This document shows positions 1 through 64,000 of a stretch of DNA of 64,000 nt, in pieces. Made by a program: the position numbers and the translations under genes. The DNA is taken from IMG/VR virus record IMGVR_UViG_3300008110_007313; one strand, written 5' to 3'. Origin of the DNA: a virus (Duplodnaviria > Caudoviricetes). Position 1 is the stretch's first letter. Every line of letters starts with the position of its first letter. The notes below the pieces were generated by a model. The model was not told the DNA's origin, searched no databases, and was given only the letters and a program-made list of their open reading frames with translations.

Positions 1-510
1 AGCACGATACAATTTAATTTCAACTAAAGAGTCTACTACAATATTGCCATGCGACCTTGTACAGTAATGTTCCATTTGATGTACACAATGATTTAGATCT
101 TGTAACTGTTGTATTATCTGTTTGATTACAGGCAGTCGCCCGTTTGGATCTTGATATTGTTGACTCAGCTGAGCCTGTAAAACATTATACTCTTGTTGAG
201 TGTGTGTAAAAAATCGATGCAGTTGATTCAAGCAATTTGCATCTACATGTGCAGGTGTGCAAGGAACAGGTCCAACAAAATCCACGCCCAACTCAGACAA
301 GCCATTTAGTATTTGTAAGCAATGCTGTCTTGGCAGATCGTAAACGTCTTCGTTGGAAACATTTATTTCTGGCACATACAAATGATCATGAATCATTGCT
401 TGTGTTTGATACTGATCAAATGCATTGATCCAGGCTTGTGCACCAGGATTGGCAACTACATCAACATCTACCAAAACACAGTGGCCAGGCAATACAAATT
501 CTAAACGCAT
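1..510 (-). CDS. hypothetical protein, partial (runs off the left edge; missing from the ORF track)
   Basis: Manual translation from ATG at 510 gives 170 open codons to position 1 (MRLEFVLPGHCVLVDVDVVANPGAQAWINAF...LNQLHRFF...LNHCVHQMEH...). Confidence 0.75.
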   Translation of the reverse strand, partial: MRLEFVLPGHCVLVDVDVVANPGAQAWINAFDQYQTQAMIHDHLYVPEINVSNEDVYDLPRQHCLQILNGLSELGVDFVGPVPCTPAHVDANCLNQLHRFFTHTQQEYNVLQAQLSQQYQDPNGRLPVIKQIIQQLQDLNHCVHQMEHYCTRSHGNIVVDSLVEIKLYRA

Positions 511-537
511 CAAGAATTTATCATAAAAGAGAGGAAG

Positions 538-625
538 TGCTCACTTTTGCTGTTTGGGTAGCGAATCCATTGAGCAGGGCAGCAGCCGCCCACACCACGG
601 TAACAAGTACCGGTCCTAAGGTGTG
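538..625 (-). ncRNA. candidate structured RNA element of unknown class
   Basis: Intergenic. Minus-strand pairings seen by eye: CACACC/GGUGUG enclosing CGGUA/UACCG, GGGCGG/CUGCCC, and UGCUCA/UGAGCA. Confidence 0.4.
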
Positions 626-3328
626 TTAGTTGCCGACACTGCTGGCATGCATTCTGCGTCGAATTGACCCTACATGAGTAATATGATCCATTAACTTTTT
701 GCGATACTGAACAGTGTTTTCTGTCAGTCCAATAGTTGCAAATTGTTGATCAACATATTTTTTGATTCGATCCACATCACTCTTGGTTTGCACAGATTCA
801 AGCATCTTTGACACTTGTTTTTTGGTAGCTTCCAGTTGTGGTTGTAGTTGTTTTTGTATGTCTGCAGGAAGGTCTTTTAAGGCCACTGCGCTCTTGCCAT
901 CTATCTTGGCTGCACCAGTTTTGGGATTGTAAGTTCCGCCGGAGCCTGCAGTTACAGTAGGAACTGTTGGTGCAGTTGGCGCATTGGGTGCTGCCGGAGC
1001 TTTGAATGTGGTTGTGGTCTTGCCGTACCCAGTAGGACCAGCACCAAAGTTGGCGGTCTTGGCAGGAGCTGCTGGTGCAGTCTTGGCATATTTTTGCATG
1101 CCAGGCATTTGCATGACATTAGATGCATTGAACGTAGCACCACCAGTTGACGGAGTAGTTGTTGTTGTAGTATTAACTGGAGGAGTTTGTTTTGTAGCGG
1201 CTGCTTTGGCCTGCAATTCATCCACAGTCCAGGGTTTCTTTGTGGCTGGATTTATACCATAGTAAGGCAATTGTGTTTGTGCACCACCTTTGTTTGTTTG
1301 GCCTTGCACTGGCGCAGGAGTAGGTGCAGGAGTAGGCGTAGGTGCAGGGATACCCATGCTGCCATAAACATCACCAATCACATTCTGCGGAACACCTTGT
1401 TTGGCCAAGAACGCAGCAATTGCATCGCTGTCACTGGGCTTGCCGGCCTGATGCCAATCCATCTTGAGTTTTTCTTTGGTAACTTTGGTAGTAAACTGAT
1501 GACCAAATTTGCTCAACGCACCGCCCACTTTGCCAGTGGCACGGTCCAGCCAATCAAGTCCCTTGCCGACAATGCCTTTTTTGCTCTTGTCATAACCTCC
1601 AGCGCCGCCGGGCATGTCAGGACGAAACTCATCAGGCAAGTCAGGACGACCTGGGCCTACCGCTTCTTTGACCACAGCTCGGGCATAACGGTTGACGTTT
1701 TCAAACACTGTGTAAACACCAAGTGTAGTAAGGTGTACACTTTGGCCTTGTGGCTTGCCTACACTTTCATTCAATGCCCAAGACATCACTGTTAGTTTGT
1801 CGTCAAGCAGTTTATCAGCAGGCAGAGTTTTAAAGTTAATGGATTCTCTAAATCCTGTACGCAATGCATTTCTCACAGAGGCCTGGTCCGCTTGCAGCTT
1901 GGCAGGATCTGCAACTTTACCTGTGCTGGCATCGACCCAAGAACCGTCAGGTTGTGGGATATAACGTTGAGTAGTTCCGCCAGTTGCATCTATTGGACTA
2001 GGCGCTTGTTTCATTGTCCAACCTGGGGGAATATTATCTGGATTAAAATTTGGTCCAAGATTTGTTGGGCCTGCGGGACTTGCACTAGAACCTGCAGGAC
2101 TCATACCTGCTGTTTGCCCAGCCGCTTTGTCTCCATACATACCGCCCTTGTAGTCAGACCACACACTGCCTTGGCTGGGAGTGCTAGCAGGTAAATTAAG
2201 TTCTGTGCCAGGCTTTAGTGCTTTGGCAAAATCAATATCTGGATTTGCTGCGCGAATTGCTTCAGGTGTTGTACCTTGCGCTTGGGCAATAAATCCCAGT
2301 TGGTCACCTTTTATCACAGTATAAGTGCCGCCAGGTCCACCAAGCCCAGGATTCAGTTTAACTAGTTCTTCTGGTGGCACACCAATTTGTTGTGCAATAT
2401 CATTGAGCGTCTCGCCTGGCTGTGCCTGCCATACATTGCCATTGCATGATCCCAACGGACATCTTACAGTGGCTCCTTGTGGCAACGGAGTATCTGTATT
2501 CACTATGGATTCCCCTGGGCTCAGACTATCTAATGCGCTAACTGCACCTAGGTTAGTGCCTGAAGAGCCCAGGGTACCTGCGGCTTGCTGAGCAGCAAAT
2601 TCAGCTTGTGTTAACGTTGTGGTAGGATTAGCAGTAACAAAGTTATCATAACTGTAGTCCATAACACCTGGACGAGTACCAGTGGTCGCTGCGGCCGCAG
2701 AATCTCCGCCAGACATCGCTCCAGAAATAGCTTGACCAGCCCAGGTAACAGCACTAGCACCAACACCTTTGCCAAGAACGCTGCTTAGTTTATCTCCACG
2801 GATGGCTGAATCAAGTGCATAGGTCAAGCCTGCAATGGCGGGCAAACCTGCACCGCCTGTGGCTAGACCAGCGATAGCAACCAGGGCTGCCTTGGCAAAA
2901 CCGGCTGCTTTGGGATATTCTTTCACCAGGTTACGATAACCTTTGATGGCCTGCATTACCTTGGTTTGTTGTCCGCCTGTGAGGTTGGCCACAGCATCAG
3001 TGGCCTGATCGTAGGCAACATCAACGGCCTGCACAGGAGCACTGTTCTGAATGCTGCTCATTACACTGTTGAACGCATCTTTGGCATTGGTAAATGCTTT
3101 TGTGGTTACATCTTTGCCTCGGCCCGCCCAGGTACGATTGGCACCTGTGTCTTTGTTGGTCAGACCTGTTTCAATTTTGCCGAACAAATCAAGAATCTCA
3201 GGTTCGGTCATCTTGCGTTCAGCAATGATACGACCTACCTTTTGCCACTGCTCAAACAACGGATCTTTGTAAACGTAAGATTCAACTAATCTTTCGCGTT
3301 CTGTTTTGTATATTTGTTCGAATATCAT
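626..3328 (-). CDS. large putative virion protein with two LysM domains and Pro/Ala/Thr-rich linkers
   Basis: LysM-like segments QPGETLNDIAQQIGVPPEELVKLNPGL and YTVIKGDQLGFIAQAQGTTPEAIRAANPDI...LKPGTELNLP; 900 aa. Confidence 0.7.
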   Translation of the reverse strand: MIFEQIYKTERERLVESYVYKDPLFEQWQKVGRIIAERKMTEPEILDLFGKIETGLTNKDTGANRTWAGRGKDVTTKAFTNAKDAFNSVMSSIQNSAPVQAVDVAYDQATDAVANLTGGQQTKVMQAIKGYRNLVKEYPKAAGFAKAALVAIAGLATGGAGLPAIAGLTYALDSAIRGDKLSSVLGKGVGASAVTWAGQAISGAMSGGDSAAAATTGTRPGVMDYSYDNFVTANPTTTLTQAEFAAQQAAGTLGSSGTNLGAVSALDSLSPGESIVNTDTPLPQGATVRCPLGSCNGNVWQAQPGETLNDIAQQIGVPPEELVKLNPGLGGPGGTYTVIKGDQLGFIAQAQGTTPEAIRAANPDIDFAKALKPGTELNLPASTPSQGSVWSDYKGGMYGDKAAGQTAGMSPAGSSASPAGPTNLGPNFNPDNIPPGWTMKQAPSPIDATGGTTQRYIPQPDGSWVDASTGKVADPAKLQADQASVRNALRTGFRESINFKTLPADKLLDDKLTVMSWALNESVGKPQGQSVHLTTLGVYTVFENVNRYARAVVKEAVGPGRPDLPDEFRPDMPGGAGGYDKSKKGIVGKGLDWLDRATGKVGGALSKFGHQFTTKVTKEKLKMDWHQAGKPSDSDAIAAFLAKQGVPQNVIGDVYGSMGIPAPTPTPAPTPAPVQGQTNKGGAQTQLPYYGINPATKKPWTVDELQAKAAATKQTPPVNTTTTTTPSTGGATFNASNVMQMPGMQKYAKTAPAAPAKTANFGAGPTGYGKTTTTFKAPAAPNAPTAPTVPTVTAGSGGTYNPKTGAAKIDGKSAVALKDLPADIQKQLQPQLEATKKQVSKMLESVQTKSDVDRIKKYVDQQFATIGLTENTVQYRKKLMDHITHVGSIRRRMHASSVGN

Positions 3329-3329
3329 A

Positions 3330-4067
3330 TTATTTCTCTTCTATGTAATCTTGTCCACGATCTCGTTGGGCTCTACGACGCTGAAACAATTTCAATGCTG
3401 TGTTAGCTTGATTGATGTCAGAAAACCTTGTAGGCAGGCTACGTCCACTGTGACGTATTTCAAATCCAGAATTGTCGTCGCCGTGTATTTCAAATACCAC
3501 ACTGTCTTCTATGGCCACTGTTTGCACAGGCATTGACTCTGGCAGTGTGGGGTTTTGTACAGGAGCAGGCGGTGGTTCCACAGACAACTCCTGCTGTGTG
3601 GGATCTTCGTACATGTCCTCTTCAGCTTCGCCACGTTCCACGGCTGATCTTGCTTTGTCTACTAGATCACGATCTACTGACTGTTTCTTTTCCAACTTGT
3701 CAAGATTTGGAGTTTCACGATCTCTAAGATCATCGTCGTGACGAATTTTCTTTTCTAACTTGTCAAGATAGCTGATGAAATCACCTTTGATTTTGCCCAG
3801 CATGTCTTCTTCAACTTCTTGCATGGCTTCTTCCAACGGCGACTTTGTGGGCTCTACTGAGTCGCCTACTAGCTTGCCATCCATGGGGTGTTTTTGATAA
3901 GGCTTTTTGGTTAGTGTTGGACTAATGTTCTTGGGTTTGAACAGCGCAGGCAATTGGTCCACAGACTTTTGCTGTTTGTTCAATCCGTGCTTGACCGTGA
4001 CAGGAGTAAGTTTACTTTCTACTGTGGCCAAACGATCAAGTATTGATCTAATATCTGTGGAACTCAT
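3330..4067 (-). CDS. hypothetical protein (acidic/basic, possible head-associated protein)
   Basis: 245-aa ORF tightly packed between its neighbours. Confidence 0.6.
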   Translation of the reverse strand: MSSTDIRSILDRLATVESKLTPVTVKHGLNKQQKSVDQLPALFKPKNISPTLTKKPYQKHPMDGKLVGDSVEPTKSPLEEAMQEVEEDMLGKIKGDFISYLDKLEKKIRHDDDLRDRETPNLDKLEKKQSVDRDLVDKARSAVERGEAEEDMYEDPTQQELSVEPPPAPVQNPTLPESMPVQTVAIEDSVVFEIHGDDNSGFEIRHSGRSLPTRFSDINQANTALKLFQRRRAQRDRGQDYIEEK

Positions 4068-4507
4068 GCTCTGGCGTCTTTCAAGAAACTTCTCAACATC
4101 CAGCCATGCTTGCCGTGTGCATCAATGCGCTCAGCAATAAAGTTAGCAATGCCTTCTTGTTTTTCGTTTTGTGCGATTTCAAAGGTCTTGTTGAGTAAGT
4201 CTATCATTTGGCCATTGTTGGCCAGCAATTCTTCAATCATGAGTCGGGCACGTGGAATTTTAGTTTGGCCTGAAATAATTGACAGTTCTTGAAAACGTTC
4301 AAAACTGCCAGGTGTGTAATCTTCTAGTGTGCGTATGTATTCTGCTGTGCGGTCAATTGAGTTATTGTAGACTTCTTCGTAGATGCCCCCAAAAAATTCG
4401 TGCAGTTGAGCAAAGTCAGGACCCTCCACGTTCCAGTGAAATAGCTGGGCTTTGATTACGAATGCGTATTCAGTTGCCAGGAGAGTTTTTAAAGCGTCCG
4501 CTAACAT
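4064..4507 (-). CDS. dps: Dps / ferritin-like DNA protection protein
   Basis: AQLFHWNVEGPDFAQLHEFF...YEE...IDRTAEYIRTL ferroxidase signature and C-terminal HGKHGWMLRS. Start moved from 4567 to ATG 4507 (MLADALK). Confidence 0.9.
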   Translation of the reverse strand: MLADALKTLLATEYAFVIKAQLFHWNVEGPDFAQLHEFFGGIYEEVYNNSIDRTAEYIRTLEDYTPGSFERFQELSIISGQTKIPRARLMIEELLANNGQMIDLLNKTFEIAQNEKQEGIANFIAERIDAHGKHGWMLRSFLKDARA

Positions 4508-4682
4508 TCTTGTTCCTTTTGTATTCTTTCGGAGTATTGGGAGTAGGATCCGTGCTATATTTACCACTCAACAAGCTGCCGCCATTTCTTGAAACCGTGC
4601 CCATGGGCTGAGTCACAGTGGCCATACTGCCTGCGGCAGTGCTGCCTGCTGACGCTGTTTCCATGATTTCTTTAAATCTCAT
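4470..4682 (-). CDS. small hypothetical protein with capsid-targeting-like leader
   Basis: Begins MRFKEIMETA, matching the leader family seen elsewhere in the window. Confidence 0.6.
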   Translation of the reverse strand: MRFKEIMETASAGSTAAGSMATVTQPMGTVSRNGGSLLSGKYSTDPTPNTPKEYKRNKNVSGRFKNSPGN

Positions 4683-4962
4683 CGCGAATCCTTACCACGT
4701 TGTGTGCTATAAACTCTGCTGGTCCAGATATTACTCGTGGATTCTGAGCTGTCAAATGTGCATTAGTGTCAATCATTTCGTATTTGATCACATAGTCGCC
4801 AGGTACTGCATTAACGGGAATCACTTCTTCTAGATACGACTGCACAAAATTAAAAGTGCGTTCAGTAAACAGTTCTCCTTGCACATACAATCGATAACGC
4901 GGAGGCGGCCCTGCCCAATCGCAAAACACATCATACTGTACCTGAACACTTTGTGGCTTCAT
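4672..4962 (-). CDS. hypothetical protein
   Basis: 96-aa ORF with a TAAATA motif 4 nt upstream. Confidence 0.65.
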   Translation of the reverse strand: MKPQSVQVQYDVFCDWAGPPPRYRLYVQGELFTERTFNFVQSYLEEVIPVNAVPGDYVIKYEMIDTNAHLTAQNPRVISGPAEFIAHNVVRIRDEI

Positions 4963-4966
4963 ATGG

Positions 4967-4972
4967 TATTTA
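4967..4972 (-). promoter_or_regulatory. T4-like late promoter core TAAATA
   Basis: Minus strand reads GCTAAATACCATATG; the ATG is the start of 4672..4962. Confidence 0.6.
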
Positions 4973-5620
4973 GCGGGATATTTGCATCAACCGCTGCTGA
5001 TAATACCGAAACTCTGTGCTGTTGAAATAGTCACAAAAATCTTGAGCACTACGTTTTCTGCACTGCGAATATGCCGCATGCGCTTTGGCAGCATAATCAT
5101 ACAAATTACTAAAGCCAAATGTTGCTGTCAGTTGCTGGTAAAAATTGCGGTCCAACACTGAATCAAACACAGTATCGCCATTGACAAAATTAAACAACGG
5201 TGTCTGACGCTGTTTGATATCTTGCATTGCATTATCACGAAGTAAAAATTTTGTTTTGATCTGATCAGGAGTGGTAGAATTCATGCCCAAGTTTATGTGA
5301 AAATAATGTGTAATAGGCAGCTGGTAATCAGCAAAAGTAATAAACAAAGTGGGATGATTTGTTAAGGACTGCCAGTCTTGGTAGTTGTGCGAAAGATTGA
5401 TGCCACCGTCCAGCATGTGACGATGACGCCATTCGTACTGCAACCAAGTGTTCCAGGTACGCTCTTTAGGGTACACTTGTTGTTGAATAAACAGTAGTTT
5501 ATCTTCGGGAGTTAGATAATTGTTAAACGGGTCTGTGTATTTTGGGTCTAAGAACAGTAACCAACGCAGATGATTGCCGCCAGCGCCTTCGGGAAAAATA
5601 ATATTACCGTGAAATGTCAT
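4970..5620 (-). CDS. hypothetical protein with sulfotransferase/P-loop-like N-terminus
   Basis: Likely start is ATG 5620 (MTFHGNIIFPEGAGGNHLRWLL). The longer ORF-track start overlaps the divergent gene. Confidence 0.55.
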   Translation of the reverse strand: MTFHGNIIFPEGAGGNHLRWLLFLDPKYTDPFNNYLTPEDKLLFIQQQVYPKERTWNTWLQYEWRHRHMLDGGINLSHNYQDWQSLTNHPTLFITFADYQLPITHYFHINLGMNSTTPDQIKTKFLLRDNAMQDIKQRQTPLFNFVNGDTVFDSVLDRNFYQQLTATFGFSNLYDYAAKAHAAYSQCRKRSAQDFCDYFNSTEFRYYQQRLMQISR

Positions 5621-5705
5621 ACGTTTACTTAATCTATAATTACACCCACTATTTCTTTGCTCTAAAGCAATAAATATTAGGATAATAATTATAAGGTGAG
5701 CAAAA

Positions 5706-6833
5706 ATGAAAAGAAAAATAGCCATGGGCCTAGCCAGCCTTGTGGTTGCAGCCGCTGCTACGGCACAGACCACTAATACCAGTACTGCCAGCACCACAGG
5801 CGGTACAACCACCAACAATACTACTTTGATCAATCAAGGTACCTACGACTCAAAAACATTGGTTGACACCAACAGCACGTCAAACAGCACCAGTACTGTG
5901 ACGTCAAACAGCAATACCAACAGCACGTCAACTAGTACCAGTGCTAGCACAGTTAATAGCACCAGTGCTAATACTAATACTAACACCAGTACCAGTGTGA
6001 ATACCAACAACAACGTTCAAAGTGGAACTGTTACTAACAACAATGTCAACACTGGAACAATGACGTATAATAACAACAACGTTAACTCAGGTACAATGAC
6101 CTACAACAACAACAATGTGAATACCAGTACCAGCAACAATACTAATACTAACCACAACATTAACTCAGGTACAATGACCTACAACAACAACAATGTCAGT
6201 ACCAGTACCGCTACAAACAACAACAACAATGTGAGTACCAGCACAGCCACTAACAACAACATCAACACTGGCGACATGACCAACCGTAATATTAACACCA
6301 GTACAAGTACCAGCAATAATGTAAACAACAACGTGAATACCAGTACTGCTGTGAACCAAAATGTGCAGACTGGCGACATGACCAACCGTAATATCAACAC
6401 TACCGAAATCACGCAACGTGTGATTCAGCCACCACCTACTGCTGTGGCACCTGCTATGCTGAGTGGCGGCAATGCTGACTTATGTTCAACTGGTAGCTCG
6501 GGTAGTGTGCAAACTCAAGTATTTGGTGTTAGTGGCGGTGGTACCGTACGTGACCTGAACTGCGAACGCTTGAAGTTATCTAAAACGTTATATGACATGG
6601 GCATGAAGGTAGCCGCTGTGGCAACTATGTGTCAGGATCGCAGAGTGTTTGATGCCATGATGGCTGCTGGCACACCTTGCCCATACGAAGGCAAAATTGG
6701 CGAGCAAGCTCGCGCTGAGTGGACTGCTAACCCAGACAAAATTCCCGCACCAGACAAGGTAAAACTAGATGAGAATTATAAGAAAATTGGCCTTGGCGCT
6801 TTACTTGGCGTTGTTGTCCATAAGTTATTCTAA
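5706..6833 (+). CDS. exported Asn/Thr-rich repeat protein with Cys-containing C-terminal domain and hydrophobic tail
   Basis: Signal peptide MKRKIAMGLASLVVAAAATA; N/T/S repeats; LCSTG...NCERLKLSK...TMCQD...TPCP domain; upstream TAAATA at 5671-5676. Confidence 0.75.
   Translation: MKRKIAMGLASLVVAAAATAQTTNTSTASTTGGTTTNNTTLINQGTYDSKTLVDTNSTSNSTSTVTSNSNTNSTSTSTSASTVNSTSANTNTNTSTSVNTNNNVQSGTVTNNNVNTGTMTYNNNNVNSGTMTYNNNNVNTSTSNNTNTNHNINSGTMTYNNNNVSTSTATNNNNNVSTSTATNNNINTGDMTNRNINTSTSTSNNVNNNVNTSTAVNQNVQTGDMTNRNINTTEITQRVIQPPPTAVAPAMLSGGNADLCSTGSSGSVQTQVFGVSGGGTVRDLNCERLKLSKTLYDMGMKVAAVATMCQDRRVFDAMMAAGTPCPYEGKIGEQARAEWTANPDKIPAPDKVKLDENYKKIGLGALLGVVVHKLF
6082..6196 (+). repeat. 37-bp exact direct repeat inside the Asn/Thr-rich gene
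   Basis: ttaactcaggtacaatgacctacaacaacaacaatgt at 6082-6118 and 6160-6196. A separate 26-bp repeat, actggcgacatgaccaaccgtaatat, lies at 6267-6292 and 6369-6394. Confidence 0.9.
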
Positions 6834-8442
6834 TAGTCAACAAATTGACGTTACTGGTAACCTGACTAACTTTACTAATCAGGCCAATGGTACAACCTCA
6901 ACTTGGCAAAACGCAGGTACTATCGGAGATCCACTGACCTGCTGGGCACAGGGTGATCCAGGCTATTGCGGTCCACTGCCTAGAGTCGCTGCCTGGGGCA
7001 CAGGTTCAAACATCATCAACTTCTCCTATGGCTTGACAGATTTGTATCAAGTAGTCAACATCAAAAACGCATTGCCTAATTCAGGTACAGGCTTACAAGT
7101 TAACGGGTTTAACTTTAGCTTTAGTGCCAAGAATGGCAATGGATGGGACAATGGCCAACCAGACCAGTTATCAGCATACGTTAACATCTACGATAACAAA
7201 AACTCAGCAGTGTTAGAATCATACAATTATAATCTAAATGGCAAATACAACTGGACACAATTCTACTATTCCGAAACATTCAAATCACCATATGGTGTTC
7301 CTAGTCTAGGCAATGCTCAGTATGGATTTGTGGGTCAAGATAACAACTACTGGGTTGGCCCATATGGTCCAGAAATAACTGCGGTAAGTTTTAGTTTAAA
7401 ATACAGTGTTGACCCATGTGCAACAAACCCGTTGTATTCACCTACTTGCAAAGGTTACATGGATGCATTGGCAAAATTAAGCCCCACTGCTTCGACCTCT
7501 ACTGATACATTTTCTCCACCACCTCCTCCGGAAGATGGTGTACCTCCACCAGGCAGTCCTCCACCACCTGGTAACTCACAGCAGTCTGGGCCTCCACCAC
7601 CTCCTGGTAGTCCGCCTCCTCCTGTGGGATCTCAACCACGTGCAAATGATACTAAAACCGCCAGTGAAAATCAAACAGGGCCTAGCTTAGGTTCAGTGTT
7701 AAACATGATTGGTGCTAATCAAGCTAGAATTAGCAATGAAGCCAAGTCTGTTGTGCAGTCTGCAGAATCCGCTGCCGCACAGGCAGCAACATCAACTCAG
7801 CAACAAGCAGAATCAGTAGCAGGATCATTAACTGCTCAAAGTATTTCTGACAGCATGACACAGTCTTCCGTAGGTACATCAACCGTGGCTGCATCTAGTG
7901 CTCAATCACAAACAACAGTGGCGAATGTATCTAATATGTCACAGACTAACGCGGTCAACATTGGCGGATTACGAGCTCCTGCTGCCAGTACATTTGCTGA
8001 CACTGTGTCTGCGCTGCCACAAGGTATGACACAAGTACAAATTGATATGTACAGTTTGCAGTCTCCACAAGGACGCAACAACACGCAGTTTGAACCAGAA
8101 GCGCCACAGCTTGAAGGCATCAAAATTGGTGAGCGTTCTGTATTGAATGATGCTATAGAACAACGTCCTGTGTTGCAGAACACTGCACAAGAACAACGCA
8201 CTGAAACAGTAAACCGTAATGTACAAAACAATGAACTTGCAGGCGGCGTTGACATTGCTGCTATAAACCAACAACCAGTGGGATTTCAAAACTACTCGTT
8301 TGTACTGACAGATGCACAATTTTACGCACCGCGTGAGATTTACCGCAATCAACGCACAGTGGACAATGCCAGAGCACTGCGTCAATTAACCAACGACGGT
8401 AGACATCGTGAAATGGTTGAGCAACAATACAAGAGGAATTGA
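6769..8442 (+). CDS. exported protein with Pro-rich linker and Gln/Ser/Ala-rich region
   Basis: Signal peptide, aromatic/Asn-rich N-domain, DPCATNPLYSPTC motif, several PPPP runs. Confidence 0.7.
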   Translation: MRIIRKLALALYLALLSISYSNSQQIDVTGNLTNFTNQANGTTSTWQNAGTIGDPLTCWAQGDPGYCGPLPRVAAWGTGSNIINFSYGLTDLYQVVNIKNALPNSGTGLQVNGFNFSFSAKNGNGWDNGQPDQLSAYVNIYDNKNSAVLESYNYNLNGKYNWTQFYYSETFKSPYGVPSLGNAQYGFVGQDNNYWVGPYGPEITAVSFSLKYSVDPCATNPLYSPTCKGYMDALAKLSPTASTSTDTFSPPPPPEDGVPPPGSPPPPGNSQQSGPPPPPGSPPPPVGSQPRANDTKTASENQTGPSLGSVLNMIGANQARISNEAKSVVQSAESAAAQAATSTQQQAESVAGSLTAQSISDSMTQSSVGTSTVAASSAQSQTTVANVSNMSQTNAVNIGGLRAPAASTFADTVSALPQGMTQVQIDMYSLQSPQGRNNTQFEPEAPQLEGIKIGERSVLNDAIEQRPVLQNTAQEQRTETVNRNVQNNELAGGVDIAAINQQPVGFQNYSFVLTDAQFYAPREIYRNQRTVDNARALRQLTNDGRHREMVEQQYKRN

Positions 8443-8680
8443 GGTGATTGATCCTTTGTACTGCATTAAAATTATTGTTGTATTGACATTACTTTCTTTT
8501 TTTACAGTGAGTGCTGTGCCAAAACAAGACAATACATTGAAAAAAGATGAAGTATGGCAATGTGTTAGATGGGCGTGGACTGATCAAGAATCACGTAGAA
8601 AAGTAATATGTCTGGATTGGCGCAAAGAAGACTGTGCCAACCGATTGCACAAAGAGATATGCAAAGGAAGTAAACAATGA
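8408..8680 (+). CDS. small membrane/exported Cys-containing protein (start uncertain)
   Basis: Hydrophobic segment followed by WQCVRW...ICLDW...C...C; abuts the next ORF. Confidence 0.5.
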   Translation: MKWLSNNTRGIEVIDPLYCIKIIVVLTLLSFFTVSAVPKQDNTLKKDEVWQCVRWAWTDQESRRKVICLDWRKEDCANRLHKEICKGSKQ

Positions 8681-9171
8681 TTGATCCCATAACAGCTCTA
8701 GCAGGAATACAAAGTGCGGTGGCATTGATAAAAAAAGTATCAAAAACAGTAGACGATGTATCATCTCTGGGTCCTGTGCTGGGCAAATATTTTGATGCCA
8801 AAAGTACAGCAAGCAAGGCCATCGTGCAGGCCAAAAACAGTGGCAAAAAATCTGCCATGGCCACTGCAATCGAAATTGAGTTGGCCATACACCAGGCAGA
8901 ACAGTTTGAAAAACAACTACAGTTATTGTTTATGCAAACTGGAAAAATAGATGTGTGGAACAAGATAAAATCCAGAGCAGCAGCCATGGACATCGAGGCT
9001 GCACACGATGCTCGTCGCGAAAAAGAATCCATTGCAAAGCGAAAAAAACAATTTGCTGAAGCAGTAGAATATACGTTGGCTGGTACTTTTTTATTGGTTG
9101 CGTTTATAGGAATGATATGGGTAACAGCCGAATTGATACAGTATTGCAGTCAAGTACAATGCGGAAAATAA
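8677..9171 (+). CDS. hypothetical membrane protein
   Basis: MIDPITALAGIQSAV N-terminus, coiled-coil-like middle, C-terminal hydrophobic helix. Confidence 0.7.
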   Translation: MIDPITALAGIQSAVALIKKVSKTVDDVSSLGPVLGKYFDAKSTASKAIVQAKNSGKKSAMATAIEIELAIHQAEQFEKQLQLLFMQTGKIDVWNKIKSRAAAMDIEAAHDARREKESIAKRKKQFAEAVEYTLAGTFLLVAFIGMIWVTAELIQYCSQVQCGK

Positions 9172-9182
9172 AAGGAGAAAAA

Positions 9183-17500: not shown

Positions 17501-19850
17501 TGTTTCTCCAAAAAGAAACAGCAACTTCATAGGGAGTAGTGTGCTCAAACATTATGCTCAAGTGCGTACCATCGTCCAGTGTAGCCAGTGCATCATAATC
17601 TCCGTACTCGCTTTTTTCCCATTTGATAGGATAAGGTTGATCAAATGTTTCGGACACATTGTAAGTAGGATCTGTCTTGATCTTGCGCATGCCTGGGGGT
17701 TGCGTAGGATCAGCAGGATCGATATCAGTAACATCCAGCCCTGTGGCTTTGAGATCCTTGATAAACTTGTGTTCAGTTTCTTCATCGCCAAACGAAATAA
17801 CTGAACTTGGTGGTCCTGCGCCAAAGTCGTGCTTGCCCAGACCCTTCATGTTTGAAATATGCTGACCCAGTTTGTACCAGTCATACATGTCGCTGACATC
17901 AATTCGCACTGTGCCAGCAGGCATAGTAGGCGGCGTTTCAGGTCCCAGGGGTTGATTCAAATCTCTATACTTTCCCTGTCCTTGACTGGGCTGTGGCATG
18001 CGACCTTCGCGCAAGTTGGCAGTCTTCATCAGCAGTGCTGGACGACCTTGAGCATCAGTTTTCAACGACATTTTGTTGGCATTCTTGCCTGTAGCACCTG
18101 GACGAACATCGGGGCTAAGAGCCATCACAAAGCGTGGATCATTCTTTTCGGCATCAGTGGGAATGTAACCAGATGCTTCCGCAATGTCTTCGCGTTGATA
18201 CTGATTGCCCGTCCAAGGTTGTTGCTGTGGTTGTTGACGTTGTTGTTGACGTTGTTGTAGTTGCCAAACACGGCTTTGATTCTGTGCTCCGGGATCTCCT
18301 TGTTGAGCCCGTATGTAATTTTTAAATTCTTGATTGAGTTCTTCTTCAGCACCAGCACGAGTCACATTGTGTTTGAGTCTGTATAAGGTACGAGCAACGT
18401 TGAGTATCTGTATTGGATTTAGTTGCCCTTGTTGTTGAACCTGTGGCTGTTGATCTTGTGGCAAGTAGTCTTGTGCCTGTGCGGGGGACATAGCCACCGC
18501 CGCAGCCAAGGCAGCAGCAGCGCCGGCTCGACTCATAACGCCTTCGTCAATTTCTTGACGCATGAACAATTCTGGATGAGCATCAGCATAGTCACGCATG
18601 ACAATGCCGGCTATGGCATGCGCTTCGTTTTCATAATCGCTGCCGGTATCTCCGGCATCATCGGGTAGAGATTCACGTTGATTTTGAGCACAATGAGCTA
18701 ATTCGTGTGCAGTGGTCCGCAGGATGTCCAAGAGATGACGATTGCCCAGACTCACATGTAGCTCATGTGATTCGGGTTTGTACATTCCAAAACTCTTGTT
18801 TTGTTGACTCCATTCAGGATCACGATGCAGTTCTACTCGTGGCAGGCGTTGTATGCCTAATTTTTCAGCGGTGTCTTTGATAAAGTTTTGTACAATATCT
18901 TCATGGTCTTGGTCAGTTTCACTGAGGAATTCTTGAGTGTCTGGGCTCACGCCGTCCCAGGTACTTTGAGCTCCTGCATCACCAATGGCGCTGCCTTGAG
19001 CCATGCCGGTGTTATCTTCGTACATGCTTTCGCCGCCGCCATCGCCACCTCCGGCGTCCCCTTCGCTGCCAAATCCAAACCCAGGATACCAGTAACCGCC
19101 AAGTCCATAGCGCACTTTTTTCTTCTTTTTCTTGCGCTCTTGTAAACTGAGTTCAGCATCTCTAGCAGCGTTACGAGCGTCGATCAGTTTCTTGATATAG
19201 CCTTGATTGCGCAGAACTTTGAAAGCCAAGTTGTCAGACCCGTACTCGCCTTGTTGTTCGAGACCCGACTGTCTCATTGTTTTGATCTTTTTGTGCAGAT
19301 CTGTGATGCGTTGATAATCGTTGGATTTTACAGCATCATCTATCCTTGCTGCAAGATCTTCAACTTTACTGTGAACGCTGACATCATCTATTTCAGGTTT
19401 TCTGCGCTTGGGCACAGATACCCAGTTATTTTTTGACAAGCTGTAGATGCCCTGACTGTGATGTTCTTGATTGGGATCTTGTACATAGAGTTCAACATCG
19501 TACCCGCCTATTTTGATATTGTGCATGTCGTTGTACTGATACTTTTTAGCATCAAACAACTCGCGAAATACTTCACTACTGTCGGCTTCGGGTAAGTCTA
19601 CTACAAGATGTAGATCAATATCGCTGTTGGGGGTGTAGTTGTAGGCAGCATTGGATCCTGACACAGTGATGTCTTTGACATCAAGATCAGGTACGCCTAA
19701 AAATTCTTGGAAATCTGCTGCTATTTCCAGCAGTTTGCTTTTTACTTCAGAACGCAGGTGTTCGTTTTCGTCCCACAACCGGGGATTTAACCGGTTATGG
19801 AACTTTACTGAATCGCTGAGGCGGTAATTGTCTAACTCTGTGATATTCAT
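14568..19850 (-). CDS. 1760-aa multi-domain protein: polB-type nucleotidyltransferase, HExxH metallopeptidase-like, GNAT-like, amidoligase, C-terminal repeats
   Basis: SGSNAAYNYTPNSDIDLHLVVD; TAHELAH; GMEFEM...VEPDGSL...GLEFVSPP...STGLHINIS...KYTSIN...IEFRSPGG; five Trp-containing repeats at the end. Confidence 0.8.
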   Translation of the reverse strand: MNITELDNYRLSDSVKFHNRLNPRLWDENEHLRSEVKSKLLEIAADFQEFLGVPDLDVKDITVSGSNAAYNYTPNSDIDLHLVVDLPEADSSEVFRELFDAKKYQYNDMHNIKIGGYDVELYVQDPNQEHHSQGIYSLSKNNWVSVPKRRKPEIDDVSVHSKVEDLAARIDDAVKSNDYQRITDLHKKIKTMRQSGLEQQGEYGSDNLAFKVLRNQGYIKKLIDARNAARDAELSLQERKKKKKKVRYGLGGYWYPGFGFGSEGDAGGGDGGGESMYEDNTGMAQGSAIGDAGAQSTWDGVSPDTQEFLSETDQDHEDIVQNFIKDTAEKLGIQRLPRVELHRDPEWSQQNKSFGMYKPESHELHVSLGNRHLLDILRTTAHELAHCAQNQRESLPDDAGDTGSDYENEAHAIAGIVMRDYADAHPELFMRQEIDEGVMSRAGAAAALAAAVAMSPAQAQDYLPQDQQPQVQQQGQLNPIQILNVARTLYRLKHNVTRAGAEEELNQEFKNYIRAQQGDPGAQNQSRVWQLQQRQQQRQQPQQQPWTGNQYQREDIAEASGYIPTDAEKNDPRFVMALSPDVRPGATGKNANKMSLKTDAQGRPALLMKTANLREGRMPQPSQGQGKYRDLNQPLGPETPPTMPAGTVRIDVSDMYDWYKLGQHISNMKGLGKHDFGAGPPSSVISFGDEETEHKFIKDLKATGLDVTDIDPADPTQPPGMRKIKTDPTYNVSETFDQPYPIKWEKSEYGDYDALATLDDGTHLSIMFEHTTPYEVAVSFWRNNSQEVTGEGDAQRIFATVLAAIQQFLKQEQPANISFSAVKEDDPTGSRSKLYNKLVQRYAGTWGYQARSFDHDDKVEFELTKIRQNTDEDELVESLRQEFALLEDEFLGEIKMTGKNLRAEAAKTGAIAGMEFEMIVPNIEQDLEPEYEPDWDQDQRSRSFGDVRDFFYDGDYNSRRDADRLIEELDGEYQEWKQEQIAEAWERDGADYVRDYVANNDLFDRDEAMAQARDEIMDANPDLPPESEEFTELLSARLNEMETEFADTAFEDRGRIHDQAFEEFSDEQDEEYDERSFLDDKYQTMSDIQSNFDISWPHYYDINDGQDGEMDIDQVADDFSNSIGKPVNASRQYHGGRREAGHYVVEPDGSLEGDNPGDGGLEFVSPPMPIDEMISDLNKVKAWAKREGCYTNDSTGLHINISVPNYTLAKLDYVKLALLMGDEYVLELFGRSGNTYAKSAIGKIKTMLQRNPDIAPQVMDKMREHMEDIATKAIHSGTTDKYTSINTKTGYIEFRSPGGDWLDANFDKIENTLLRFTVALSAAIDPKAYRQEYLKKLYKLLEGSQTKGGPDVLQLFANYSAGELDKAALIRQVREKQLARNVEKGKVTGKMWWNVARPGYFASVEVVASSKEEAIEKGKQEYPDWRNARDMTATPLRPYQEPQTPEAAGPTLNGRPSNPNGRWIIIDRQDRETPVYRYAAADSNDAFSVLRQWIAANPGGEWMYAQDPTQRLGQPQAQQPAASTDQGNWGIWIINSNRFANQPGSYSRSETPPFYRFPTRAAAEQWIEQQRAERPNMRSDIEVREIEPAEPIPGSTLDLQRQRATANTSPDIDTLTPSGPGPWEVANRDNNQVYYNPPSSNPIEAESQSRTWLRQNGHNEADFEVRTREGVGGTDAAQGGIIDIGPDISPYNVPQTLTRPGQGQQTFTGEWQIVGPEGRVIYRFSGVGNNQGDANRVAMDWLRRNPQNMQAGVEVVPVMG

Positions 19851-19857
19851 AACAGAG

Positions 19858-19863
19858 TATTTA
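19858..19863 (-). promoter_or_regulatory. T4-like late promoter core TAAATA
   Basis: Minus strand reads GGTAAATACTCTGTTATG, 7 nt before the start of the 1760-aa gene. Confidence 0.6.
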
Positions 19864-19875
19864 CCGCAGTTTGTG

Positions 19876-20757
19876 TTAGGCTGCTTTCTTGCTAGAAGCC
19901 AGAACTTCTGTTTCTACAGCAGGTGTAGGCTCTGCAGCCAAGGCATGTGGGGTACCAGCGGCTGGTGCAACAGTGGGGTCTACAGCCTGTGGCATACTTT
20001 TTGGCAGTTGCCCGGCCTGTGCCATAGCGTGCAGATCTTGATAGAGCTTTTCGTGTGTGCCAAAATCAAAGGTGTATGTGCCCACGTGGCGCAACAGCAC
20101 ACGCTTGTCCACAAATACTTGGCCACCAATGTCGCGCCAGTTTTCACAGAATGTCCAGTCTTCTGAGTAGTAACGTCCTTCGCGAACTGCGGTGTCAAAG
20201 TAGGTTTTCATGTGTACGTTGAGTGCAGGGTCAAGACCAATGTCGTTGGTAAATGGCTTCACAGCAGGGTGAGCATTGAGTTTTTCAAAAACTTCGCGTT
20301 TCATCAACAAGAAGCCTGTGCCTGTTTTTGTAACTTCAATCAAGCCCGATGGATCATCTTCAGGAGCACCTGGGATGCCATTTACGCACCATTTAACAGG
20401 CAAGCTCTTCATTGGGTACAAGCCGCCCACAACATCTTTGTCATGATTCAGCAAGGCCAGTAAGTGCCAGGGCTCCCAGCCAATATCAGCATCAATGAAC
20501 ATCAGGTGTGTTGAGCCTTCGGTGTTCAAAAACTTGGCGGTGAGTGTGTTTCGAGCACGACTAATTAGACTTTCATTGGTCATTGTTTCCACAGTCCAAT
20601 CAATGCCCAGTTGTCGGCAAGTATTACCCCATTTGATAAAACTCATAAAGGTCTGCTCAGTGAGCTGGCCTCCATAACAAGGCATACAGATATGTACTCG
20701 AGTGGTACGCAGATAATCGAGGTTAACTTGAATTTGTTGTTGCTGTGATTCAGCCAT
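19876..20757 (-). CDS. glycosyltransferase-like protein (GT-A fold)
   Basis: CMPCYGG, ESLISRARN, THLMFIDADIGW (DxD), GTGFLLMKREVF and SEDWTFC motifs. Confidence 0.75.
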   Translation of the reverse strand: MAESQQQQIQVNLDYLRTTRVHICMPCYGGQLTEQTFMSFIKWGNTCRQLGIDWTVETMTNESLISRARNTLTAKFLNTEGSTHLMFIDADIGWEPWHLLALLNHDKDVVGGLYPMKSLPVKWCVNGIPGAPEDDPSGLIEVTKTGTGFLLMKREVFEKLNAHPAVKPFTNDIGLDPALNVHMKTYFDTAVREGRYYSEDWTFCENWRDIGGQVFVDKRVLLRHVGTYTFDFGTHEKLYQDLHAMAQAGQLPKSMPQAVDPTVAPAAGTPHALAAEPTPAVETEVLASSKKAA

Positions 20758-20811
20758 TGGGATCTCCAGTAAAATTGTAGCAATATTTAATGCTAGCGGC
20801 CAGCAGCGGCA

Positions 20812-22026
20812 TTATTTTAACACACCGGCCTGTTGTACAGATTGATATAAATTGGGTAAAGTAGTGCGCCAATCAAGAGATCTGCGTTGGTCCAATTGAT
20901 GCAACCGATCAATCCATTGATTGTTACCGTTGGCAGATTGCAAACTGCTCGATATTAACTGTGCTACAGCATCTGATTGAGAAGAAAATTCCCGCAGTAA
21001 TTGTTCTTTGAGTGCAAGACTGGCAGTGTCAATACCCAGTAGTCCTACTACCAATTGATAGGTATTGTGTATCTTGATTCTTTCTTGATAAGGTTGAGTA
21101 AACTTCACCCACCAATCTTGTGTTTGTTGAGCAAGATGTACATTGTGTATTCCCAGTGCAGTGGACATGACCACATGGTCAAATCCAAGTTCAATGACTT
21201 TTTGAATGTTTTCAGTTACAGTGTTCCATTTCAGTGGATACCGTATGTATTCAAACTGCGGTCCTGTGCCGTCTATACTAAAATACACAGTGACATGAGC
21301 AGCTTGTTTGAGCAATGCAATCATCTCATCTGACGGCATGCAACTGCCATTCATGTTGAAGCCCACATCAATTTGATTTAGTTTACCCAAATCAGACAGT
21401 TTTTGTAAAATTTTTACAGGGTCTTGACTCAGCACCGGCTCACCGCCGTTGAAATACACACGAACAATGTTTTCAAAGTTTATATGATCAATTATGTTGT
21501 TGTCGCGAGCAGTGGCAGCACTGCGACTGATAGGAAATGCAGTATCTGAAAATTTTTGATCTTCTGCTAACCAGGAACTACTGTGATAGTTGCTGCAAAT
21601 AATACATTTGGCATTGCAAATGGGCTCAACATTCCAGTCGAGATTTTGCAAACCTGGTTGTTGATATTGAGAATAAAATTCAATACTACTGATCCTTAAA
21701 CTGCGTCCAGTGTACTTTTCTTGATTCCAACATACTGAGCATTCTTTGCTGGCAATGCCGGCTTGATTTTCTTGTCTGAGTCGCAGCAAAAATGGATTAG
21801 TATCAAAGTTCACCTGATCATTAGAACAAGATTGGCCTTGAGCTGCACAACAGGGTGCAACCACGCTGGTGTCAGCATCACGCCGCTCCACGTACATGCT
21901 TTTGAATATTGCAGGACAGTAATAAGGATTATTTTTTTCTTCCAGCACAGTGAGCTCTTTGACTGAATCCTTGTGGGCGATCGCAATTGATTGATTGTTT
22001 GTACTTGTCACTCCATTTTTCATCAA
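20812..22026 (-). CDS. radical SAM protein with an N-terminal Cys cluster (true start possibly GTG 21948)
   Basis: CNAKCIIC (CxxxCxxC), YFNGGEP and FSIDG motifs; additional APCC...CSVCW cluster. Confidence 0.85.
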   Translation of the reverse strand: MMKNGVTSTNNQSIAIAHKDSVKELTVLEEKNNPYYCPAIFKSMYVERRDADTSVVAPCCAAQGQSCSNDQVNFDTNPFLLRLRQENQAGIASKECSVCWNQEKYTGRSLRISSIEFYSQYQQPGLQNLDWNVEPICNAKCIICSNYHSSSWLAEDQKFSDTAFPISRSAATARDNNIIDHINFENIVRVYFNGGEPVLSQDPVKILQKLSDLGKLNQIDVGFNMNGSCMPSDEMIALLKQAAHVTVYFSIDGTGPQFEYIRYPLKWNTVTENIQKVIELGFDHVVMSTALGIHNVHLAQQTQDWWVKFTQPYQERIKIHNTYQLVVGLLGIDTASLALKEQLLREFSSQSDAVAQLISSSLQSANGNNQWIDRLHQLDQRRSLDWRTTLPNLYQSVQQAGVLK

Positions 22027-24598
22027 TGTAATCTTCGTTTGTGGGTTGATCTTTTGTCTTAATATGATTTACAACTGCAGGAGTTTTTTTCTTGTCGGGA
22101 GCAACATACACATTCTGTTTAGTCTGTGTCTGTGTGTTTTGTATTCTCAATGACTTTGCTACTGGTTCTACTTTGATGTTTTCTGCTTCAGTTACACGTG
22201 GTGCTCGACGGAGATAATTTACAGCCATGCTCAACGCCTGGCCCACTGCAACAGTGGGCTTTTTACCAGGTACAGCATCGGCCACTACCACTCGCAGTTT
22301 GACCTTGCCGCTGGGCAACACATCGACCACTTTGGCATGTACCCGTTGATGATTAGAAAAGTTCTTGGTCAGGTCTAACACTTGTCCTGTGGACTCTTCC
22401 AAGGTAGCAGCCCAGCCTTGGTTTTCCCCTACAGCAGACTCTGCAGCAGTACCAATCAGATGCTTTGCATCGCCTGCCTTTTCCCAAGCGGCCCACATTG
22501 CTTTGCCTTGACTTGTTTGATTATAACTGGCTCGAATATCATTGCCTAACATTTTAGCATACGCATACATTGTGGATGCAATGCCTTTGTTTCTATATGC
22601 TGGATCAACCTCAGTGCCGCCACTTTCTAAGTAATCTGCGGATGGCATTCTTCTTCCGCCCGGAGATCTTACAATTATTTCAAATAGGATATGACCTATT
22701 TCCTTATTGCCGTCATAGGCTTTGATCCACAACAATGGAGCACCTTCAAAGTCCTCAGCGGTTGCTGTGTAAGTGTAATCACCAATTTTTTGTTTGTGTT
22801 TGAATCTTGGATTGAGTATGGCCGAGTTTATTGTTTCCGCCACACCTTGCGGTTGTGTTGCATTTACTTTATAGAACGGCTCAGAACCAAGTTTAGCAAG
22901 AAATGCATTAACACGTTTTTTAAATTCATCTGGGTTTGCACTAACCTCAGAATGTCCCATTGGCTGTAAATCTTTGTTGATGATTGCATCACCGGTCTTT
23001 TTCATAAAAGGTATTTGCGCTTCTACACTAGATAAATCGCCTAAAGCATTGTTTAGTCTAGCTGCACCGAGTGCTAACATTTTGCTGCCGTAAAATTTGT
23101 TAATTGAGTCTTCGCCGCCCTTGTTCAACCAGCCCGAAGAGTGCCGGCCAAACACAGGATACCACTTACCTGTTGGAACCGAAGCCTTGCCGCCGCCACC
23201 AGTACTAATATAATAAGGAACGTTAACACCGAGAACATTCATAACTACCATGATTCTGTCACCGGTGTTAACTACTTTGGCAGTACCTTTAGGATTAGTG
23301 GAAGAAGTAAATACAGGCAAGTCCACCAGACCTGATAGTTTATCTGCGTATTCAAGGCCTTCTGTCACACCTTCGTCATACTCATCACGACCCCAGGGTT
23401 CGCCGTATATCTTTTCCCAGTCTTGGTTGAGCGGTAGATCATTTTCCTGCCAGTATGAACCCAGTTGATCCTTTAACTGTGTGTCGCCTTGCAGGTATGC
23501 ATCAAACCCTGTCTTTAGTCCTTTTAAGAAACCATCACGAACTTGCTCAAAATGTGCTATGTCAGCTGCCTGACTTTGCAGTGTGCCAGCTTGTGCTAAG
23601 TCTTGTTTGGTCCATCCAGCATCTATTAGGTCCTGTAGTTCTTCTTGTTTTTGCTGGGAGAAATCATTGACAAAGTTTGCAGTAACAGCGTAATAACTTG
23701 AAGCAGAATCGCCGCCGGGTGCAAATTCATTTAGAGAGCCTTCCGCTACACCTTGGTCACCTCGACCAACCAATCTAATTAGATAACCTTGTTTGAAATG
23801 CACTGGATGATACATGACCACATTCATAGTACTGTCGTTATTCCAGGATATTTTTACATCGCCGCCAGCTGCGCGAATTTTGCCCATTATGTTTTCTATC
23901 TCTTGCTTGTTCTTATTAGGACCATACAAGGCATTGCCAAGATCATCTGCTAGTTGTAACAAATATGACTTTTCGTCTCCGCCATCGCCACTGGACGGAG
24001 CAAACTCGTTTAGTTCTGTGCCCATAGCTGTGTCTAATAGTTTGACCACTGTGGCAGCTAGTTTGGGATTGGCTTGTGTTCGGGGATACAGACTCATCAC
24101 AAGAGCCTGTTTTCGTTTGTCATTTAGCCGGGGCCATGCACCACGAATCTCTGTGGCCGATGTCATACCAGGACCAAACTCCACTGTGGGCAGGTAGGCC
24201 ATATAGGCATGTTGAGCAAACGGCTCAACATTTTTGCCTGTCCAGGGCTGTAGGTAACTGGGACTGCCATCTTTCTTTACCCCGCCTGGTCGTGGAGGCG
24301 ACCCACGATCTTTGTCACTGCGCACAAAGATCAGGGTATCTTGCTCAGGATTGTATCGGGCTGTTACTTCTTCGGCCTTGAACGGGCTTTTGACCTGGAC
24401 AAATCTGTTGGGTGCAACACCAGCTAGCTTGGCTAATTTTTCTTTGATTGCAAACGGAAATGGTCTAGCACTGGTGTCGTTGGTGGCCGCAACATAAACG
24501 TCAGCGTCGGGAAACGCATCTACTGCACTTTTGTACAGTGCATAGTGTCCTGCGTGAAACGGATGAAACCCACCGGGCATGATTACAATTGTGGTCAT
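21929..24598 (-). CDS. 889-aa multi-domain protein: cytidylyltransferase-like (HxGH) domain, unknown modules, GNAT acetyltransferase, basic C-terminal module
   Basis: MPGGFHPFHAGH; EVDPAYRNKGIASTMY acetyl-CoA-binding motif; modules separated by LNEFAP / GVAEG / GVTEG / GVAET. Confidence 0.8.
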   Translation of the reverse strand: MTTIVIMPGGFHPFHAGHYALYKSAVDAFPDADVYVAATNDTSARPFPFAIKEKLAKLAGVAPNRFVQVKSPFKAEEVTARYNPEQDTLIFVRSDKDRGSPPRPGGVKKDGSPSYLQPWTGKNVEPFAQHAYMAYLPTVEFGPGMTSATEIRGAWPRLNDKRKQALVMSLYPRTQANPKLAATVVKLLDTAMGTELNEFAPSSGDGGDEKSYLLQLADDLGNALYGPNKNKQEIENIMGKIRAAGGDVKISWNNDSTMNVVMYHPVHFKQGYLIRLVGRGDQGVAEGSLNEFAPGGDSASSYYAVTANFVNDFSQQKQEELQDLIDAGWTKQDLAQAGTLQSQAADIAHFEQVRDGFLKGLKTGFDAYLQGDTQLKDQLGSYWQENDLPLNQDWEKIYGEPWGRDEYDEGVTEGLEYADKLSGLVDLPVFTSSTNPKGTAKVVNTGDRIMVVMNVLGVNVPYYISTGGGGKASVPTGKWYPVFGRHSSGWLNKGGEDSINKFYGSKMLALGAARLNNALGDLSSVEAQIPFMKKTGDAIINKDLQPMGHSEVSANPDEFKKRVNAFLAKLGSEPFYKVNATQPQGVAETINSAILNPRFKHKQKIGDYTYTATAEDFEGAPLLWIKAYDGNKEIGHILFEIIVRSPGGRRMPSADYLESGGTEVDPAYRNKGIASTMYAYAKMLGNDIRASYNQTSQGKAMWAAWEKAGDAKHLIGTAAESAVGENQGWAATLEESTGQVLDLTKNFSNHQRVHAKVVDVLPSGKVKLRVVVADAVPGKKPTVAVGQALSMAVNYLRRAPRVTEAENIKVEPVAKSLRIQNTQTQTKQNVYVAPDKKKTPAVVNHIKTKDQPTNEDYIDEKWSDKYKQSINCDRPQGFSQRAHCAGRKK

Positions 24599-24603
24599 GC
24601 CTG

Positions 24604-24609
24604 TATTTA
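24604..24609 (-). promoter_or_regulatory. T4-like late promoter core TAAATA
   Basis: Minus strand ACTAAATACAGGCATG; the identical 16-mer precedes the gene starting at 34208. Confidence 0.65.
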
Positions 24610-24611
24610 GT

Positions 24612-25049
24612 TTACATATTTTCCAACAGCCAAAGGTAAGCAGGGGTAGTAAACTTCAAACTTACTGTGCCGTTGCAGCCTAATGTATTGTAAAATTTAT
24701 GATCTGAGTGTTCACTAGCACTGTTGAAACTGTGGCTGTATACCGCTTGTTCTCGAACAACTTGATCAATGTCGATGTCATCTATCTTGAAGTTGTTGAC
24801 TTCAATTAGGCTGTCGCTGATGATTTCTAATTTTTCATTGACCTGCGTGTGTTGCGTAGTTTTGTTTTTCAACACAATTTTTATTGTGTGCGGTTGCTCA
24901 ATCTCATCGTCAAATTCGTGGGTGACATGCAGGGTGTTGGTCACTTGATTGTGATCAAGCAAACATTGGGCATTAACCCAAACTTCCATGCCCAGTGGTT
25001 GTTGTACATTGCTGGGCACAATGTCAAACTCTAAGAGTGAAATGGTCAT
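24612..25049 (-). CDS. hypothetical protein
   Basis: 145-aa ORF coupled to the upstream gene. Confidence 0.65.
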   Translation of the reverse strand: MTISLLEFDIVPSNVQQPLGMEVWVNAQCLLDHNQVTNTLHVTHEFDDEIEQPHTIKIVLKNKTTQHTQVNEKLEIISDSLIEVNNFKIDDIDIDQVVREQAVYSHSFNSASEHSDHKFYNTLGCNGTVSLKFTTPAYLWLLENM

Positions 25050-25411
25050 TAGTAATTGATTGTTACAGAATTGATAGTGCCGCCTGAGAATCCTTCTACG
25101 CGGATTCTCATCCAGGTAAAATTACCAGTGATTGTGGTGGGATGATAATCAGTTAATGGGATAGTGGACCCATCGCCGTACACGTAGGTTTCAAACCACA
25201 CAGCATTGTCGGCGTTGCTGTCTAACGTGGCTTCTAGTCTCATGATGCCTTCAAAACCAGACACGCTGAACGTGATGGTCTGTAATCCGCCTCGACCGCG
25301 ATAGTAGTTGGCAGCTTTGACAGCATCTGACGGCCAATCTTGGCTGCTTCCGTCATAGTTGCCGGAAGGCACACCGTAGTCAGTGCTGCCAAGAATGATT
25401 TCAGTGGTCAT
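25049..25411 (-). CDS. hypothetical protein (beta-rich, possibly virion)
   Basis: 120-aa ORF coupled on both sides. Confidence 0.65.
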   Translation of the reverse strand: MTTEIILGSTDYGVPSGNYDGSSQDWPSDAVKAANYYRGRGGLQTITFSVSGFEGIMRLEATLDSNADNAVWFETYVYGDGSTIPLTDYHPTTITGNFTWMRIRVEGFSGGTINSVTINY

Positions 25412-25581
25412 TGTTTGAGTTCAACTTCTACAACAACACCAGCACCCACAAGCTCTTCGCTCACAGCAGTGATAGCCTGCACAACATCAGCACTGGCAAT
25501 GGTGCCAGGACCTGTGGGTTCGTCGTCTTTCATCAGCTTGGAAAGTTTGATGGTAATGATTTCTTCGTGTATTTTAGCCAT
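25408..25581 (-). CDS. small hypothetical protein (57 aa; below the ORF-track cut-off)
   Basis: MAKIHEEIITIKLSKLMKDDEPTGPG...VVVEVELKQ; ATGA overlap with the next gene; TAAATA 7 nt upstream (25589-25594). Confidence 0.65.
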   Translation of the reverse strand: MAKIHEEIITIKLSKLMKDDEPTGPGTIASADVVQAITAVSEELVGAGVVVEVELKQ

Positions 25582-25587
25582 AGTGTA

Positions 25588-26235
25588 TTATTTAGCCTTG
25601 ATGGTTAGAGTTTTGCGTACAATGCCTGGACAAACCAGTTGTAACATCACAAGATCTTGCATGTTGTTGTGATCCACAAAATAGTGACTCAAAGTATAAA
25701 AGTTGTTGCCTTTGCTGAGTTTGCGATGTAGTTCTTCAGTTATTCTAAAACAGTCACCGCGACTCAGTAAAAACTTAGACAAAATGTTCATGTTTTCTTT
25801 GGTCATGAAGCGTTCTCTAAGAAAAGTGCGATATTGATATTTGGGATTTTTCAACAGCAAGGTATCACGAGCACGATTTATAACAGCTTGCGTGGCCCAA
25901 CAATCTTGAGCATAGGGCAATGCACTCAAGCTTTGTAGGTCAGCCACAGAGTTGCTGTAAATGTAAACATGGTCATAGGTGAACACCACTTTGTGCTCGC
26001 CAAGGCTGACTAGACGATCTATTAGATCATGCAGATTTTTTTTAGCATCATCGTCTACCGTAGATGTATAGCGTCTAGGAGAATGCGTATTGTGCCAATG
26101 AACTCTGTGATCAATAAATTCATGGCTGAGTCCTCGCACGAAACTAACATGTTTGAGTTTAAAAGTCAGTCCGTATTCGTACTTGTCGTAGAATAGCCGG
26201 TCTTTAAAAGTTGGGTTAAAGATTAACGTTTCCAT
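25588..26235 (-). CDS. hypothetical protein
   Basis: Likely start ATG 26235 (METLIFNP), overlapping the end of clpA. Confidence 0.65.
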   Translation of the reverse strand: METLIFNPTFKDRLFYDKYEYGLTFKLKHVSFVRGLSHEFIDHRVHWHNTHSPRRYTSTVDDDAKKNLHDLIDRLVSLGEHKVVFTYDHVYIYSNSVADLQSLSALPYAQDCWATQAVINRARDTLLLKNPKYQYRTFLRERFMTKENMNILSKFLLSRGDCFRITEELHRKLSKGNNFYTLSHYFVDHNNMQDLVMLQLVCPGIVRKTLTIKAK

Positions 26236-28489
26236 TTTCGACTCGGATAAAACCATCAGCGTCCACAGTAGGCACAATGTTGGCAGTTACAACAAATTCA
26301 ATACTGTTGTTAACCCAGTCAGCTCGAACTGAACAATCACTCAGTCGATCAAACAAGATTTTCTTTGATAACGGAACTTTGATTAGTTCGTCAATCTTAC
26401 GTGCCAGGGGTCTTGCTCCCATTTTAGGATCGTAGCCTTTTTCGGCTAGAACGTCTATTACTGCTTCAGTGAGATCCAGTCGAATGTTCTTGGCATTCAA
26501 ACTTGTTTTGAGCTGGTCTACAAATTTTAACACAACTTTCTTGATACTGAGCTTGTCTAACTTGTTGAATCGGCAAATTTGATCAATACGATTGCGTAGT
26601 TCTGGCTTGAAGAACTCTTTCATTGCTCGGTCTTCGTTGCCTGTTTTTTCAAAACTACCAAAGCCAATGTTGTTGTTTTCATTGTCTCTAGCACCCAGGT
26701 TGGATGTCATGATGATCAAGGTATTCTTGCAGTCCACTCGCTTGCCATTGGCACCTGTGACGTGTCCTTCGTCCAGCATCTGCAACAGAATGTTGGTAAC
26801 ATCAGGGTGTGCTTTTTCAATCTCGTCAAACAAGATGATGGCATACGGGTTCTTGCTGAGATCTGAGATCAGCTTGCCGCCGCCCACGTTGCCATCTTCA
26901 AAGCCCACATAGCCTGGAGGAGCACCAATCAGCGAACTCACAGTGTGCTTCTCTTGAAACTCACTCATGTCATAGCGCAACAACGGCATGTCCAAGTTGT
27001 CACTCAACAGACGAGCTAGTTCTGTTTTACCTGTGCCAGTTGGTCCCAGGAACAAGAAGCTGGCCATGGGTTTTTTCTCATTGGCGATACCAGCAAAGCT
27101 GATGTACACACGCTCTAGCACAGCATCCACGGCTTGATCCTGTCCGTAGAGCTTTTGTTTGATATTGCTTTCAAGTTCAACAATTTTAGCACTGCGTTCA
27201 TTCTGCAAACGATCTGCAGGCACGCCTGTTGCACGGCTCAACTGTTGCTCGATCATGTCTTTGGTGATGGTGACCAAGCCTGCATCTTTTACACGCTCTC
27301 GAGCACAGGCAGCATCAATCAAGTCAATGCTTTTGTCGGGATTCTTTTTGTCATGAATATAACGATTAGCCAAATCTACCGCAGCGGTCATGGCCTCAGT
27401 TTCGATGAGAACATTATGGAACTGTTCAAGTCTGGGGCTGAGACCAATCAGGATCTGCTCAGTGGTTGCAGCATCAGGTTCATCAATGGCCAAGCGATAG
27501 AATCTGCGCATAAGAGCACGATCTTTCTCAAAGCTTTCATAGAACTCTTCCCAGGTAGTCGATGCAATGACTTTGAGATTGCCCTTGGTAATGGCTGGTT
27601 TCAGCATGTTGGCAAAGTCTAGACTGCTGTTAGAGCTAGCACCTGCGCCCTTCATGGTATGTGCTTCGTCCACAAACAAAATGCAATTCTTCTTAGACTC
27701 TAGTGCAGAAATTACAGCCTTGAACTTTTCTTCAAATTCGCCACGATACTTAGAACCTGCCAACAACGAGCCAATTTCTAAACTCCATACTTCGTGTCCT
27801 TTGAGAAACTCAGGTACACGACCTGCGTGAATTTCCTGGGCAAGGCCATCAATGATGGCAGTTTTACCCACGCCCGGGTCACCAACCATGAGCACGTTGG
27901 CCTTGAAACGTCGGGCCAGCACAGCAATCATATCTTCCAATTCTTGGCTACGGCCAATCAGCGGCTCCAGTTTATTGCCAGCGGCCTGTACAGAAATGTT
28001 TGTACAGTATTCGTTGAGAATGTCATTGGCTTGATCAGTGCTGAGTTTGGCCTCACTCTGTTGATAGTGTTTGTGCCAGAACTCTACAAACTCGGATTTT
28101 TTGACACCGTATTTGAGCAAGAAATAGTGTGCATGACTATTGGTTTCGGCCATGATACTAAGATACAGATCAACTGTTGTGAGCTGTCGCCGGCCAGTGA
28201 ACATGACCTGTACATTAGCACGATTAAAAATACGCTCCAGGGTTTGTGTTTTGCGAGGTTGATAATCAGTCTTGTCACTGACTAGATTGGATTGACTCAG
28301 TAGATAAGCCAACAATTCGTGGTCCAAGGTTTCAACATCGGTGCCGAATTTGTCAAGTACTCGACGAAACGGTTGGTGCCTGATTAGACTCAACAGCAGA
28401 TGTTCAGTTAACACATATTCATGTGAGTGATCCTTGGCCAGCTTTATAGCTGCATCTACCAACTGTTCAATTTCGGGATTGTTTTGCAT
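26216..28489 (-). CDS. clpA: ClpA-type AAA+ chaperone/unfoldase
   Basis: Clp N-domain and two Walker A motifs (GDPGVGKT, GPTGTGKT); LIGAPPGYVG, FDEIEKAH and GARPLAR motifs; no ClpB middle domain apparent at 757 aa. Confidence 0.9.
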   Translation of the reverse strand: MQNNPEIEQLVDAAIKLAKDHSHEYVLTEHLLLSLIRHQPFRRVLDKFGTDVETLDHELLAYLLSQSNLVSDKTDYQPRKTQTLERIFNRANVQVMFTGRRQLTTVDLYLSIMAETNSHAHYFLLKYGVKKSEFVEFWHKHYQQSEAKLSTDQANDILNEYCTNISVQAAGNKLEPLIGRSQELEDMIAVLARRFKANVLMVGDPGVGKTAIIDGLAQEIHAGRVPEFLKGHEVWSLEIGSLLAGSKYRGEFEEKFKAVISALESKKNCILFVDEAHTMKGAGASSNSSLDFANMLKPAITKGNLKVIASTTWEEFYESFEKDRALMRRFYRLAIDEPDAATTEQILIGLSPRLEQFHNVLIETEAMTAAVDLANRYIHDKKNPDKSIDLIDAACARERVKDAGLVTITKDMIEQQLSRATGVPADRLQNERSAKIVELESNIKQKLYGQDQAVDAVLERVYISFAGIANEKKPMASFLFLGPTGTGKTELARLLSDNLDMPLLRYDMSEFQEKHTVSSLIGAPPGYVGFEDGNVGGGKLISDLSKNPYAIILFDEIEKAHPDVTNILLQMLDEGHVTGANGKRVDCKNTLIIMTSNLGARDNENNNIGFGSFEKTGNEDRAMKEFFKPELRNRIDQICRFNKLDKLSIKKVVLKFVDQLKTSLNAKNIRLDLTEAVIDVLAEKGYDPKMGARPLARKIDELIKVPLSKKILFDRLSDCSVRADWVNNSIEFVVTANIVPTVDADGFIRVENGNVNL

Positions 28490-28546
28490 GAACTTCCTTT
28501 TTTTAACAACACAAAGTTTTTTTATTATAACGCAATTTCACATGAA

Positions 28547-29329
28547 CTAGCGATGTTTTTGGATGGCTTCGGCTAAATCACTGCTAATTTTATCCGGAAT
28601 CTGGGCCAGTAGTCGTACCATCATATCACCTTTTCTGCCCTGTTGATCTCGTAGTCCTTGCTCTCGTAGTCGCAACTGTGTGCCCGGCTGACAACGTGCC
28701 GGCACACGAATGGTTAATTTTTCACCGTAGATATTTTCTACCACAATGTCACCGCCCAGTATCAAATCCCAAACCACCACACGATGATCTCTAGTGAGAT
28801 TCAGGGCCTGTCTGTGCCACACAGAATCTGGATGTATTCTAAAACTAATTACCAAATCTTGGCCACCAGGTCCCACACCCGGATATTGAACATTGTCACC
28901 ATCATTGAGTCCCAAGGGAATGTCAATTTCCAAAGTTTGATTGCCTTGAGCACTGTTTACTGCAATGGTTTTGCGTCCGCCTTGGGCAACATCTTGTAGA
29001 CGCACCCACAGACTCATACGAAGATGATTGCGTCTGGGATGTTGTCCAAATCCTGCGCCGCCGAACATCTGACTAAAAATGTCATTGATGTTAACATGTC
29101 CGCTGTCGCTGAATCCACTGAAGCCGTTGAACTGTGGTCTGGGATTGTCGTATTCACTTCGTTTCTGGTCATCGCTGAGTACAGCATAGGCAGCTTGTAC
29201 TTCTTGGAATCGAGCCTTGTCTCCTCCTTTGTCAGGATGGTGCTGGCTGGCTAACCGACGATAGGCCTTCTTGATTTCATCTTGACTGGCACCGCGAGAT
29301 ACTCCCAATGTTGCATAGTGGTCTGTCAT
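28547..29329 (-). CDS. DnaJ/CbpA-type co-chaperone (J-domain plus C-terminal domain, no zinc finger)
   Basis: DHYATLGV...[18 protein letters not shown] (HPD motif); start ATG 29329. Confidence 0.9.
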
Positions 29330-29856
29330 TGTTCTTCTAACATTTTTTTGACTTCTAAACACTTGTCACATTTGCCGCAGTTCTTATAAAAAAAGCAACT
29401 GCTGACCAAGGGTTTGACATCATCGGGAATCTGATTCCATTGTTCCCGTTTGCTCATGTGTTCAAAAGGACGATAAAATTTTACATTAGGATGCAACAGC
29501 GTCCAGGCCTCAAACACGTTGGCTGGTCTTGCAGGTCCGTCTATATCGCCGCTGTGTCGACCTGCCCAGACTTCAGTGATTTTTGGATCCTTGGCACACC
29601 ATAGATTGGCCACGCTAATAAAGGTTCTAATTTGATGCACAAAGTGATAGGGTTCAGGTTCAATGGGAATGTGTATGCGTGCATAATTTATTTTGAACCC
29701 AAGTTTCTCTGCAATTTTTTCAGCAGATTCTTTCCTAAATGTAGGTATGCCGTAGGGATAGGTAGGTTCGATTGTGACCACAGTATCCATGGGATCTGCT
29801 TCACACAGTAGCAAGGTGCTTTCTACACCGCCGCTGAAAAGAATAAGTCTGCTCAT
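29326..29856 (-). CDS. QueC-like PP-loop ATPase
   Basis: [11 protein letters not shown]-loop and C-terminal [14 protein letters not shown] Zn-site pattern; shorter than canonical QueC. Confidence 0.6.
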
Positions 29857-29885
29857 AATATTATTTACAAGCAGACTGTGATGTC

Positions 29886-30101
29886 TTATTTCTTTTCAGG
29901 TACTTTAGTGCCTTCTAACTTTTTGTGTTGTTTGACTTCTTTGCAGTTCTGTTTGACTTTTTTAGTCTTTGGATCTATTACATCTTTGCCGTCTTTGTCT
30001 TTGACATCGACGCAGATTCTTTTGGTTTCTTTGGCAGGCTCTTCAGCAATGACAAATTGACTACCTAGAGCTAGTGCTAATGCAAGTATGATTTTTTTCA
30101 T
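29886..30101 (-). CDS. small exported basic protein
   Basis: Signal peptide MKKIILALALALGSQFVIA; two Cys; Lys-rich. Confidence 0.65.
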   Translation of the reverse strand: MKKIILALALALGSQFVIAEEPAKETKRICVDVKDKDGKDVIDPKTKKVKQNCKEVKQHKKLEGTKVPEKK

Positions 30102-30103
30102 GA

Positions 30104-30676
30104 TTATCTTTCTGGATAAAAGTCAGGCTGTGGTGGAGCAAGTTTGCCCCCAAAGCCTGCGGTTACTTGGCCGGATGCGCCAAAACTGTTGCCCATAGGT
30201 GGTGTTGCACCATATCCGGGTTGATATCCACCGGTGCTGCCGCCCATGACGGGGGTTGTGCCCCAGGAGTTTGTGCCTGGTGAATTATACGAGCCGCCGG
30301 GTTGGCTGAGACCTGGCGCAGGTTGGCCAAATGTTGTTGTGACGCTTTGTGATACGGGTTGTAGTGCATTTGATCCTCCTGATACGCCAGCCATTTTTTC
30401 TTGTCCGCGACTCCATGCACTGACACCCAGTACTGCACCCATGGCCACGTGGAACAGACCACCGCCTTGCAGTGTTATAGGTGCCCATTGACGGAACGCA
30501 TCGTTTTGTACAGCAGTTTCCCAGAATTGAACAACTGTGAACATTATTGGGAAAAACACAAAGTCAAACAAGCAGGCAGTCATGTACATGATGGCCATCA
30601 TGGGACGCCACTTCTTGGTCATCCAGTCTTCTTCGCTCTTGGTTATCTTGCTTGGGGGTAATTCTTTTTTGCTCAC
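30104..30676 (-). CDS. putative holin (3TM-like) with Gly/Pro-rich tail
   Basis: KWRPMMAIMYMTACLFDFVFFP and GGLFHVAMGAVLGVSAWSRGQEK hydrophobic segments; near the endolysin. Confidence 0.6.
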   Translation of the reverse strand: MSKKELPPSKITKSEEDWMTKKWRPMMAIMYMTACLFDFVFFPIMFTVVQFWETAVQNDAFRQWAPITLQGGGLFHVAMGAVLGVSAWSRGQEKMAGVSGGSNALQPVSQSVTTTFGQPAPGLSQPGGSYNSPGTNSWGTTPVMGGSTGGYQPGYGATPPMGNSFGASGQVTAGFGGKLAPPQPDFYPER

Positions 30677-30710
30677 TGTTGGCTCCTTGTTGTAGTTGTT
30701 TTATTATTGT

Positions 30711-31442
30711 TCAATATCCAAATCTAGCTTTGTATTGATTGTACAGTCCTTGCACATCTGCTAGTGTGAGTATACCGTTGTAGGCCTTGACAAAACCTAT
30801 GTCGCCAGTTTGTACTTCTGTGCCTGCTGCTCTACTAAACAGTCGTATCTGATTAGGGCCACCGCCGCTGCCTAGATTAGTGACTGCAAACGCAGTGCCA
30901 ACGGGCTGAGTGCTTGTTGCTGTGTACAGTTGGCCCAGGCCTGTGCTAGCGTTCCAGGTACCCCAGGCAAAGTTCCATACAGTGTTTGCGCCTGAGCTAG
31001 GCAAGTTAACTGCATAGTTGGGGTAGAATGTATTTACAAAACCGTTGTAGGCCCCCAACAACCAGTCTCTAGTAGCTTCACTTTGTGTGTTCAACAATCT
31101 ACCTGCTGACGTGGCTGACAGTTTGTAGGCTGTGAATACACTGTAACTCTGCCCGGTGCTCCAGTTGGGACCACCGTAGATAACATCTGTCCCGGTGGCA
31201 TTGCTTTTTCTAAACAGTCCACCATTGGCTGAGTTCCAGCTAATACTGCCACCAGCATTGGCCACAGTGAGTGTGCGTTGACCCGTGGTCCCTGTTCCGT
31301 CGGCAACAGATCCATTCACAGGCACAGCAGAATAGTTGGCAGCGTCTAGATCATATACCAGGTCCACTGATGTAGAAAATCCTCGTTCAACGGTTATACC
31401 ATTGCCTATTTCAATGCCGGGTCCTATTACTATTGGCATCAA
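30711..31442 (-). CDS. LamG/concanavalin A-like domain protein
   Basis: LVYDLDAANY...YSVFTAYK...WNFAWGTW...GDIGFVKAYNGILT..V..LY pattern. Confidence 0.65.
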   Translation of the reverse strand: MMPIVIGPGIEIGNGITVERGFSTSVDLVYDLDAANYSAVPVNGSVADGTGTTGQRTLTVANAGGSISWNSANGGLFRKSNATGTDVIYGGPNWSTGQSYSVFTAYKLSATSAGRLLNTQSEATRDWLLGAYNGFVNTFYPNYAVNLPSSGANTVWNFAWGTWNASTGLGQLYTATSTQPVGTAFAVTNLGSGGGPNQIRLFSRAAGTEVQTGDIGFVKAYNGILTLADVQGLYNQYKARFGY

Positions 31443-32059
31443 TGATCTCCTAGTACATGCAGTGCATGATTGGTGTGTTTGATACGATCCTCTAGGCCAA
31501 TAAATCCACCGTTGATGGCACGAGTTAACCCTTTGACATCATTGGCGTCAGCAAAGCGATTGAGATTGTTTTGTTCCCAGAAGAAACAGGCACTTTGTGC
31601 CGCGCCTTCAAATGTGGCCAGATATTCGGCAGCCTCTTCTACTGATATACCCAGGCTGCCAGCAAAAAATGTGTAGTTGTCTTTGCCTGTGAGTTGGATC
31701 AAGCCGCGACCACAATAGCGCCAACCATCACCTGATGCTTCGTCGCCGTTGCCCATTCTGCTGGCATACACTCGGTTGGCAATCCTCTCAGGCTTGTTGG
31801 CATACTCGGCTGCCAAGGCGTCTGTGGGGAAATACTTGGGGAATACCTTGCGCAGGCTCACTGCTTTGTAGTTGAGATTCTCTTTGATGAACACAAAGTT
31901 TCCTGACTCATGTGCGCATTGTGCTATAAAGTGTGCAACTCGCAATGGAGTATCAATGCCATAGTCTGGCAGCAGTTGATCCAGTGCTTCATGCCAGTGG
32001 GCAATGTGGGGATTTTTGACCATTTGTTTTAGTTGGTCAAGAGTTAGTATGCTACTCAT
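31439..32059 (-). CDS. glycoside hydrolase family 19 endolysin
   Basis: AHFIAQCAHESG, ENLNY, GDGWRYCGRGLIQLTGKDNY and INGG..GL.DR motifs. Confidence 0.9.
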   Translation of the reverse strand: MSSILTLDQLKQMVKNPHIAHWHEALDQLLPDYGIDTPLRVAHFIAQCAHESGNFVFIKENLNYKAVSLRKVFPKYFPTDALAAEYANKPERIANRVYASRMGNGDEASGDGWRYCGRGLIQLTGKDNYTFFAGSLGISVEEAAEYLATFEGAAQSACFFWEQNNLNRFADANDVKGLTRAINGGFIGLEDRIKHTNHALHVLGDH

Positions 32060-32081
32060 TTATAGGCTCCTATTATTTTTA

Positions 32082-33086
32082 TCAGCAGTTCCATTTACGC
32101 AGGGCCAGAGCCTTGCGTGTGGGCTTGCCGTTGGGCTTTTTCATTGGCCCTTTGACCCCTGACATTCTAGCGCAGAAACTCTTACGGCGTTTGGCAGCTT
32201 TTGATCCAGGCTTGAGTTTTGATGGTTTGGTAGTCACTGCCATTTGTAATTTTGAACCTGGGTTCTCTCTACGATAACTGGCCACACCTTTGGCGTTGAG
32301 TCCACCTTTTTTGCTCTTGCCTTCTTTTCTGCGCCAGGCCGCTGTTTCATACAGCACATTGTCCGGAAGTGCTTCAAAACTTTCCCATACCAGATCTTCA
32401 CTCACGCGATTCTTTTGGGCCATTTCTGACACTAGATCTTCCATGGCTTCGAACATCTCATCCACTTCCGGATCTACTTCGTCTGATGCTTCTTCTGAGT
32501 ACATGTAGTCCCACACAGTGACCAACATTGATTTGGCCACAGCAATCTTTTCCTGACACCATTCAGGCAAGTTATCACCGCTTTGAATTAACTCATCAAT
32601 GCCTTCTACAGCACGGCTCAGTGTTTCAAGGTTATTGTCGGCCATGCCTGCTTCGTCATCGTATTCAGGATTGTAGTCTTCTGCTATGCCTTGTTGACCC
32701 GACATATCCATCAGTTGTCGAACATAGAAATTATAATGACCACGACGGCTGTTGTATTCTCTATTGCCCAGCACAGTCTTTAATGCGGCCACAGCATCAC
32801 TTGCTTCTGAACCACGCATTATTTTTAGTGCGTCAGTCACAAGTGAATCCACACGCTGTGAACCTTCAGCTACCCCTTCTGACTTGTTGCCCCAGTTGCC
32901 AGCACCTTTTTTGCGACACTGTACCAGTCGACCCGAAGCATACGCTGACGGCCATACCTTGGCACTGGCTTTGACTTTGTGATAGCAAGCATCTTTCTTT
33001 TCTGCCAGGACTAGGTCACTGAATGCAGGACCACCGCACTTAGGGCAAGTCATTTGAGATTCGTTTACAAGTTGATTGATTTTCAT
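32082..33086 (-). CDS. modular protein of short conserved-looking acidic and basic domains
   Basis: Leader MKINQLVNES; modules DACYHKVKA..VWPSAYASG..VQCRKK, LPEWCQEKIAVA and AAWRRKEGKSKKGGLN...RRKSFCARM separated by GVAEG/GIAED. Confidence 0.7.
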   Translation of the reverse strand: MKINQLVNESQMTCPKCGGPAFSDLVLAEKKDACYHKVKASAKVWPSAYASGRLVQCRKKGAGNWGNKSEGVAEGSQRVDSLVTDALKIMRGSEASDAVAALKTVLGNREYNSRRGHYNFYVRQLMDMSGQQGIAEDYNPEYDDEAGMADNNLETLSRAVEGIDELIQSGDNLPEWCQEKIAVAKSMLVTVWDYMYSEEASDEVDPEVDEMFEAMEDLVSEMAQKNRVSEDLVWESFEALPDNVLYETAAWRRKEGKSKKGGLNAKGVASYRRENPGSKLQMAVTTKPSKLKPGSKAAKRRKSFCARMSGVKGPMKKPNGKPTRKALALRKWNC

Positions 33087-33430
33087 TTTTTCTTTGTGGC
33101 CACGTTGATGGCTGCTCCTTTGCGATTGGCGTCAGGATCTTGACGACGTTTGCGAGCCGCTGCACTTGCACGGCCTTTTTTGCCCAGGGCATGTGCCTTG
33201 GCTTGTGGTAAACACTTGGGTTTGCCTTCTGATTCTGAATCACGAGCACAGTCTCCACGGATTTTGCCGTCTGGACCAAATCGCACCCATTTTTGTTTGA
33301 ACCACTTGCGCAGATCTTCTTCAAGGTCTGCTTCGCTGATCTTTTTGCAACTGCCTGGTGAGTATTCAGCTGTGCCTGGCACACGCCGATAGCCCTTCCA
33401 ACAAGATTCCAGTATTTCTCTGTATCTCAT
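33083..33430 (-). CDS. small basic modular protein
   Basis: Leader MRYREILES; CWKGYRRVPG and EDLRKWFKQKWV...KPKCLP modules. Confidence 0.7.
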   Translation of the reverse strand: MRYREILESCWKGYRRVPGTAEYSPGSCKKISEADLEEDLRKWFKQKWVRFGPDGKIRGDCARDSESEGKPKCLPQAKAHALGKKGRASAAARKRRQDPDANRKGAAINVATKKK

Positions 33431-33699
33431 CGGGTTGCACTTTCAAAAATTTTTCTTTGTTCGCCGTACCAGTCTTGCCAGCCGTCTCTGCGAGCCGAAC
33501 ATTCATAGTAGGTGGCATAATTTTTCACAACCACACGTAGAAGATCAGTGATTGCAGTTTCAGTGGGCAACATCTGAGTCAACTCTGGGCAGCTTTTCAT
33601 CAGCTCCGGCGGTGCATCAGGAAATTTTTGCTTGACTGGGACTACAGTAGAGCAGGCTGACAAGATCACGACAGTCAATAACAAAGCCATGCTTTTCAT
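33427..33699 (-). CDS. putative o-spanin lipoprotein (Rz1-like)
   Basis: Lipobox ILSAC followed by Pro-rich FPDAPPELMKSCP; adjacent to an Rz-like gene. Confidence 0.7.
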   Translation of the reverse strand: MKSMALLLTVVILSACSTVVPVKQKFPDAPPELMKSCPELTQMLPTETAITDLLRVVVKNYATYYECSARRDGWQDWYGEQRKIFESATR

Positions 33700-34208
33700 T
33701 TTTTGTCTCCCTGTGCTGCACGATTCAGAATGGCCGCTGCATTGTGAGCATCTATCACCGCAGCTGGTACAGGGCAGTTTTCAATGTATTTGATAACTTC
33801 CTCACGCTTGATTCTTTCAGGGCCTTCTACCATTACTTCTTTGGTGTTCCATTTATCAATATACTTGATAATTTCTTCGCCTTTTTCTCGCACCACTCGG
33901 GTTTTTTCTACCACACGAGTTTGCACTTCCACATTGGTCTTGGCACTGCGAGCCTCAGCTTCGGCAACCTTTAGTTCCATTTCGGCCACACGCTGTCGCC
34001 ATTCAGATTCTACTGAATAGCCACCACGTAGGTACACGCCCAGCGCCAACAGCACAATGCCAGCAATCTTGAACGGCAGTTGATACTGCCAAATTACAGG
34101 TATGCGATGCGCAAACAGGCCAGCCACGGCCAAGATCACACCCAGCACAAGTATAGAATTAACTGCCCATAAAATGGCAGTGTCGGGGAGAAAATGTAAG
34201 ATCCACAT
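33696..34208 (-). CDS. putative i-spanin (Rz-like)
   Basis: N-terminal hydrophobic helices, then coiled coil and C-terminal Cys (CPVPAAVIDAHNAAA). Confidence 0.65.
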   Translation of the reverse strand: MWILHFLPDTAILWAVNSILVLGVILAVAGLFAHRIPVIWQYQLPFKIAGIVLLALGVYLRGGYSVESEWRQRVAEMELKVAEAEARSAKTNVEVQTRVVEKTRVVREKGEEIIKYIDKWNTKEVMVEGPERIKREEVIKYIENCPVPAAVIDAHNAAAILNRAAQGDKK

Positions 34209-34213
34209 GCCTG

Positions 34214-34219
34214 TATTTA
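34214..34219 (-). promoter_or_regulatory. T4-like late promoter core TAAATA
   Basis: ACTAAATACAGGCATG, identical to the site at 24604-24609. Confidence 0.65.
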
Positions 34220-34795
34220 GTAACCAAAATCAAGATTACGTTGCTTTAGCTTTTGCCAGGTCTGTGTGTATGTTGCAAACTCAGTGTGTTGGTACTGTTC
34301 TAAATTTTCTCGCATGAAACTAGAAAAATCATCCTGGCCAGTGTCAATGCAGAACACCTGATCTGCCCACCAATCTACCGTGGTTTGATTGTAGTATTGC
34401 CAGTGATGTTCCAGCGCCATGTTCATGGTATGATCTAACCCATGCTCTAGGATTTCTGGCCGATGCAGGTGTTGAGTCCAGACTTGCCAGCAGCGATTAT
34501 AACTAGGCGCAAAATGACTTTTGATTTTGATAATTTGTCGACCTGGAAAATGCTGAAATAGCAGTTGGGTGTCAAGGCAGTGTGTAAGCTCAATGAGATT
34601 GTGTCTTGACTTCAGTTGAGTTGACTCTTTGGGGTAGGGCCTGGTATCGGGATCCTGGTAGTTGATTTCTGGAGTTGGGTCTGGCCCTGAGTGACTGTGT
34701 GCGTGTTGGTTGTGACGCCATTGTTTTTGCAGAAGATACCTGGCCAGTCGATTGCCCCCACTGCCGGGAAAATAAGCAATTACGCAGGCATTCAT
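34217..34795 (-). CDS. hypothetical protein with sulfotransferase/P-loop-like N-terminus
   Basis: Likely start ATG 34795 (MNACVIAYFPGSGGNRLARYL), coupled to the upstream stop. Confidence 0.55.
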   Translation of the reverse strand: MNACVIAYFPGSGGNRLARYLLQKQWRHNQHAHSHSGPDPTPEINYQDPDTRPYPKESTQLKSRHNLIELTHCLDTQLLFQHFPGRQIIKIKSHFAPSYNRCWQVWTQHLHRPEILEHGLDHTMNMALEHHWQYYNQTTVDWWADQVFCIDTGQDDFSSFMRENLEQYQHTEFATYTQTWQKLKQRNLDFGY

Positions 34796-35868
34796 GAGTA
34801 GTAGTAAACAGACTGATCGCGACTGGGAAACAGATCCACAGGCGAATCTTCTCTGCGTATGTCCAGAGTCAAACAATGAAGTCCGCCATCCCAGAATGTT
34901 CTAGTACGAAATGGCAAGCTGTGCGCAGTGATTCCAAATTTTTCCAAGGCTCTAAATACAGCTTCGTTTTCTCCCAGCATGAGCACATTTTTTTCGTCAA
35001 CAACCAAGCAGTTGACTTCAAAGTAAGTTTCTGTATAATTGCCCACCCAGTCTAGTGCATGTTTGATCACATGATCATTAAATGCTTGATTATTACTAGC
35101 GCCGGCAAGCCAAAATTTACCATTGGCTCCAGGAGTATTTCTTCCATGTTGATTGTTTGAAAACTCCGGCTTTGCAATATTGATCTGTTCCCAGCCAGGA
35201 AATGTTCGATCATAGTCTGAAAAATAACGGCTGGTCAGCAGTAGCCCGGGCTTGATTGCAGCAAAACATGCGTCAACATGCCCGCCGTTGTTCAACAGAT
35301 GCAAACGACTGTCAGCAAAATACGGTTTTATTTTTTGATCAAATTCTTGTTGCAATAGATCAATTTGACTGTTTCGTTGTACGTGAAACACATCAAGATA
35401 AAGATCCTTGCCGACTCTCACAGTGTTTGCGCCGCTGAGACTGCCCAGGTGTTCGAGTCTGATTTCTGGTATCACCTGTGATCCAGCATCAGCAGCATAA
35501 CGGTCAAGTGCTGGCTGCCAAGCTTGGGCCATCCATTCAGGATAAAACAATTTGTTTCCGTGCGCTAAAAAATGATCTCTGGGGGTAATCTGCGGCTTCA
35601 GCAAGGTAGTGGGATGATGCGGATGCCCGTCGGGAGATATGAAATCATCTATTTTGTGATACTCAGGCCGCACTACATCGACTCCAAATTCCTGGAGTTT
35701 ACTCTGGATCGTGTTGAGATCTGCCTGAGTTTTTTCAGTGAGTTCATAAAACACATCTCGAACCTGAGACTCAAGGTGATCATAAAAATGGCTGGGGTAA
35801 ACATCTCCCAGCCATACTTCTTTCAGCTTGCCCCAGTTGGTAAAACTATTAACCAGTGGTGTTGACAT
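34792..35868 (-). CDS. amidinotransferase (pentein superfamily, glycine/inosamine amidinotransferase-like)
   Basis: NWGKLKEVWLG, PRD, GHVDACF, FEVNCLVVDEK and WDGGLHCLTLDIRR (catalytic Cys) motifs. Confidence 0.85.
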   Translation of the reverse strand: MSTPLVNSFTNWGKLKEVWLGDVYPSHFYDHLESQVRDVFYELTEKTQADLNTIQSKLQEFGVDVVRPEYHKIDDFISPDGHPHHPTTLLKPQITPRDHFLAHGNKLFYPEWMAQAWQPALDRYAADAGSQVIPEIRLEHLGSLSGANTVRVGKDLYLDVFHVQRNSQIDLLQQEFDQKIKPYFADSRLHLLNNGGHVDACFAAIKPGLLLTSRYFSDYDRTFPGWEQINIAKPEFSNNQHGRNTPGANGKFWLAGASNNQAFNDHVIKHALDWVGNYTETYFEVNCLVVDEKNVLMLGENEAVFRALEKFGITAHSLPFRTRTFWDGGLHCLTLDIRREDSPVDLFPSRDQSVYYYS

Positions 35869-36526
35869 CGGAATTCCTTTTCAATGTATTTAAGAATTCC
35901 TGTGTTTGGGCGGTTTTAATTCCAGTAACTTGCAGTGTGGCTCTAGGCACATGCCCTGCATTGGCTGTGGCATGTGGTACATTGACCCAATCAAATGTTG
36001 AAACATCGCCTGCACGCCAACCAGTCCAGGCATAGTTGCCATAACTCCAGAAATGTCCTTGCTGCCAGTCTGTGAGCTGTACAAAATAGCGTACCACTTG
36101 GCTGGGATCAGCCGGCATCCATTTTTCCAGCTTGTCTAAGTGCAAGTTCCACACTTGTCCAGGATGTTGCACATGTATGCGGGCCATGCTTTTTTCCAAG
36201 CCAAATTGATCAGCAATGCGCTGAAACACCGGCGCTAGATCATAAGTCAAGTTTGTGACCACGTAGTCGCGCCCATAGCCTTGCTGTTCTAGGTCATGGT
36301 CTTCTTGATCGTACTCTTCTGTGGCACGTTTTAATGGATCTGACTCGCGACCTCGAGTACGCCAGGTCACAGATTTTGATACAGCGACCGCAGCAGCTAG
36401 TTCCGCAGTCCAGTCTGGCTCGATGTGTCCTAGGTGTTGCACAGTGTCCCAGCGTGGATCCTGTTGTGTAGTATCAAAATGATATTGGCTGCGGGCTCGG
36501 GTTATTTCCCAATTTGATTGTGTCAT
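35849..36526 (-). CDS. cupin / 2OG-Fe(II) oxygenase-like protein
   Basis: HVQHPGQVWNLHLDK (HxD) and distal VPHATANAG..RATLQVTG. Confidence 0.6.
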   Translation of the reverse strand: MTQSNWEITRARSQYHFDTTQQDPRWDTVQHLGHIEPDWTAELAAAVAVSKSVTWRTRGRESDPLKRATEEYDQEDHDLEQQGYGRDYVVTNLTYDLAPVFQRIADQFGLEKSMARIHVQHPGQVWNLHLDKLEKWMPADPSQVVRYFVQLTDWQQGHFWSYGNYAWTGWRAGDVSTFDWVNVPHATANAGHVPRATLQVTGIKTAQTQEFLNTLKRNSDVNTTG

Positions 36527-37161
36527 ATTACTGTTACCTCAATATCGTTGTTGGTGTAATTTTGTCTGTAACTGCTGTCTGGCCAGGCAATGTTTAATGC
36601 ATTACATAATTCCAAATTAGTGCGCACCTGTTTTGATCCGCGGTGTTTGTAATTCCACATAGTGTCAGTGATACCTTGATTTTGTTTCTTGATACACGTG
36701 GCCATGTGCTTTAAATCTTGATAATATTCACGGTATAATGGATACGTTATATCAAAATGGCCACATTTTACCCACCAACCCAGGCAAGAATCATTGCTGC
36801 GATGAACCAACACAATGGCACAATCCATGAACTGTTCACGCAAGTGTCGGATATTTTGTTCATACGAGAAGATGTGGCTTTTGATGATTCTAACTCCTTG
36901 GGAGTCTTTGCTAAACGGGTAATCAAAGCTGGCCTCCAATTGTTGTCGGTCGAGTATGGTGAGATCCTCGGGCAAAGGACAAGCCATGCCAGGATCCCAA
37001 TATGCACCCAAATGCATAAGTTCTCGCTGACCTGATGCATCGTGGTAATACGTCCACTCGTCTCTGTAGTCTGAACGATCTATCGATGGCGAGTAATAGA
37101 TGTTTTTTACAACACTGCTCCATTTTGAGCCTGGAGCGCCGGCTACAAAGACATATTTCAT
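36523..37161 (-). CDS. P-loop / sulfotransferase-like protein
   Basis: MKYVFVAGAPGSKWSSV, RIIKSH and IVLVHR motifs; start ATG 37161. Confidence 0.55.
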   Translation of the reverse strand: MKYVFVAGAPGSKWSSVVKNIYYSPSIDRSDYRDEWTYYHDASGQRELMHLGAYWDPGMACPLPEDLTILDRQQLEASFDYPFSKDSQGVRIIKSHIFSYEQNIRHLREQFMDCAIVLVHRSNDSCLGWWVKCGHFDITYPLYREYYQDLKHMATCIKKQNQGITDTMWNYKHRGSKQVRTNLELCNALNIAWPDSSYRQNYTNNDIEVTVI

Positions 37162-38120
37162 TTGTTGGGAGTAATTCGTCGAGCAATAGGTTGCCAAGTT
37201 TGTTGCAGTCGAGCCATGCTTGCTCGCACTCCGGCAGCTGAATGTTCTGTAGGTGTGATATACATCATGTTTTCACGAAACTTGACAGCGGCTTCAGCTG
37301 ATTGAATAGCAGGCACAAACTGATCACGGTACCATGCTTGAATTTCAGGGGGTGTGCCTGGTGGCAATACCATGTTCCAGCAACCGTGAATGCTGAGTCC
37401 AGGCGCTGCTTTGCTCATCAAAGGAATATGCTCTAGCCCAGGCAAGGCACGTGTGTCTGCAATGCCAATGAACTTGAGACGTCCTGCTTGCACATGTGGA
37501 TAGCCCACAGCCACTGGTGTTACACCAAACTCTACGTGCCCGCCCATGACATCTAGTAGAGCCTGTGCTGGGCCTTTGTACATGGCAGTTTGAAGGTTGT
37601 CGCTACCTGCTACACTTACTTTGTCTACAAGATATTCCACTGCCAGCTTGTGTCCACCACCGCCAATGGCCACAGTCATTCGTTGTCGATTACGAATGGC
37701 TGCAACAAATTCTTCTGGTGTGTTGATCTTGCTTGACGGATGTGCCCAAAATGCCAGGGGTGATCTAGCAATGTTGGCAATGGGTTCCAGATCCATGGGG
37801 TTGTACTTGATCATGTCCTTGAACCAGATTTCGGGAGTGACCCAGTTTGATTGGCAAGCAGGCACACTTATGGTGTGACCATCACGTGGTGTTGTGACAA
37901 AATGATTGATAGCAATGTTGCCGTCAGCTCCTGGGCGATATTCAGAATTGAATTTGGCTCCAGTTTTACGTTCCACAATGTCTGCAACGATTCTAAACGA
38001 GATTTCGTTGCCAGCACCAGGACCATTGGGGAATATCACCGTAACAGGTTTAGTGGGCTGCCAAGCCAGCGCAACAGTAGGCGCCAAAACTAAGGCTGCA
38101 AGTAATTTTTTCATTGACAT
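37158..38120 (-). CDS. Bug/TctC family tripartite tricarboxylate transporter substrate-binding protein
   Basis: Signal peptide; WQPTKPVTVIFPNGPGAG, YRPGADGNIA, YKGPAQALLDVMGGHV and LPPGTPPEI motifs. Confidence 0.85.
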   Translation of the reverse strand: MSMKKLLAALVLAPTVALAWQPTKPVTVIFPNGPGAGNEISFRIVADIVERKTGAKFNSEYRPGADGNIAINHFVTTPRDGHTISVPACQSNWVTPEIWFKDMIKYNPMDLEPIANIARSPLAFWAHPSSKINTPEEFVAAIRNRQRMTVAIGGGGHKLAVEYLVDKVSVAGSDNLQTAMYKGPAQALLDVMGGHVEFGVTPVAVGYPHVQAGRLKFIGIADTRALPGLEHIPLMSKAAPGLSIHGCWNMVLPPGTPPEIQAWYRDQFVPAIQSAEAAVKFRENMMYITPTEHSAAGVRASMARLQQTWQPIARRITPNK

Positions 38121-38195
38121 AGGGTTCCTTAAATAGTATACTTGATTTACAGCAACAGAGCAAAAATTTTTATGGTCTGTTGTAAAATTCTCTTT

Positions 38196-38203
38196 TATTT
38201 ATA
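38196..38203 (-). promoter_or_regulatory. full T4 late consensus TATAAATA
   Basis: tatttata on the plus strand, about 75 nt upstream of the Bug/TctC operon start. Confidence 0.5.
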
Positions 38204-38212
38204 AAATTTTTT

Positions 38213-38941
38213 ATGAACACCAAAATTTTTAATCTAATCACAAAAAATTTGCAACAGGCATTTGCTTTGCCCAAGTATGCAGATATTGTGATCAACGCAG
38301 ACACTGTAGTCAACACACTGCCTTGGACCCCGGCACGCTACTCAAAGTTCAAAGACGCTGTGGAAGCAGAACTTAGCTTGCCCTGCGAGTATCGTGGCAC
38401 CCTGCGTGAAATTACAGACGACCTAAGCGAACGCTACACACATAGGTTTTTTGCTGAGATTTGGAAACCACGCACAGGCGACTATGAACACACGGGCTGG
38501 GAATTGGCTGACGAAGTTAACAAGCTGAATCCAGAGAAAGTATTAGATGTAGGCTGTGGATATCATCCTTTTAAAGGACGCATACACAATCTAATTGGTA
38601 TTGATCCCTACAACAACTGTGCTGACTATGAAGTGGACATCTTGGACTACAAGGTCAAGCCCGAAAGCTACGATGTTATTATTGCCCTGGGATCAATCAA
38701 CTTTAACTCACGAGATGAAATTGAATCACGATTCGCGCACTGTGTGACGTTGTTGAAATCCGGCGGCCGGTTCTTTTTACGAGCCAATCCAGGGATAACA
38801 CACAAGACAGGGCCTTATGTGGAAATCTTTAATTGGACTTTTGAAGTTGTAAATGAATTTGCCGAAAAGTACAATTTAAATCTAGACACATTCAAGAAAG
38901 ATGCCAATGATAGATTGTATTTTGTCTATACCAAACGATGA
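38213..38941 (+). CDS. class I SAM-dependent methyltransferase
   Basis: VLDVGCG motif I, IGID, YDVII..GSINF and LLKSGG motifs. Confidence 0.85.
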   Translation: MNTKIFNLITKNLQQAFALPKYADIVINADTVVNTLPWTPARYSKFKDAVEAELSLPCEYRGTLREITDDLSERYTHRFFAEIWKPRTGDYEHTGWELADEVNKLNPEKVLDVGCGYHPFKGRIHNLIGIDPYNNCADYEVDILDYKVKPESYDVIIALGSINFNSRDEIESRFAHCVTLLKSGGRFFLRANPGITHKTGPYVEIFNWTFEVVNEFAEKYNLNLDTFKKDANDRLYFVYTKR

Positions 38942-39157
38942 TTATTTGCCGGCAGCTCTTAGATTAGCCCCATTATTGAAGCTGGGACTGTAAGGACTGT
39001 TGCCCGGAATGTTGCCCTTGCGAGCTGACCAGTAGTAGCCTGCACGATGCCCCGAACAGTCCTTGGTACAAGGTGAGCCCAGAAAACTCAACTCATCCAA
39101 CTGTTCTTCTTGACTTTTTTTGATCTGGCGCCGACGCATAAATTCACGCAGTCTCAT
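38942..39157 (-). CDS. small Cys-containing protein with capsid-targeting-like leader
   Basis: MRLREF; LSFLGSPCTKDCSGHRAGYYWS module. Confidence 0.65.
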   Translation of the reverse strand: MRLREFMRRRQIKKSQEEQLDELSFLGSPCTKDCSGHRAGYYWSARKGNIPGNSPYSPSFNNGANLRAAGK

Positions 39158-40329
39158 AGTCCAGCCAACTCTTTGAGTCTGCGCACTGTTTCGCCCATGG
39201 TACCAGTCCTAGGCTGATCAAACATATCTGCTTGTCTATCAGCTCTGGCACGACTGATGGTAGGCAGCACATCATCGCTGCCAGCAGGCAATTCCACAGG
39301 TTCGTTGTACATATAGGTCACATTAGAATTGGGATCCTTGGTGACCTTGGGCACTCGTGGACCACGGTCCACTGTGGTAGGCAGCGGTTGATCACGCATA
39401 GGAGCAGTCTGAGTTGCAGCTGGTTGACTCTTGGCAGCAGGTTCAACTGGGGGCTTGATTCCAATTGTAGGAGGAGCGTATGTGTTAGTGTTGGCCGGCT
39501 TATTGATTTCTGTGTTGCGTTGATCTTTGTCTTTTTCTCTTTTCTTGCGACTGTCAGATCGGCGTGTTTGTCCAGATCCTGCAAACGCAGAAGGTTCTTT
39601 GTCGGCCTTGGGCAAATCAACCTGGCTTCGACTCACAGGTTCTTTGTTACCGCCCTGGCGCAACTGACGCTCCATGCCATCTATTTCGCGATTGAGTTGA
39701 TTGAGTTCGTTGTCGAGACTGTCATTTTCTTGATCTAGATTGGCGATCTGTTGGCTTTGTTTTTTGCTGAGATCACGTAGGCGATCTAGAGTTTGATCTT
39801 GACGAGCATTGGTTTTGTTCTGTGCACCAAAACTTTGGTCAGTGGTAGTTTGGTTTTCTATTTCGTTGCGTATAAACGCTTCTATGTCAGATCTAGCTGA
39901 CGGATACTTGGCATAGGCCTGACGCAGTGCCACACTGAGTTTGGGGTCTTTTACTCCTGATCTGCTGAGATCAGGTTGTTCTTTTTTTTCGCGTTCAAAC
40001 AGCCCGGCCTGTCCTGCACTCATGTTCACAGGCGTAACATTGAGATTGAGTCGGTCAGCCAAGGCCAAGAACTTGTCGGACCTGCTCATGGTGTTGTACA
40101 CAAAGTCTCGTTTGTCACTCATGTCCTGTAGCTGATTGTAGTGATCAGCCAAGGCATCCACTTCTGGATCGCTGAGTTTGATCACATCGTCGCCAAAGGT
40201 CAGCGTCAAGGTAGCGGCAGTTTTACGCCCTTGATAAAAATCAACCAGCATTTTGAAATTGGCGCCGCCAAGTGCTTTGCTGCCTACGGCTCCGTATTCT
40301 AACAGTGTAACAACGTCTGTGATTTTCAT
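39154..40329 (-). CDS. coiled-coil hypothetical protein
   Basis: 391 aa; central heptad-like region, Pro-rich tail; TATAAATA 5 nt upstream (40335-40342). Confidence 0.65.
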   Translation of the reverse strand: MKITDVVTLLEYGAVGSKALGGANFKMLVDFYQGRKTAATLTLTFGDDVIKLSDPEVDALADHYNQLQDMSDKRDFVYNTMSRSDKFLALADRLNLNVTPVNMSAGQAGLFEREKKEQPDLSRSGVKDPKLSVALRQAYAKYPSARSDIEAFIRNEIENQTTTDQSFGAQNKTNARQDQTLDRLRDLSKKQSQQIANLDQENDSLDNELNQLNREIDGMERQLRQGGNKEPVSRSQVDLPKADKEPSAFAGSGQTRRSDSRKKREKDKDQRNTEINKPANTNTYAPPTIGIKPPVEPAAKSQPAATQTAPMRDQPLPTTVDRGPRVPKVTKDPNSNVTYMYNEPVELPAGSDDVLPTISRARADRQADMFDQPRTGTMGETVRRLKELAGL

Positions 40330-40333
40330 AATT

Positions 40334-40789
40334 TTATTTATAAGCAGTGCGATTGATGTTCAAGCGTTGCTGAAGTCTTTGTATAGCAGTGTCGGCTTTT
40401 TGTATCAAACTGGCATAGTTGTCTTGATCGGCACCTCGCATGTACAATGCTAAGTCTGTGTCAGCTTCTAGTCCAGGGTTCATGAGTCCGCGTTTTTCGG
40501 CCGCTGTTCGCAGTTTTTCCAGCTGTTGCATTTTGTCAATGGCTGCGTTTACTCCAGACAACTTGGTTTTGAGTTCTGAATAGCTGTATTTGCTATAATC
40601 TGTAGGTGGAGTAGGTGCCGGGCGTCCAGCCTTGGCAGTCATAAATCGTTGAGCCATGTTTTTCTCAAAATCCTGTTGCCAAGCAGCTACGTCTTGATCT
40701 CGTTGTTGTGTGATAGCACCACGAGCCTGTTGCAGAGCAGCCAGGGCTTCAGGTTTGAGTGCTTCTTGTAAAAATTCACTGGCTCTCAT
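40334..40789 (-). CDS. hypothetical protein with capsid-targeting-like leader
   Basis: Begins MRASEFLQEA. Confidence 0.7.
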   Translation of the reverse strand: MRASEFLQEALKPEALAALQQARGAITQQRDQDVAAWQQDFEKNMAQRFMTAKAGRPAPTPPTDYSKYSYSELKTKLSGVNAAIDKMQQLEKLRTAAEKRGLMNPGLEADTDLALYMRGADQDNYASLIQKADTAIQRLQQRLNINRTAYK

Positions 40790-41397
40790 TTTTTGTCCCG
40801 TGGTTGAACAGCAGTGGGCATGTTCTTGTATCTACGTGTGTTGGGGTCGTATACTGTCTTCATGGGACCAGCACCAGCCAACTTCTTGAGTCGGTTGACC
40901 ATGTCATCAAAGTCTGCAGGGTCGTGACGTCCACCAATTTTTTCCTTGGCACCTTCCATGTTGGCAATAGGTGCCACAGGAGCATCGGCTACATCCTTTT
41001 CTAACTGGCTGATGTCGCCTTCGTCCATTTCGTCAGGTTGTGCGGTGCTGTGAATTCTCCCGGTACCAGCGGTTGGAACAGCACCACTGGTACGAGCAAA
41101 AGGATCTGCGGGCAAGCGTTTGCTTTGTCCTTTGAAAATATCATCTCGACGAGTTTTTGATCCGTCACCGCCATAACCTGTGGCAGTTAAGTCTCGGCCG
41201 TATTCGCTGCCGCGATGAGCATTGTAGTAATCATCTCTGTCATAGTTGCCTTCCGCCACACCTTGCTTCTTGAGAATATCCAGTGCGTGTTTTTCCATCT
41301 GTTTTTTGGTAATAGGTTTACCGGGTGCTTCCTTACCTTTGAAATAATCAGAACCTTTTTTCACGACCTGGTTGTGGTGCTGACTTATCCATTTCAT
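40786..41397 (-). CDS. modular protein; probably the frameshifted 3' half of the upstream ORF
   Basis: Contains KQGVAEG and DEMDEG linkers; overlaps the upstream ORF by 50 nt around an A6 run. Confidence 0.55.
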   Translation of the reverse strand: MKWISQHHNQVVKKGSDYFKGKEAPGKPITKKQMEKHALDILKKQGVAEGNYDRDDYYNAHRGSEYGRDLTATGYGGDGSKTRRDDIFKGQSKRLPADPFARTSGAVPTAGTGRIHSTAQPDEMDEGDISQLEKDVADAPVAPIANMEGAKEKIGGRHDPADFDDMVNRLKKLAGAGPMKTVYDPNTRRYKNMPTAVQPRDKK

Positions 41398-41971
41398 TCA
41401 AGCCTTCCGCCACACCTTTTTTCATTTTGTCTAACTGCGTTAGTCTTGCGAGCTCTTGATCAGTCAAGGGGTTGTCTAACTTGGGCACCTTGGGTTTGAC
41501 GTTGGTGGGGTAGTATGCTGTTTTTGCACGATTTTTTGTACCAGGAATTTGTTGGTTGGCCACACGCACGCCTTCATCAACATCATCTTTTGCCGTACCT
41601 TGAGACTTTTCAGCACGAGCAATTCTATTGCCTAGGCTGTTTAACTCATGTTCCATGGCGCGAGCTTGACGCTCGCGATCAGTCAAGTTCTGTTCACGAT
41701 CTGCATACTGCCAATTATTGCCGCCCAGTGAGTCATACTCATTTTTCATTTGTTCGTATTTGGCTTTTAGTTCTGGCAATTGAGCTAGATCTGCCTGGGC
41801 AGCATTAGAGTCTGCCTGTGTTCGTTCTGCATCGCGCTGTGCCATGCGTTGACGACTGCGCTCACGTTCTTGTTCTGGTGTTCCAGCAATGCGAACATTC
41901 ATACCCCGGGCGCGGGCCATTGCTGCAAATTGGTCAGCTAGATTTTCTGTTACAACTTGATTTATTTTCAT
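41348..41971 (-). CDS. modular protein with leader MKINQVVTEN
   Basis: Ends GVAEGLNEMDKSAPQPGREKRF, that is, about 15 residues into a new module. Confidence 0.65.
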   Translation of the reverse strand: MKINQVVTENLADQFAAMARARGMNVRIAGTPEQERERSRQRMAQRDAERTQADSNAAQADLAQLPELKAKYEQMKNEYDSLGGNNWQYADREQNLTDRERQARAMEHELNSLGNRIARAEKSQGTAKDDVDEGVRVANQQIPGTKNRAKTAYYPTNVKPKVPKLDNPLTDQELARLTQLDKMKKGVAEGLNEMDKSAPQPGREKRF

Positions 41972-42510
41972 TATCTAATTCCTGCTAGACTTTGTAGCGC
42001 ACGACTTTCATCTGTGGGTTCGTGTATCTTTTTAGGAGCAATACCAGCAGCTGATCTAACATCATTTAGATCTTCGTCGTGCACACGACGATATTCGTTG
42101 GGCGTGCATGGCACAATCTTGGCAAACGCATCTTCGTCCCAGTCATAGTTTTGGTCTTGATAGCGCCAACGCCAGTCGCTGGGTTCAAATTCTGTAAGGG
42201 TGCCAAGGTCACTCAGCAGGTCCTGGATTTGCCCGGCCACTGCTGATCTACGACGCAATTCAACATACACTAGATAACGACTGGGTTTGATTTCACCAGG
42301 ACTACGGTCTGCGTCCAGCACAAAGTCATAGCCCTTTTCAAACCAGCTTACTAGGTCCTTGGCAGCTTGCAAATCTCTTACAAAAAAGCTCACAACCACA
42401 ATGTCAGCATCATCACCCATTTTTGAAGTAAACTCATCAATGTGAATGGTAGGCTTCATCATGCCATCTAGGTCTTTGTACTGTAGGCCTTCTAACAAGT
42501 GTTTGAACAT
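41971..42510 (-). CDS. hypothetical protein
   Basis: 179-aa ORF coupled on both sides. Confidence 0.7.
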   Translation of the reverse strand: MFKHLLEGLQYKDLDGMMKPTIHIDEFTSKMGDDADIVVVSFFVRDLQAAKDLVSWFEKGYDFVLDADRSPGEIKPSRYLVYVELRRRSAVAGQIQDLLSDLGTLTEFEPSDWRWRYQDQNYDWDEDAFAKIVPCTPNEYRRVHDEDLNDVRSAAGIAPKKIHEPTDESRALQSLAGIR

Positions 42511-43103
42511 TATATGGCTCCTGGTGCTGCGGGCTGTTGCGGTGTGGCTGCTAGGTTCTGTTGAGCAGTATCTGCTGCTGTATCGCTTTGATTTTCCTGT
42601 TTGTCTAGATCCTGCTCATAGGCTTGATCTAGTTCGTCAAGATCAATTTCTTGGTCTTCCATCTCAATTGATCCAGTCTTGATGTCATTCATCAGACTCT
42701 TGGGCATGATAATTTCTACCAACCATACAGGTTTTTCAACGATCTTGGCTTTTTTAGTGCCAGGTATGTAGTCTGAAGGATCTGTGATGCGAATAGGAAT
42801 TTTAATCATTTTCTTTTGATAGTTGACGTCACAGTCAAAAGGCAACAATCTACGGGCACCACGTGGATCAGGCATGAGTTTTTCGGGCCACATAAATGTA
42901 CAGGCCACACGATATTTTGTGATTTCGGGACCGGCCACAAGCTCGCCAATCTCCCAGTTTTTAAAGGCATACATATCTACTTCGTCCAACACACGCTCAA
43001 AATCTAGTAGCGTGGTAATTGTGCCCTCGCTCATGTAGATATCGCGGATATTGTCGGCGACTTGCCAGTAGTCTTCGTGGTTTTTAAATAGGTCTCGATC
43101 CAT
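42510..43103 (-). CDS. hypothetical protein with acidic tail
   Basis: 197 aa; TAAATA 7 nt upstream (43111-43116). Confidence 0.7.
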   Translation of the reverse strand: MDRDLFKNHEDYWQVADNIRDIYMSEGTITTLLDFERVLDEVDMYAFKNWEIGELVAGPEITKYRVACTFMWPEKLMPDPRGARRLLPFDCDVNYQKKMIKIPIRITDPSDYIPGTKKAKIVEKPVWLVEIIMPKSLMNDIKTGSIEMEDQEIDLDELDQAYEQDLDKQENQSDTAADTAQQNLAATPQQPAAPGAI

Positions 43104-43266
43104 GGTTGTATATTTACCACAACAGGACTCAAGCTGGATTTTGACATCACAGGGTCAACAGCCTAATACTTATGCTGAAAAACCAAAGAAATCTGTCCAC
43201 ATAATTCTCTGATTCACTGTACCGTAAATATCCTTGTCCAACTAACGGACACAAGGAGAAAACACT

Positions 43267-44004
43267 TTGAGTAGAAACCGCGCTGCGAAAGCACAAAACA
43301 AACGTATGGTACAGACACAAGAGAACACTATCAGCTTTAACCAAGCACCTAAAGCGGCACAGCGCCGCATAGACCTGATCCCTCGAACACGAAATCAGGA
43401 ACGCTTGGTGCTGGCTCTTTTGGACGCTGACCAACACATAGTTGTTACCACTGGTCCTGCTGGCACTGGCAAAACGTATCTAGCCATGCAAGCAGCAGTA
43501 AAAGCATTAAGAGAAGGAGATTGCGATCGCATAGTATTAACACGCCCAGCGGTTGGCGTAGAGGGAGAACAACATGGTTTCCTCCCGGGCAATTTAGTTG
43601 CTAAAATGGAACCTTGGACTCGTCCTTTGCTAGACGTCATGCGGGAATACTACCGCCCTCAGGACATTGTAGCCATGATAGAAGATCAGGTTGTGGAAAT
43701 TGCGCCTCTGGCATTCATGCGCGGCCGCACCTTTAAAAACTCGTGGATTATTGCCGACGAAATGCAAAATGCAACTCCGGCACAGGCCAAGATGTTAATG
43801 ACTCGCATTGGAACGAACTCTAAGATTGTGATCACAGGTGATGTTGAGCAAGCTGATCGTAACGCAGACGACAACGGCTTGATGGACCTGGTAACAAGAT
43901 TGCAATCTTTCCCAGTGAACGGTATCACGGTTTGCCCCATGGAAAACCGTGATGTTCAGCGACACAAGATCATAGGAGAAGTGTTACGACTCTATAGTAA
44001 ATAA
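43267..44004 (+). CDS. phoH: PhoH-family ATPase
   Basis: GPAGTGKT, GFLPG, EIAPLAFMRGRTF, DEMQN and GDVEQAD motifs; TTG start. Confidence 0.92.
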   Translation: MSRNRAAKAQNKRMVQTQENTISFNQAPKAAQRRIDLIPRTRNQERLVLALLDADQHIVVTTGPAGTGKTYLAMQAAVKALREGDCDRIVLTRPAVGVEGEQHGFLPGNLVAKMEPWTRPLLDVMREYYRPQDIVAMIEDQVVEIAPLAFMRGRTFKNSWIIADEMQNATPAQAKMLMTRIGTNSKIVITGDVEQADRNADDNGLMDLVTRLQSFPVNGITVCPMENRDVQRHKIIGEVLRLYSK

Positions 44005-44009
44005 GGGCC

Positions 44010-44672
44010 ATGCTGGCCCAACTTGCCCACCCTAATTTAATCGTAGTTCACTACAGACCATATCAGGGTGGCAAGTTTTTCATCAACTGCCTTGCTCATC
44101 ACTACAAAGTAATGCCTCAGCTGGATACCAGCTGTTACCTGTCTGGTCAAGATTTCAAAATACAACAAATTCACAACAGTTTGCCCCCGCCTGAACACCT
44201 ACGCAAGTGGGAAAAATTCGAGTTGGGTTGCAGATCTTTTTGGGGCGGTAAGTTGACTGAATTGTTGCAACGTACACAACAACCTAACTCAGTGTCAACT
44301 GAATTGTTGAGTCAATACCGTTGTTTCATAGTCAATCACATGACCAATCCAGAACGCCTTGATCTAATTGATCTGAATCTGCCAATGGCCAGACACATTG
44401 TACTCACCAACGCTGATGAGTTTTGCAAGACGTCAATTGAGAAAAAAGCACCTCTGGACTATGATCCCAAGTTGTCAACAGGATCATTTGAAAGACACAT
44501 GTTTACAAACCGCAATGCATTTTTTCTAGATGTAGATTCTGCATATTCTAACTCAACACAATTGATTACGCAACTGCATCGGTGTTTGATCTGGCTGGGC
44601 GTGGATACTGAACTAGATCCAACAGTATCTCAGTTTATTGATCAATATCGTTGGCTTCATGGCCTACAATAG
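44010..44672 (+). CDS. hypothetical protein with sulfotransferase/P-loop-like N-terminus
   Basis: IVVHYRPYQGGKFFINCL resembles three other ORFs in the window. Confidence 0.55.
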   Translation: MLAQLAHPNLIVVHYRPYQGGKFFINCLAHHYKVMPQLDTSCYLSGQDFKIQQIHNSLPPPEHLRKWEKFELGCRSFWGGKLTELLQRTQQPNSVSTELLSQYRCFIVNHMTNPERLDLIDLNLPMARHIVLTNADEFCKTSIEKKAPLDYDPKLSTGSFERHMFTNRNAFFLDVDSAYSNSTQLITQLHRCLIWLGVDTELDPTVSQFIDQYRWLHGLQ

Positions 44673-45270
44673 TTTGATATGCTTCGCGCCAGTTTTTGAC
44701 CACTGGATAGTTGCAGCAATGGTGCATGTTGTGTCCGTGTTCCATGAGCATGCTGTTTAGACCCATGCTATAGCCCACGTCAGCGTTTTCAGGCTTGTCT
44801 TCAATCCACCAGCAACCTGAACCTGCGTATGGCTCCAGTGCTTCGTTTTTATCAGCACCTGTATCCAAGCACACAATTGATTCAAACACTGTTTCACCAA
44901 ACATCTTGCGCAGATTCATTTCTCGCAGTCGTTGTGCATTGATATCCCGGCTTAGACTTGTGATACAGTGAAACACGTAGCCATGCTCTTCGTGCAGACG
45001 CTTGACATAGTACATGGCATCACGCAAGGGTGGCAAAAACCCAATGGCCGCCGATTCATTGAACATTCTAATCAGCTTTTTGCCCTGCTCTCGAGTAATG
45101 CCATAGCGTTCACCGATGTCATAGACAAATGCAGACCCGGGCTGTTGTTCATGCCCGTGTTCTTCCATCCAGATTGCAAAGGCATACTCCCAGTTCAACA
45201 GCACGCCGTCGGCGTCAACTAGGATTGTTTGCGTTGGGTTGTACTTCAGATTCTGATTTGGTTTCTTCAT
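44635..45270 (-). CDS. HAD-superfamily 5'(3')-deoxyribonucleotidase-like protein
   Basis: ILVDADGVLL (DxD motif I), ITS (motif II), WIEDKPEN (motif IV). Confidence 0.8.
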   Translation of the reverse strand: MKKPNQNLKYNPTQTILVDADGVLLNWEYAFAIWMEEHGHEQQPGSAFVYDIGERYGITREQGKKLIRMFNESAAIGFLPPLRDAMYYVKRLHEEHGYVFHCITSLSRDINAQRLREMNLRKMFGETVFESIVCLDTGADKNEALEPYAGSGCWWIEDKPENADVGYSMGLNSMLMEHGHNMHHCCNYPVVKNWREAYQTIVGHEANDIDQ

Positions 45271-45532
45271 TTTTTACTATCTCATAACCGTTTTCGTCAA
45301 ACAGTCGCTTGATGATACTTTCGTAGTGTTGCATGTAGTATTCTACAATGCGGTGGAAATTTTTGGGTACTTGAACACCGCCCATGTGACATTTTTCTAC
45401 CTGGAGTGTTTTAAAGTCCAAGATCACATTGGCAGTTTGCAGGTCTCTTGTTTTTAGCCGTTTGGACACTTGCATGGCTTCGTCTAGTCGGCCATCCGCT
45501 TTGCGGTAATAGGTTAGAATAAAATATCTCAT
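45215..45532 (-). CDS. hypothetical protein
   Basis: 105 aa, directly downstream of a sigma70 promoter. Confidence 0.7.
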   Translation of the reverse strand: MRYFILTYYRKADGRLDEAMQVSKRLKTRDLQTANVILDFKTLQVEKCHMGGVQVPKNFHRIVEYYMQHYESIIKRLFDENGYEIVKNEETKSESEVQPNANNPS

Positions 45533-45538
45533 AACGTT

Positions 45539-45567
45539 ATTGTAACAATTTTCTAATAAAATGTCAA
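45539..45567 (-). promoter_or_regulatory. sigma70-type promoter, 6 nt from the ATG
   Basis: Minus strand TTGACA-17 nt-TACAAT-aacgtt-ATG. Confidence 0.75.
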
Positions 45568-45604
45568 TGCTTCTACTAAATTTAGAGCATTATAAATCAA
45601 CAGT

Positions 45605-46303
45605 TTAACACACTAGTTTTTTGAGAACACTGTTTTTTTCAGTCCAGGTTGTAAACGTTTGATCAAACTTATCAAAATCTCTAATAGGTGTTTGTGTTAA
45701 TTGCTGTACTACATTGATCAAGTTCTGCCTGTTAAAAAAATCAGCCAATGCAATGGCTTGCATGTTGGGCACGGTTTTCCAGATATGAACCTGCTTTAAC
45801 CACAGTGTAGAAAAAAATTGTCGAGCATTGTGCTCAGTTACTCGTTGTTGAGCCCAAACGGGCAAAGTTTGTTTGTGAACCTCAACAAAATGCATTAGGC
45901 TGTTTTGATGCCGTTTGGCAATAAACACATCGATGATACCAACTGCGGCCGACTCAGGAAAGTCTATGTAATAAAATTTCTCAGCCAGTTCTACAAACCA
46001 ATCAAAATAATAGTGCGAATTCTCAACAGGATCAACTTGAGACCAATCTAAGATGCTAGGAACTACATTTTTGTAATCTACACAGATATCTCTAAAATAA
46101 CGTCGGTTGTGTAACACCAACCCAGTGTCTGTAATATTACATTCTACAGAAGTATTCAAATCGAGTTGTTGGAGGCACAGTGTTTTTAAAAAATCACCCC
46201 CAGTTCCTCCCACATAACAAATCATTGATTGAACACGGTGCATAAAAATTTGTATAAAAATTGATGTGTTTTTTCGCCAATGTGCGTTCGCGAAACATCC
46301 CAA
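45605..46303 (-). CDS. hypothetical protein with P-loop-like N-terminus (start uncertain)
   Basis: MICYVGGTGGDFLKTL motif near the probable start. Confidence 0.55.
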   Translation of the reverse strand: MGCFANAHWRKNTSIFIQIFMHRVQSMICYVGGTGGDFLKTLCLQQLDLNTSVECNITDTGLVLHNRRYFRDICVDYKNVVPSILDWSQVDPVENSHYYFDWFVELAEKFYYIDFPESAAVGIIDVFIAKRHQNSLMHFVEVHKQTLPVWAQQRVTEHNARQFFSTLWLKQVHIWKTVPNMQAIALADFFNRQNLINVVQQLTQTPIRDFDKFDQTFTTWTEKNSVLKKLVC

Positions 46304-46776
46304 TCTAAATTTTTAATCATTGGGTAGCACTTTGGATAAGGCAACGGTTTTCCACAAAATACATGCACAAAACTATAAGGGACCAACTGCTGATAGTAAT
46401 CGTTCAAACGTTCAGGATTTCGGTCCGACCAAACCACAGCCATTTTAACATGTGGAGCATAGAGATCAGAATTTAAAAAATTCTCAATGATTTGAAAAAT
46501 ATGTGCATTATCGTACAATCCGGATATACCATAGTTTTGAGAATTTTTAAACTTGCTAGCAAAGATTTTATCTTCGTCTATTCCAATGCCTAACACAAGG
46601 CTACACCCAAAAAAGGCATAGTCTGGCACACATTCAAAATTGTTAGAACTTCGGAATCCTAGATTGTTAAAACGATAAGTGACTGTTTGTGTACTGTCTT
46701 TTCCAAATGTGTTTACAGTTTTCCCATGTTGATTCCACATAGGAATCACTGGATTCTTTAGATTGTTATCTGACAT
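46222..46776 (-). CDS. SGNH-hydrolase-like hypothetical protein
   Basis: YRFNNLGFRS...AFFGCSLVLGIG...NYGISG pattern. Confidence 0.45.
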   Translation of the reverse strand: MSDNNLKNPVIPMWNQHGKTVNTFGKDSTQTVTYRFNNLGFRSSNNFECVPDYAFFGCSLVLGIGIDEDKIFASKFKNSQNYGISGLYDNAHIFQIIENFLNSDLYAPHVKMAVVWSDRNPERLNDYYQQLVPYSFVHVFCGKPLPYPKCYPMIKNLDWDVSRTHIGEKTHQFLYKFLCTVFNQ

Positions 46777-47684
46777 AGCTCAATAAGTGTAGCACTCAAA
46801 TTGATTTCTGTGTCAGCCACTGAATTGTTGTTTACCAGCCCGTTGCGAATGATCACAATAGCTTGGTCTTGGCGCTCGGGAGTATCGCCCCATAGTTCTA
46901 AGTTATCGTACATCCAGCGAAAGATATCTTCAGCTTCTTCAGGATTGGCGTTTTGACACAGCAGTGTACGTGCCTGACGAATTTGTCCACGCTTGAACAA
47001 GTCCACAGCATCCAGCTTCCAGTCACGTGCTGAACGATCAGCTTCACCTGGCGGCACAAGTCGGCCTGTTTGGCTATTGAGTTGAACCAAGTTCAGACAT
47101 TTGCGCAGGTCTGGATAAGTGGCTTTGACATAACTGTCCAAGGTATCTAGTTCAAACTCTACACCTTCTGTGACTAACACAGTAGCAACTCTAGCAGTAA
47201 ACTCTGTGTGATCAGTTTTGGTAATGTGGAAGCCTTGACAGCGACTGTGAATAGGACTGATGATCTTGTGCGGATAGTTACATGTAAGAATGAATCGTAC
47301 AGTCTGCGAGTAATCTTCCATCAAATTACGCAGTGCAGGTTGCACTGAATCCTTGTTCATGTAGTCTGCTTCGTCAATCAGCACAACCTTGAACTTGCCA
47401 AATGGCATGGTTTGACAAAAGTTGATTAGCTTGTCCACCCATTCGATCTTACGTGCTTCTTTTGAACCGTTTGCATACATCACATCGTATTCGTCCACAC
47501 CCAGTTCATTGATCAGCATTTTGGCCAAGGTGGTTTTGCCTGTACCTGCTGAACCTGATAGCATCAAGTGTGGAACTGATCCGTCTTGTATCCATTGTTG
47601 TACTTGATCTCGTTGTGCCTGATCTACAAATACATAACCGTCTACTGTGTTGGGACGGTACTTCTCTACCCATAACTCTTTCAT
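46758..47684 (-). CDS. sliding-clamp loader ATPase subunit (RFC / T4 gp44-like)
   Basis: LWVEKYRP, SGSAGTGKTT, LIDEADYM, SRC motif and DLRKCLN. Confidence 0.92.
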   Translation of the reverse strand: MKELWVEKYRPNTVDGYVFVDQAQRDQVQQWIQDGSVPHLMLSGSAGTGKTTLAKMLINELGVDEYDVMYANGSKEARKIEWVDKLINFCQTMPFGKFKVVLIDEADYMNKDSVQPALRNLMEDYSQTVRFILTCNYPHKIISPIHSRCQGFHITKTDHTEFTARVATVLVTEGVEFELDTLDSYVKATYPDLRKCLNLVQLNSQTGRLVPPGEADRSARDWKLDAVDLFKRGQIRQARTLLCQNANPEEAEDIFRWMYDNLELWGDTPERQDQAIVIIRNGLVNNNSVADTEINLSATLIELCQITI

Positions 47685-47872
47685 GTTCTTCCTTGTGGAA
47701 TGTTTTGGCCCAATTGCCGTTCAAACGATGACTCTATGTTTTGCATGTCCTCAGGCAGTGGTGGCGGAACATAACGAGGCTTGGGCTCTTTCTTGCCAAA
47801 GATCTCAGTATGTCTAGCTGCCAGTTCTTCCTGACTAACACTTGATGGACGTGGTCTTGACCCTTTACTCAT
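47681..47872 (-). CDS. small hypothetical protein
   Basis: 63 aa, MSKGSRPRP; coupled to neighbours. Confidence 0.55.
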   Translation of the reverse strand: MSKGSRPRPSSVSQEELAARHTEIFGKKEPKPRYVPPPLPEDMQNIESSFERQLGQNIPQGRT

Positions 47873-47873
47873 T

Positions 47874-48161
47874 TTACACTAACTCCTCAACAATGCCAAG
47901 TATTTCGGCAATAATCAATAGTAAACCGCCTGTTGCAATAAATTGCAAAGACAATTCAGGATTAAAAGCTGCCAAGATAAATGCTGTACCAGCAGCTACC
48001 CTTACAAAACTCTTGACAAGGCTCACATAAAAGTGGCCTCGACTGGTGTCTTTTGGTTGTATTTCTATCATAGGTGGGTGGTGCGGGCAACGGCCCTGTT
48101 TATAGTCACAGTCAGGAGTGTATTCCTTCCTGCAGATTTTACATTTTGTCATTGAGTACAT
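47874..48161 (-). CDS. small membrane protein with N-terminal Cys cluster
   Basis: CKIC...C...CPHH followed by two hydrophobic helices. Confidence 0.55.
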   Translation of the reverse strand: MYSMTKCKICRKEYTPDCDYKQGRCPHHPPMIEIQPKDTSRGHFYVSLVKSFVRVAAGTAFILAAFNPELSLQFIATGGLLLIIAEILGIVEELV

Positions 48162-48384
48162 TCCATACTTGGCGTTTGGATTGTTGATCTAACCAGTCTT
48201 TTTCTGTGTCTCCAAAGCTGGGAGAAGTTCTAATAATTTCGTCTAGTATGTGTTTGATTTGATAAAGGTCTTGCTTGCATCCCCACTGAATATAACCATC
48301 GTTGTAGGGGCTGTTCATTTCAAGTTCGGCTCGATGCAGTTGATTGACCACGTCAACTACATCCCAGCGTTTGGCAAAACCCAT
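48139..48384 (-). CDS. hypothetical protein
   Basis: Likely start ATG 48384 (MGFAKRWDV...YIQWGCKQDLY). Confidence 0.6.
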   Translation of the reverse strand: MGFAKRWDVVDVVNQLHRAELEMNSPYNDGYIQWGCKQDLYQIKHILDEIIRTSPSFGDTEKDWLDQQSKRQVWNVLNDKM

Positions 48385-48385
48385 G

Positions 48386-48790
48386 TCAGTTGTGCTGCAT
48401 CCAGCTGGGTTTGGCTTCAATGTTGATAGCGTCCGAGAATGTGGTATCCTGTGGTTCTTCATCTGATTCCATCATGATGTCCTTGGGATCAACTCTGCGT
48501 AGAGTTTGCTTGCCGTTCTCATCCTCAATGTCAATACCTCGAGTCCAGCGTCCGTGTTCCACACAGATCCATGTGCCTACCCGGATATCTTTTTGATCAG
48601 GACCCACTGCATAGACCTTGCCCCAGCGTGGACGAATGCCTGAGCTCTTGCCGTTGTCTGTGGGCAGTATAAGACCTCCACGGCTGATACGTTCTTTAAA
48701 ATTCATATCGCTTACAATCACAGCGTCTCTCAAAGGTTTGAGTTGTGCGCGATCAATGCGATGTGGTTCAAAAGCTAGTTTTGTCATCAA
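48386..48790 (-). CDS. groES: GroES-like co-chaperonin
   Basis: LKPLRDAVIV...GGLILP...GKVYAVGP...VG pattern. Confidence 0.85.
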   Translation of the reverse strand: MMTKLAFEPHRIDRAQLKPLRDAVIVSDMNFKERISRGGLILPTDNGKSSGIRPRWGKVYAVGPDQKDIRVGTWICVEHGRWTRGIDIEDENGKQTLRRVDPKDIMMESDEEPQDTTFSDAINIEAKPSWMQHN

Positions 48791-48993
48791 CTTCCTTTTT
48801 TGGGATTGCTAACTTGTTTTTGGTACTGCTGATTGACTTGATCGGTTTTCTTACTGATCACACGATTCATGTCATCGACTAGGTCTCCACGTGCATTGAC
48901 TTTCATGTTGCCTACGGCACGTACATTTTCATTTTTTAGGCGTAGACTGGCCATGTCTACTGTTTTACCCATTGCTGTTTTGTGAGTTTTCAT
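48787..48993 (-). CDS. small hypothetical protein
   Basis: SD AAGGAG and TAAATA at 49012-49017; AVGNMKVNARGD motif. Confidence 0.65.
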   Translation of the reverse strand: MKTHKTAMGKTVDMASLRLKNENVRAVGNMKVNARGDLVDDMNRVISKKTDQVNQQYQKQVSNPKKGS

Positions 48994-49014
48994 AGTAATC
49001 TCCTTGGTAATTAT

Positions 49015-49533
49015 TTAACGCAGAAATTCGTTGGGGTTTAAATCATAGTGTAAACTGTCAATTCTGTGTACTCGTAGTTTATACAACACATAACTGGCCA
49101 CACTAGAACCACGTCCTACACCCCAGATCAATTCATGTTCAGTCATAACATCTACCAAATATTTGAGATAGCGTAGTAGATTAAACAAGTTACGTTCTTG
49201 AAATAGCATGAGTTCTTGTCCACAGCGTTGCAGTTCAGCATCAGTTTGGCATAAACTCAGCACATGTTCGGCAATGTCAAGATCTTTATAGGACTGAGGC
49301 ATGTACCAATTGGCCTGGCAACGATGATCCCACTCTTGCTGGCTCTGTTGCTGACACATTTCATCGTAGCGTATAAAAGTTGGCACATTATCTAGAATCA
49401 ACGCGGCTGTTTCTAGATCAATGCTGTTGTCTACCAGCAAGTGATCCAAGGTGGCAAAGTCATGTCCTTGCATGTACAAGTGCACAACATCGTTCTCACC
49501 AAAGATCATTTGTCCAAATTTGTCAGTTTTCAT
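49015..49533 (-). CDS. stand-alone fragment of DNA polymerase III alpha (DnaE) palm region
   Basis: EL.LF...YLKYLVD...WGVGRGSSVASYVLY.L.VH.IDSL.YDL...EFLR parallels DnaE GRGSAAGSLVAY.LGIT.IDP...FERFL. Confidence 0.75.
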   Translation of the reverse strand: MKTDKFGQMIFGENDVVHLYMQGHDFATLDHLLVDNSIDLETAALILDNVPTFIRYDEMCQQQSQQEWDHRCQANWYMPQSYKDLDIAEHVLSLCQTDAELQRCGQELMLFQERNLFNLLRYLKYLVDVMTEHELIWGVGRGSSVASYVLYKLRVHRIDSLHYDLNPNEFLR

Positions 49534-50119
49534 TTTTTGGGAAATTTGCAAATACTACAGTGTTGGCAGTGTGCTTGACCTCATCGGGCCATTCAAGTCC
49601 GTATTCTTGCCAGCCAGTGGTTGTAACTTTAACAACGTTTTGAGACACAGTTTCTAATTCAATGTTTTCGTGTTGAGTGTTGGACAATGTCCACCAGCCA
49701 TCGTTGACAAACGGACCCAGAGTATCTTCTTCATTGTGCAGATACCAGACCTGATCGCCCAATGTGCTTTGAATGTTGAGGTCTGTGATTATCATGCGAC
49801 CTTCCATGATAGCATTGAGCTTGCAGTATAACATTATACCAATGAGTTGGTCAACTGGTTCTTCGGGCAAGGTGGTCACATTTATACCCAATAGACTCAT
49901 CATTTCTGCTTTTTCTTCATGCACCTGATTGATGAATACTGTGTTTTCCAACTCGCTCCAAATAAAACACTTGAGGCGATTCATTGCAATATTGGTTTGT
50001 TCAGCATCAGTAGTTTTGGTAACCAAATCTAAACTAACTGAGTATTGATTGAGTTGCAATGAATCTTCATAGTAAATGCCCGCCATGAAGTCTATGTCGT
50101 ACTGAAGTCTTACGTTCAT
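49523..50119 (-). CDS. hypothetical protein
   Basis: 198-aa ORF coupled on both sides. Confidence 0.7.
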   Translation of the reverse strand: MNVRLQYDIDFMAGIYYEDSLQLNQYSVSLDLVTKTTDAEQTNIAMNRLKCFIWSELENTVFINQVHEEKAEMMSLLGINVTTLPEEPVDQLIGIMLYCKLNAIMEGRMIITDLNIQSTLGDQVWYLHNEEDTLGPFVNDGWWTLSNTQHENIELETVSQNVVKVTTTGWQEYGLEWPDEVKHTANTVVFANFPKNEN

Positions 50120-50349
50120 TTGATGTTGATTTTGTCTGAATGAGCCATGGCACCAGATTTTTCTGATGCTTCGCGCAGTCGTTGTTGATACTTGCTTTGG
50201 TAGCTTTCCAAAGCCATTCGAATTTGATTGCAGAGATGTCCGTTGCCGGTTTGCGCGGCTATAGACAGTTTTCGGTTTAGTTCGCTGATCTTGTCAGTGA
50301 GCTGTTCTTCGCTCAGTGAATCAAGGCTGCCAATCAAAGGATGTTCCAT
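50116..50349 (-). CDS. small hypothetical protein
   Basis: 77 aa, directly downstream of a sigma70 promoter. Confidence 0.7.
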   Translation of the reverse strand: MEHPLIGSLDSLSEEQLTDKISELNRKLSIAAQTGNGHLCNQIRMALESYQSKYQQRLREASEKSGAMAHSDKINIK

Positions 50350-50355
50350 AGAGTA

Positions 50356-50385
50356 ATTTTACTACAGAACACCCAGCAATGTCAA
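50356..50385 (-). promoter_or_regulatory. sigma70-type promoter, 6 nt from the ATG
   Basis: Minus strand TTGACA-18 nt-TAAAAT-tactct-ATG. Confidence 0.65.
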
Positions 50386-50395
50386 CACAAATTGG

Positions 50396-51898
50396 TTAAG
50401 CCCAACTACCAATTGAAGCCACAGCACTGGTACCCAATGGAACCAATTTGATATAGCTGTTGGCCAATACAGTGGGAGCGCCGCCTGGGGCAGAACTAAA
50501 TTGGATTTGCGGAGTAAAAGTTCCACTGGCATTGGATTTTACTATGCCTTTGAGCACCACTGTGATGTTTTCTGCGGCAGTGGTACTGGCTGCTGTGACC
50601 ACAGTGGCGGTAGCACCTGTGCCATAGATACGACTCACAGCACCTAGCGCATTGCCATTGGTGCTGGTGGTATCAGCAGTGTATGTCATAGACGACAAGG
50701 TGCCACTCAGTGCAAACAATGTACTCAGGGTGTGACTGTTGGTACCAGCACTTCGTGTGATGTAGTACACTGCTTCAAACATATAGGCAGTGCTAGCGTC
50801 CAAAGTAATTGCACTGGGAGAACTGAAAACGTTTTGAGCTGACGCAGAGTCGCTGAGCACGTTGTTGGAAGCCTGCAATCGAAATGCCACAGAAGGTGCC
50901 AATCCTCGACGGCTGGCAGTAGGGGTAGTATAGAAAACTACACCGTCGTATTCAAATGCACCTGCACCTGGTGTGGCCAGTACATCGCCGGCGGTGAATT
51001 GCAGTGCAGCCAGCGTGGTTGTTCCAATGTTTGGTCTAACTTTGGAGTTTAAAAATGCTCCGTTTAGGTTACCAGTGGCAGTAACGTTGCCAATCACCAA
51101 ATTGCCACCAGTGATTGTGCCAGTGGCGCTTACACTGCCAGCTGTGACTAAATTACCACCTGTGACGTTGCCTGTAGCAATTACTTGTTGACTGGCCAAT
51201 ACATTGCCTGTAGCACTGACAAAACCTACCCCGCCTGAACCAGCAATAATATTACCAGTAGCAGTGACGTCATCGACCTGCAGATCAGCAGCCGAAAAGT
51301 TCGTCAGCGCACGATTCAAGTCAAAGATAGTTACAGTGCTGCCACCGTTGTAGGTACCAAACGCAAACTCATAAGTGCCGGCCGCGGAAAAAGACAATGT
51401 GTAAGGTCCAGCTGCTGGTGGTGTGGGGCTAATACCTTGTAGACCTGATACTCCCAGGGTCACTGAACTTGGCAAAGTAACTGTGTGCGCAATGTTGGTA
51501 ACTTCAATTTGTAATTTGATGTAACCGTAGCTACCAGTACCTGGGAAGTTAACAAAACTCAAAGATATGCTGCCGGAAGTGCTAATACTCTGATAATGTC
51601 CGCTGGCATAGTTGATGCTTATGGCTCCACTGGTGGAAGTCACTGTGACTTTGGTACCCGAAAAGTCTTGAATTTTTGCAGCATAGATTAGATTGTCCAA
51701 CATGTTGTTGTCTAATGTTCCGCCAGTGAGTGCGCTTTTGAGCACTGCCTTGGCCTGCAGGTCGTTGATTTCATCTTCGGCATATTGAAAGTTTACCTTG
51801 GTATTGGTAAAATTATCACGAAAGCCTTGTGAATTGTTATCTTGCCCGGCTACTGGGTATGAGCCGTCAATGTTGTTTGGGTTAATATTGCTTGACAT
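50396..51898 (-). CDS. tail/baseplate-associated fibre protein
   Basis: N-terminal YPVAGQDNNSQGFRDNF, S/T/G-rich beta content, ATGN(V/I)xGGN repeats shared with 55804..58437. Confidence 0.65.
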   Translation of the reverse strand: MSSNINPNNIDGSYPVAGQDNNSQGFRDNFTNTKVNFQYAEDEINDLQAKAVLKSALTGGTLDNNMLDNLIYAAKIQDFSGTKVTVTSTSGAISINYASGHYQSISTSGSISLSFVNFPGTGSYGYIKLQIEVTNIAHTVTLPSSVTLGVSGLQGISPTPPAAGPYTLSFSAAGTYEFAFGTYNGGSTVTIFDLNRALTNFSAADLQVDDVTATGNIIAGSGGVGFVSATGNVLASQQVIATGNVTGGNLVTAGSVSATGTITGGNLVIGNVTATGNLNGAFLNSKVRPNIGTTTLAALQFTAGDVLATPGAGAFEYDGVVFYTTPTASRRGLAPSVAFRLQASNNVLSDSASAQNVFSSPSAITLDASTAYMFEAVYYITRSAGTNSHTLSTLFALSGTLSSMTYTADTTSTNGNALGAVSRIYGTGATATVVTAASTTAAENITVVLKGIVKSNASGTFTPQIQFSSAPGGAPTVLANSYIKLVPLGTSAVASIGSWA

Positions 51899-51910
51899 TT
51901 TTTATCCTTG

Positions 51911-54900
51911 TTACACCAAAATGTTCTGTTTGGGGAATACCAAATATTTATCGTAGGTTTCGCCTGGATTGTACATATCCACTGGCTCAATGAATTCCAT
52001 GCTACCTTCATCAAATATAGTTTCTGTTGTGACCACTGTGGCAAATGGTAGCCAGCTAATTCTAGACAGTCCAGTGCCGGGTGTGGTTGGTCGATACAGT
52101 TGTGCGCTGCGATATTGCGAACCACGACTGATTTGCACAAACTGATTTGGTGCCGTCTGTGTTTCTAAAGTACAGGTTACTATTTCAGTAACTGCATCTA
52201 CGCTAATTCTCCATATTGCCATGCGATCGTTGCCAAATTCGCCAACCAGGCTACCAGAGGCAGTGGTCAACGTTACTGGAACTGTACCGCCGGCACCACT
52301 GGTAATTCTGAAACGTGTTGCATCTACAATATCAAGTACATAGTAGATTTGGTTGCCTGTTGCAAAAGGAACAATGTTTCCAAATCCTGTACCTGTAAAC
52401 CAAATTATATCACCTGGTGCCATGTTGGCAGTGGAACTACAAGTTATTGCATTGGTTGCAGATGAAGTGGCAGTGCAGACAACCTGATAGCCGCCAGGCA
52501 CAGTAACACTTTCGTCGTATTGCTGTTCACTTAGGCCTGGTTGAGTCGCAGTAGGTCCTTGATCAAACAATCCACCATCATAGATGGTGTCATAGAGCTG
52601 CCAGCCATCTGTGGTAGTAGCATAGTTGGACCCAGGTGGGCCGTCGTAGTTCTCTTGTTTGACAAACACAATAGTGTCGCCGTTGATCTGTGCAATCTGT
52701 CCATCAAGTCCGCCAAGGCTGTTGATATAGCTGAGAGTTCGCTGATTTACGTCGCTAAATGCAAGATTGGTTGCAATGCTGACATTGCCAATAAATTGTT
52801 TACCTGCTGTATTGAATCGATCAAACGTGGTCAAGCTAGGTTGTGGCGTCCAGTCTTGAGTGGTAGTATCCCAATTTGCACTCAGTGCGCGGTCTAGTAC
52901 GTAACGATCAACTTTGAAATCAACTTGGTTGAGTTGTTGCCCAAACTGAGTAGCTATGTAATAGGCAATTTGATCGCCGTGTCCTGGATTAGCATAGCAG
53001 AGTACCCAGGCTGGTGTAAATCCCAACACTCGACCATCGGCTTGTTTACTAGTCATCCATAAAGGAAGACCAGTCGAAATTTGTCCCACAGTGTCAATTA
53101 CTTGATCTCTCATGTTGTCTAGACTGTTGGGATATACCGCAATGATTGATGTACTGCCATCTGCTGGGTCAGTTATAGCATATGGCAAAGGCACAATCTT
53201 GCTCACACTCTCGCCTTGGGGGTTGACCAAGTTGTCAATTATTTTGCTATAAACAACTTCATAGATAATATTACCGTCAGAGTCCACAGCACGAGCAGTG
53301 TTGATTTCGCCTAATACTAAATTCTTCCAGTAGTGATTGAGATACAAACTTTCTACGTAGGTTGACAGAGCGTCGGGTGCTAGACCAAAAGCATGCTGAT
53401 AGGTAACTTTAGATGCTTTACCAAAATTTGGATCAGTGGGTCTGAATATAAAGCTAGGCACAAAGATAGACTCATTGTCTAACAATGAAGCAATGAGTAC
53501 TCGGTCTTCAGCCGGAGGCATAGCCTCCACGTAGAGATTTTGATATGGTGCATTATACTCACGTACCACACGCACAGTAAATGTCTTGAACACGCTGACC
53601 ACGTCTCTTGTGCCGGTGGCCTGCATGACTGCGGTCAACGCAGCTCCTGTACCGCCAAATCCCTCGGCTACGGTGATTGTAGCAGGACCTGTATACCCAG
53701 CGCCAGAATTGCTAACTGTTACCGCAGTTATAGACCCACTGGTTACAGTAATATTTCCAACCTGAGCTTGTACCGCGCTGGCGCCAACGGGAGTTTCAAA
53801 AACAATAATAGGCAAATTGATTGAACTAAAGCCTGAACCACCGTTGGTTACAATCACTTCGCTGACGTTGTACAGTATTTGTTGAGTGTCAGGCGCATAG
53901 GCGTTGACAGTAAATTCAAAACTGCTGTCCCATGTAGTAGTATTGTTATCAAATGTGGTAGCGCCTAGATCAATAGCAAAAGTGTTAAAAGTTACTCGCC
54001 CTGCAATTTCGCCTGTGGGCAACAGTTCCAGCCCCTGCGGCAAACTGTTAAATGCACCAGAAGCCAATTTGTAAGACAGTTCTCTACCGCCGCGATTTAC
54101 AGCTTCTACTTGTAACAGACTGGTACTACCGTTGACAATTGTACCAAGATCTGAATCAGTGAGCCAGGTAATTTCGCTGTCAATATCGCCTGCTACAGTG
54201 AGAGTAAACGGAAATGGTTGGCTAGCAATCACTGTGCCAGCGGTCATTGCACCGGAAGAAGTAGTCAAGGTCAATGGTGTTGTTGCACTTGTGCTTGCAA
54301 CCACACTGAATTCGGTAGCACTGTAAACATGCAGTACATAGTATATGGTATTTCCAGCGGTGCTCAGCCCGCCTAGAGCTGTGCCTGACAGCTTGATAGG
54401 AATATACAGTGGAGCAGAGTTAGAAGGATACCATTCAGAAATGCCAGCCAATGGCGCGGTACTGTTGCAAGTGATCTTGTTGGTCGATGCGCTGGTCGAC
54501 GTACAGCTTACATTTGTTCCCACAGTTGCGGTCTGATAGACCACAATGTTAAAACTGTATTCAACTTCGGTTGTACCTTGATCAGGAATGTTACCATAAA
54601 ACCATCCAGTTTCTGGATCCAAGATCAAGCCAGGCGGCAATCCAAAACCTTCATTGACATTGATAGCGTAACTGATATCTTCGGTATCATAATCTTCGCC
54701 GATGAATTGATAACCATATTTGTTGGCACTACGTACAGTGCCCAGATCACTGGGAGAAGCATTGACCAGGAATGGTGCTCGACTGTTGGTTTCGTCTGCT
54801 GTAATAAATGTGTTGTCTGCGGTAAATGTTGTGTTGTCGGCAGTCATTTCGTTGCGAGCATACACAAACATTGTAAAAGATCTTAGATCACTGCTTTTAC

Positions 54901-55792
54901 CATCACTGACTTCAAGACTGAACTGATAATTTCTGCTGATAAACTCCACTATAAAGTCATAAGGTTCAGAGTCAGTGGAAGTAATATCATATCCTGGACT
55001 TTGATCCAGAGGGAAAGAAGGTACAATATAACCACTGATTAGACCAGTTGGACTCAATACCAAACCTGGAGGCAGCTGACCAGAGGCCAATGACACCACG
55101 GTGAGTTCTCCGGGATCTAAGTCAGTGTACTGAATTTGTATATTGACTTGGTCTCCATCATAGAACGTGCCAATGCTGCCTGCAGGAGTGGTAAATTTTG
55201 GCACATCGTTGCCGGTAATTGTTATCTCAAAAGTTCTGTCAGCAATGCGATCAATTGTGCCTAGTACAGTTTTAGTATAACTGCGAATTACAAATTTACT
55301 AGTCACATCCACAGCAACTTCTACAGGCACGCCTTGTAGACTGGTAATAGCTCTTGGAACTCCAGTCAAAGTTCCTGTGTCTGCAATCTGCAGACCGGTG
55401 GGCAATGCTCCAGCAATCTGTGTATAAAACACACGCTGGGAGAAAAACGCAGTCATATCACCTGAGTCGGTAGTCAGCGTTTTAGGTTGACTACTGGTTT
55501 CTGAATCACTGACTCTAAATTGTGTGGAGTTAATTACGTCATATACAAAATATTTGACTCCTGGTTGCAGACCACCGAACGTTAGACCAACGTTGCTGAC
55601 AAATTCTACTTGTAAGTTCCTATACAATCCAGCGGTGCTGGCACAGGTAATTGCATTAGTGGTTGCAGAAGTAGCTGTACAAACTGTGTTGGCCAATGGC
55701 GCAACTGTTGTGAGTAACGGTTGTTGATAGAATATACCTTCGGGTATGACCCCTAGACTGCCTGCAGGAGTAATCCACTGTGGTTGTGCCAT
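51911..55792 (-). CDS. large baseplate/wedge-type protein with putative Ig-like repeats
   Basis: Repeated W.T.AGSLG / LPPGL.L...G.ISG Ig-like units; three CTATS..TNAITC..T domains; 1293 aa. Confidence 0.7.
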   Translation of the reverse strand: MAQPQWITPAGSLGVIPEGIFYQQPLLTTVAPLANTVCTATSATTNAITCASTAGLYRNLQVEFVSNVGLTFGGLQPGVKYFVYDVINSTQFRVSDSETSSQPKTLTTDSGDMTAFFSQRVFYTQIAGALPTGLQIADTGTLTGVPRAITSLQGVPVEVAVDVTSKFVIRSYTKTVLGTIDRIADRTFEITITGNDVPKFTTPAGSIGTFYDGDQVNIQIQYTDLDPGELTVVSLASGQLPPGLVLSPTGLISGYIVPSFPLDQSPGYDITSTDSEPYDFIVEFISRNYQFSLEVSDGKSSDLRSFTMFVYARNEMTADNTTFTADNTFITADETNSRAPFLVNASPSDLGTVRSANKYGYQFIGEDYDTEDISYAINVNEGFGLPPGLILDPETGWFYGNIPDQGTTEVEYSFNIVVYQTATVGTNVSCTSTSASTNKITCNSTAPLAGISEWYPSNSAPLYIPIKLSGTALGGLSTAGNTIYYVLHVYSATEFSVVASTSATTPLTLTTSSGAMTAGTVIASQPFPFTLTVAGDIDSEITWLTDSDLGTIVNGSTSLLQVEAVNRGGRELSYKLASGAFNSLPQGLELLPTGEIAGRVTFNTFAIDLGATTFDNNTTTWDSSFEFTVNAYAPDTQQILYNVSEVIVTNGGSGFSSINLPIIVFETPVGASAVQAQVGNITVTSGSITAVTVSNSGAGYTGPATITVAEGFGGTGAALTAVMQATGTRDVVSVFKTFTVRVVREYNAPYQNLYVEAMPPAEDRVLIASLLDNESIFVPSFIFRPTDPNFGKASKVTYQHAFGLAPDALSTYVESLYLNHYWKNLVLGEINTARAVDSDGNIIYEVVYSKIIDNLVNPQGESVSKIVPLPYAITDPADGSTSIIAVYPNSLDNMRDQVIDTVGQISTGLPLWMTSKQADGRVLGFTPAWVLCYANPGHGDQIAYYIATQFGQQLNQVDFKVDRYVLDRALSANWDTTTQDWTPQPSLTTFDRFNTAGKQFIGNVSIATNLAFSDVNQRTLSYINSLGGLDGQIAQINGDTIVFVKQENYDGPPGSNYATTTDGWQLYDTIYDGGLFDQGPTATQPGLSEQQYDESVTVPGGYQVVCTATSSATNAITCSSTANMAPGDIIWFTGTGFGNIVPFATGNQIYYVLDIVDATRFRITSGAGGTVPVTLTTASGSLVGEFGNDRMAIWRISVDAVTEIVTCTLETQTAPNQFVQISRGSQYRSAQLYRPTTPGTGLSRISWLPFATVVTTETIFDEGSMEFIEPVDMYNPGETYDKYLVFPKQNILV

Positions 55793-55803
55793 ATTTTAAA
55801 ACC

Positions 55804-58437
55804 TTAGTTGAGAAATACCCAGGCAGAGCCATTCCAACCTTTGAATCGACCACCGGTTGTGTTCAAATAAATGGCTCCAGTAACTGGACTAGCAGGATCA
55901 GCAGCAGAGGCAGGCACTACCAAAAATGGTCCTGCGGCCGTGATAACTGACCCAGTAATATTACCCGTTGCACTGATCACTCCAGGTGTGTTAATGTTAC
56001 CGCTGTTGGTATTACCAGTGACATTCAAAGTGGATGTTACATTGCCGCTAAGGCTCAGTGTGGCACCTGTAATAGCTGCTGTAGAGTTAACGTTACCACC
56101 ATTGACGTTGGCAGTAGCAATAACGTTGGTGCCTGTTACATTTCCTGTGACATTAACAACACTGATAATATTGCCACTAAGGCTTAGTGTGGCACCTGTA
56201 ATAGCTGCAAGTGAATTGATGTTGCCGCCAATGATGTTACCTGTTGAACTGACCAGTCCAACACTGTTGACATTGGCGCCAGTGATGTTACTGGTGACGT
56301 TGAGTGCAGTGATAACGTTTCCGCTGAGACTGATAGCCACAGTGTTGACGTTGCCTGAAGTTAAATTTCCTGTGGCAGTAATTAAACCACCAGTGACTAT
56401 GTTGCCTCCAATAACGTTACCAGTTGAGGTGACATTAGCTGTGGCTACAAGGTTTGCTCCACGTACATTTCCTGTGGCACTGACCAAACCACCTGTGTTA
56501 ATATTGCCGCCAGTGATGTTTCCAACCACGGTGGCCAACCCAGGAGAACTCAAATTGCCGCCAGCAATATTGCTGCTAACATTAAGATCACTGATCACGT
56601 TACCAATCAAGCTCAAGCTACCGTTGGTTACCAGGTTACCGCCAATCACGTTACCAGTGGCACTGAGTATACCACCAGTTCTCACGTTTCCGGCATCCAC
56701 GTTGCCAGTGACGCTGACGCTGGCACCTTCTAATCCGCCAATGATCAAGTTGCCGTATGCACTGATTGCAGTAACCACATCATTGGTCATGGTTACTTGT
56801 GTGGCTGCTAGAAATTTACCAGCTGAATTGTCGTAGCCAATAAATGCTGACAGCTCACTGCCAGAGTAATACCACAGTTGTTCGCCTCGATCTTTGCCGT
56901 CGTTGCTGGTCAAAGGTGTGTTGTTGGGTCCGCGGCCCAAACTTATAATTGGATCCTCTACTGCCAGTGTGGTCACGTTGTTGTAGACCAAGTCGCCATC
57001 TACAGTAAGGTTGCCAGTGATTATGGCGCTGCCTGACACTGCAAGACTACCATTGGTGACTAAATTGCCACCGGTGATATTACCAGTAGCACTGACCACC
57101 CCACCAGTGTTGATGTTTCCACCTGTGATATTGCCAGACGCAGTTACAATGCCAGTGCTTACATTGTTGCCTGTGATGTTGCCTGTGGCAGTTATGATAC
57201 CACTAGAAATCACATTGCTGCCTTGCACATTGGCTGCACTTGTGATGTTGCCCGTAGCGGTAACTATGCCTGTGGCCACAATGATTGCAGTATTCAAATT
57301 GAGAGCTTCAAGATTTCCAGCAACGTTTGCTGTGCTAGTCACTAGCAATTGGCCTACATTGGCCAGGCCAGTACCTTGAATGTTGCCAACACTGATGTTG
57401 GCGTTGGCAGTTATGTTATTACCGGTGATATTTCCTGTAGCATTAACAGTAATACTGGTAACTCTATTGGTAGCGTCAACGTTGGCAGCACCTACAGTAC
57501 CACCAGGTACACTGACATCAGTTCCGGTGAGTACGCCTCCAGCGGTGATACCACCTGTGGCTGTAATCAATCCACCAGTTACAATGTTGCCACCAACAAC
57601 GTTGCCCACGGCTGAAATAGCAGCCAAAGCAGAAACGTTGTTTGAACTGACATCGCCGTTGCCGCCTAGGGCATTACTGACATTTAAAAAGTTTAAAGTG
57701 CCCACAGTTTGCAAACTGGAGTTTACTACGTTTGCGCTCAAAGTTGACCCAACTATCAGAGCTGCATTGCCCACTGAAGTAATGCCTGATAATCCTGATC
57801 CGTTGCCGGTAAAAAACTGTGCTGTAATATTACCTGCTGCGGTAATGTCGCCTCCGGCACTGACCTGTCCAGTGGTCAACAAATTACCGCCTGTGATGTT
57901 GCCCGTGGCACTGACTTGTCCACCGGTGTTAAAATTGGATGCTTGAGCATTGCCCGATACACTGATCAGGCCTGAAGTAACAAGATTGCCACCTACTATG
58001 TTACCTGACGCACTCAAATTGGCCAATACGCCCACAGAAGTCAGTGTACTGTTGGTCACGTTTGCACTCAGCGTATTACCCACAAGAGCGTTGGCAGGAG
58101 CCACAGATGTAACTCCAGTAAGTTGGCTACCATTACCTAAAAACAATCCTGCACTAACTATGTTACCAGTGACACTGACAATGTTTGCTGCCACAGTGCC
58201 TAGTATTGTAGCACCTGTGCCCGACACTACAACAACGTTGGGAACACCAGTACTGCTCATGTTGATTACACTGTCATCAACAATGCTGATGTTTGAAGAT
58301 CCGTTGCTAATACCGCTTACACCACCAATGTTGAATAATTCTGTAAAGTTTTCGTTGGTTTTGATAAAAGCTGTGCGTAGCGGATCGCCATCGCCGTCAT
58401 TAGCGACATTGCCTACGTTGATTACTTGCTGTGTCAT
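55804..58437 (-). CDS. tail fibre/spike-like protein with many ATGNITGGN repeats
   Basis: N-terminal INVGNVANDGDGDPLRTAFIK.NENF.EL (T4 gp9/gp10-like baseplate attachment motif); dozens of short G/N/T repeats. Confidence 0.75.
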   Translation of the reverse strand: MTQQVINVGNVANDGDGDPLRTAFIKTNENFTELFNIGGVSGISNGSSNISIVDDSVINMSSTGVPNVVVVSGTGATILGTVAANIVSVTGNIVSAGLFLGNGSQLTGVTSVAPANALVGNTLSANVTNSTLTSVGVLANLSASGNIVGGNLVTSGLISVSGNAQASNFNTGGQVSATGNITGGNLLTTGQVSAGGDITAAGNITAQFFTGNGSGLSGITSVGNAALIVGSTLSANVVNSSLQTVGTLNFLNVSNALGGNGDVSSNNVSALAAISAVGNVVGGNIVTGGLITATGGITAGGVLTGTDVSVPGGTVGAANVDATNRVTSITVNATGNITGNNITANANISVGNIQGTGLANVGQLLVTSTANVAGNLEALNLNTAIIVATGIVTATGNITSAANVQGSNVISSGIITATGNITGNNVSTGIVTASGNITGGNINTGGVVSATGNITGGNLVTNGSLAVSGSAIITGNLTVDGDLVYNNVTTLAVEDPIISLGRGPNNTPLTSNDGKDRGEQLWYYSGSELSAFIGYDNSAGKFLAATQVTMTNDVVTAISAYGNLIIGGLEGASVSVTGNVDAGNVRTGGILSATGNVIGGNLVTNGSLSLIGNVISDLNVSSNIAGGNLSSPGLATVVGNITGGNINTGGLVSATGNVRGANLVATANVTSTGNVIGGNIVTGGLITATGNLTSGNVNTVAISLSGNVITALNVTSNITGANVNSVGLVSSTGNIIGGNINSLAAITGATLSLSGNIISVVNVTGNVTGTNVIATANVNGGNVNSTAAITGATLSLSGNVTSTLNVTGNTNSGNINTPGVISATGNITGSVITAAGPFLVVPASAADPASPVTGAIYLNTTGGRFKGWNGSAWVFLN

Positions 58438-58457
58438 AAATCGGAATCCTTGTGAAG

Positions 58458-58508
58458 TATTTAGCGTATCAACAATGCTGTGTCGAACAGTTGATTTCTG
58501 GCTAAATA
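58458..58508. promoter_or_regulatory. back-to-back late promoter cores (TAAATA on each strand)
   Basis: tattta at 58458-58463 serves the minus-strand gene; taaata at 58503-58508 serves the plus-strand tail fibre. Confidence 0.6.
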
Positions 58509-58527
58509 TGGTGAGTTGGAGTGATCA

Positions 58528-60588
58528 ATGTCATATATTATCAATAATAGTCGCGGCAACATTGTTGCTGTTGTTCCCGATGGTACCGTAAACCAAGGAG
58601 CGACCAGTCTGAGTTTGATTGGGCAAAACGTAACAAATTACGGTACTGACCAAAACGAAAATCTAGTATTCTTGCTAGAAAATTTTGCCTCGCCTTCGGC
58701 ACCAAATCAGCCCATCCTAGGGCAACTTTGGTACAAAAGCGACGAAGATTTAATTTATTCCTACAGCACAGCCAATACCTGGCAAGCCTTGGTCAACGAA
58801 GCCTATGTGCAGGCACAAAAGATCAGTCCTATTTTTACAGGAGTACCACAGGCGCCTACTGCACCTGCTGGCACAGCTAACACACAGATAGCTACTACTG
58901 CTTTTGTAACCAACAGCCCGCAGTTTGCAGGCGCCCCAACTGCTCCAACTGCGACACTTGCAACATCGAATACTCAGATTGCAACCACAGAGTTTGTAAA
59001 AAATGTGGCCAACAACCTGGGCACTATGTCCCAACAAAACTTTAACTCTGTGGCCATCACTGGAGGTACCATTACTGGACTGTCTGCGCCCTTGCCAGTG
59101 TTGTCTGGGGGTACAGGAGCTCAAGATGCTATCAACGCTAGAATCAATCTTGGACTGGGCTCTATAGCCACACAAAATGCCAACAGTGTTGCTATCACTG
59201 GCGGCTCTGCCACAGGACTCACAACACTGTCATTGTCTAATCCAACTTCAGGTGCTGTTTTCAGCACTGGCGGATCGCTGAGTGCGGTGAGCACATTGCC
59301 TATTAGTCTAGGGGGCACAGGTGCCAGTGATGCTGCCAACGCTAGAATCAACCTTGGTCTAGGTTCAGGTGCGGTAACCAACATTGGTACCATTGCAACA
59401 CAAAATGCCAACAGTGTTGCTATCACTGGCGGTACAATAACAGGTATTTCTGATTTGGCCGTGGCCGACGGAGGCACAGGTGCTAGTGATGCTGCCAATG
59501 CTAGAACCAATCTAGGAGCCGCTGCTCTGGGCAACAACAGTGATATCACTTCTATCACAGGACTGACCACTCCCTTGGCACCCTTGTACGGCGGCACAGG
59601 TGTGTCAGGACTCACGCCCAACGCTTTGGTTGTAGGCAATGCCTCATCCAGCGTAAAAAGCATACTGCCAGGAAATGCAGGTAATGTGTTGATCAGCACA
59701 GGGTCGCAGTGGATTTCTCAGGTATTCCCTGACGCTGGAGGTACCGTGACCAGCATAGAATTTATAGGTGGCAATGGTATTCAAATCACAGGTATCAATC
59801 CTGTGACCAGCGCAAGTACTATAACAATTAACAACGCAGGTATTACACGCATCCAAGGACCTAACATTGCTCTCACATCCACAGGCGTGGAATTTGTGGG
59901 CAACGGCGTGAGTCAAAGTGGCAACGTATTTACATTTAGTAGCACTGGTGCTCAAGGTCCCATTGGTCCAACAGGCCCAGCAGGTCCGCAAGGTGCAGAG
60001 GGCGCTACCGGGCCACGGGGTGCCACAGGACCACAGGGCTTGCAAGGCGAACGTGGAATTCAAGGGGCGCAAGGTCTCACCGGTGCCACAGGTCCTGCAG
60101 GTCCTAGTTATACCTTGCCCACAGCATCATCTAGCACACTAGGCGGGGTTAGAATTGACGGAACCACAATTACCATTTCTGGATCAGTTATTTCTGCCAA
60201 CATGCCAACTGCTACAGTATCGACACTGGGCGCTGTTCGTCCAGATGGTACTACAATTAAAATCAGTTCAGGGGTTATTTCAGCTCCTACTGCTACAGGA
60301 TATACTATCGTTTTTGCCACAGCTCAAAACTGTGTGGGATTTTCAAACAGCTTTGAATGGAACAATTCTACAAACTATTTTGATGTGTTTCCGCCAGCCG
60401 GGTTTAATATGACTCAATTGCAGGGATTCATGGCCAGCATGAGCAAAATATTCTTTGCAGGTAATGTCAACCTTGACGATTCAATGAGAACGGAATGGGC
60501 TGTGCAGGCAGATAGAATTCGAGTATGGGTTCAAAATACTGAACAGCGAGATACACCGGCGGTTAACTACATAGCTTTTTGGAGATAA
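58528..60588 (+). CDS. tail fibre protein with collagen-like segment
   Basis: [15 protein letters not shown] x2; [10 protein letters not shown] and GGTGA.DA.NAR.NLG x3; collagen Gly-X-Y run. Confidence 0.8.
59947..60108 (+). repeat. collagen-like (Gly-X-Y)18
   Basis: [54 protein letters not shown]. Confidence 0.9.
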
Positions 60589-60592
60589 TTTA

Positions 60593-60952
60593 ATGTATTA
60601 TATTTGCGTAGAAAATGACCGTGTAACCGGTGTACTAAACTATGAACCCAACGTTCCGTCTTCGGTCACAGTTGTAGTGATATCAGACGAAGATCATGCC
60701 AAACTTGATCAAAGAACCCATTACTTTGACATACCCACATCAAGTATACAGCCTTACCCCCAGAGCGAACTTGACAAACTGGCTGCTAGAAACGCCAGCC
60801 TAGAACATCAGAAATTTTTGAACAATACTGACTGGAAAGTCATGCGCCACATAAGAGAAAAGGCCCTGGGCATACCCACAAGCCTTAGTAATGCAGAATA
60901 CTTAGATCTTGAACTAGAGCGTGAACGTCGCGCCGCTGCAATCACACACTGA
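60593..60952 (+). CDS. putative tail fibre assembly chaperone
   Basis: Directly follows the fibre gene; [15 protein letters not shown]...LELERER motif typical of such chaperones. Confidence 0.6.
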
Positions 60953-61262
60953 AGCTAGAACCGCATCCACAGGTGCTTTGTGCCTGTGGATTGTCAATCA
61001 CAAAGCTGGATCCCATGTCCGATTCGTCCCAGCGAATATTGGCATTTTGTAAGTACTGCATGCTCATAGCGTCTACCAACACAGTAACATCGTCGTAGGC
61101 AAAATCAAAATCGTCTTCGTTTTTGGCTTCGTCTAGAGTGAAGCCATATTGGAATCCTGAACACCCACCACCTTGCACAAACACACGTAGTTTTGCATTG
61201 GGGTTGTTCTCTTCTGCCAAGATGTCTTTCAACTTGGTAACGGCACTCGTGTCTAATTTCAT
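60942..61262 (-). CDS. A-type Fe-S cluster carrier (ErpA/IscA/HesB family)
   Basis: [17 protein letters not shown] and [14 protein letters not shown] motifs. Confidence 0.92.
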
Positions 61263-61810
61263 TATAGTCTTTCGTTACAAACGTCCCAGTCAATGATCTT
61301 CCAGATATTGTCTAAGTAACGTTCTTTGTCTGATTGATAATCCAGGGCCCAGGCGTGTTCCCACCAGTCTACTAGCACACAGATGTCGGTGCGCACAGCA
61401 TGATTGGCAATGGTCTTGATATCCCCGCCTGTGCTCAAGTAAACCCAACCTGATCCTTGGATCTTCATTGCGGCCTGTTTGAATTCTTCTTTGAAATCTT
61501 CCCAGGTTTTGAATTTTTCTTCTATCAACGCGAGTACTGCACCACGCGGTCTGTTGGCGCCTTTGGGAGCCCGAAGCTGAGGGAAAAACTTATTGTGTAA
61601 AAAACTGCCAGCACGATTAAAATCCGCATTGCCTTCTCCTGCATTGTAGCGTTTGGCATAGCCCTTGGCCAAATGCTCAAAATGATAGTCTATGGTTTCC
61701 TTGCTCATTACGGGTTCAAGATCTTTGACACCATAAGGTAAAGGGGTAGTTTCCAGTTTTGCCGGACGAGTGCTTGCTTCTACAAGATTGATGTGGTCAC
61801 GTAGTTCCAT
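61262..61810 (-). CDS. sod: Fe/Mn superoxide dismutase with an N-terminal extension
   Basis: LPYG..DLEP.MS.ETIDYH, FLHNKFF, GSGWVYL and DWWEHAW (metal ligands apparently retained). Confidence 0.88.
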
Positions 61811-61814
61811 GTTG

Positions 61815-61820
61815 TATTTA
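61815..61820 (-). promoter_or_regulatory. T4-like late promoter core TAAATA
   Basis: ATAAATACAACATG, 4 nt before the SOD start. Confidence 0.6.
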
Positions 61821-62036
61821 TTTGCGACGGGTGATACGCCCTTTGGTAAGATCGTAGGGTGAGAATTCCATTTCTACTCGATCTCCCAACAACACCTTGA
61901 TGTTGTTCTTACGCATACGCCCAGATAAGTGAGCTACAACCAAGTTTGGTAAATTGTCTAATTTGATGCGGAACATGGCGGCGGGCAGAACTTCTTCTAC
62001 TCGACCTTCCATGTTAATAATATCTTCTTTTGCCAT
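61818..62036 (-). CDS. infA: translation initiation factor IF-1
   Basis: [24 protein letters not shown]....[37 protein letters not shown]. Confidence 0.95.
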
Positions 62037-62046
62037 AAGCAATTAC

Positions 62047-62448
62047 TTATTTGAACACCAATTCTGCTGTGATCTTCTTTAACCGATCCATACGGAAACT
62101 GCGCCAGGATTGTGCTTCTAAATCAAACACTTTGATCACAGCAGGATCAGTTTCCTTGCGGGGTTTTTTGGACTCTAGAACAATGCCATCCACGGGACCC
62201 GGTGTGGGCTTTTGTGGCTGTGGCGGAATCAAGTCCCAGTTCAAAGTGCATCGCATGTCACGATCTGTGCCATCTGCTTTGGTAAATTGTACTGTGATTT
62301 CTTGCTTGTTTAGCAAACTTGTAACCCAGTCACGCATGATGGTCTTGTTGACGTCATCTGCTTCTTGGTACTGTGTGCCTGGTACTCCTTTGAGCAAGCG
62401 CACAACTTCTTGTTTTTCCCACATATCGGCATTCATAATTTCATCCAT
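62047..62448 (-). CDS. SH3-fold / WYL-like phage protein
   Basis: VQFTKADGTDRDMRCTL...VFDLEAQSWRSFR motif; likely start ATG 62448. Confidence 0.65.
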   Translation of the reverse strand: MDEIMNADMWEKQEVVRLLKGVPGTQYQEADDVNKTIMRDWVTSLLNKQEITVQFTKADGTDRDMRCTLNWDLIPPQPQKPTPGPVDGIVLESKKPRKETDPAVIKVFDLEAQSWRSFRMDRLKKITAELVFK

Positions 62449-62483
62449 AATAATTTCTCTGTTGGTTAATAAACGTTTCTTGA

Positions 62484-62750
62484 TCACGGAAAAGTCAACT
62501 TAAACACCGACAAGTCTTGCTGATCAGCAAAGTAAACTTGATACTTGTCAAAGTTGGCAAGGTCCGTAAAGTTGCTGTTGCGACCTGCCCAGGCCATGGT
62601 CCATCGTCCTTCAGGATTGTCTAGCGGATGCCACGGATGTCCAAACTGTTTCTCCAACCACTGAGATGCCGGCACTCGCTTGGGCATGTCAATAAGGGTT
62701 TCGTGTTCCAGATTTCTTTCGGGACTGAGATATGATAAATGTCGACTCAT
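62484..62750 (-). CDS. hypothetical protein
   Basis: 88-aa ORF in the co-directional run. Confidence 0.6.
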   Translation of the reverse strand: MSRHLSYLSPERNLEHETLIDMPKRVPASQWLEKQFGHPWHPLDNPEGRWTMAWAGRNSNFTDLANFDKYQVYFADQQDLSVFKLTFP

Positions 62751-62777
62751 GAGTAGGCCTTTCTGTTATAGGGAGAG

Positions 62778-63170
62778 TTAACCACGACGCATGCGGGAGA
62801 TTTCCACGGCCTCTTCATCGCTGAACACAGGCACAGCATTTGACTTGTGCATGGTAGCAATGCCCTTGACCTTGGTGCCAGTATAGACCTCGTGTACAGA
62901 TGCGGTTGAGGAACCTGGGGTCACAAGGCTAGGAATGTTGTGTGTGTTGCTACGACCAACAGGAGTGCTTAATTTGTAAGTCAACGGTTCTGCCGCAAGC
63001 GCACGTTGGCGGCGCTTCTCGTCAGCATCTAATTCCCACTTGGTCTGCATCTCTTTCCATGACGCATCGAGCTCACGTGCCTTACGTGCTTCTTCTGCGT
63101 TGCGAAACTTCTGTTTACCTTTTTTCTTACCGCCCATGGTCAAGGCAGGGTGTGCAAGATGCATAGTCAT
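62778..63170 (-). CDS. hypothetical protein
   Basis: YTGTKVKGIATMHKSNAVPVFS motif, which I recall from T4-like phage hypotheticals. Confidence 0.65.
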   Translation of the reverse strand: MTMHLAHPALTMGGKKKGKQKFRNAEEARKARELDASWKEMQTKWELDADEKRRQRALAAEPLTYKLSTPVGRSNTHNIPSLVTPGSSTASVHEVYTGTKVKGIATMHKSNAVPVFSDEEAVEISRMRRG

Positions 63171-63355
63171 GATTTAGTCCTCAGTTCTCGACATTGTTTA
63201 CGTACCTTGGCAGGGAAGTCGGGGCTAATCTCCGCCAGTTCACAATTATAACGCATCTCGGTATTTCCGGTCAAGCCAACGTAGGTCAGTCCCAAAGCAG
63301 CCAATCCGCAGATTACGGCAATTACAATAGATGTCATTGCTTTAGTTCTTCCCAC
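63167..63355 (-). CDS. small membrane protein
   Basis: N-terminal hydrophobic helix, then CELAEISPDFP..VRKQCR. Confidence 0.55.
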   Translation of the reverse strand: MGRTKAMTSIVIAVICGLAALGLTYVGLTGNTEMRYNCELAEISPDFPAKVRKQCRELRTKS

Positions 63356-63567
63356 ATGTATTCATCATCGGGCATGTGGGCTACAGATTTGAGCCAACCT
63401 TGATCAATACAGGCAGCAATAATCTGTTTGTATTGTGCAGGACACTTGTCAGTGAGTTCGATACTGGCCCGAGGTACAAGCATGATACCATCGGGCGAAA
63501 AATAAGAGTGTTTTTCGCCCGCATAGATCTTGCGCCAAGGCTTAGAGTTTGTGTTGAATGTGGCCAT
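63334..63567 (-). CDS. hypothetical protein
   Basis: 77-aa ORF in the co-directional run. Confidence 0.6.
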   Translation of the reverse strand: MATFNTNSKPWRKIYAGEKHSYFSPDGIMLVPRASIELTDKCPAQYKQIIAACIDQGWLKSVAHMPDDEYMWEELKQ

Positions 63568-63568
63568 A

Positions 63569-63961
63569 TCAATAAAACAAAGGTTCTACGGTGCGCTCAT
63601 TTTTCAGCGCCATCATGATTTCGTCTTGCTCAGAATACACCAAGTCCGAAAATTCTAAATGTAAACGACGTTGGGCATCAGTCATCTTGAGCCAGGCACG
63701 GATCTGAGCTCGACTACCCCAGGCTTCTGCTGGCATGCAGTTGATCATCCACTTGGTAAGATTTTTCAAAGCTTCCACTGTGTTGGCAGGATGACTATGA
63801 AGGATAGCTGTGGCTTCATTGGCATACCAGGCCATGAAAAACCCACCAGGCTCCCAACCATGAGTCAGATAGTTGTACATGGGGTCAGCAAAATCCTTGT
63901 CCACTTGCCAGTGGTGCAAGGATTTCATGAGCCGGTTTTGACTGTATTTTGTTAGTTCCAT
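63569..63961 (-). CDS. hypothetical protein
   Basis: Start reassigned to ATG 63961 (MELTKYSQ) because the ORF-track start lies inside the promoter. Confidence 0.65.
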   Translation of the reverse strand: MELTKYSQNRLMKSLHHWQVDKDFADPMYNYLTHGWEPGGFFMAWYANEATAILHSHPANTVEALKNLTKWMINCMPAEAWGSRAQIRAWLKMTDAQRRLHLEFSDLVYSEQDEIMMALKNERTVEPLFY

Positions 63962-63967
63962 GCTGTT

Positions 63968-63996
63968 ATTATAGCACAGACGCAATTTTGAGTCAA
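63968..63996 (-). promoter_or_regulatory. near-consensus sigma70 promoter, 6 nt from the ATG
   Basis: Minus strand TTGACT-17 nt-TATAAT-aacagc-ATG. Confidence 0.8.
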
Positions 63997-64000
63997 TATA

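What the first reader, a model, noticed from the sequence alone, without database searches (positions are those of the whole stretch)
34217..38941. Candidate small-molecule pathway: amidinotransferase, oxygenase-like, P-loop enzymes, binding protein and divergent methyltransferase
Seen: five overlapping minus-strand genes (Bug/TctC, P-loop protein, HxD...H oxygenase-like, amidinotransferase, second P-loop-like protein) face a divergent SAM methyltransferase across a 92-nt AT-rich gap. Established: amidinotransferases move the amidino group of arginine to an amine acceptor, and with a methyltransferase this is the logic of creatine synthesis (AGAT/GAMT) and of several guanidino natural products. 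Inference: the phage makes or modifies a guanidino compound, or guanidinylates a surface glycan or base. I know of no characterised phage pathway like this.
Basis: partly seen in the sequence, partly recalled or inferred. Interest (0 to 1): 0.7.

Follow-up and report, generated by a model that had tools for sequence, protein, structure and literature searches.

The report
Phage solute-uptake and tailoring enzyme operon
A giant phage carries a tight operon joining a secreted nutrient-binding protein to an oxygenase, two sulfotransferase-like proteins, a methyltransferase and an amidinotransferase; it looks like two separate gene modules fused together, and their product is unknown.

Summary
The six genes are real and sit as described. 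Five minus-strand genes are translationally coupled. A 92-nt, 76% AT gap separates them from a divergent methyltransferase.

Most family calls hold:
- B is a StrB1/AGAT-type amidinotransferase (profile against PDB, E 1e-36).
- C is an Fe(II)/2OG oxygenase.
- E is a secreted TctC-family binding protein.
- F is a small class I methyltransferase.
- The two "P-loop" proteins (D, A) look like sulfotransferase-fold proteins, not NTPases.

The single creatine-like pathway is not supported. Comparison shows two modules.
- **Module 1 (F | E-D-C):** it recurs in phage contigs that also encode the TctA permease. 134 IMG/VR contigs carry TctA. Of 80 fetched, F is in 77, a TctC-like protein in 76, D in 69, C in 48, and B in only 6.
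- **Module 2 (B-A):** B occurs in 462 viral contigs, mostly with other partners. Sister phages place an APS-kinase fusion just upstream of B.

My best reading (about 0.4) is a phage-boosted uptake of a carboxylate solute, followed by hydroxylation, sulfation, methylation and, in this lineage, amidination. Substrate and product are unknown.

This scan has already noted similar amidinotransferase/sulfotransferase cassettes on other phage DNA. The link to the TTT uptake system was not in the notes I saw.

The parts
38213..38941 (+). F: small class I SAM-dependent methyltransferase (242 aa), divergent from the operon; part of module 1
   Evidence: Motif I is VLDVGCGY, with conserved GIDPYN, ALGSINF and RxNPG blocks across 19 relatives. 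Pfam and NCBIfam hits are weak and below cut-off. The PDB profile search gives only generic class I hits. F is found in 77 of 80 phage TctA loci. A sigma70-like site at 38114-38142 points toward it.
38121..38212 (.). 92-nt AT-rich divergent intergenic region
   Evidence: 76% A+T. TTGACA-17-TATACT lies on + at 38114-38142. TATAAATA lies on - at 38196-38203, 76 nt upstream of E. That motif has only 2 copies in the window and is not enriched.
37158..38120 (-). E: secreted TctC/Bug-family solute-binding protein of a tripartite tricarboxylate transporter (320 aa)
   Evidence: Pfam TctC, E 2.2e-22, 80 bits against a cut-off of 27. Full-length matches to solved TctC/Bug binding proteins (TphC, BugE, AdpC, Bug27, BugD), E about 2e-20. 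N-terminal signal-peptide-like segment MSMKKLLAALVLAPTVALA.
36523..37161 (-). D: sulfotransferase-fold protein (about 212 aa from ATG 37161; the longest ORF starts at 37197); part of module 1
   Evidence: AlphaFold model pLDDT 87.7. Best structural matches are tyrosylprotein sulfotransferases, Z 11.0/10.6/10.5, then other sulfotransferases at Z 9.1-9.5 and UMP kinase at Z 9.0. The Atlas feature search and my model's fold search lead to viral clusters automatically named sulfotransferase. Invariant residues are the PGS[KR]WS loop, the His of KSH, Arg and WW. There is no Pfam or PDB sequence hit. D is in 69 of 80 phage TctA loci.
35849..36526 (-). C: Fe(II)/2-oxoglutarate oxygenase (225 aa); frequent member of module 1
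   Evidence: Invariant H129, D131, H185 and R195 in 9 relatives. The profile hits the 2OG alkylsulfatase AtsK at E 7e-4 over the distal His...Arg segment. Model pLDDT 72. The best fold match is free L-proline 3-hydroxylase 1e5r (Z 13.8, 22% identity), then proline cis-4-hydroxylase (Z 12.1) and a viral prolyl hydroxylase (Z 11.9). C is in 48 of 80 TctA loci.
34792..35868 (-). B: StrB1/AGAT-family amidinotransferase (358 aa); core of module 2
   Evidence: phmmer against AGAT, SxtG, HsvA and StrB1 gives E about 1e-7. A family profile gives StrB1 1.1e-36 and AGAT 1.2e-35; no deiminase or DDAH appeared at E 0.01 or better. H197, D199 and C332 are invariant; D98 is nearly so. The AGAT D254 / StrB1 D179 column is Ser145 here and is variable. 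There are 462 relatives in IMG/VR.
34217..34795 (-). A: second sulfotransferase-fold-like protein (about 192 aa from ATG 34795; the longest ORF starts at 34876), coupled to B by an ATGA overlap
   Evidence: The Atlas's own low-confidence model (pTM 0.53) matches sulfotransferase clusters at TM about 0.6. It has a conserved PG[SA]GGxR loop, a THC motif and an IIKIKSH motif. It lies directly next to B in the window, L001, L005, L083/84 and L022/23. It is not detectably homologous to D by profile comparison.

Best explanation
The region is one translationally coupled operon of a T4-like jumbo phage, built from two separable auxiliary modules.

**Module 1 (F | E-D-C)** is a solute-uptake and tailoring unit. 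E is exported to the periplasm. I infer that it docks on a TTT permease: the host's TctAB here, or a phage-encoded TctA in many other phages. That would bring in a carboxylate-bearing small molecule. I also infer that the solute, or a metabolite made from it, is hydroxylated by the oxygenase C, esterified (most likely sulfated from PAPS) by D, and methylated by F.

**Module 2 (B-A)** adds a StrB1/AGAT-type amidinotransferase. It would move an amidino group, presumably from arginine, onto an amine. It is paired with a second sulfotransferase-like protein. Sister phages place an APS-kinase / HxGH-nucleotidyltransferase fusion in front of B, which would supply the sulfate donor.

In this lineage the two modules are fused into one operon. 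They probably act on one substrate series and give a hydroxylated, sulfated, methylated, guanidino-bearing small molecule.

**Shown:** gene identities and folds, the coupling, and the two co-conservation patterns. **Inferred:** every chemical step, the order of steps, the substrate and the benefit to the phage.
For: **Family and fold assignments**
- E: Pfam and PDB matches.
- C: HxD...H...R motif and fold, Z 13.8 to a free-proline hydroxylase.
- D: sulfotransferase fold, Z 11.0.
- B: StrB1 at 1e-36.
- F: class I motifs.

**Coupling**
- ATGA overlaps at E/D, D/C and B/A.

**Module 1 linkage**
- 134 IMG/VR contigs encode a TctA relative.
- Of 80 fetched, F is in 77, a signal-peptide TctC-like protein in 76, D in 69 and C in 48. 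The fixed order is TctA-TctC-D-(C)-F.
- Some loci add a small signal-peptide, beta-rich protein ending in Phe between TctA and the binding protein.
- This holds down to about 30-45% identity of D and F.

**Window lineage**
- It keeps the binding protein but has no TctA in 4 records that are 81-100% complete.
- From my own knowledge, this resembles cyanophage PstS working with the host's own transporter.

**Sulfate donor**
- An APS-kinase domain (Pfam 3.5e-11; PDB 3.4e-6) fused to an HxGH nucleotidyltransferase lies directly upstream of B in L001, L003, L006 and L083/84.

**B beside sulfotransferase-like genes in separate lineages**
- D-B adjacency in L002, L005 and L058/60; A-B adjacency in five loci.

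**B near TTT genes in further lineages**
- L011, L058/60, L138, L142, L144.

**A cellular parallel**
- In Actinomadura vinacea a D homologue (40% identity) lies back to back with a PF02274 guanidino-modifying enzyme.
- A sulfatase, a Sulfotransfer_3 protein, a B12 radical SAM enzyme and a methyltransferase lie nearby.
Against: - No substrate or product is identified, and nothing here shows catalysis.
- D has no sequence-level match to any sulfotransferase family. The profile-profile match to Sulfotransfer_3 has only 7% probability.
- D's phosphate-binding loop is non-canonical, and P-loop kinases score within 2 Z units. D could be a kinase or use another donor.
- A's assignment rests on a low-confidence Atlas model.
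- B lacks the third residue of the AGAT/StrB1 catalytic triad.
- The window itself has no APS kinase and no TctA.
- B and module 1 are mostly found apart. Their fusion here could be a mere neighbourhood in a variable island.
- C's best fold matches include protein prolyl hydroxylases, only about 2 Z units lower.
- D's best matches are protein tyrosine sulfotransferases, which fits a protein target as well.
Confidence: 0.4

Rival explanations
1. First reader's model. All six genes form one pathway centred on the amidinotransferase. The divergent methyltransferase methylates the guanidino product, as in AGAT/GAMT creatine synthesis.
For: B is a genuine AGAT/StrB1-family protein. All six genes stay together in the window's own lineage: L001-L006 and L083-L086. 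In L058/60 F, C, D and B share one operon.
Against: F co-varies with TctA, TctC and D (77 of 80 loci) and not with B (6 of 80). Only 7 of 41 long B loci hold F. A complete phage record has the TctA gene of module 1 but no B. F shows only generic class I similarity. The model gives no role to the binding protein, the oxygenase or the two sulfotransferase-like proteins.
Confidence: 0.1
2. Glycan or aminocyclitol tailoring. The enzymes build a guanidino- and sulfate-bearing sugar-like unit that ends up on the virion or the host envelope, as proposed for larger phage islands that hold the same amidinotransferase family.
For: - B's best solved relative is StrB1, which amidinates an inosamine phosphate.
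- The kinase/nucleotidyltransferase fusion of sister phages could instead activate a sugar phosphate.
- In cyanophage S-SCSM2R the amidinotransferase lies beside KdsA/KdsB and a glycosyltransferase and was detected in purified virions (PMC12801897).
- Earlier scan notes read other islands this way (leads only).
Against: No glycosyltransferase, sugar aminotransferase, dehydratase or NDP-sugar enzyme lies in or next to this operon. The neighbours are spanins and coiled-coil proteins. A glycan model does not explain the tight linkage of D, C and F to a TTT permease and binding protein.
Confidence: 0.15
3. Protein or peptide modification. D sulfates tyrosines, C hydroxylates prolines or other residues, F methylates, and B converts ornithine or lysine side chains or N-termini. 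The targets would be phage or host proteins or a small peptide.
For: - D's three best structural matches are tyrosylprotein sulfotransferases (Z 10.5-11.0).
- C matches viral and cellular protein prolyl hydroxylases at Z 11-12.
- In other phages B's commonest neighbour (31 of 81 loci) resembles the C-terminal domain of arginyl-tRNA-protein transferase.
- Amidinotransferase and a 2OG oxygenase were found in a cyanophage virion proteome (PMC12801897).
- The operon is contiguous with late lysis genes.
Against: C's top match is a free-amino-acid hydroxylase (Z 13.8, 22% identity). No precursor peptide or peptidase/exporter gene is present. The conserved pairing with a TTT binding protein and permease points to a small solute. 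Fold likeness does not fix the substrate class.
Confidence: 0.15
4. No shared pathway. These are independent auxiliary genes that sit side by side only because this part of the genome is a variable island where such genes accumulate.
For: - Insertions and losses occur between the genes in sister phages. L001 has extra genes and an apparently truncated D.
- L002 and L005 have no intact C ORF (L002 keeps a 33% tblastn match), and L006 has two B copies.
- B and module 1 lie about 180 kb apart in one 300-kb phage record.
Against: ATGA translational coupling links the genes. The same order TctA-TctC-D-(C)-F recurs across about 130 contigs at low sequence identity. D-B and A-B adjacency recurs in separate lineages and in an actinomycete.
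Confidence: 0.15
5. DNA or nucleotide hypermodification: the enzymes decorate phage DNA bases.
For: Jumbo and T4-like phages often modify DNA. A small PP-loop QueC-like gene lies 5 kb away. P-loop-like proteins take part in known thymidine hypermodification (my own knowledge).
Against: None of the proteins matches a known DNA-modifying family. C's fold matches are not led by TET/JBP or AlkB enzymes. A periplasmic binding protein and a permease have no place in DNA modification.
Confidence: 0.03

Closest known systems
StrB1 (L-arginine:inosamine-phosphate amidinotransferase) and AGAT, with SxtG and HsvA
   Same: B aligns over its full length by profile (E 1e-36 to 1e-33). It has the C-terminal GG-x-HC-x-T-x-D-x-x-R catalytic Cys motif, the H-x-D pair and the PRD aspartate.
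   Different: - Identity is low, and Pfam's model does not reach E 0.01.
- The triad aspartate (AGAT D254, StrB1 D179) is Ser145 here and is not conserved in the phage family.
- The genomic partners differ from any known amidinotransferase pathway.
- The acceptor is unknown.
Tailoring enzyme sets of the cylindrospermopsin (CyrA, CyrJ, CyrN, CyrI) and saxitoxin (SxtG, SxtN, SxtO) clusters (recalled from my own knowledge, not tested)
   Same: Both combine an amidinotransferase, a sulfotransferase, an adenylylsulfate kinase and an oxygenase. The APS kinase is present in sister phages.
   Different: There is no PKS, NRPS or other scaffold-building enzyme here. A periplasmic binding protein is present instead. 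Only SxtG was actually matched.
Phage-encoded PstS: a solute-binding protein as an auxiliary gene that works with the host's own transporter (my own knowledge)
   Same: A phage carries only the periplasmic binding component. No TctA is found in four sister records that are 81-100% complete. The binding protein would have to use the host permease.
   Different: The transporter family differs (TTT, not ABC). The gene is fused in an operon with tailoring enzymes. Many other phages also carry the permease.
Viral tctA reported as a putative auxiliary gene of unknown role (Roux et al. 2014, PMC4164917; review PMC6359870)
   Same: Phage contigs encode TctA, and its role is stated to be unknown.
   Different: Those passages, as read, do not describe the fixed linkage to a TctC-like protein, a sulfotransferase-fold protein, a 2OG oxygenase and a methyltransferase.
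Radical SAM plus amidinotransferase cluster of Campylobacter phages CP220/CPt10 (Timms et al. 2010, PMC2853527)
   Same: Distant homologues of B (about 22% identity, E about 1e-6) lie in a variable phage gene cluster of unknown function.
   Different: The neighbours there are radical SAM enzymes. No TTT component was among the features and neighbours examined there.
Tyrosylprotein sulfotransferases TPST1/2 and bacterial Stf / olefin-synthase sulfotransferase domains
   Same: These are D's best structural matches (Z 11.0-9.1 over about 165 residues). D has a His in a K-S-H motif and an Arg in the position of the 3'-phosphate-binding motif.
   Different: There is no significant sequence similarity. 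The loop reads P-G-S-[KR]-W-S and not P-[KR]-S-G-T-T. Kinases score nearly as well.

Membership tests
AGAT/StrB1 amidinotransferase family (guanidino-group modifying enzyme superfamily) | Full-length sequence similarity to solved amidinotransferases rather than to deiminases or DDAH | tested here: met
   The family profile hits only StrB1 (1.1e-36), AGAT (1.2e-35), HsvA and SxtG at E 0.01 or better. The single sequence gives E about 1e-7.
AGAT/StrB1 amidinotransferase family (guanidino-group modifying enzyme superfamily) | Catalytic cysteine near the C-terminus (AGAT C407), with His (H303) and the two guanidinium-binding aspartates (D170, D305) | tested here: met
   C332, H197 and D199 are invariant and D98 nearly invariant in 25-74 relatives. 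They align to the AGAT and StrB1 positions.
AGAT/StrB1 amidinotransferase family (guanidino-group modifying enzyme superfamily) | Third triad residue Asp (AGAT D254, StrB1 D179) | tested here: not met
   The column is Ser145 in the window protein and is variable (S, N, C, P, A) across the phage family. No alternative acid could be located without model coordinates.
AGAT/StrB1 amidinotransferase family (guanidino-group modifying enzyme superfamily) | Amidino transfer from arginine to an amine acceptor | not testable with these tools
   This needs an enzyme assay.
PAPS-dependent sulfotransferases (D) | Sulfotransferase fold | tested here: met
   Model pLDDT 87.7. TPST1 scores Z 11.0 (rmsd 3.6, 167 aligned); five further sulfotransferases score Z 9.1-10.6. 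The best kinase scores Z 9.0.
PAPS-dependent sulfotransferases (D) | Canonical 5'-phosphosulfate-binding loop P-[KR]-[ST]-G-[ST]-[ST] and 3'-phosphate-binding Arg...Ser | tested here: inconclusive
   The loop is P-G-S-[KR]-W-S, and a nearly invariant Arg follows a beta strand. hhalign places K-S-H and the Arg in register with a Sulfotransfer_3 family, but at only 7% probability.
PAPS-dependent sulfotransferases (D) | Match to a curated sulfotransferase sequence family | tested here: not met
   No Pfam, NCBIfam, PHROG or PDB sequence hit. Only automatic names of Atlas clusters say sulfotransferase.
PAPS-dependent sulfotransferases (D) | PAPS supply encoded nearby | tested here: inconclusive
   An APS-kinase fusion lies in the same operon in sister phages L001, L003, L006 and L083/84. 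It is absent from this 64-kb window.
Fe(II)/2-oxoglutarate oxygenases (C) | HxD...H iron triad, an Arg about ten residues after the distal His, and the double-stranded beta-helix fold | tested here: met
   H129, D131, H185 and R195 are invariant. AtsK is hit at E 7e-4 over the His...Arg segment. The fold scores Z 13.8 to proline 3-hydroxylase, and 66 chains score Z 8 or more; nearly all of the 50 listed are 2OG oxygenases.
TctC/Bug solute-binding proteins (E) | Pfam PF03401 above its cut-off, full-length similarity to solved members, and an export signal | tested here: met
   80 bits against a cut-off of 27. PDB E about 2e-20 over residues 18-284. The N-terminal hydrophobic signal was read from the sequence; no signal-peptide program was run.
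Complete tripartite tricarboxylate transporter (TctABC) | Membrane subunits TctA and TctB encoded with the binding protein | tested here: not met
   No TctA in the window or in four sister records that are 81-100% complete. TctA is present in the marine and freshwater version of module 1.
Class I SAM-dependent methyltransferases (F) | Motif I (GxGxG-type SAM loop) and the Rossmann-like core | tested here: met
   VLDVGCGY with D112, G114, C115 and G116 invariant. Several class I Pfam models hit at E 4e-4 to 5e-3, all below their cut-offs. No structure was predicted.
   The PDB profile search (E up to 1) and the Pfam and NCBIfam scans list only generic class I enzymes. Absence from these lists does not exclude a distant relation.

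The most novel reading that the evidence does not exclude
Module 1 (binding protein, sulfotransferase-fold protein, 2OG oxygenase, methyltransferase, with TctA in most carriers) is a widespread and almost phage-exclusive system. With it, phages would take up a specific environmental carboxylate and convert it inside the infected cell into a new sulfated and methylated metabolite. In this jumbo-phage lineage the metabolite would also be guanidinylated. The product would serve the infection itself, for example as a counter-ion for packaged DNA, an inhibitor of host or competitor functions, or a signal. That would be a virus-specific small-molecule pathway, not a copy of host metabolism.
Probability: 0.2. 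Interest if true: 0.8.

Novelty: new variant of a known kind. Interest (0 to 1): 0.6.

Why it matters
Phage auxiliary genes are usually read one at a time as copies of host metabolism. Here a solute-binding protein is locked to three tailoring enzymes in about 130 uncultured phage contigs, and in many of them a permease is part of the same block. The sulfotransferase-fold member is almost absent from cellular genomes: 8 hits among 185,579 species representatives, most of them on metagenome-assembled contigs that may be phage DNA.

That pattern suggests a phage-owned uptake-and-conversion pathway whose substrate nobody knows. It also gives a concrete context for two unexplained observations in the literature: viral tctA, and phage 'glycine amidinotransferase' genes. 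The binding protein offers an easy experimental handle, because ligand screening of a soluble periplasmic protein could name the substrate and make the rest of the pathway testable.

Tried and rejected
- **DNA similarity:** DNA-level search of the 5.2-kb block against 50,697 phage records found nothing. No whole genome is held for the window.
- **Family scans:** Pfam, PHROGs and NCBIfam left A, C and D unassigned, and gave B only one PHROG family of unknown function.
- **PDB sequence searches for D:** both the 8-sequence and the 26-sequence profile gave nothing usable.
- **Foldseek for D:** the PDB search was ambiguous between kinases and sulfotransferases. Only the exhaustive aligner separated them, and only slightly.
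- **A and D as paralogues:** rejected at the sequence level (hhalign probability 1%).
- **A versus Sulfotransfer_3:** no signal.
- **T4-type late promoter TATAAATA as an enriched signal:** only 2 copies against 1.2 expected, so I make no claim about timing.
- **Exact-sequence look-up of the phage TctA:** not on record.
- **Swiss-Prot fold search for C:** it added only generic PKHD, AspH and proline hydroxylase matches at TM 0.5 or less.
- **Literature:** searches for a described phage TTT or sulfotransferase module found none.
- **Not done:** I sent no complex prediction, because I do not claim that any two of these proteins bind. I did not predict B's structure, because model coordinates cannot be inspected here and the fold was already clear from sequence.

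Full report
**Context.** The window is a piece of a large T4-like phage.
- It encodes tail-fibre-like proteins, a Clp-type ATPase, DnaJ, a clamp loader, PhoH and Pol III fragments.
- Its closest relatives in IMG/VR are contigs of 300-374 kb.
- No whole genome is held for it, and the block has no DNA-level match among deposited phages.

**Observation.** The six ORFs are present as described.
- The junctions show ATGA stop/start overlaps at E/D, D/C and B/A, and a 20-nt overlap at C/B.
- The gap to the divergent gene is 92 nt and 76% A+T.
- The ATGA couplings appear only if D starts at ATG 37161 and A at ATG 34795. Relatives and Atlas records also begin there.
- Downstream of A the strand continues directly into two lysis-type genes. 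One is a membrane-anchored coiled-coil protein. The other is a small lipoprotein with an L-S-A-C lipobox. Together they look like an i-spanin/o-spanin pair, so the enzyme block ends at A.

**Gene identities.**
- **E** is a TctC/Bug-family periplasmic binding protein. Pfam gives 80 bits against a cut-off of 27. Solved homologues match at E about 2e-20. It has a signal-peptide-like N-terminus.
- **B** belongs to the StrB1/AGAT amidinotransferase family.
  - The single sequence hits AGAT, SxtG, HsvA and StrB1 at E about 1e-7.
  - A 25-member profile hits only these four enzymes, at 1e-36 to 1e-33 over the full length.
  - The catalytic Cys, the His-x-Asp pair and the PRD aspartate are conserved in the family.
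  - The aspartate that completes the triad in AGAT and StrB1 is Ser145 here and is not conserved. This is a real departure whose consequence I cannot judge.
- **C** has invariant H129, D131, H185 and R195.
  - Its profile match to the 2OG alkylsulfatase AtsK is weak.
  - Its model has the double-stranded beta-helix fold (pLDDT 72).
  - The best fold matches are free L-proline 3-hydroxylase (Z 13.8, 22% identity), proline cis-4-hydroxylase (Z 12.1) and protein prolyl hydroxylases (Z 11-12).
- **D** gives a confident model (pLDDT 87.7).
  - Its best matches are tyrosylprotein sulfotransferases (Z 11.0, 10.6, 10.5) and other sulfotransferases (Z 9.1-9.5). UMP kinase scores 9.0.
  - The Atlas searches agree.
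  - No sequence method places D in a sulfotransferase family, and its phosphate-binding loop is unusual. 'Sulfotransferase-fold' is shown; 'PAPS-dependent sulfotransferase' is inferred.
- **A** is weaker still. A low-confidence Atlas model resembles sulfotransferases at TM about 0.6. A is not detectably related to D.
- **F** is a compact class I methyltransferase by its motifs. It has only sub-threshold, generic family hits.

**Co-conservation: two modules, not one pathway.**
- B has 462 relatives in IMG/VR. In the close lineage (B at 54-76% identity) the block F | E-D-C-...-B-(A) is kept, with insertions and losses.
- Outside that lineage B usually sits with other partners. Profile searches of 41 B loci of 15 kb or more find D in 5, F in 7, C in 6 and A in 3.
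- The key clue came from L058/L060 and L079. There F, C, D and B lie beside a 491-aa TctA permease (Pfam 1.8e-87) and a 357-aa signal-peptide protein with a TctC-like N-terminus.
- Searching with that TctA found 134 viral contigs. In the 80 fetched, F is present in 77, the TctC-like protein in 76, D in 69, C in 48, and B in only 6.
- The order TctA-TctC-D-(C)-F is fixed. Some loci add a small exported beta-rich protein ending in Phe, possibly an outer-membrane channel.
- F, E, D and C therefore form a module tied to TTT uptake. B and A are a second unit.
- At genome level, a 100%-complete 383-kb record holds TctA but no B. All five large B-bearing records tested hold D somewhere.
- The window's own lineage has no TctA in four records that are 81-100% complete, and none in the window. 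E would have to use a host permease.

**Links between the two modules.** They are not strangers.
- D lies immediately upstream of B in L002, L005 and L058/60. A lies immediately next to B in five loci of two lineages.
- L011 has B between two TctC genes, with a C homologue and another methyltransferase.
- Sister phages insert, directly before B, a 262-aa fusion of an APS-kinase domain and an HxGH nucleotidyltransferase domain. This fits a local supply of the sulfate donor.
- The D family is nearly absent from 185,579 cellular species representatives. There are 8 hits, mostly on MAG contigs that may be phage DNA.
- The one hit in a cultured organism, Actinomadura vinacea, lies back to back with a PF02274 guanidino-modifying enzyme. 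A sulfatase, a Sulfotransfer_3 protein, a B12 radical SAM enzyme and a methyltransferase are nearby, next to conjugation genes.
- That guanidino enzyme is only a distant relative of B.

**Mechanism.** What is shown is a fixed genetic link between a periplasmic binding protein (often with its permease) and three cytoplasmic enzymes, plus a looser link to an amidinotransferase and sulfate-activation genes.
- From this I infer uptake of a carboxylate solute, followed by hydroxylation, sulfation and methylation. In this lineage an amidino group would also be transferred.
- C's nearest structural relatives act on free imino acids, which suits a small carboxylate. The margin over protein hydroxylases is about 2 Z units.
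- I put this reading at about 0.4.
None is excluded. The report sections list the evidence for each.

**Literature.**
- Viral tctA has been listed as a putative auxiliary gene of unknown role (PMC4164917, PMC6359870).
- Phage 'glycine amidinotransferase' genes were noted in Campylobacter phages beside radical SAM genes (PMC2853527).
- In cyanophage S-SCSM2R the amidinotransferase lies next to 2OG oxygenases, and the protein was detected in the virion proteome (PMC12801897).
- I found no description of the TTT-linked module.
- Earlier notes of this scan describe amidinotransferase, sulfotransferase, APS-kinase and oxygenase cassettes on other phage DNA and read them as guanidino-sugar pathways. 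These are leads only. This window lacks the glycosyltransferases and aminotransferases on which that reading leans.

**Verdict.** The proposed single pathway is replaced by two fused modules. The more interesting one is an uncharacterised, widespread, phage-specific uptake-and-tailoring unit. Its function remains unproven.

Noticed in passing
window 33427-34208 (-): Directly downstream of gene A lie two lysis-type genes. One is a 170-aa protein with N-terminal membrane segments and a long charged helix. The other is a 90-aa lipoprotein with an L-S-A-C lipobox. They look like an i-spanin/o-spanin pair. A holin-like hit lies at 30104-30676.
   Followed up: partly
L083:7229-8017 (also L001:9210-10004, L003, L006): Sister phages carry, just upstream of the amidinotransferase, a 262-aa fusion of an APS-kinase-like P-loop domain and an HxGH (GRWQPWHAGH) nucleotidyltransferase domain. 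It may be a miniature PAPS-synthase-like enzyme. It is absent from this window.
   Followed up: partly
L087-L166 (e.g. L088:7247-11895, L147:8052-13500): About 130 IMG/VR phage contigs carry a fixed module: TctA, a divergent signal-peptide TctC-like protein (about 350 aa, no Pfam hit), a D-like protein, often a 2OG oxygenase, then an F-like methyltransferase. Some loci add a small exported beta-rich protein ending in Phe between TctA and the binding protein.
   Followed up: yes
L031:9302-9736, L045:8762-9259, L076:7358-7690: In other phages the amidinotransferase's commonest neighbours are three small proteins. One is a 144-aa protein whose Atlas relatives carry the C-terminal domain of arginyl-tRNA-protein transferase (31 of 81 loci). 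One is a 165-aa protein (32 of 81 loci; only a weak DUF6875 hit). One is a DUF6614 protein (14 loci). This hints at an arginine-related activity unrelated to module 1.
   Followed up: partly
L169:562-8684 (Actinomadura vinacea JCM 3325): A cultured actinomycete has a D homologue (40% identity) back to back with a PF02274 guanidino-modifying enzyme. A sulfatase, a Sulfotransfer_3 protein, a B12-binding radical SAM enzyme and a methyltransferase are nearby, next to a TraG-type coupling protein. This may be an uncharacterised biosynthetic cluster on a conjugative element.
   Followed up: partly
window 29326-29856 (-): A 176-aa protein has an SGG-x-x-S PP-loop motif at its N-terminus and a QueC-like C-terminal cysteine cluster (Pfam QueC, E 1.2e-5, partial). 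It lies next to DnaJ and a Clp-type ATPase, and is conserved at the same place in a sister contig (L085).
   Followed up: no
L001:5984-6481; L006:7459-8508 and 10001-11158; L079:6588-7667 and 9959-11236: The cluster is in flux among relatives. D appears truncated in L001. L006 and L079 each carry two amidinotransferase copies. L003 has two tandem D copies.
   Followed up: no
window 45605-46303 (-): A 232-aa ORF has an N-terminal Y-V-G-G-T-G-G loop that resembles the loop of gene A. A profile of the A family does not detect it, so homology is not shown.
   Followed up: yes
P0139 (Streptomyces sp., 603 aa): Among actinomycete relatives of the Actinomadura Sulfotransfer_3 protein, one is fused to a class I methyltransferase domain. 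This is another case of sulfotransferase-methyltransferase pairing.
   Followed up: no
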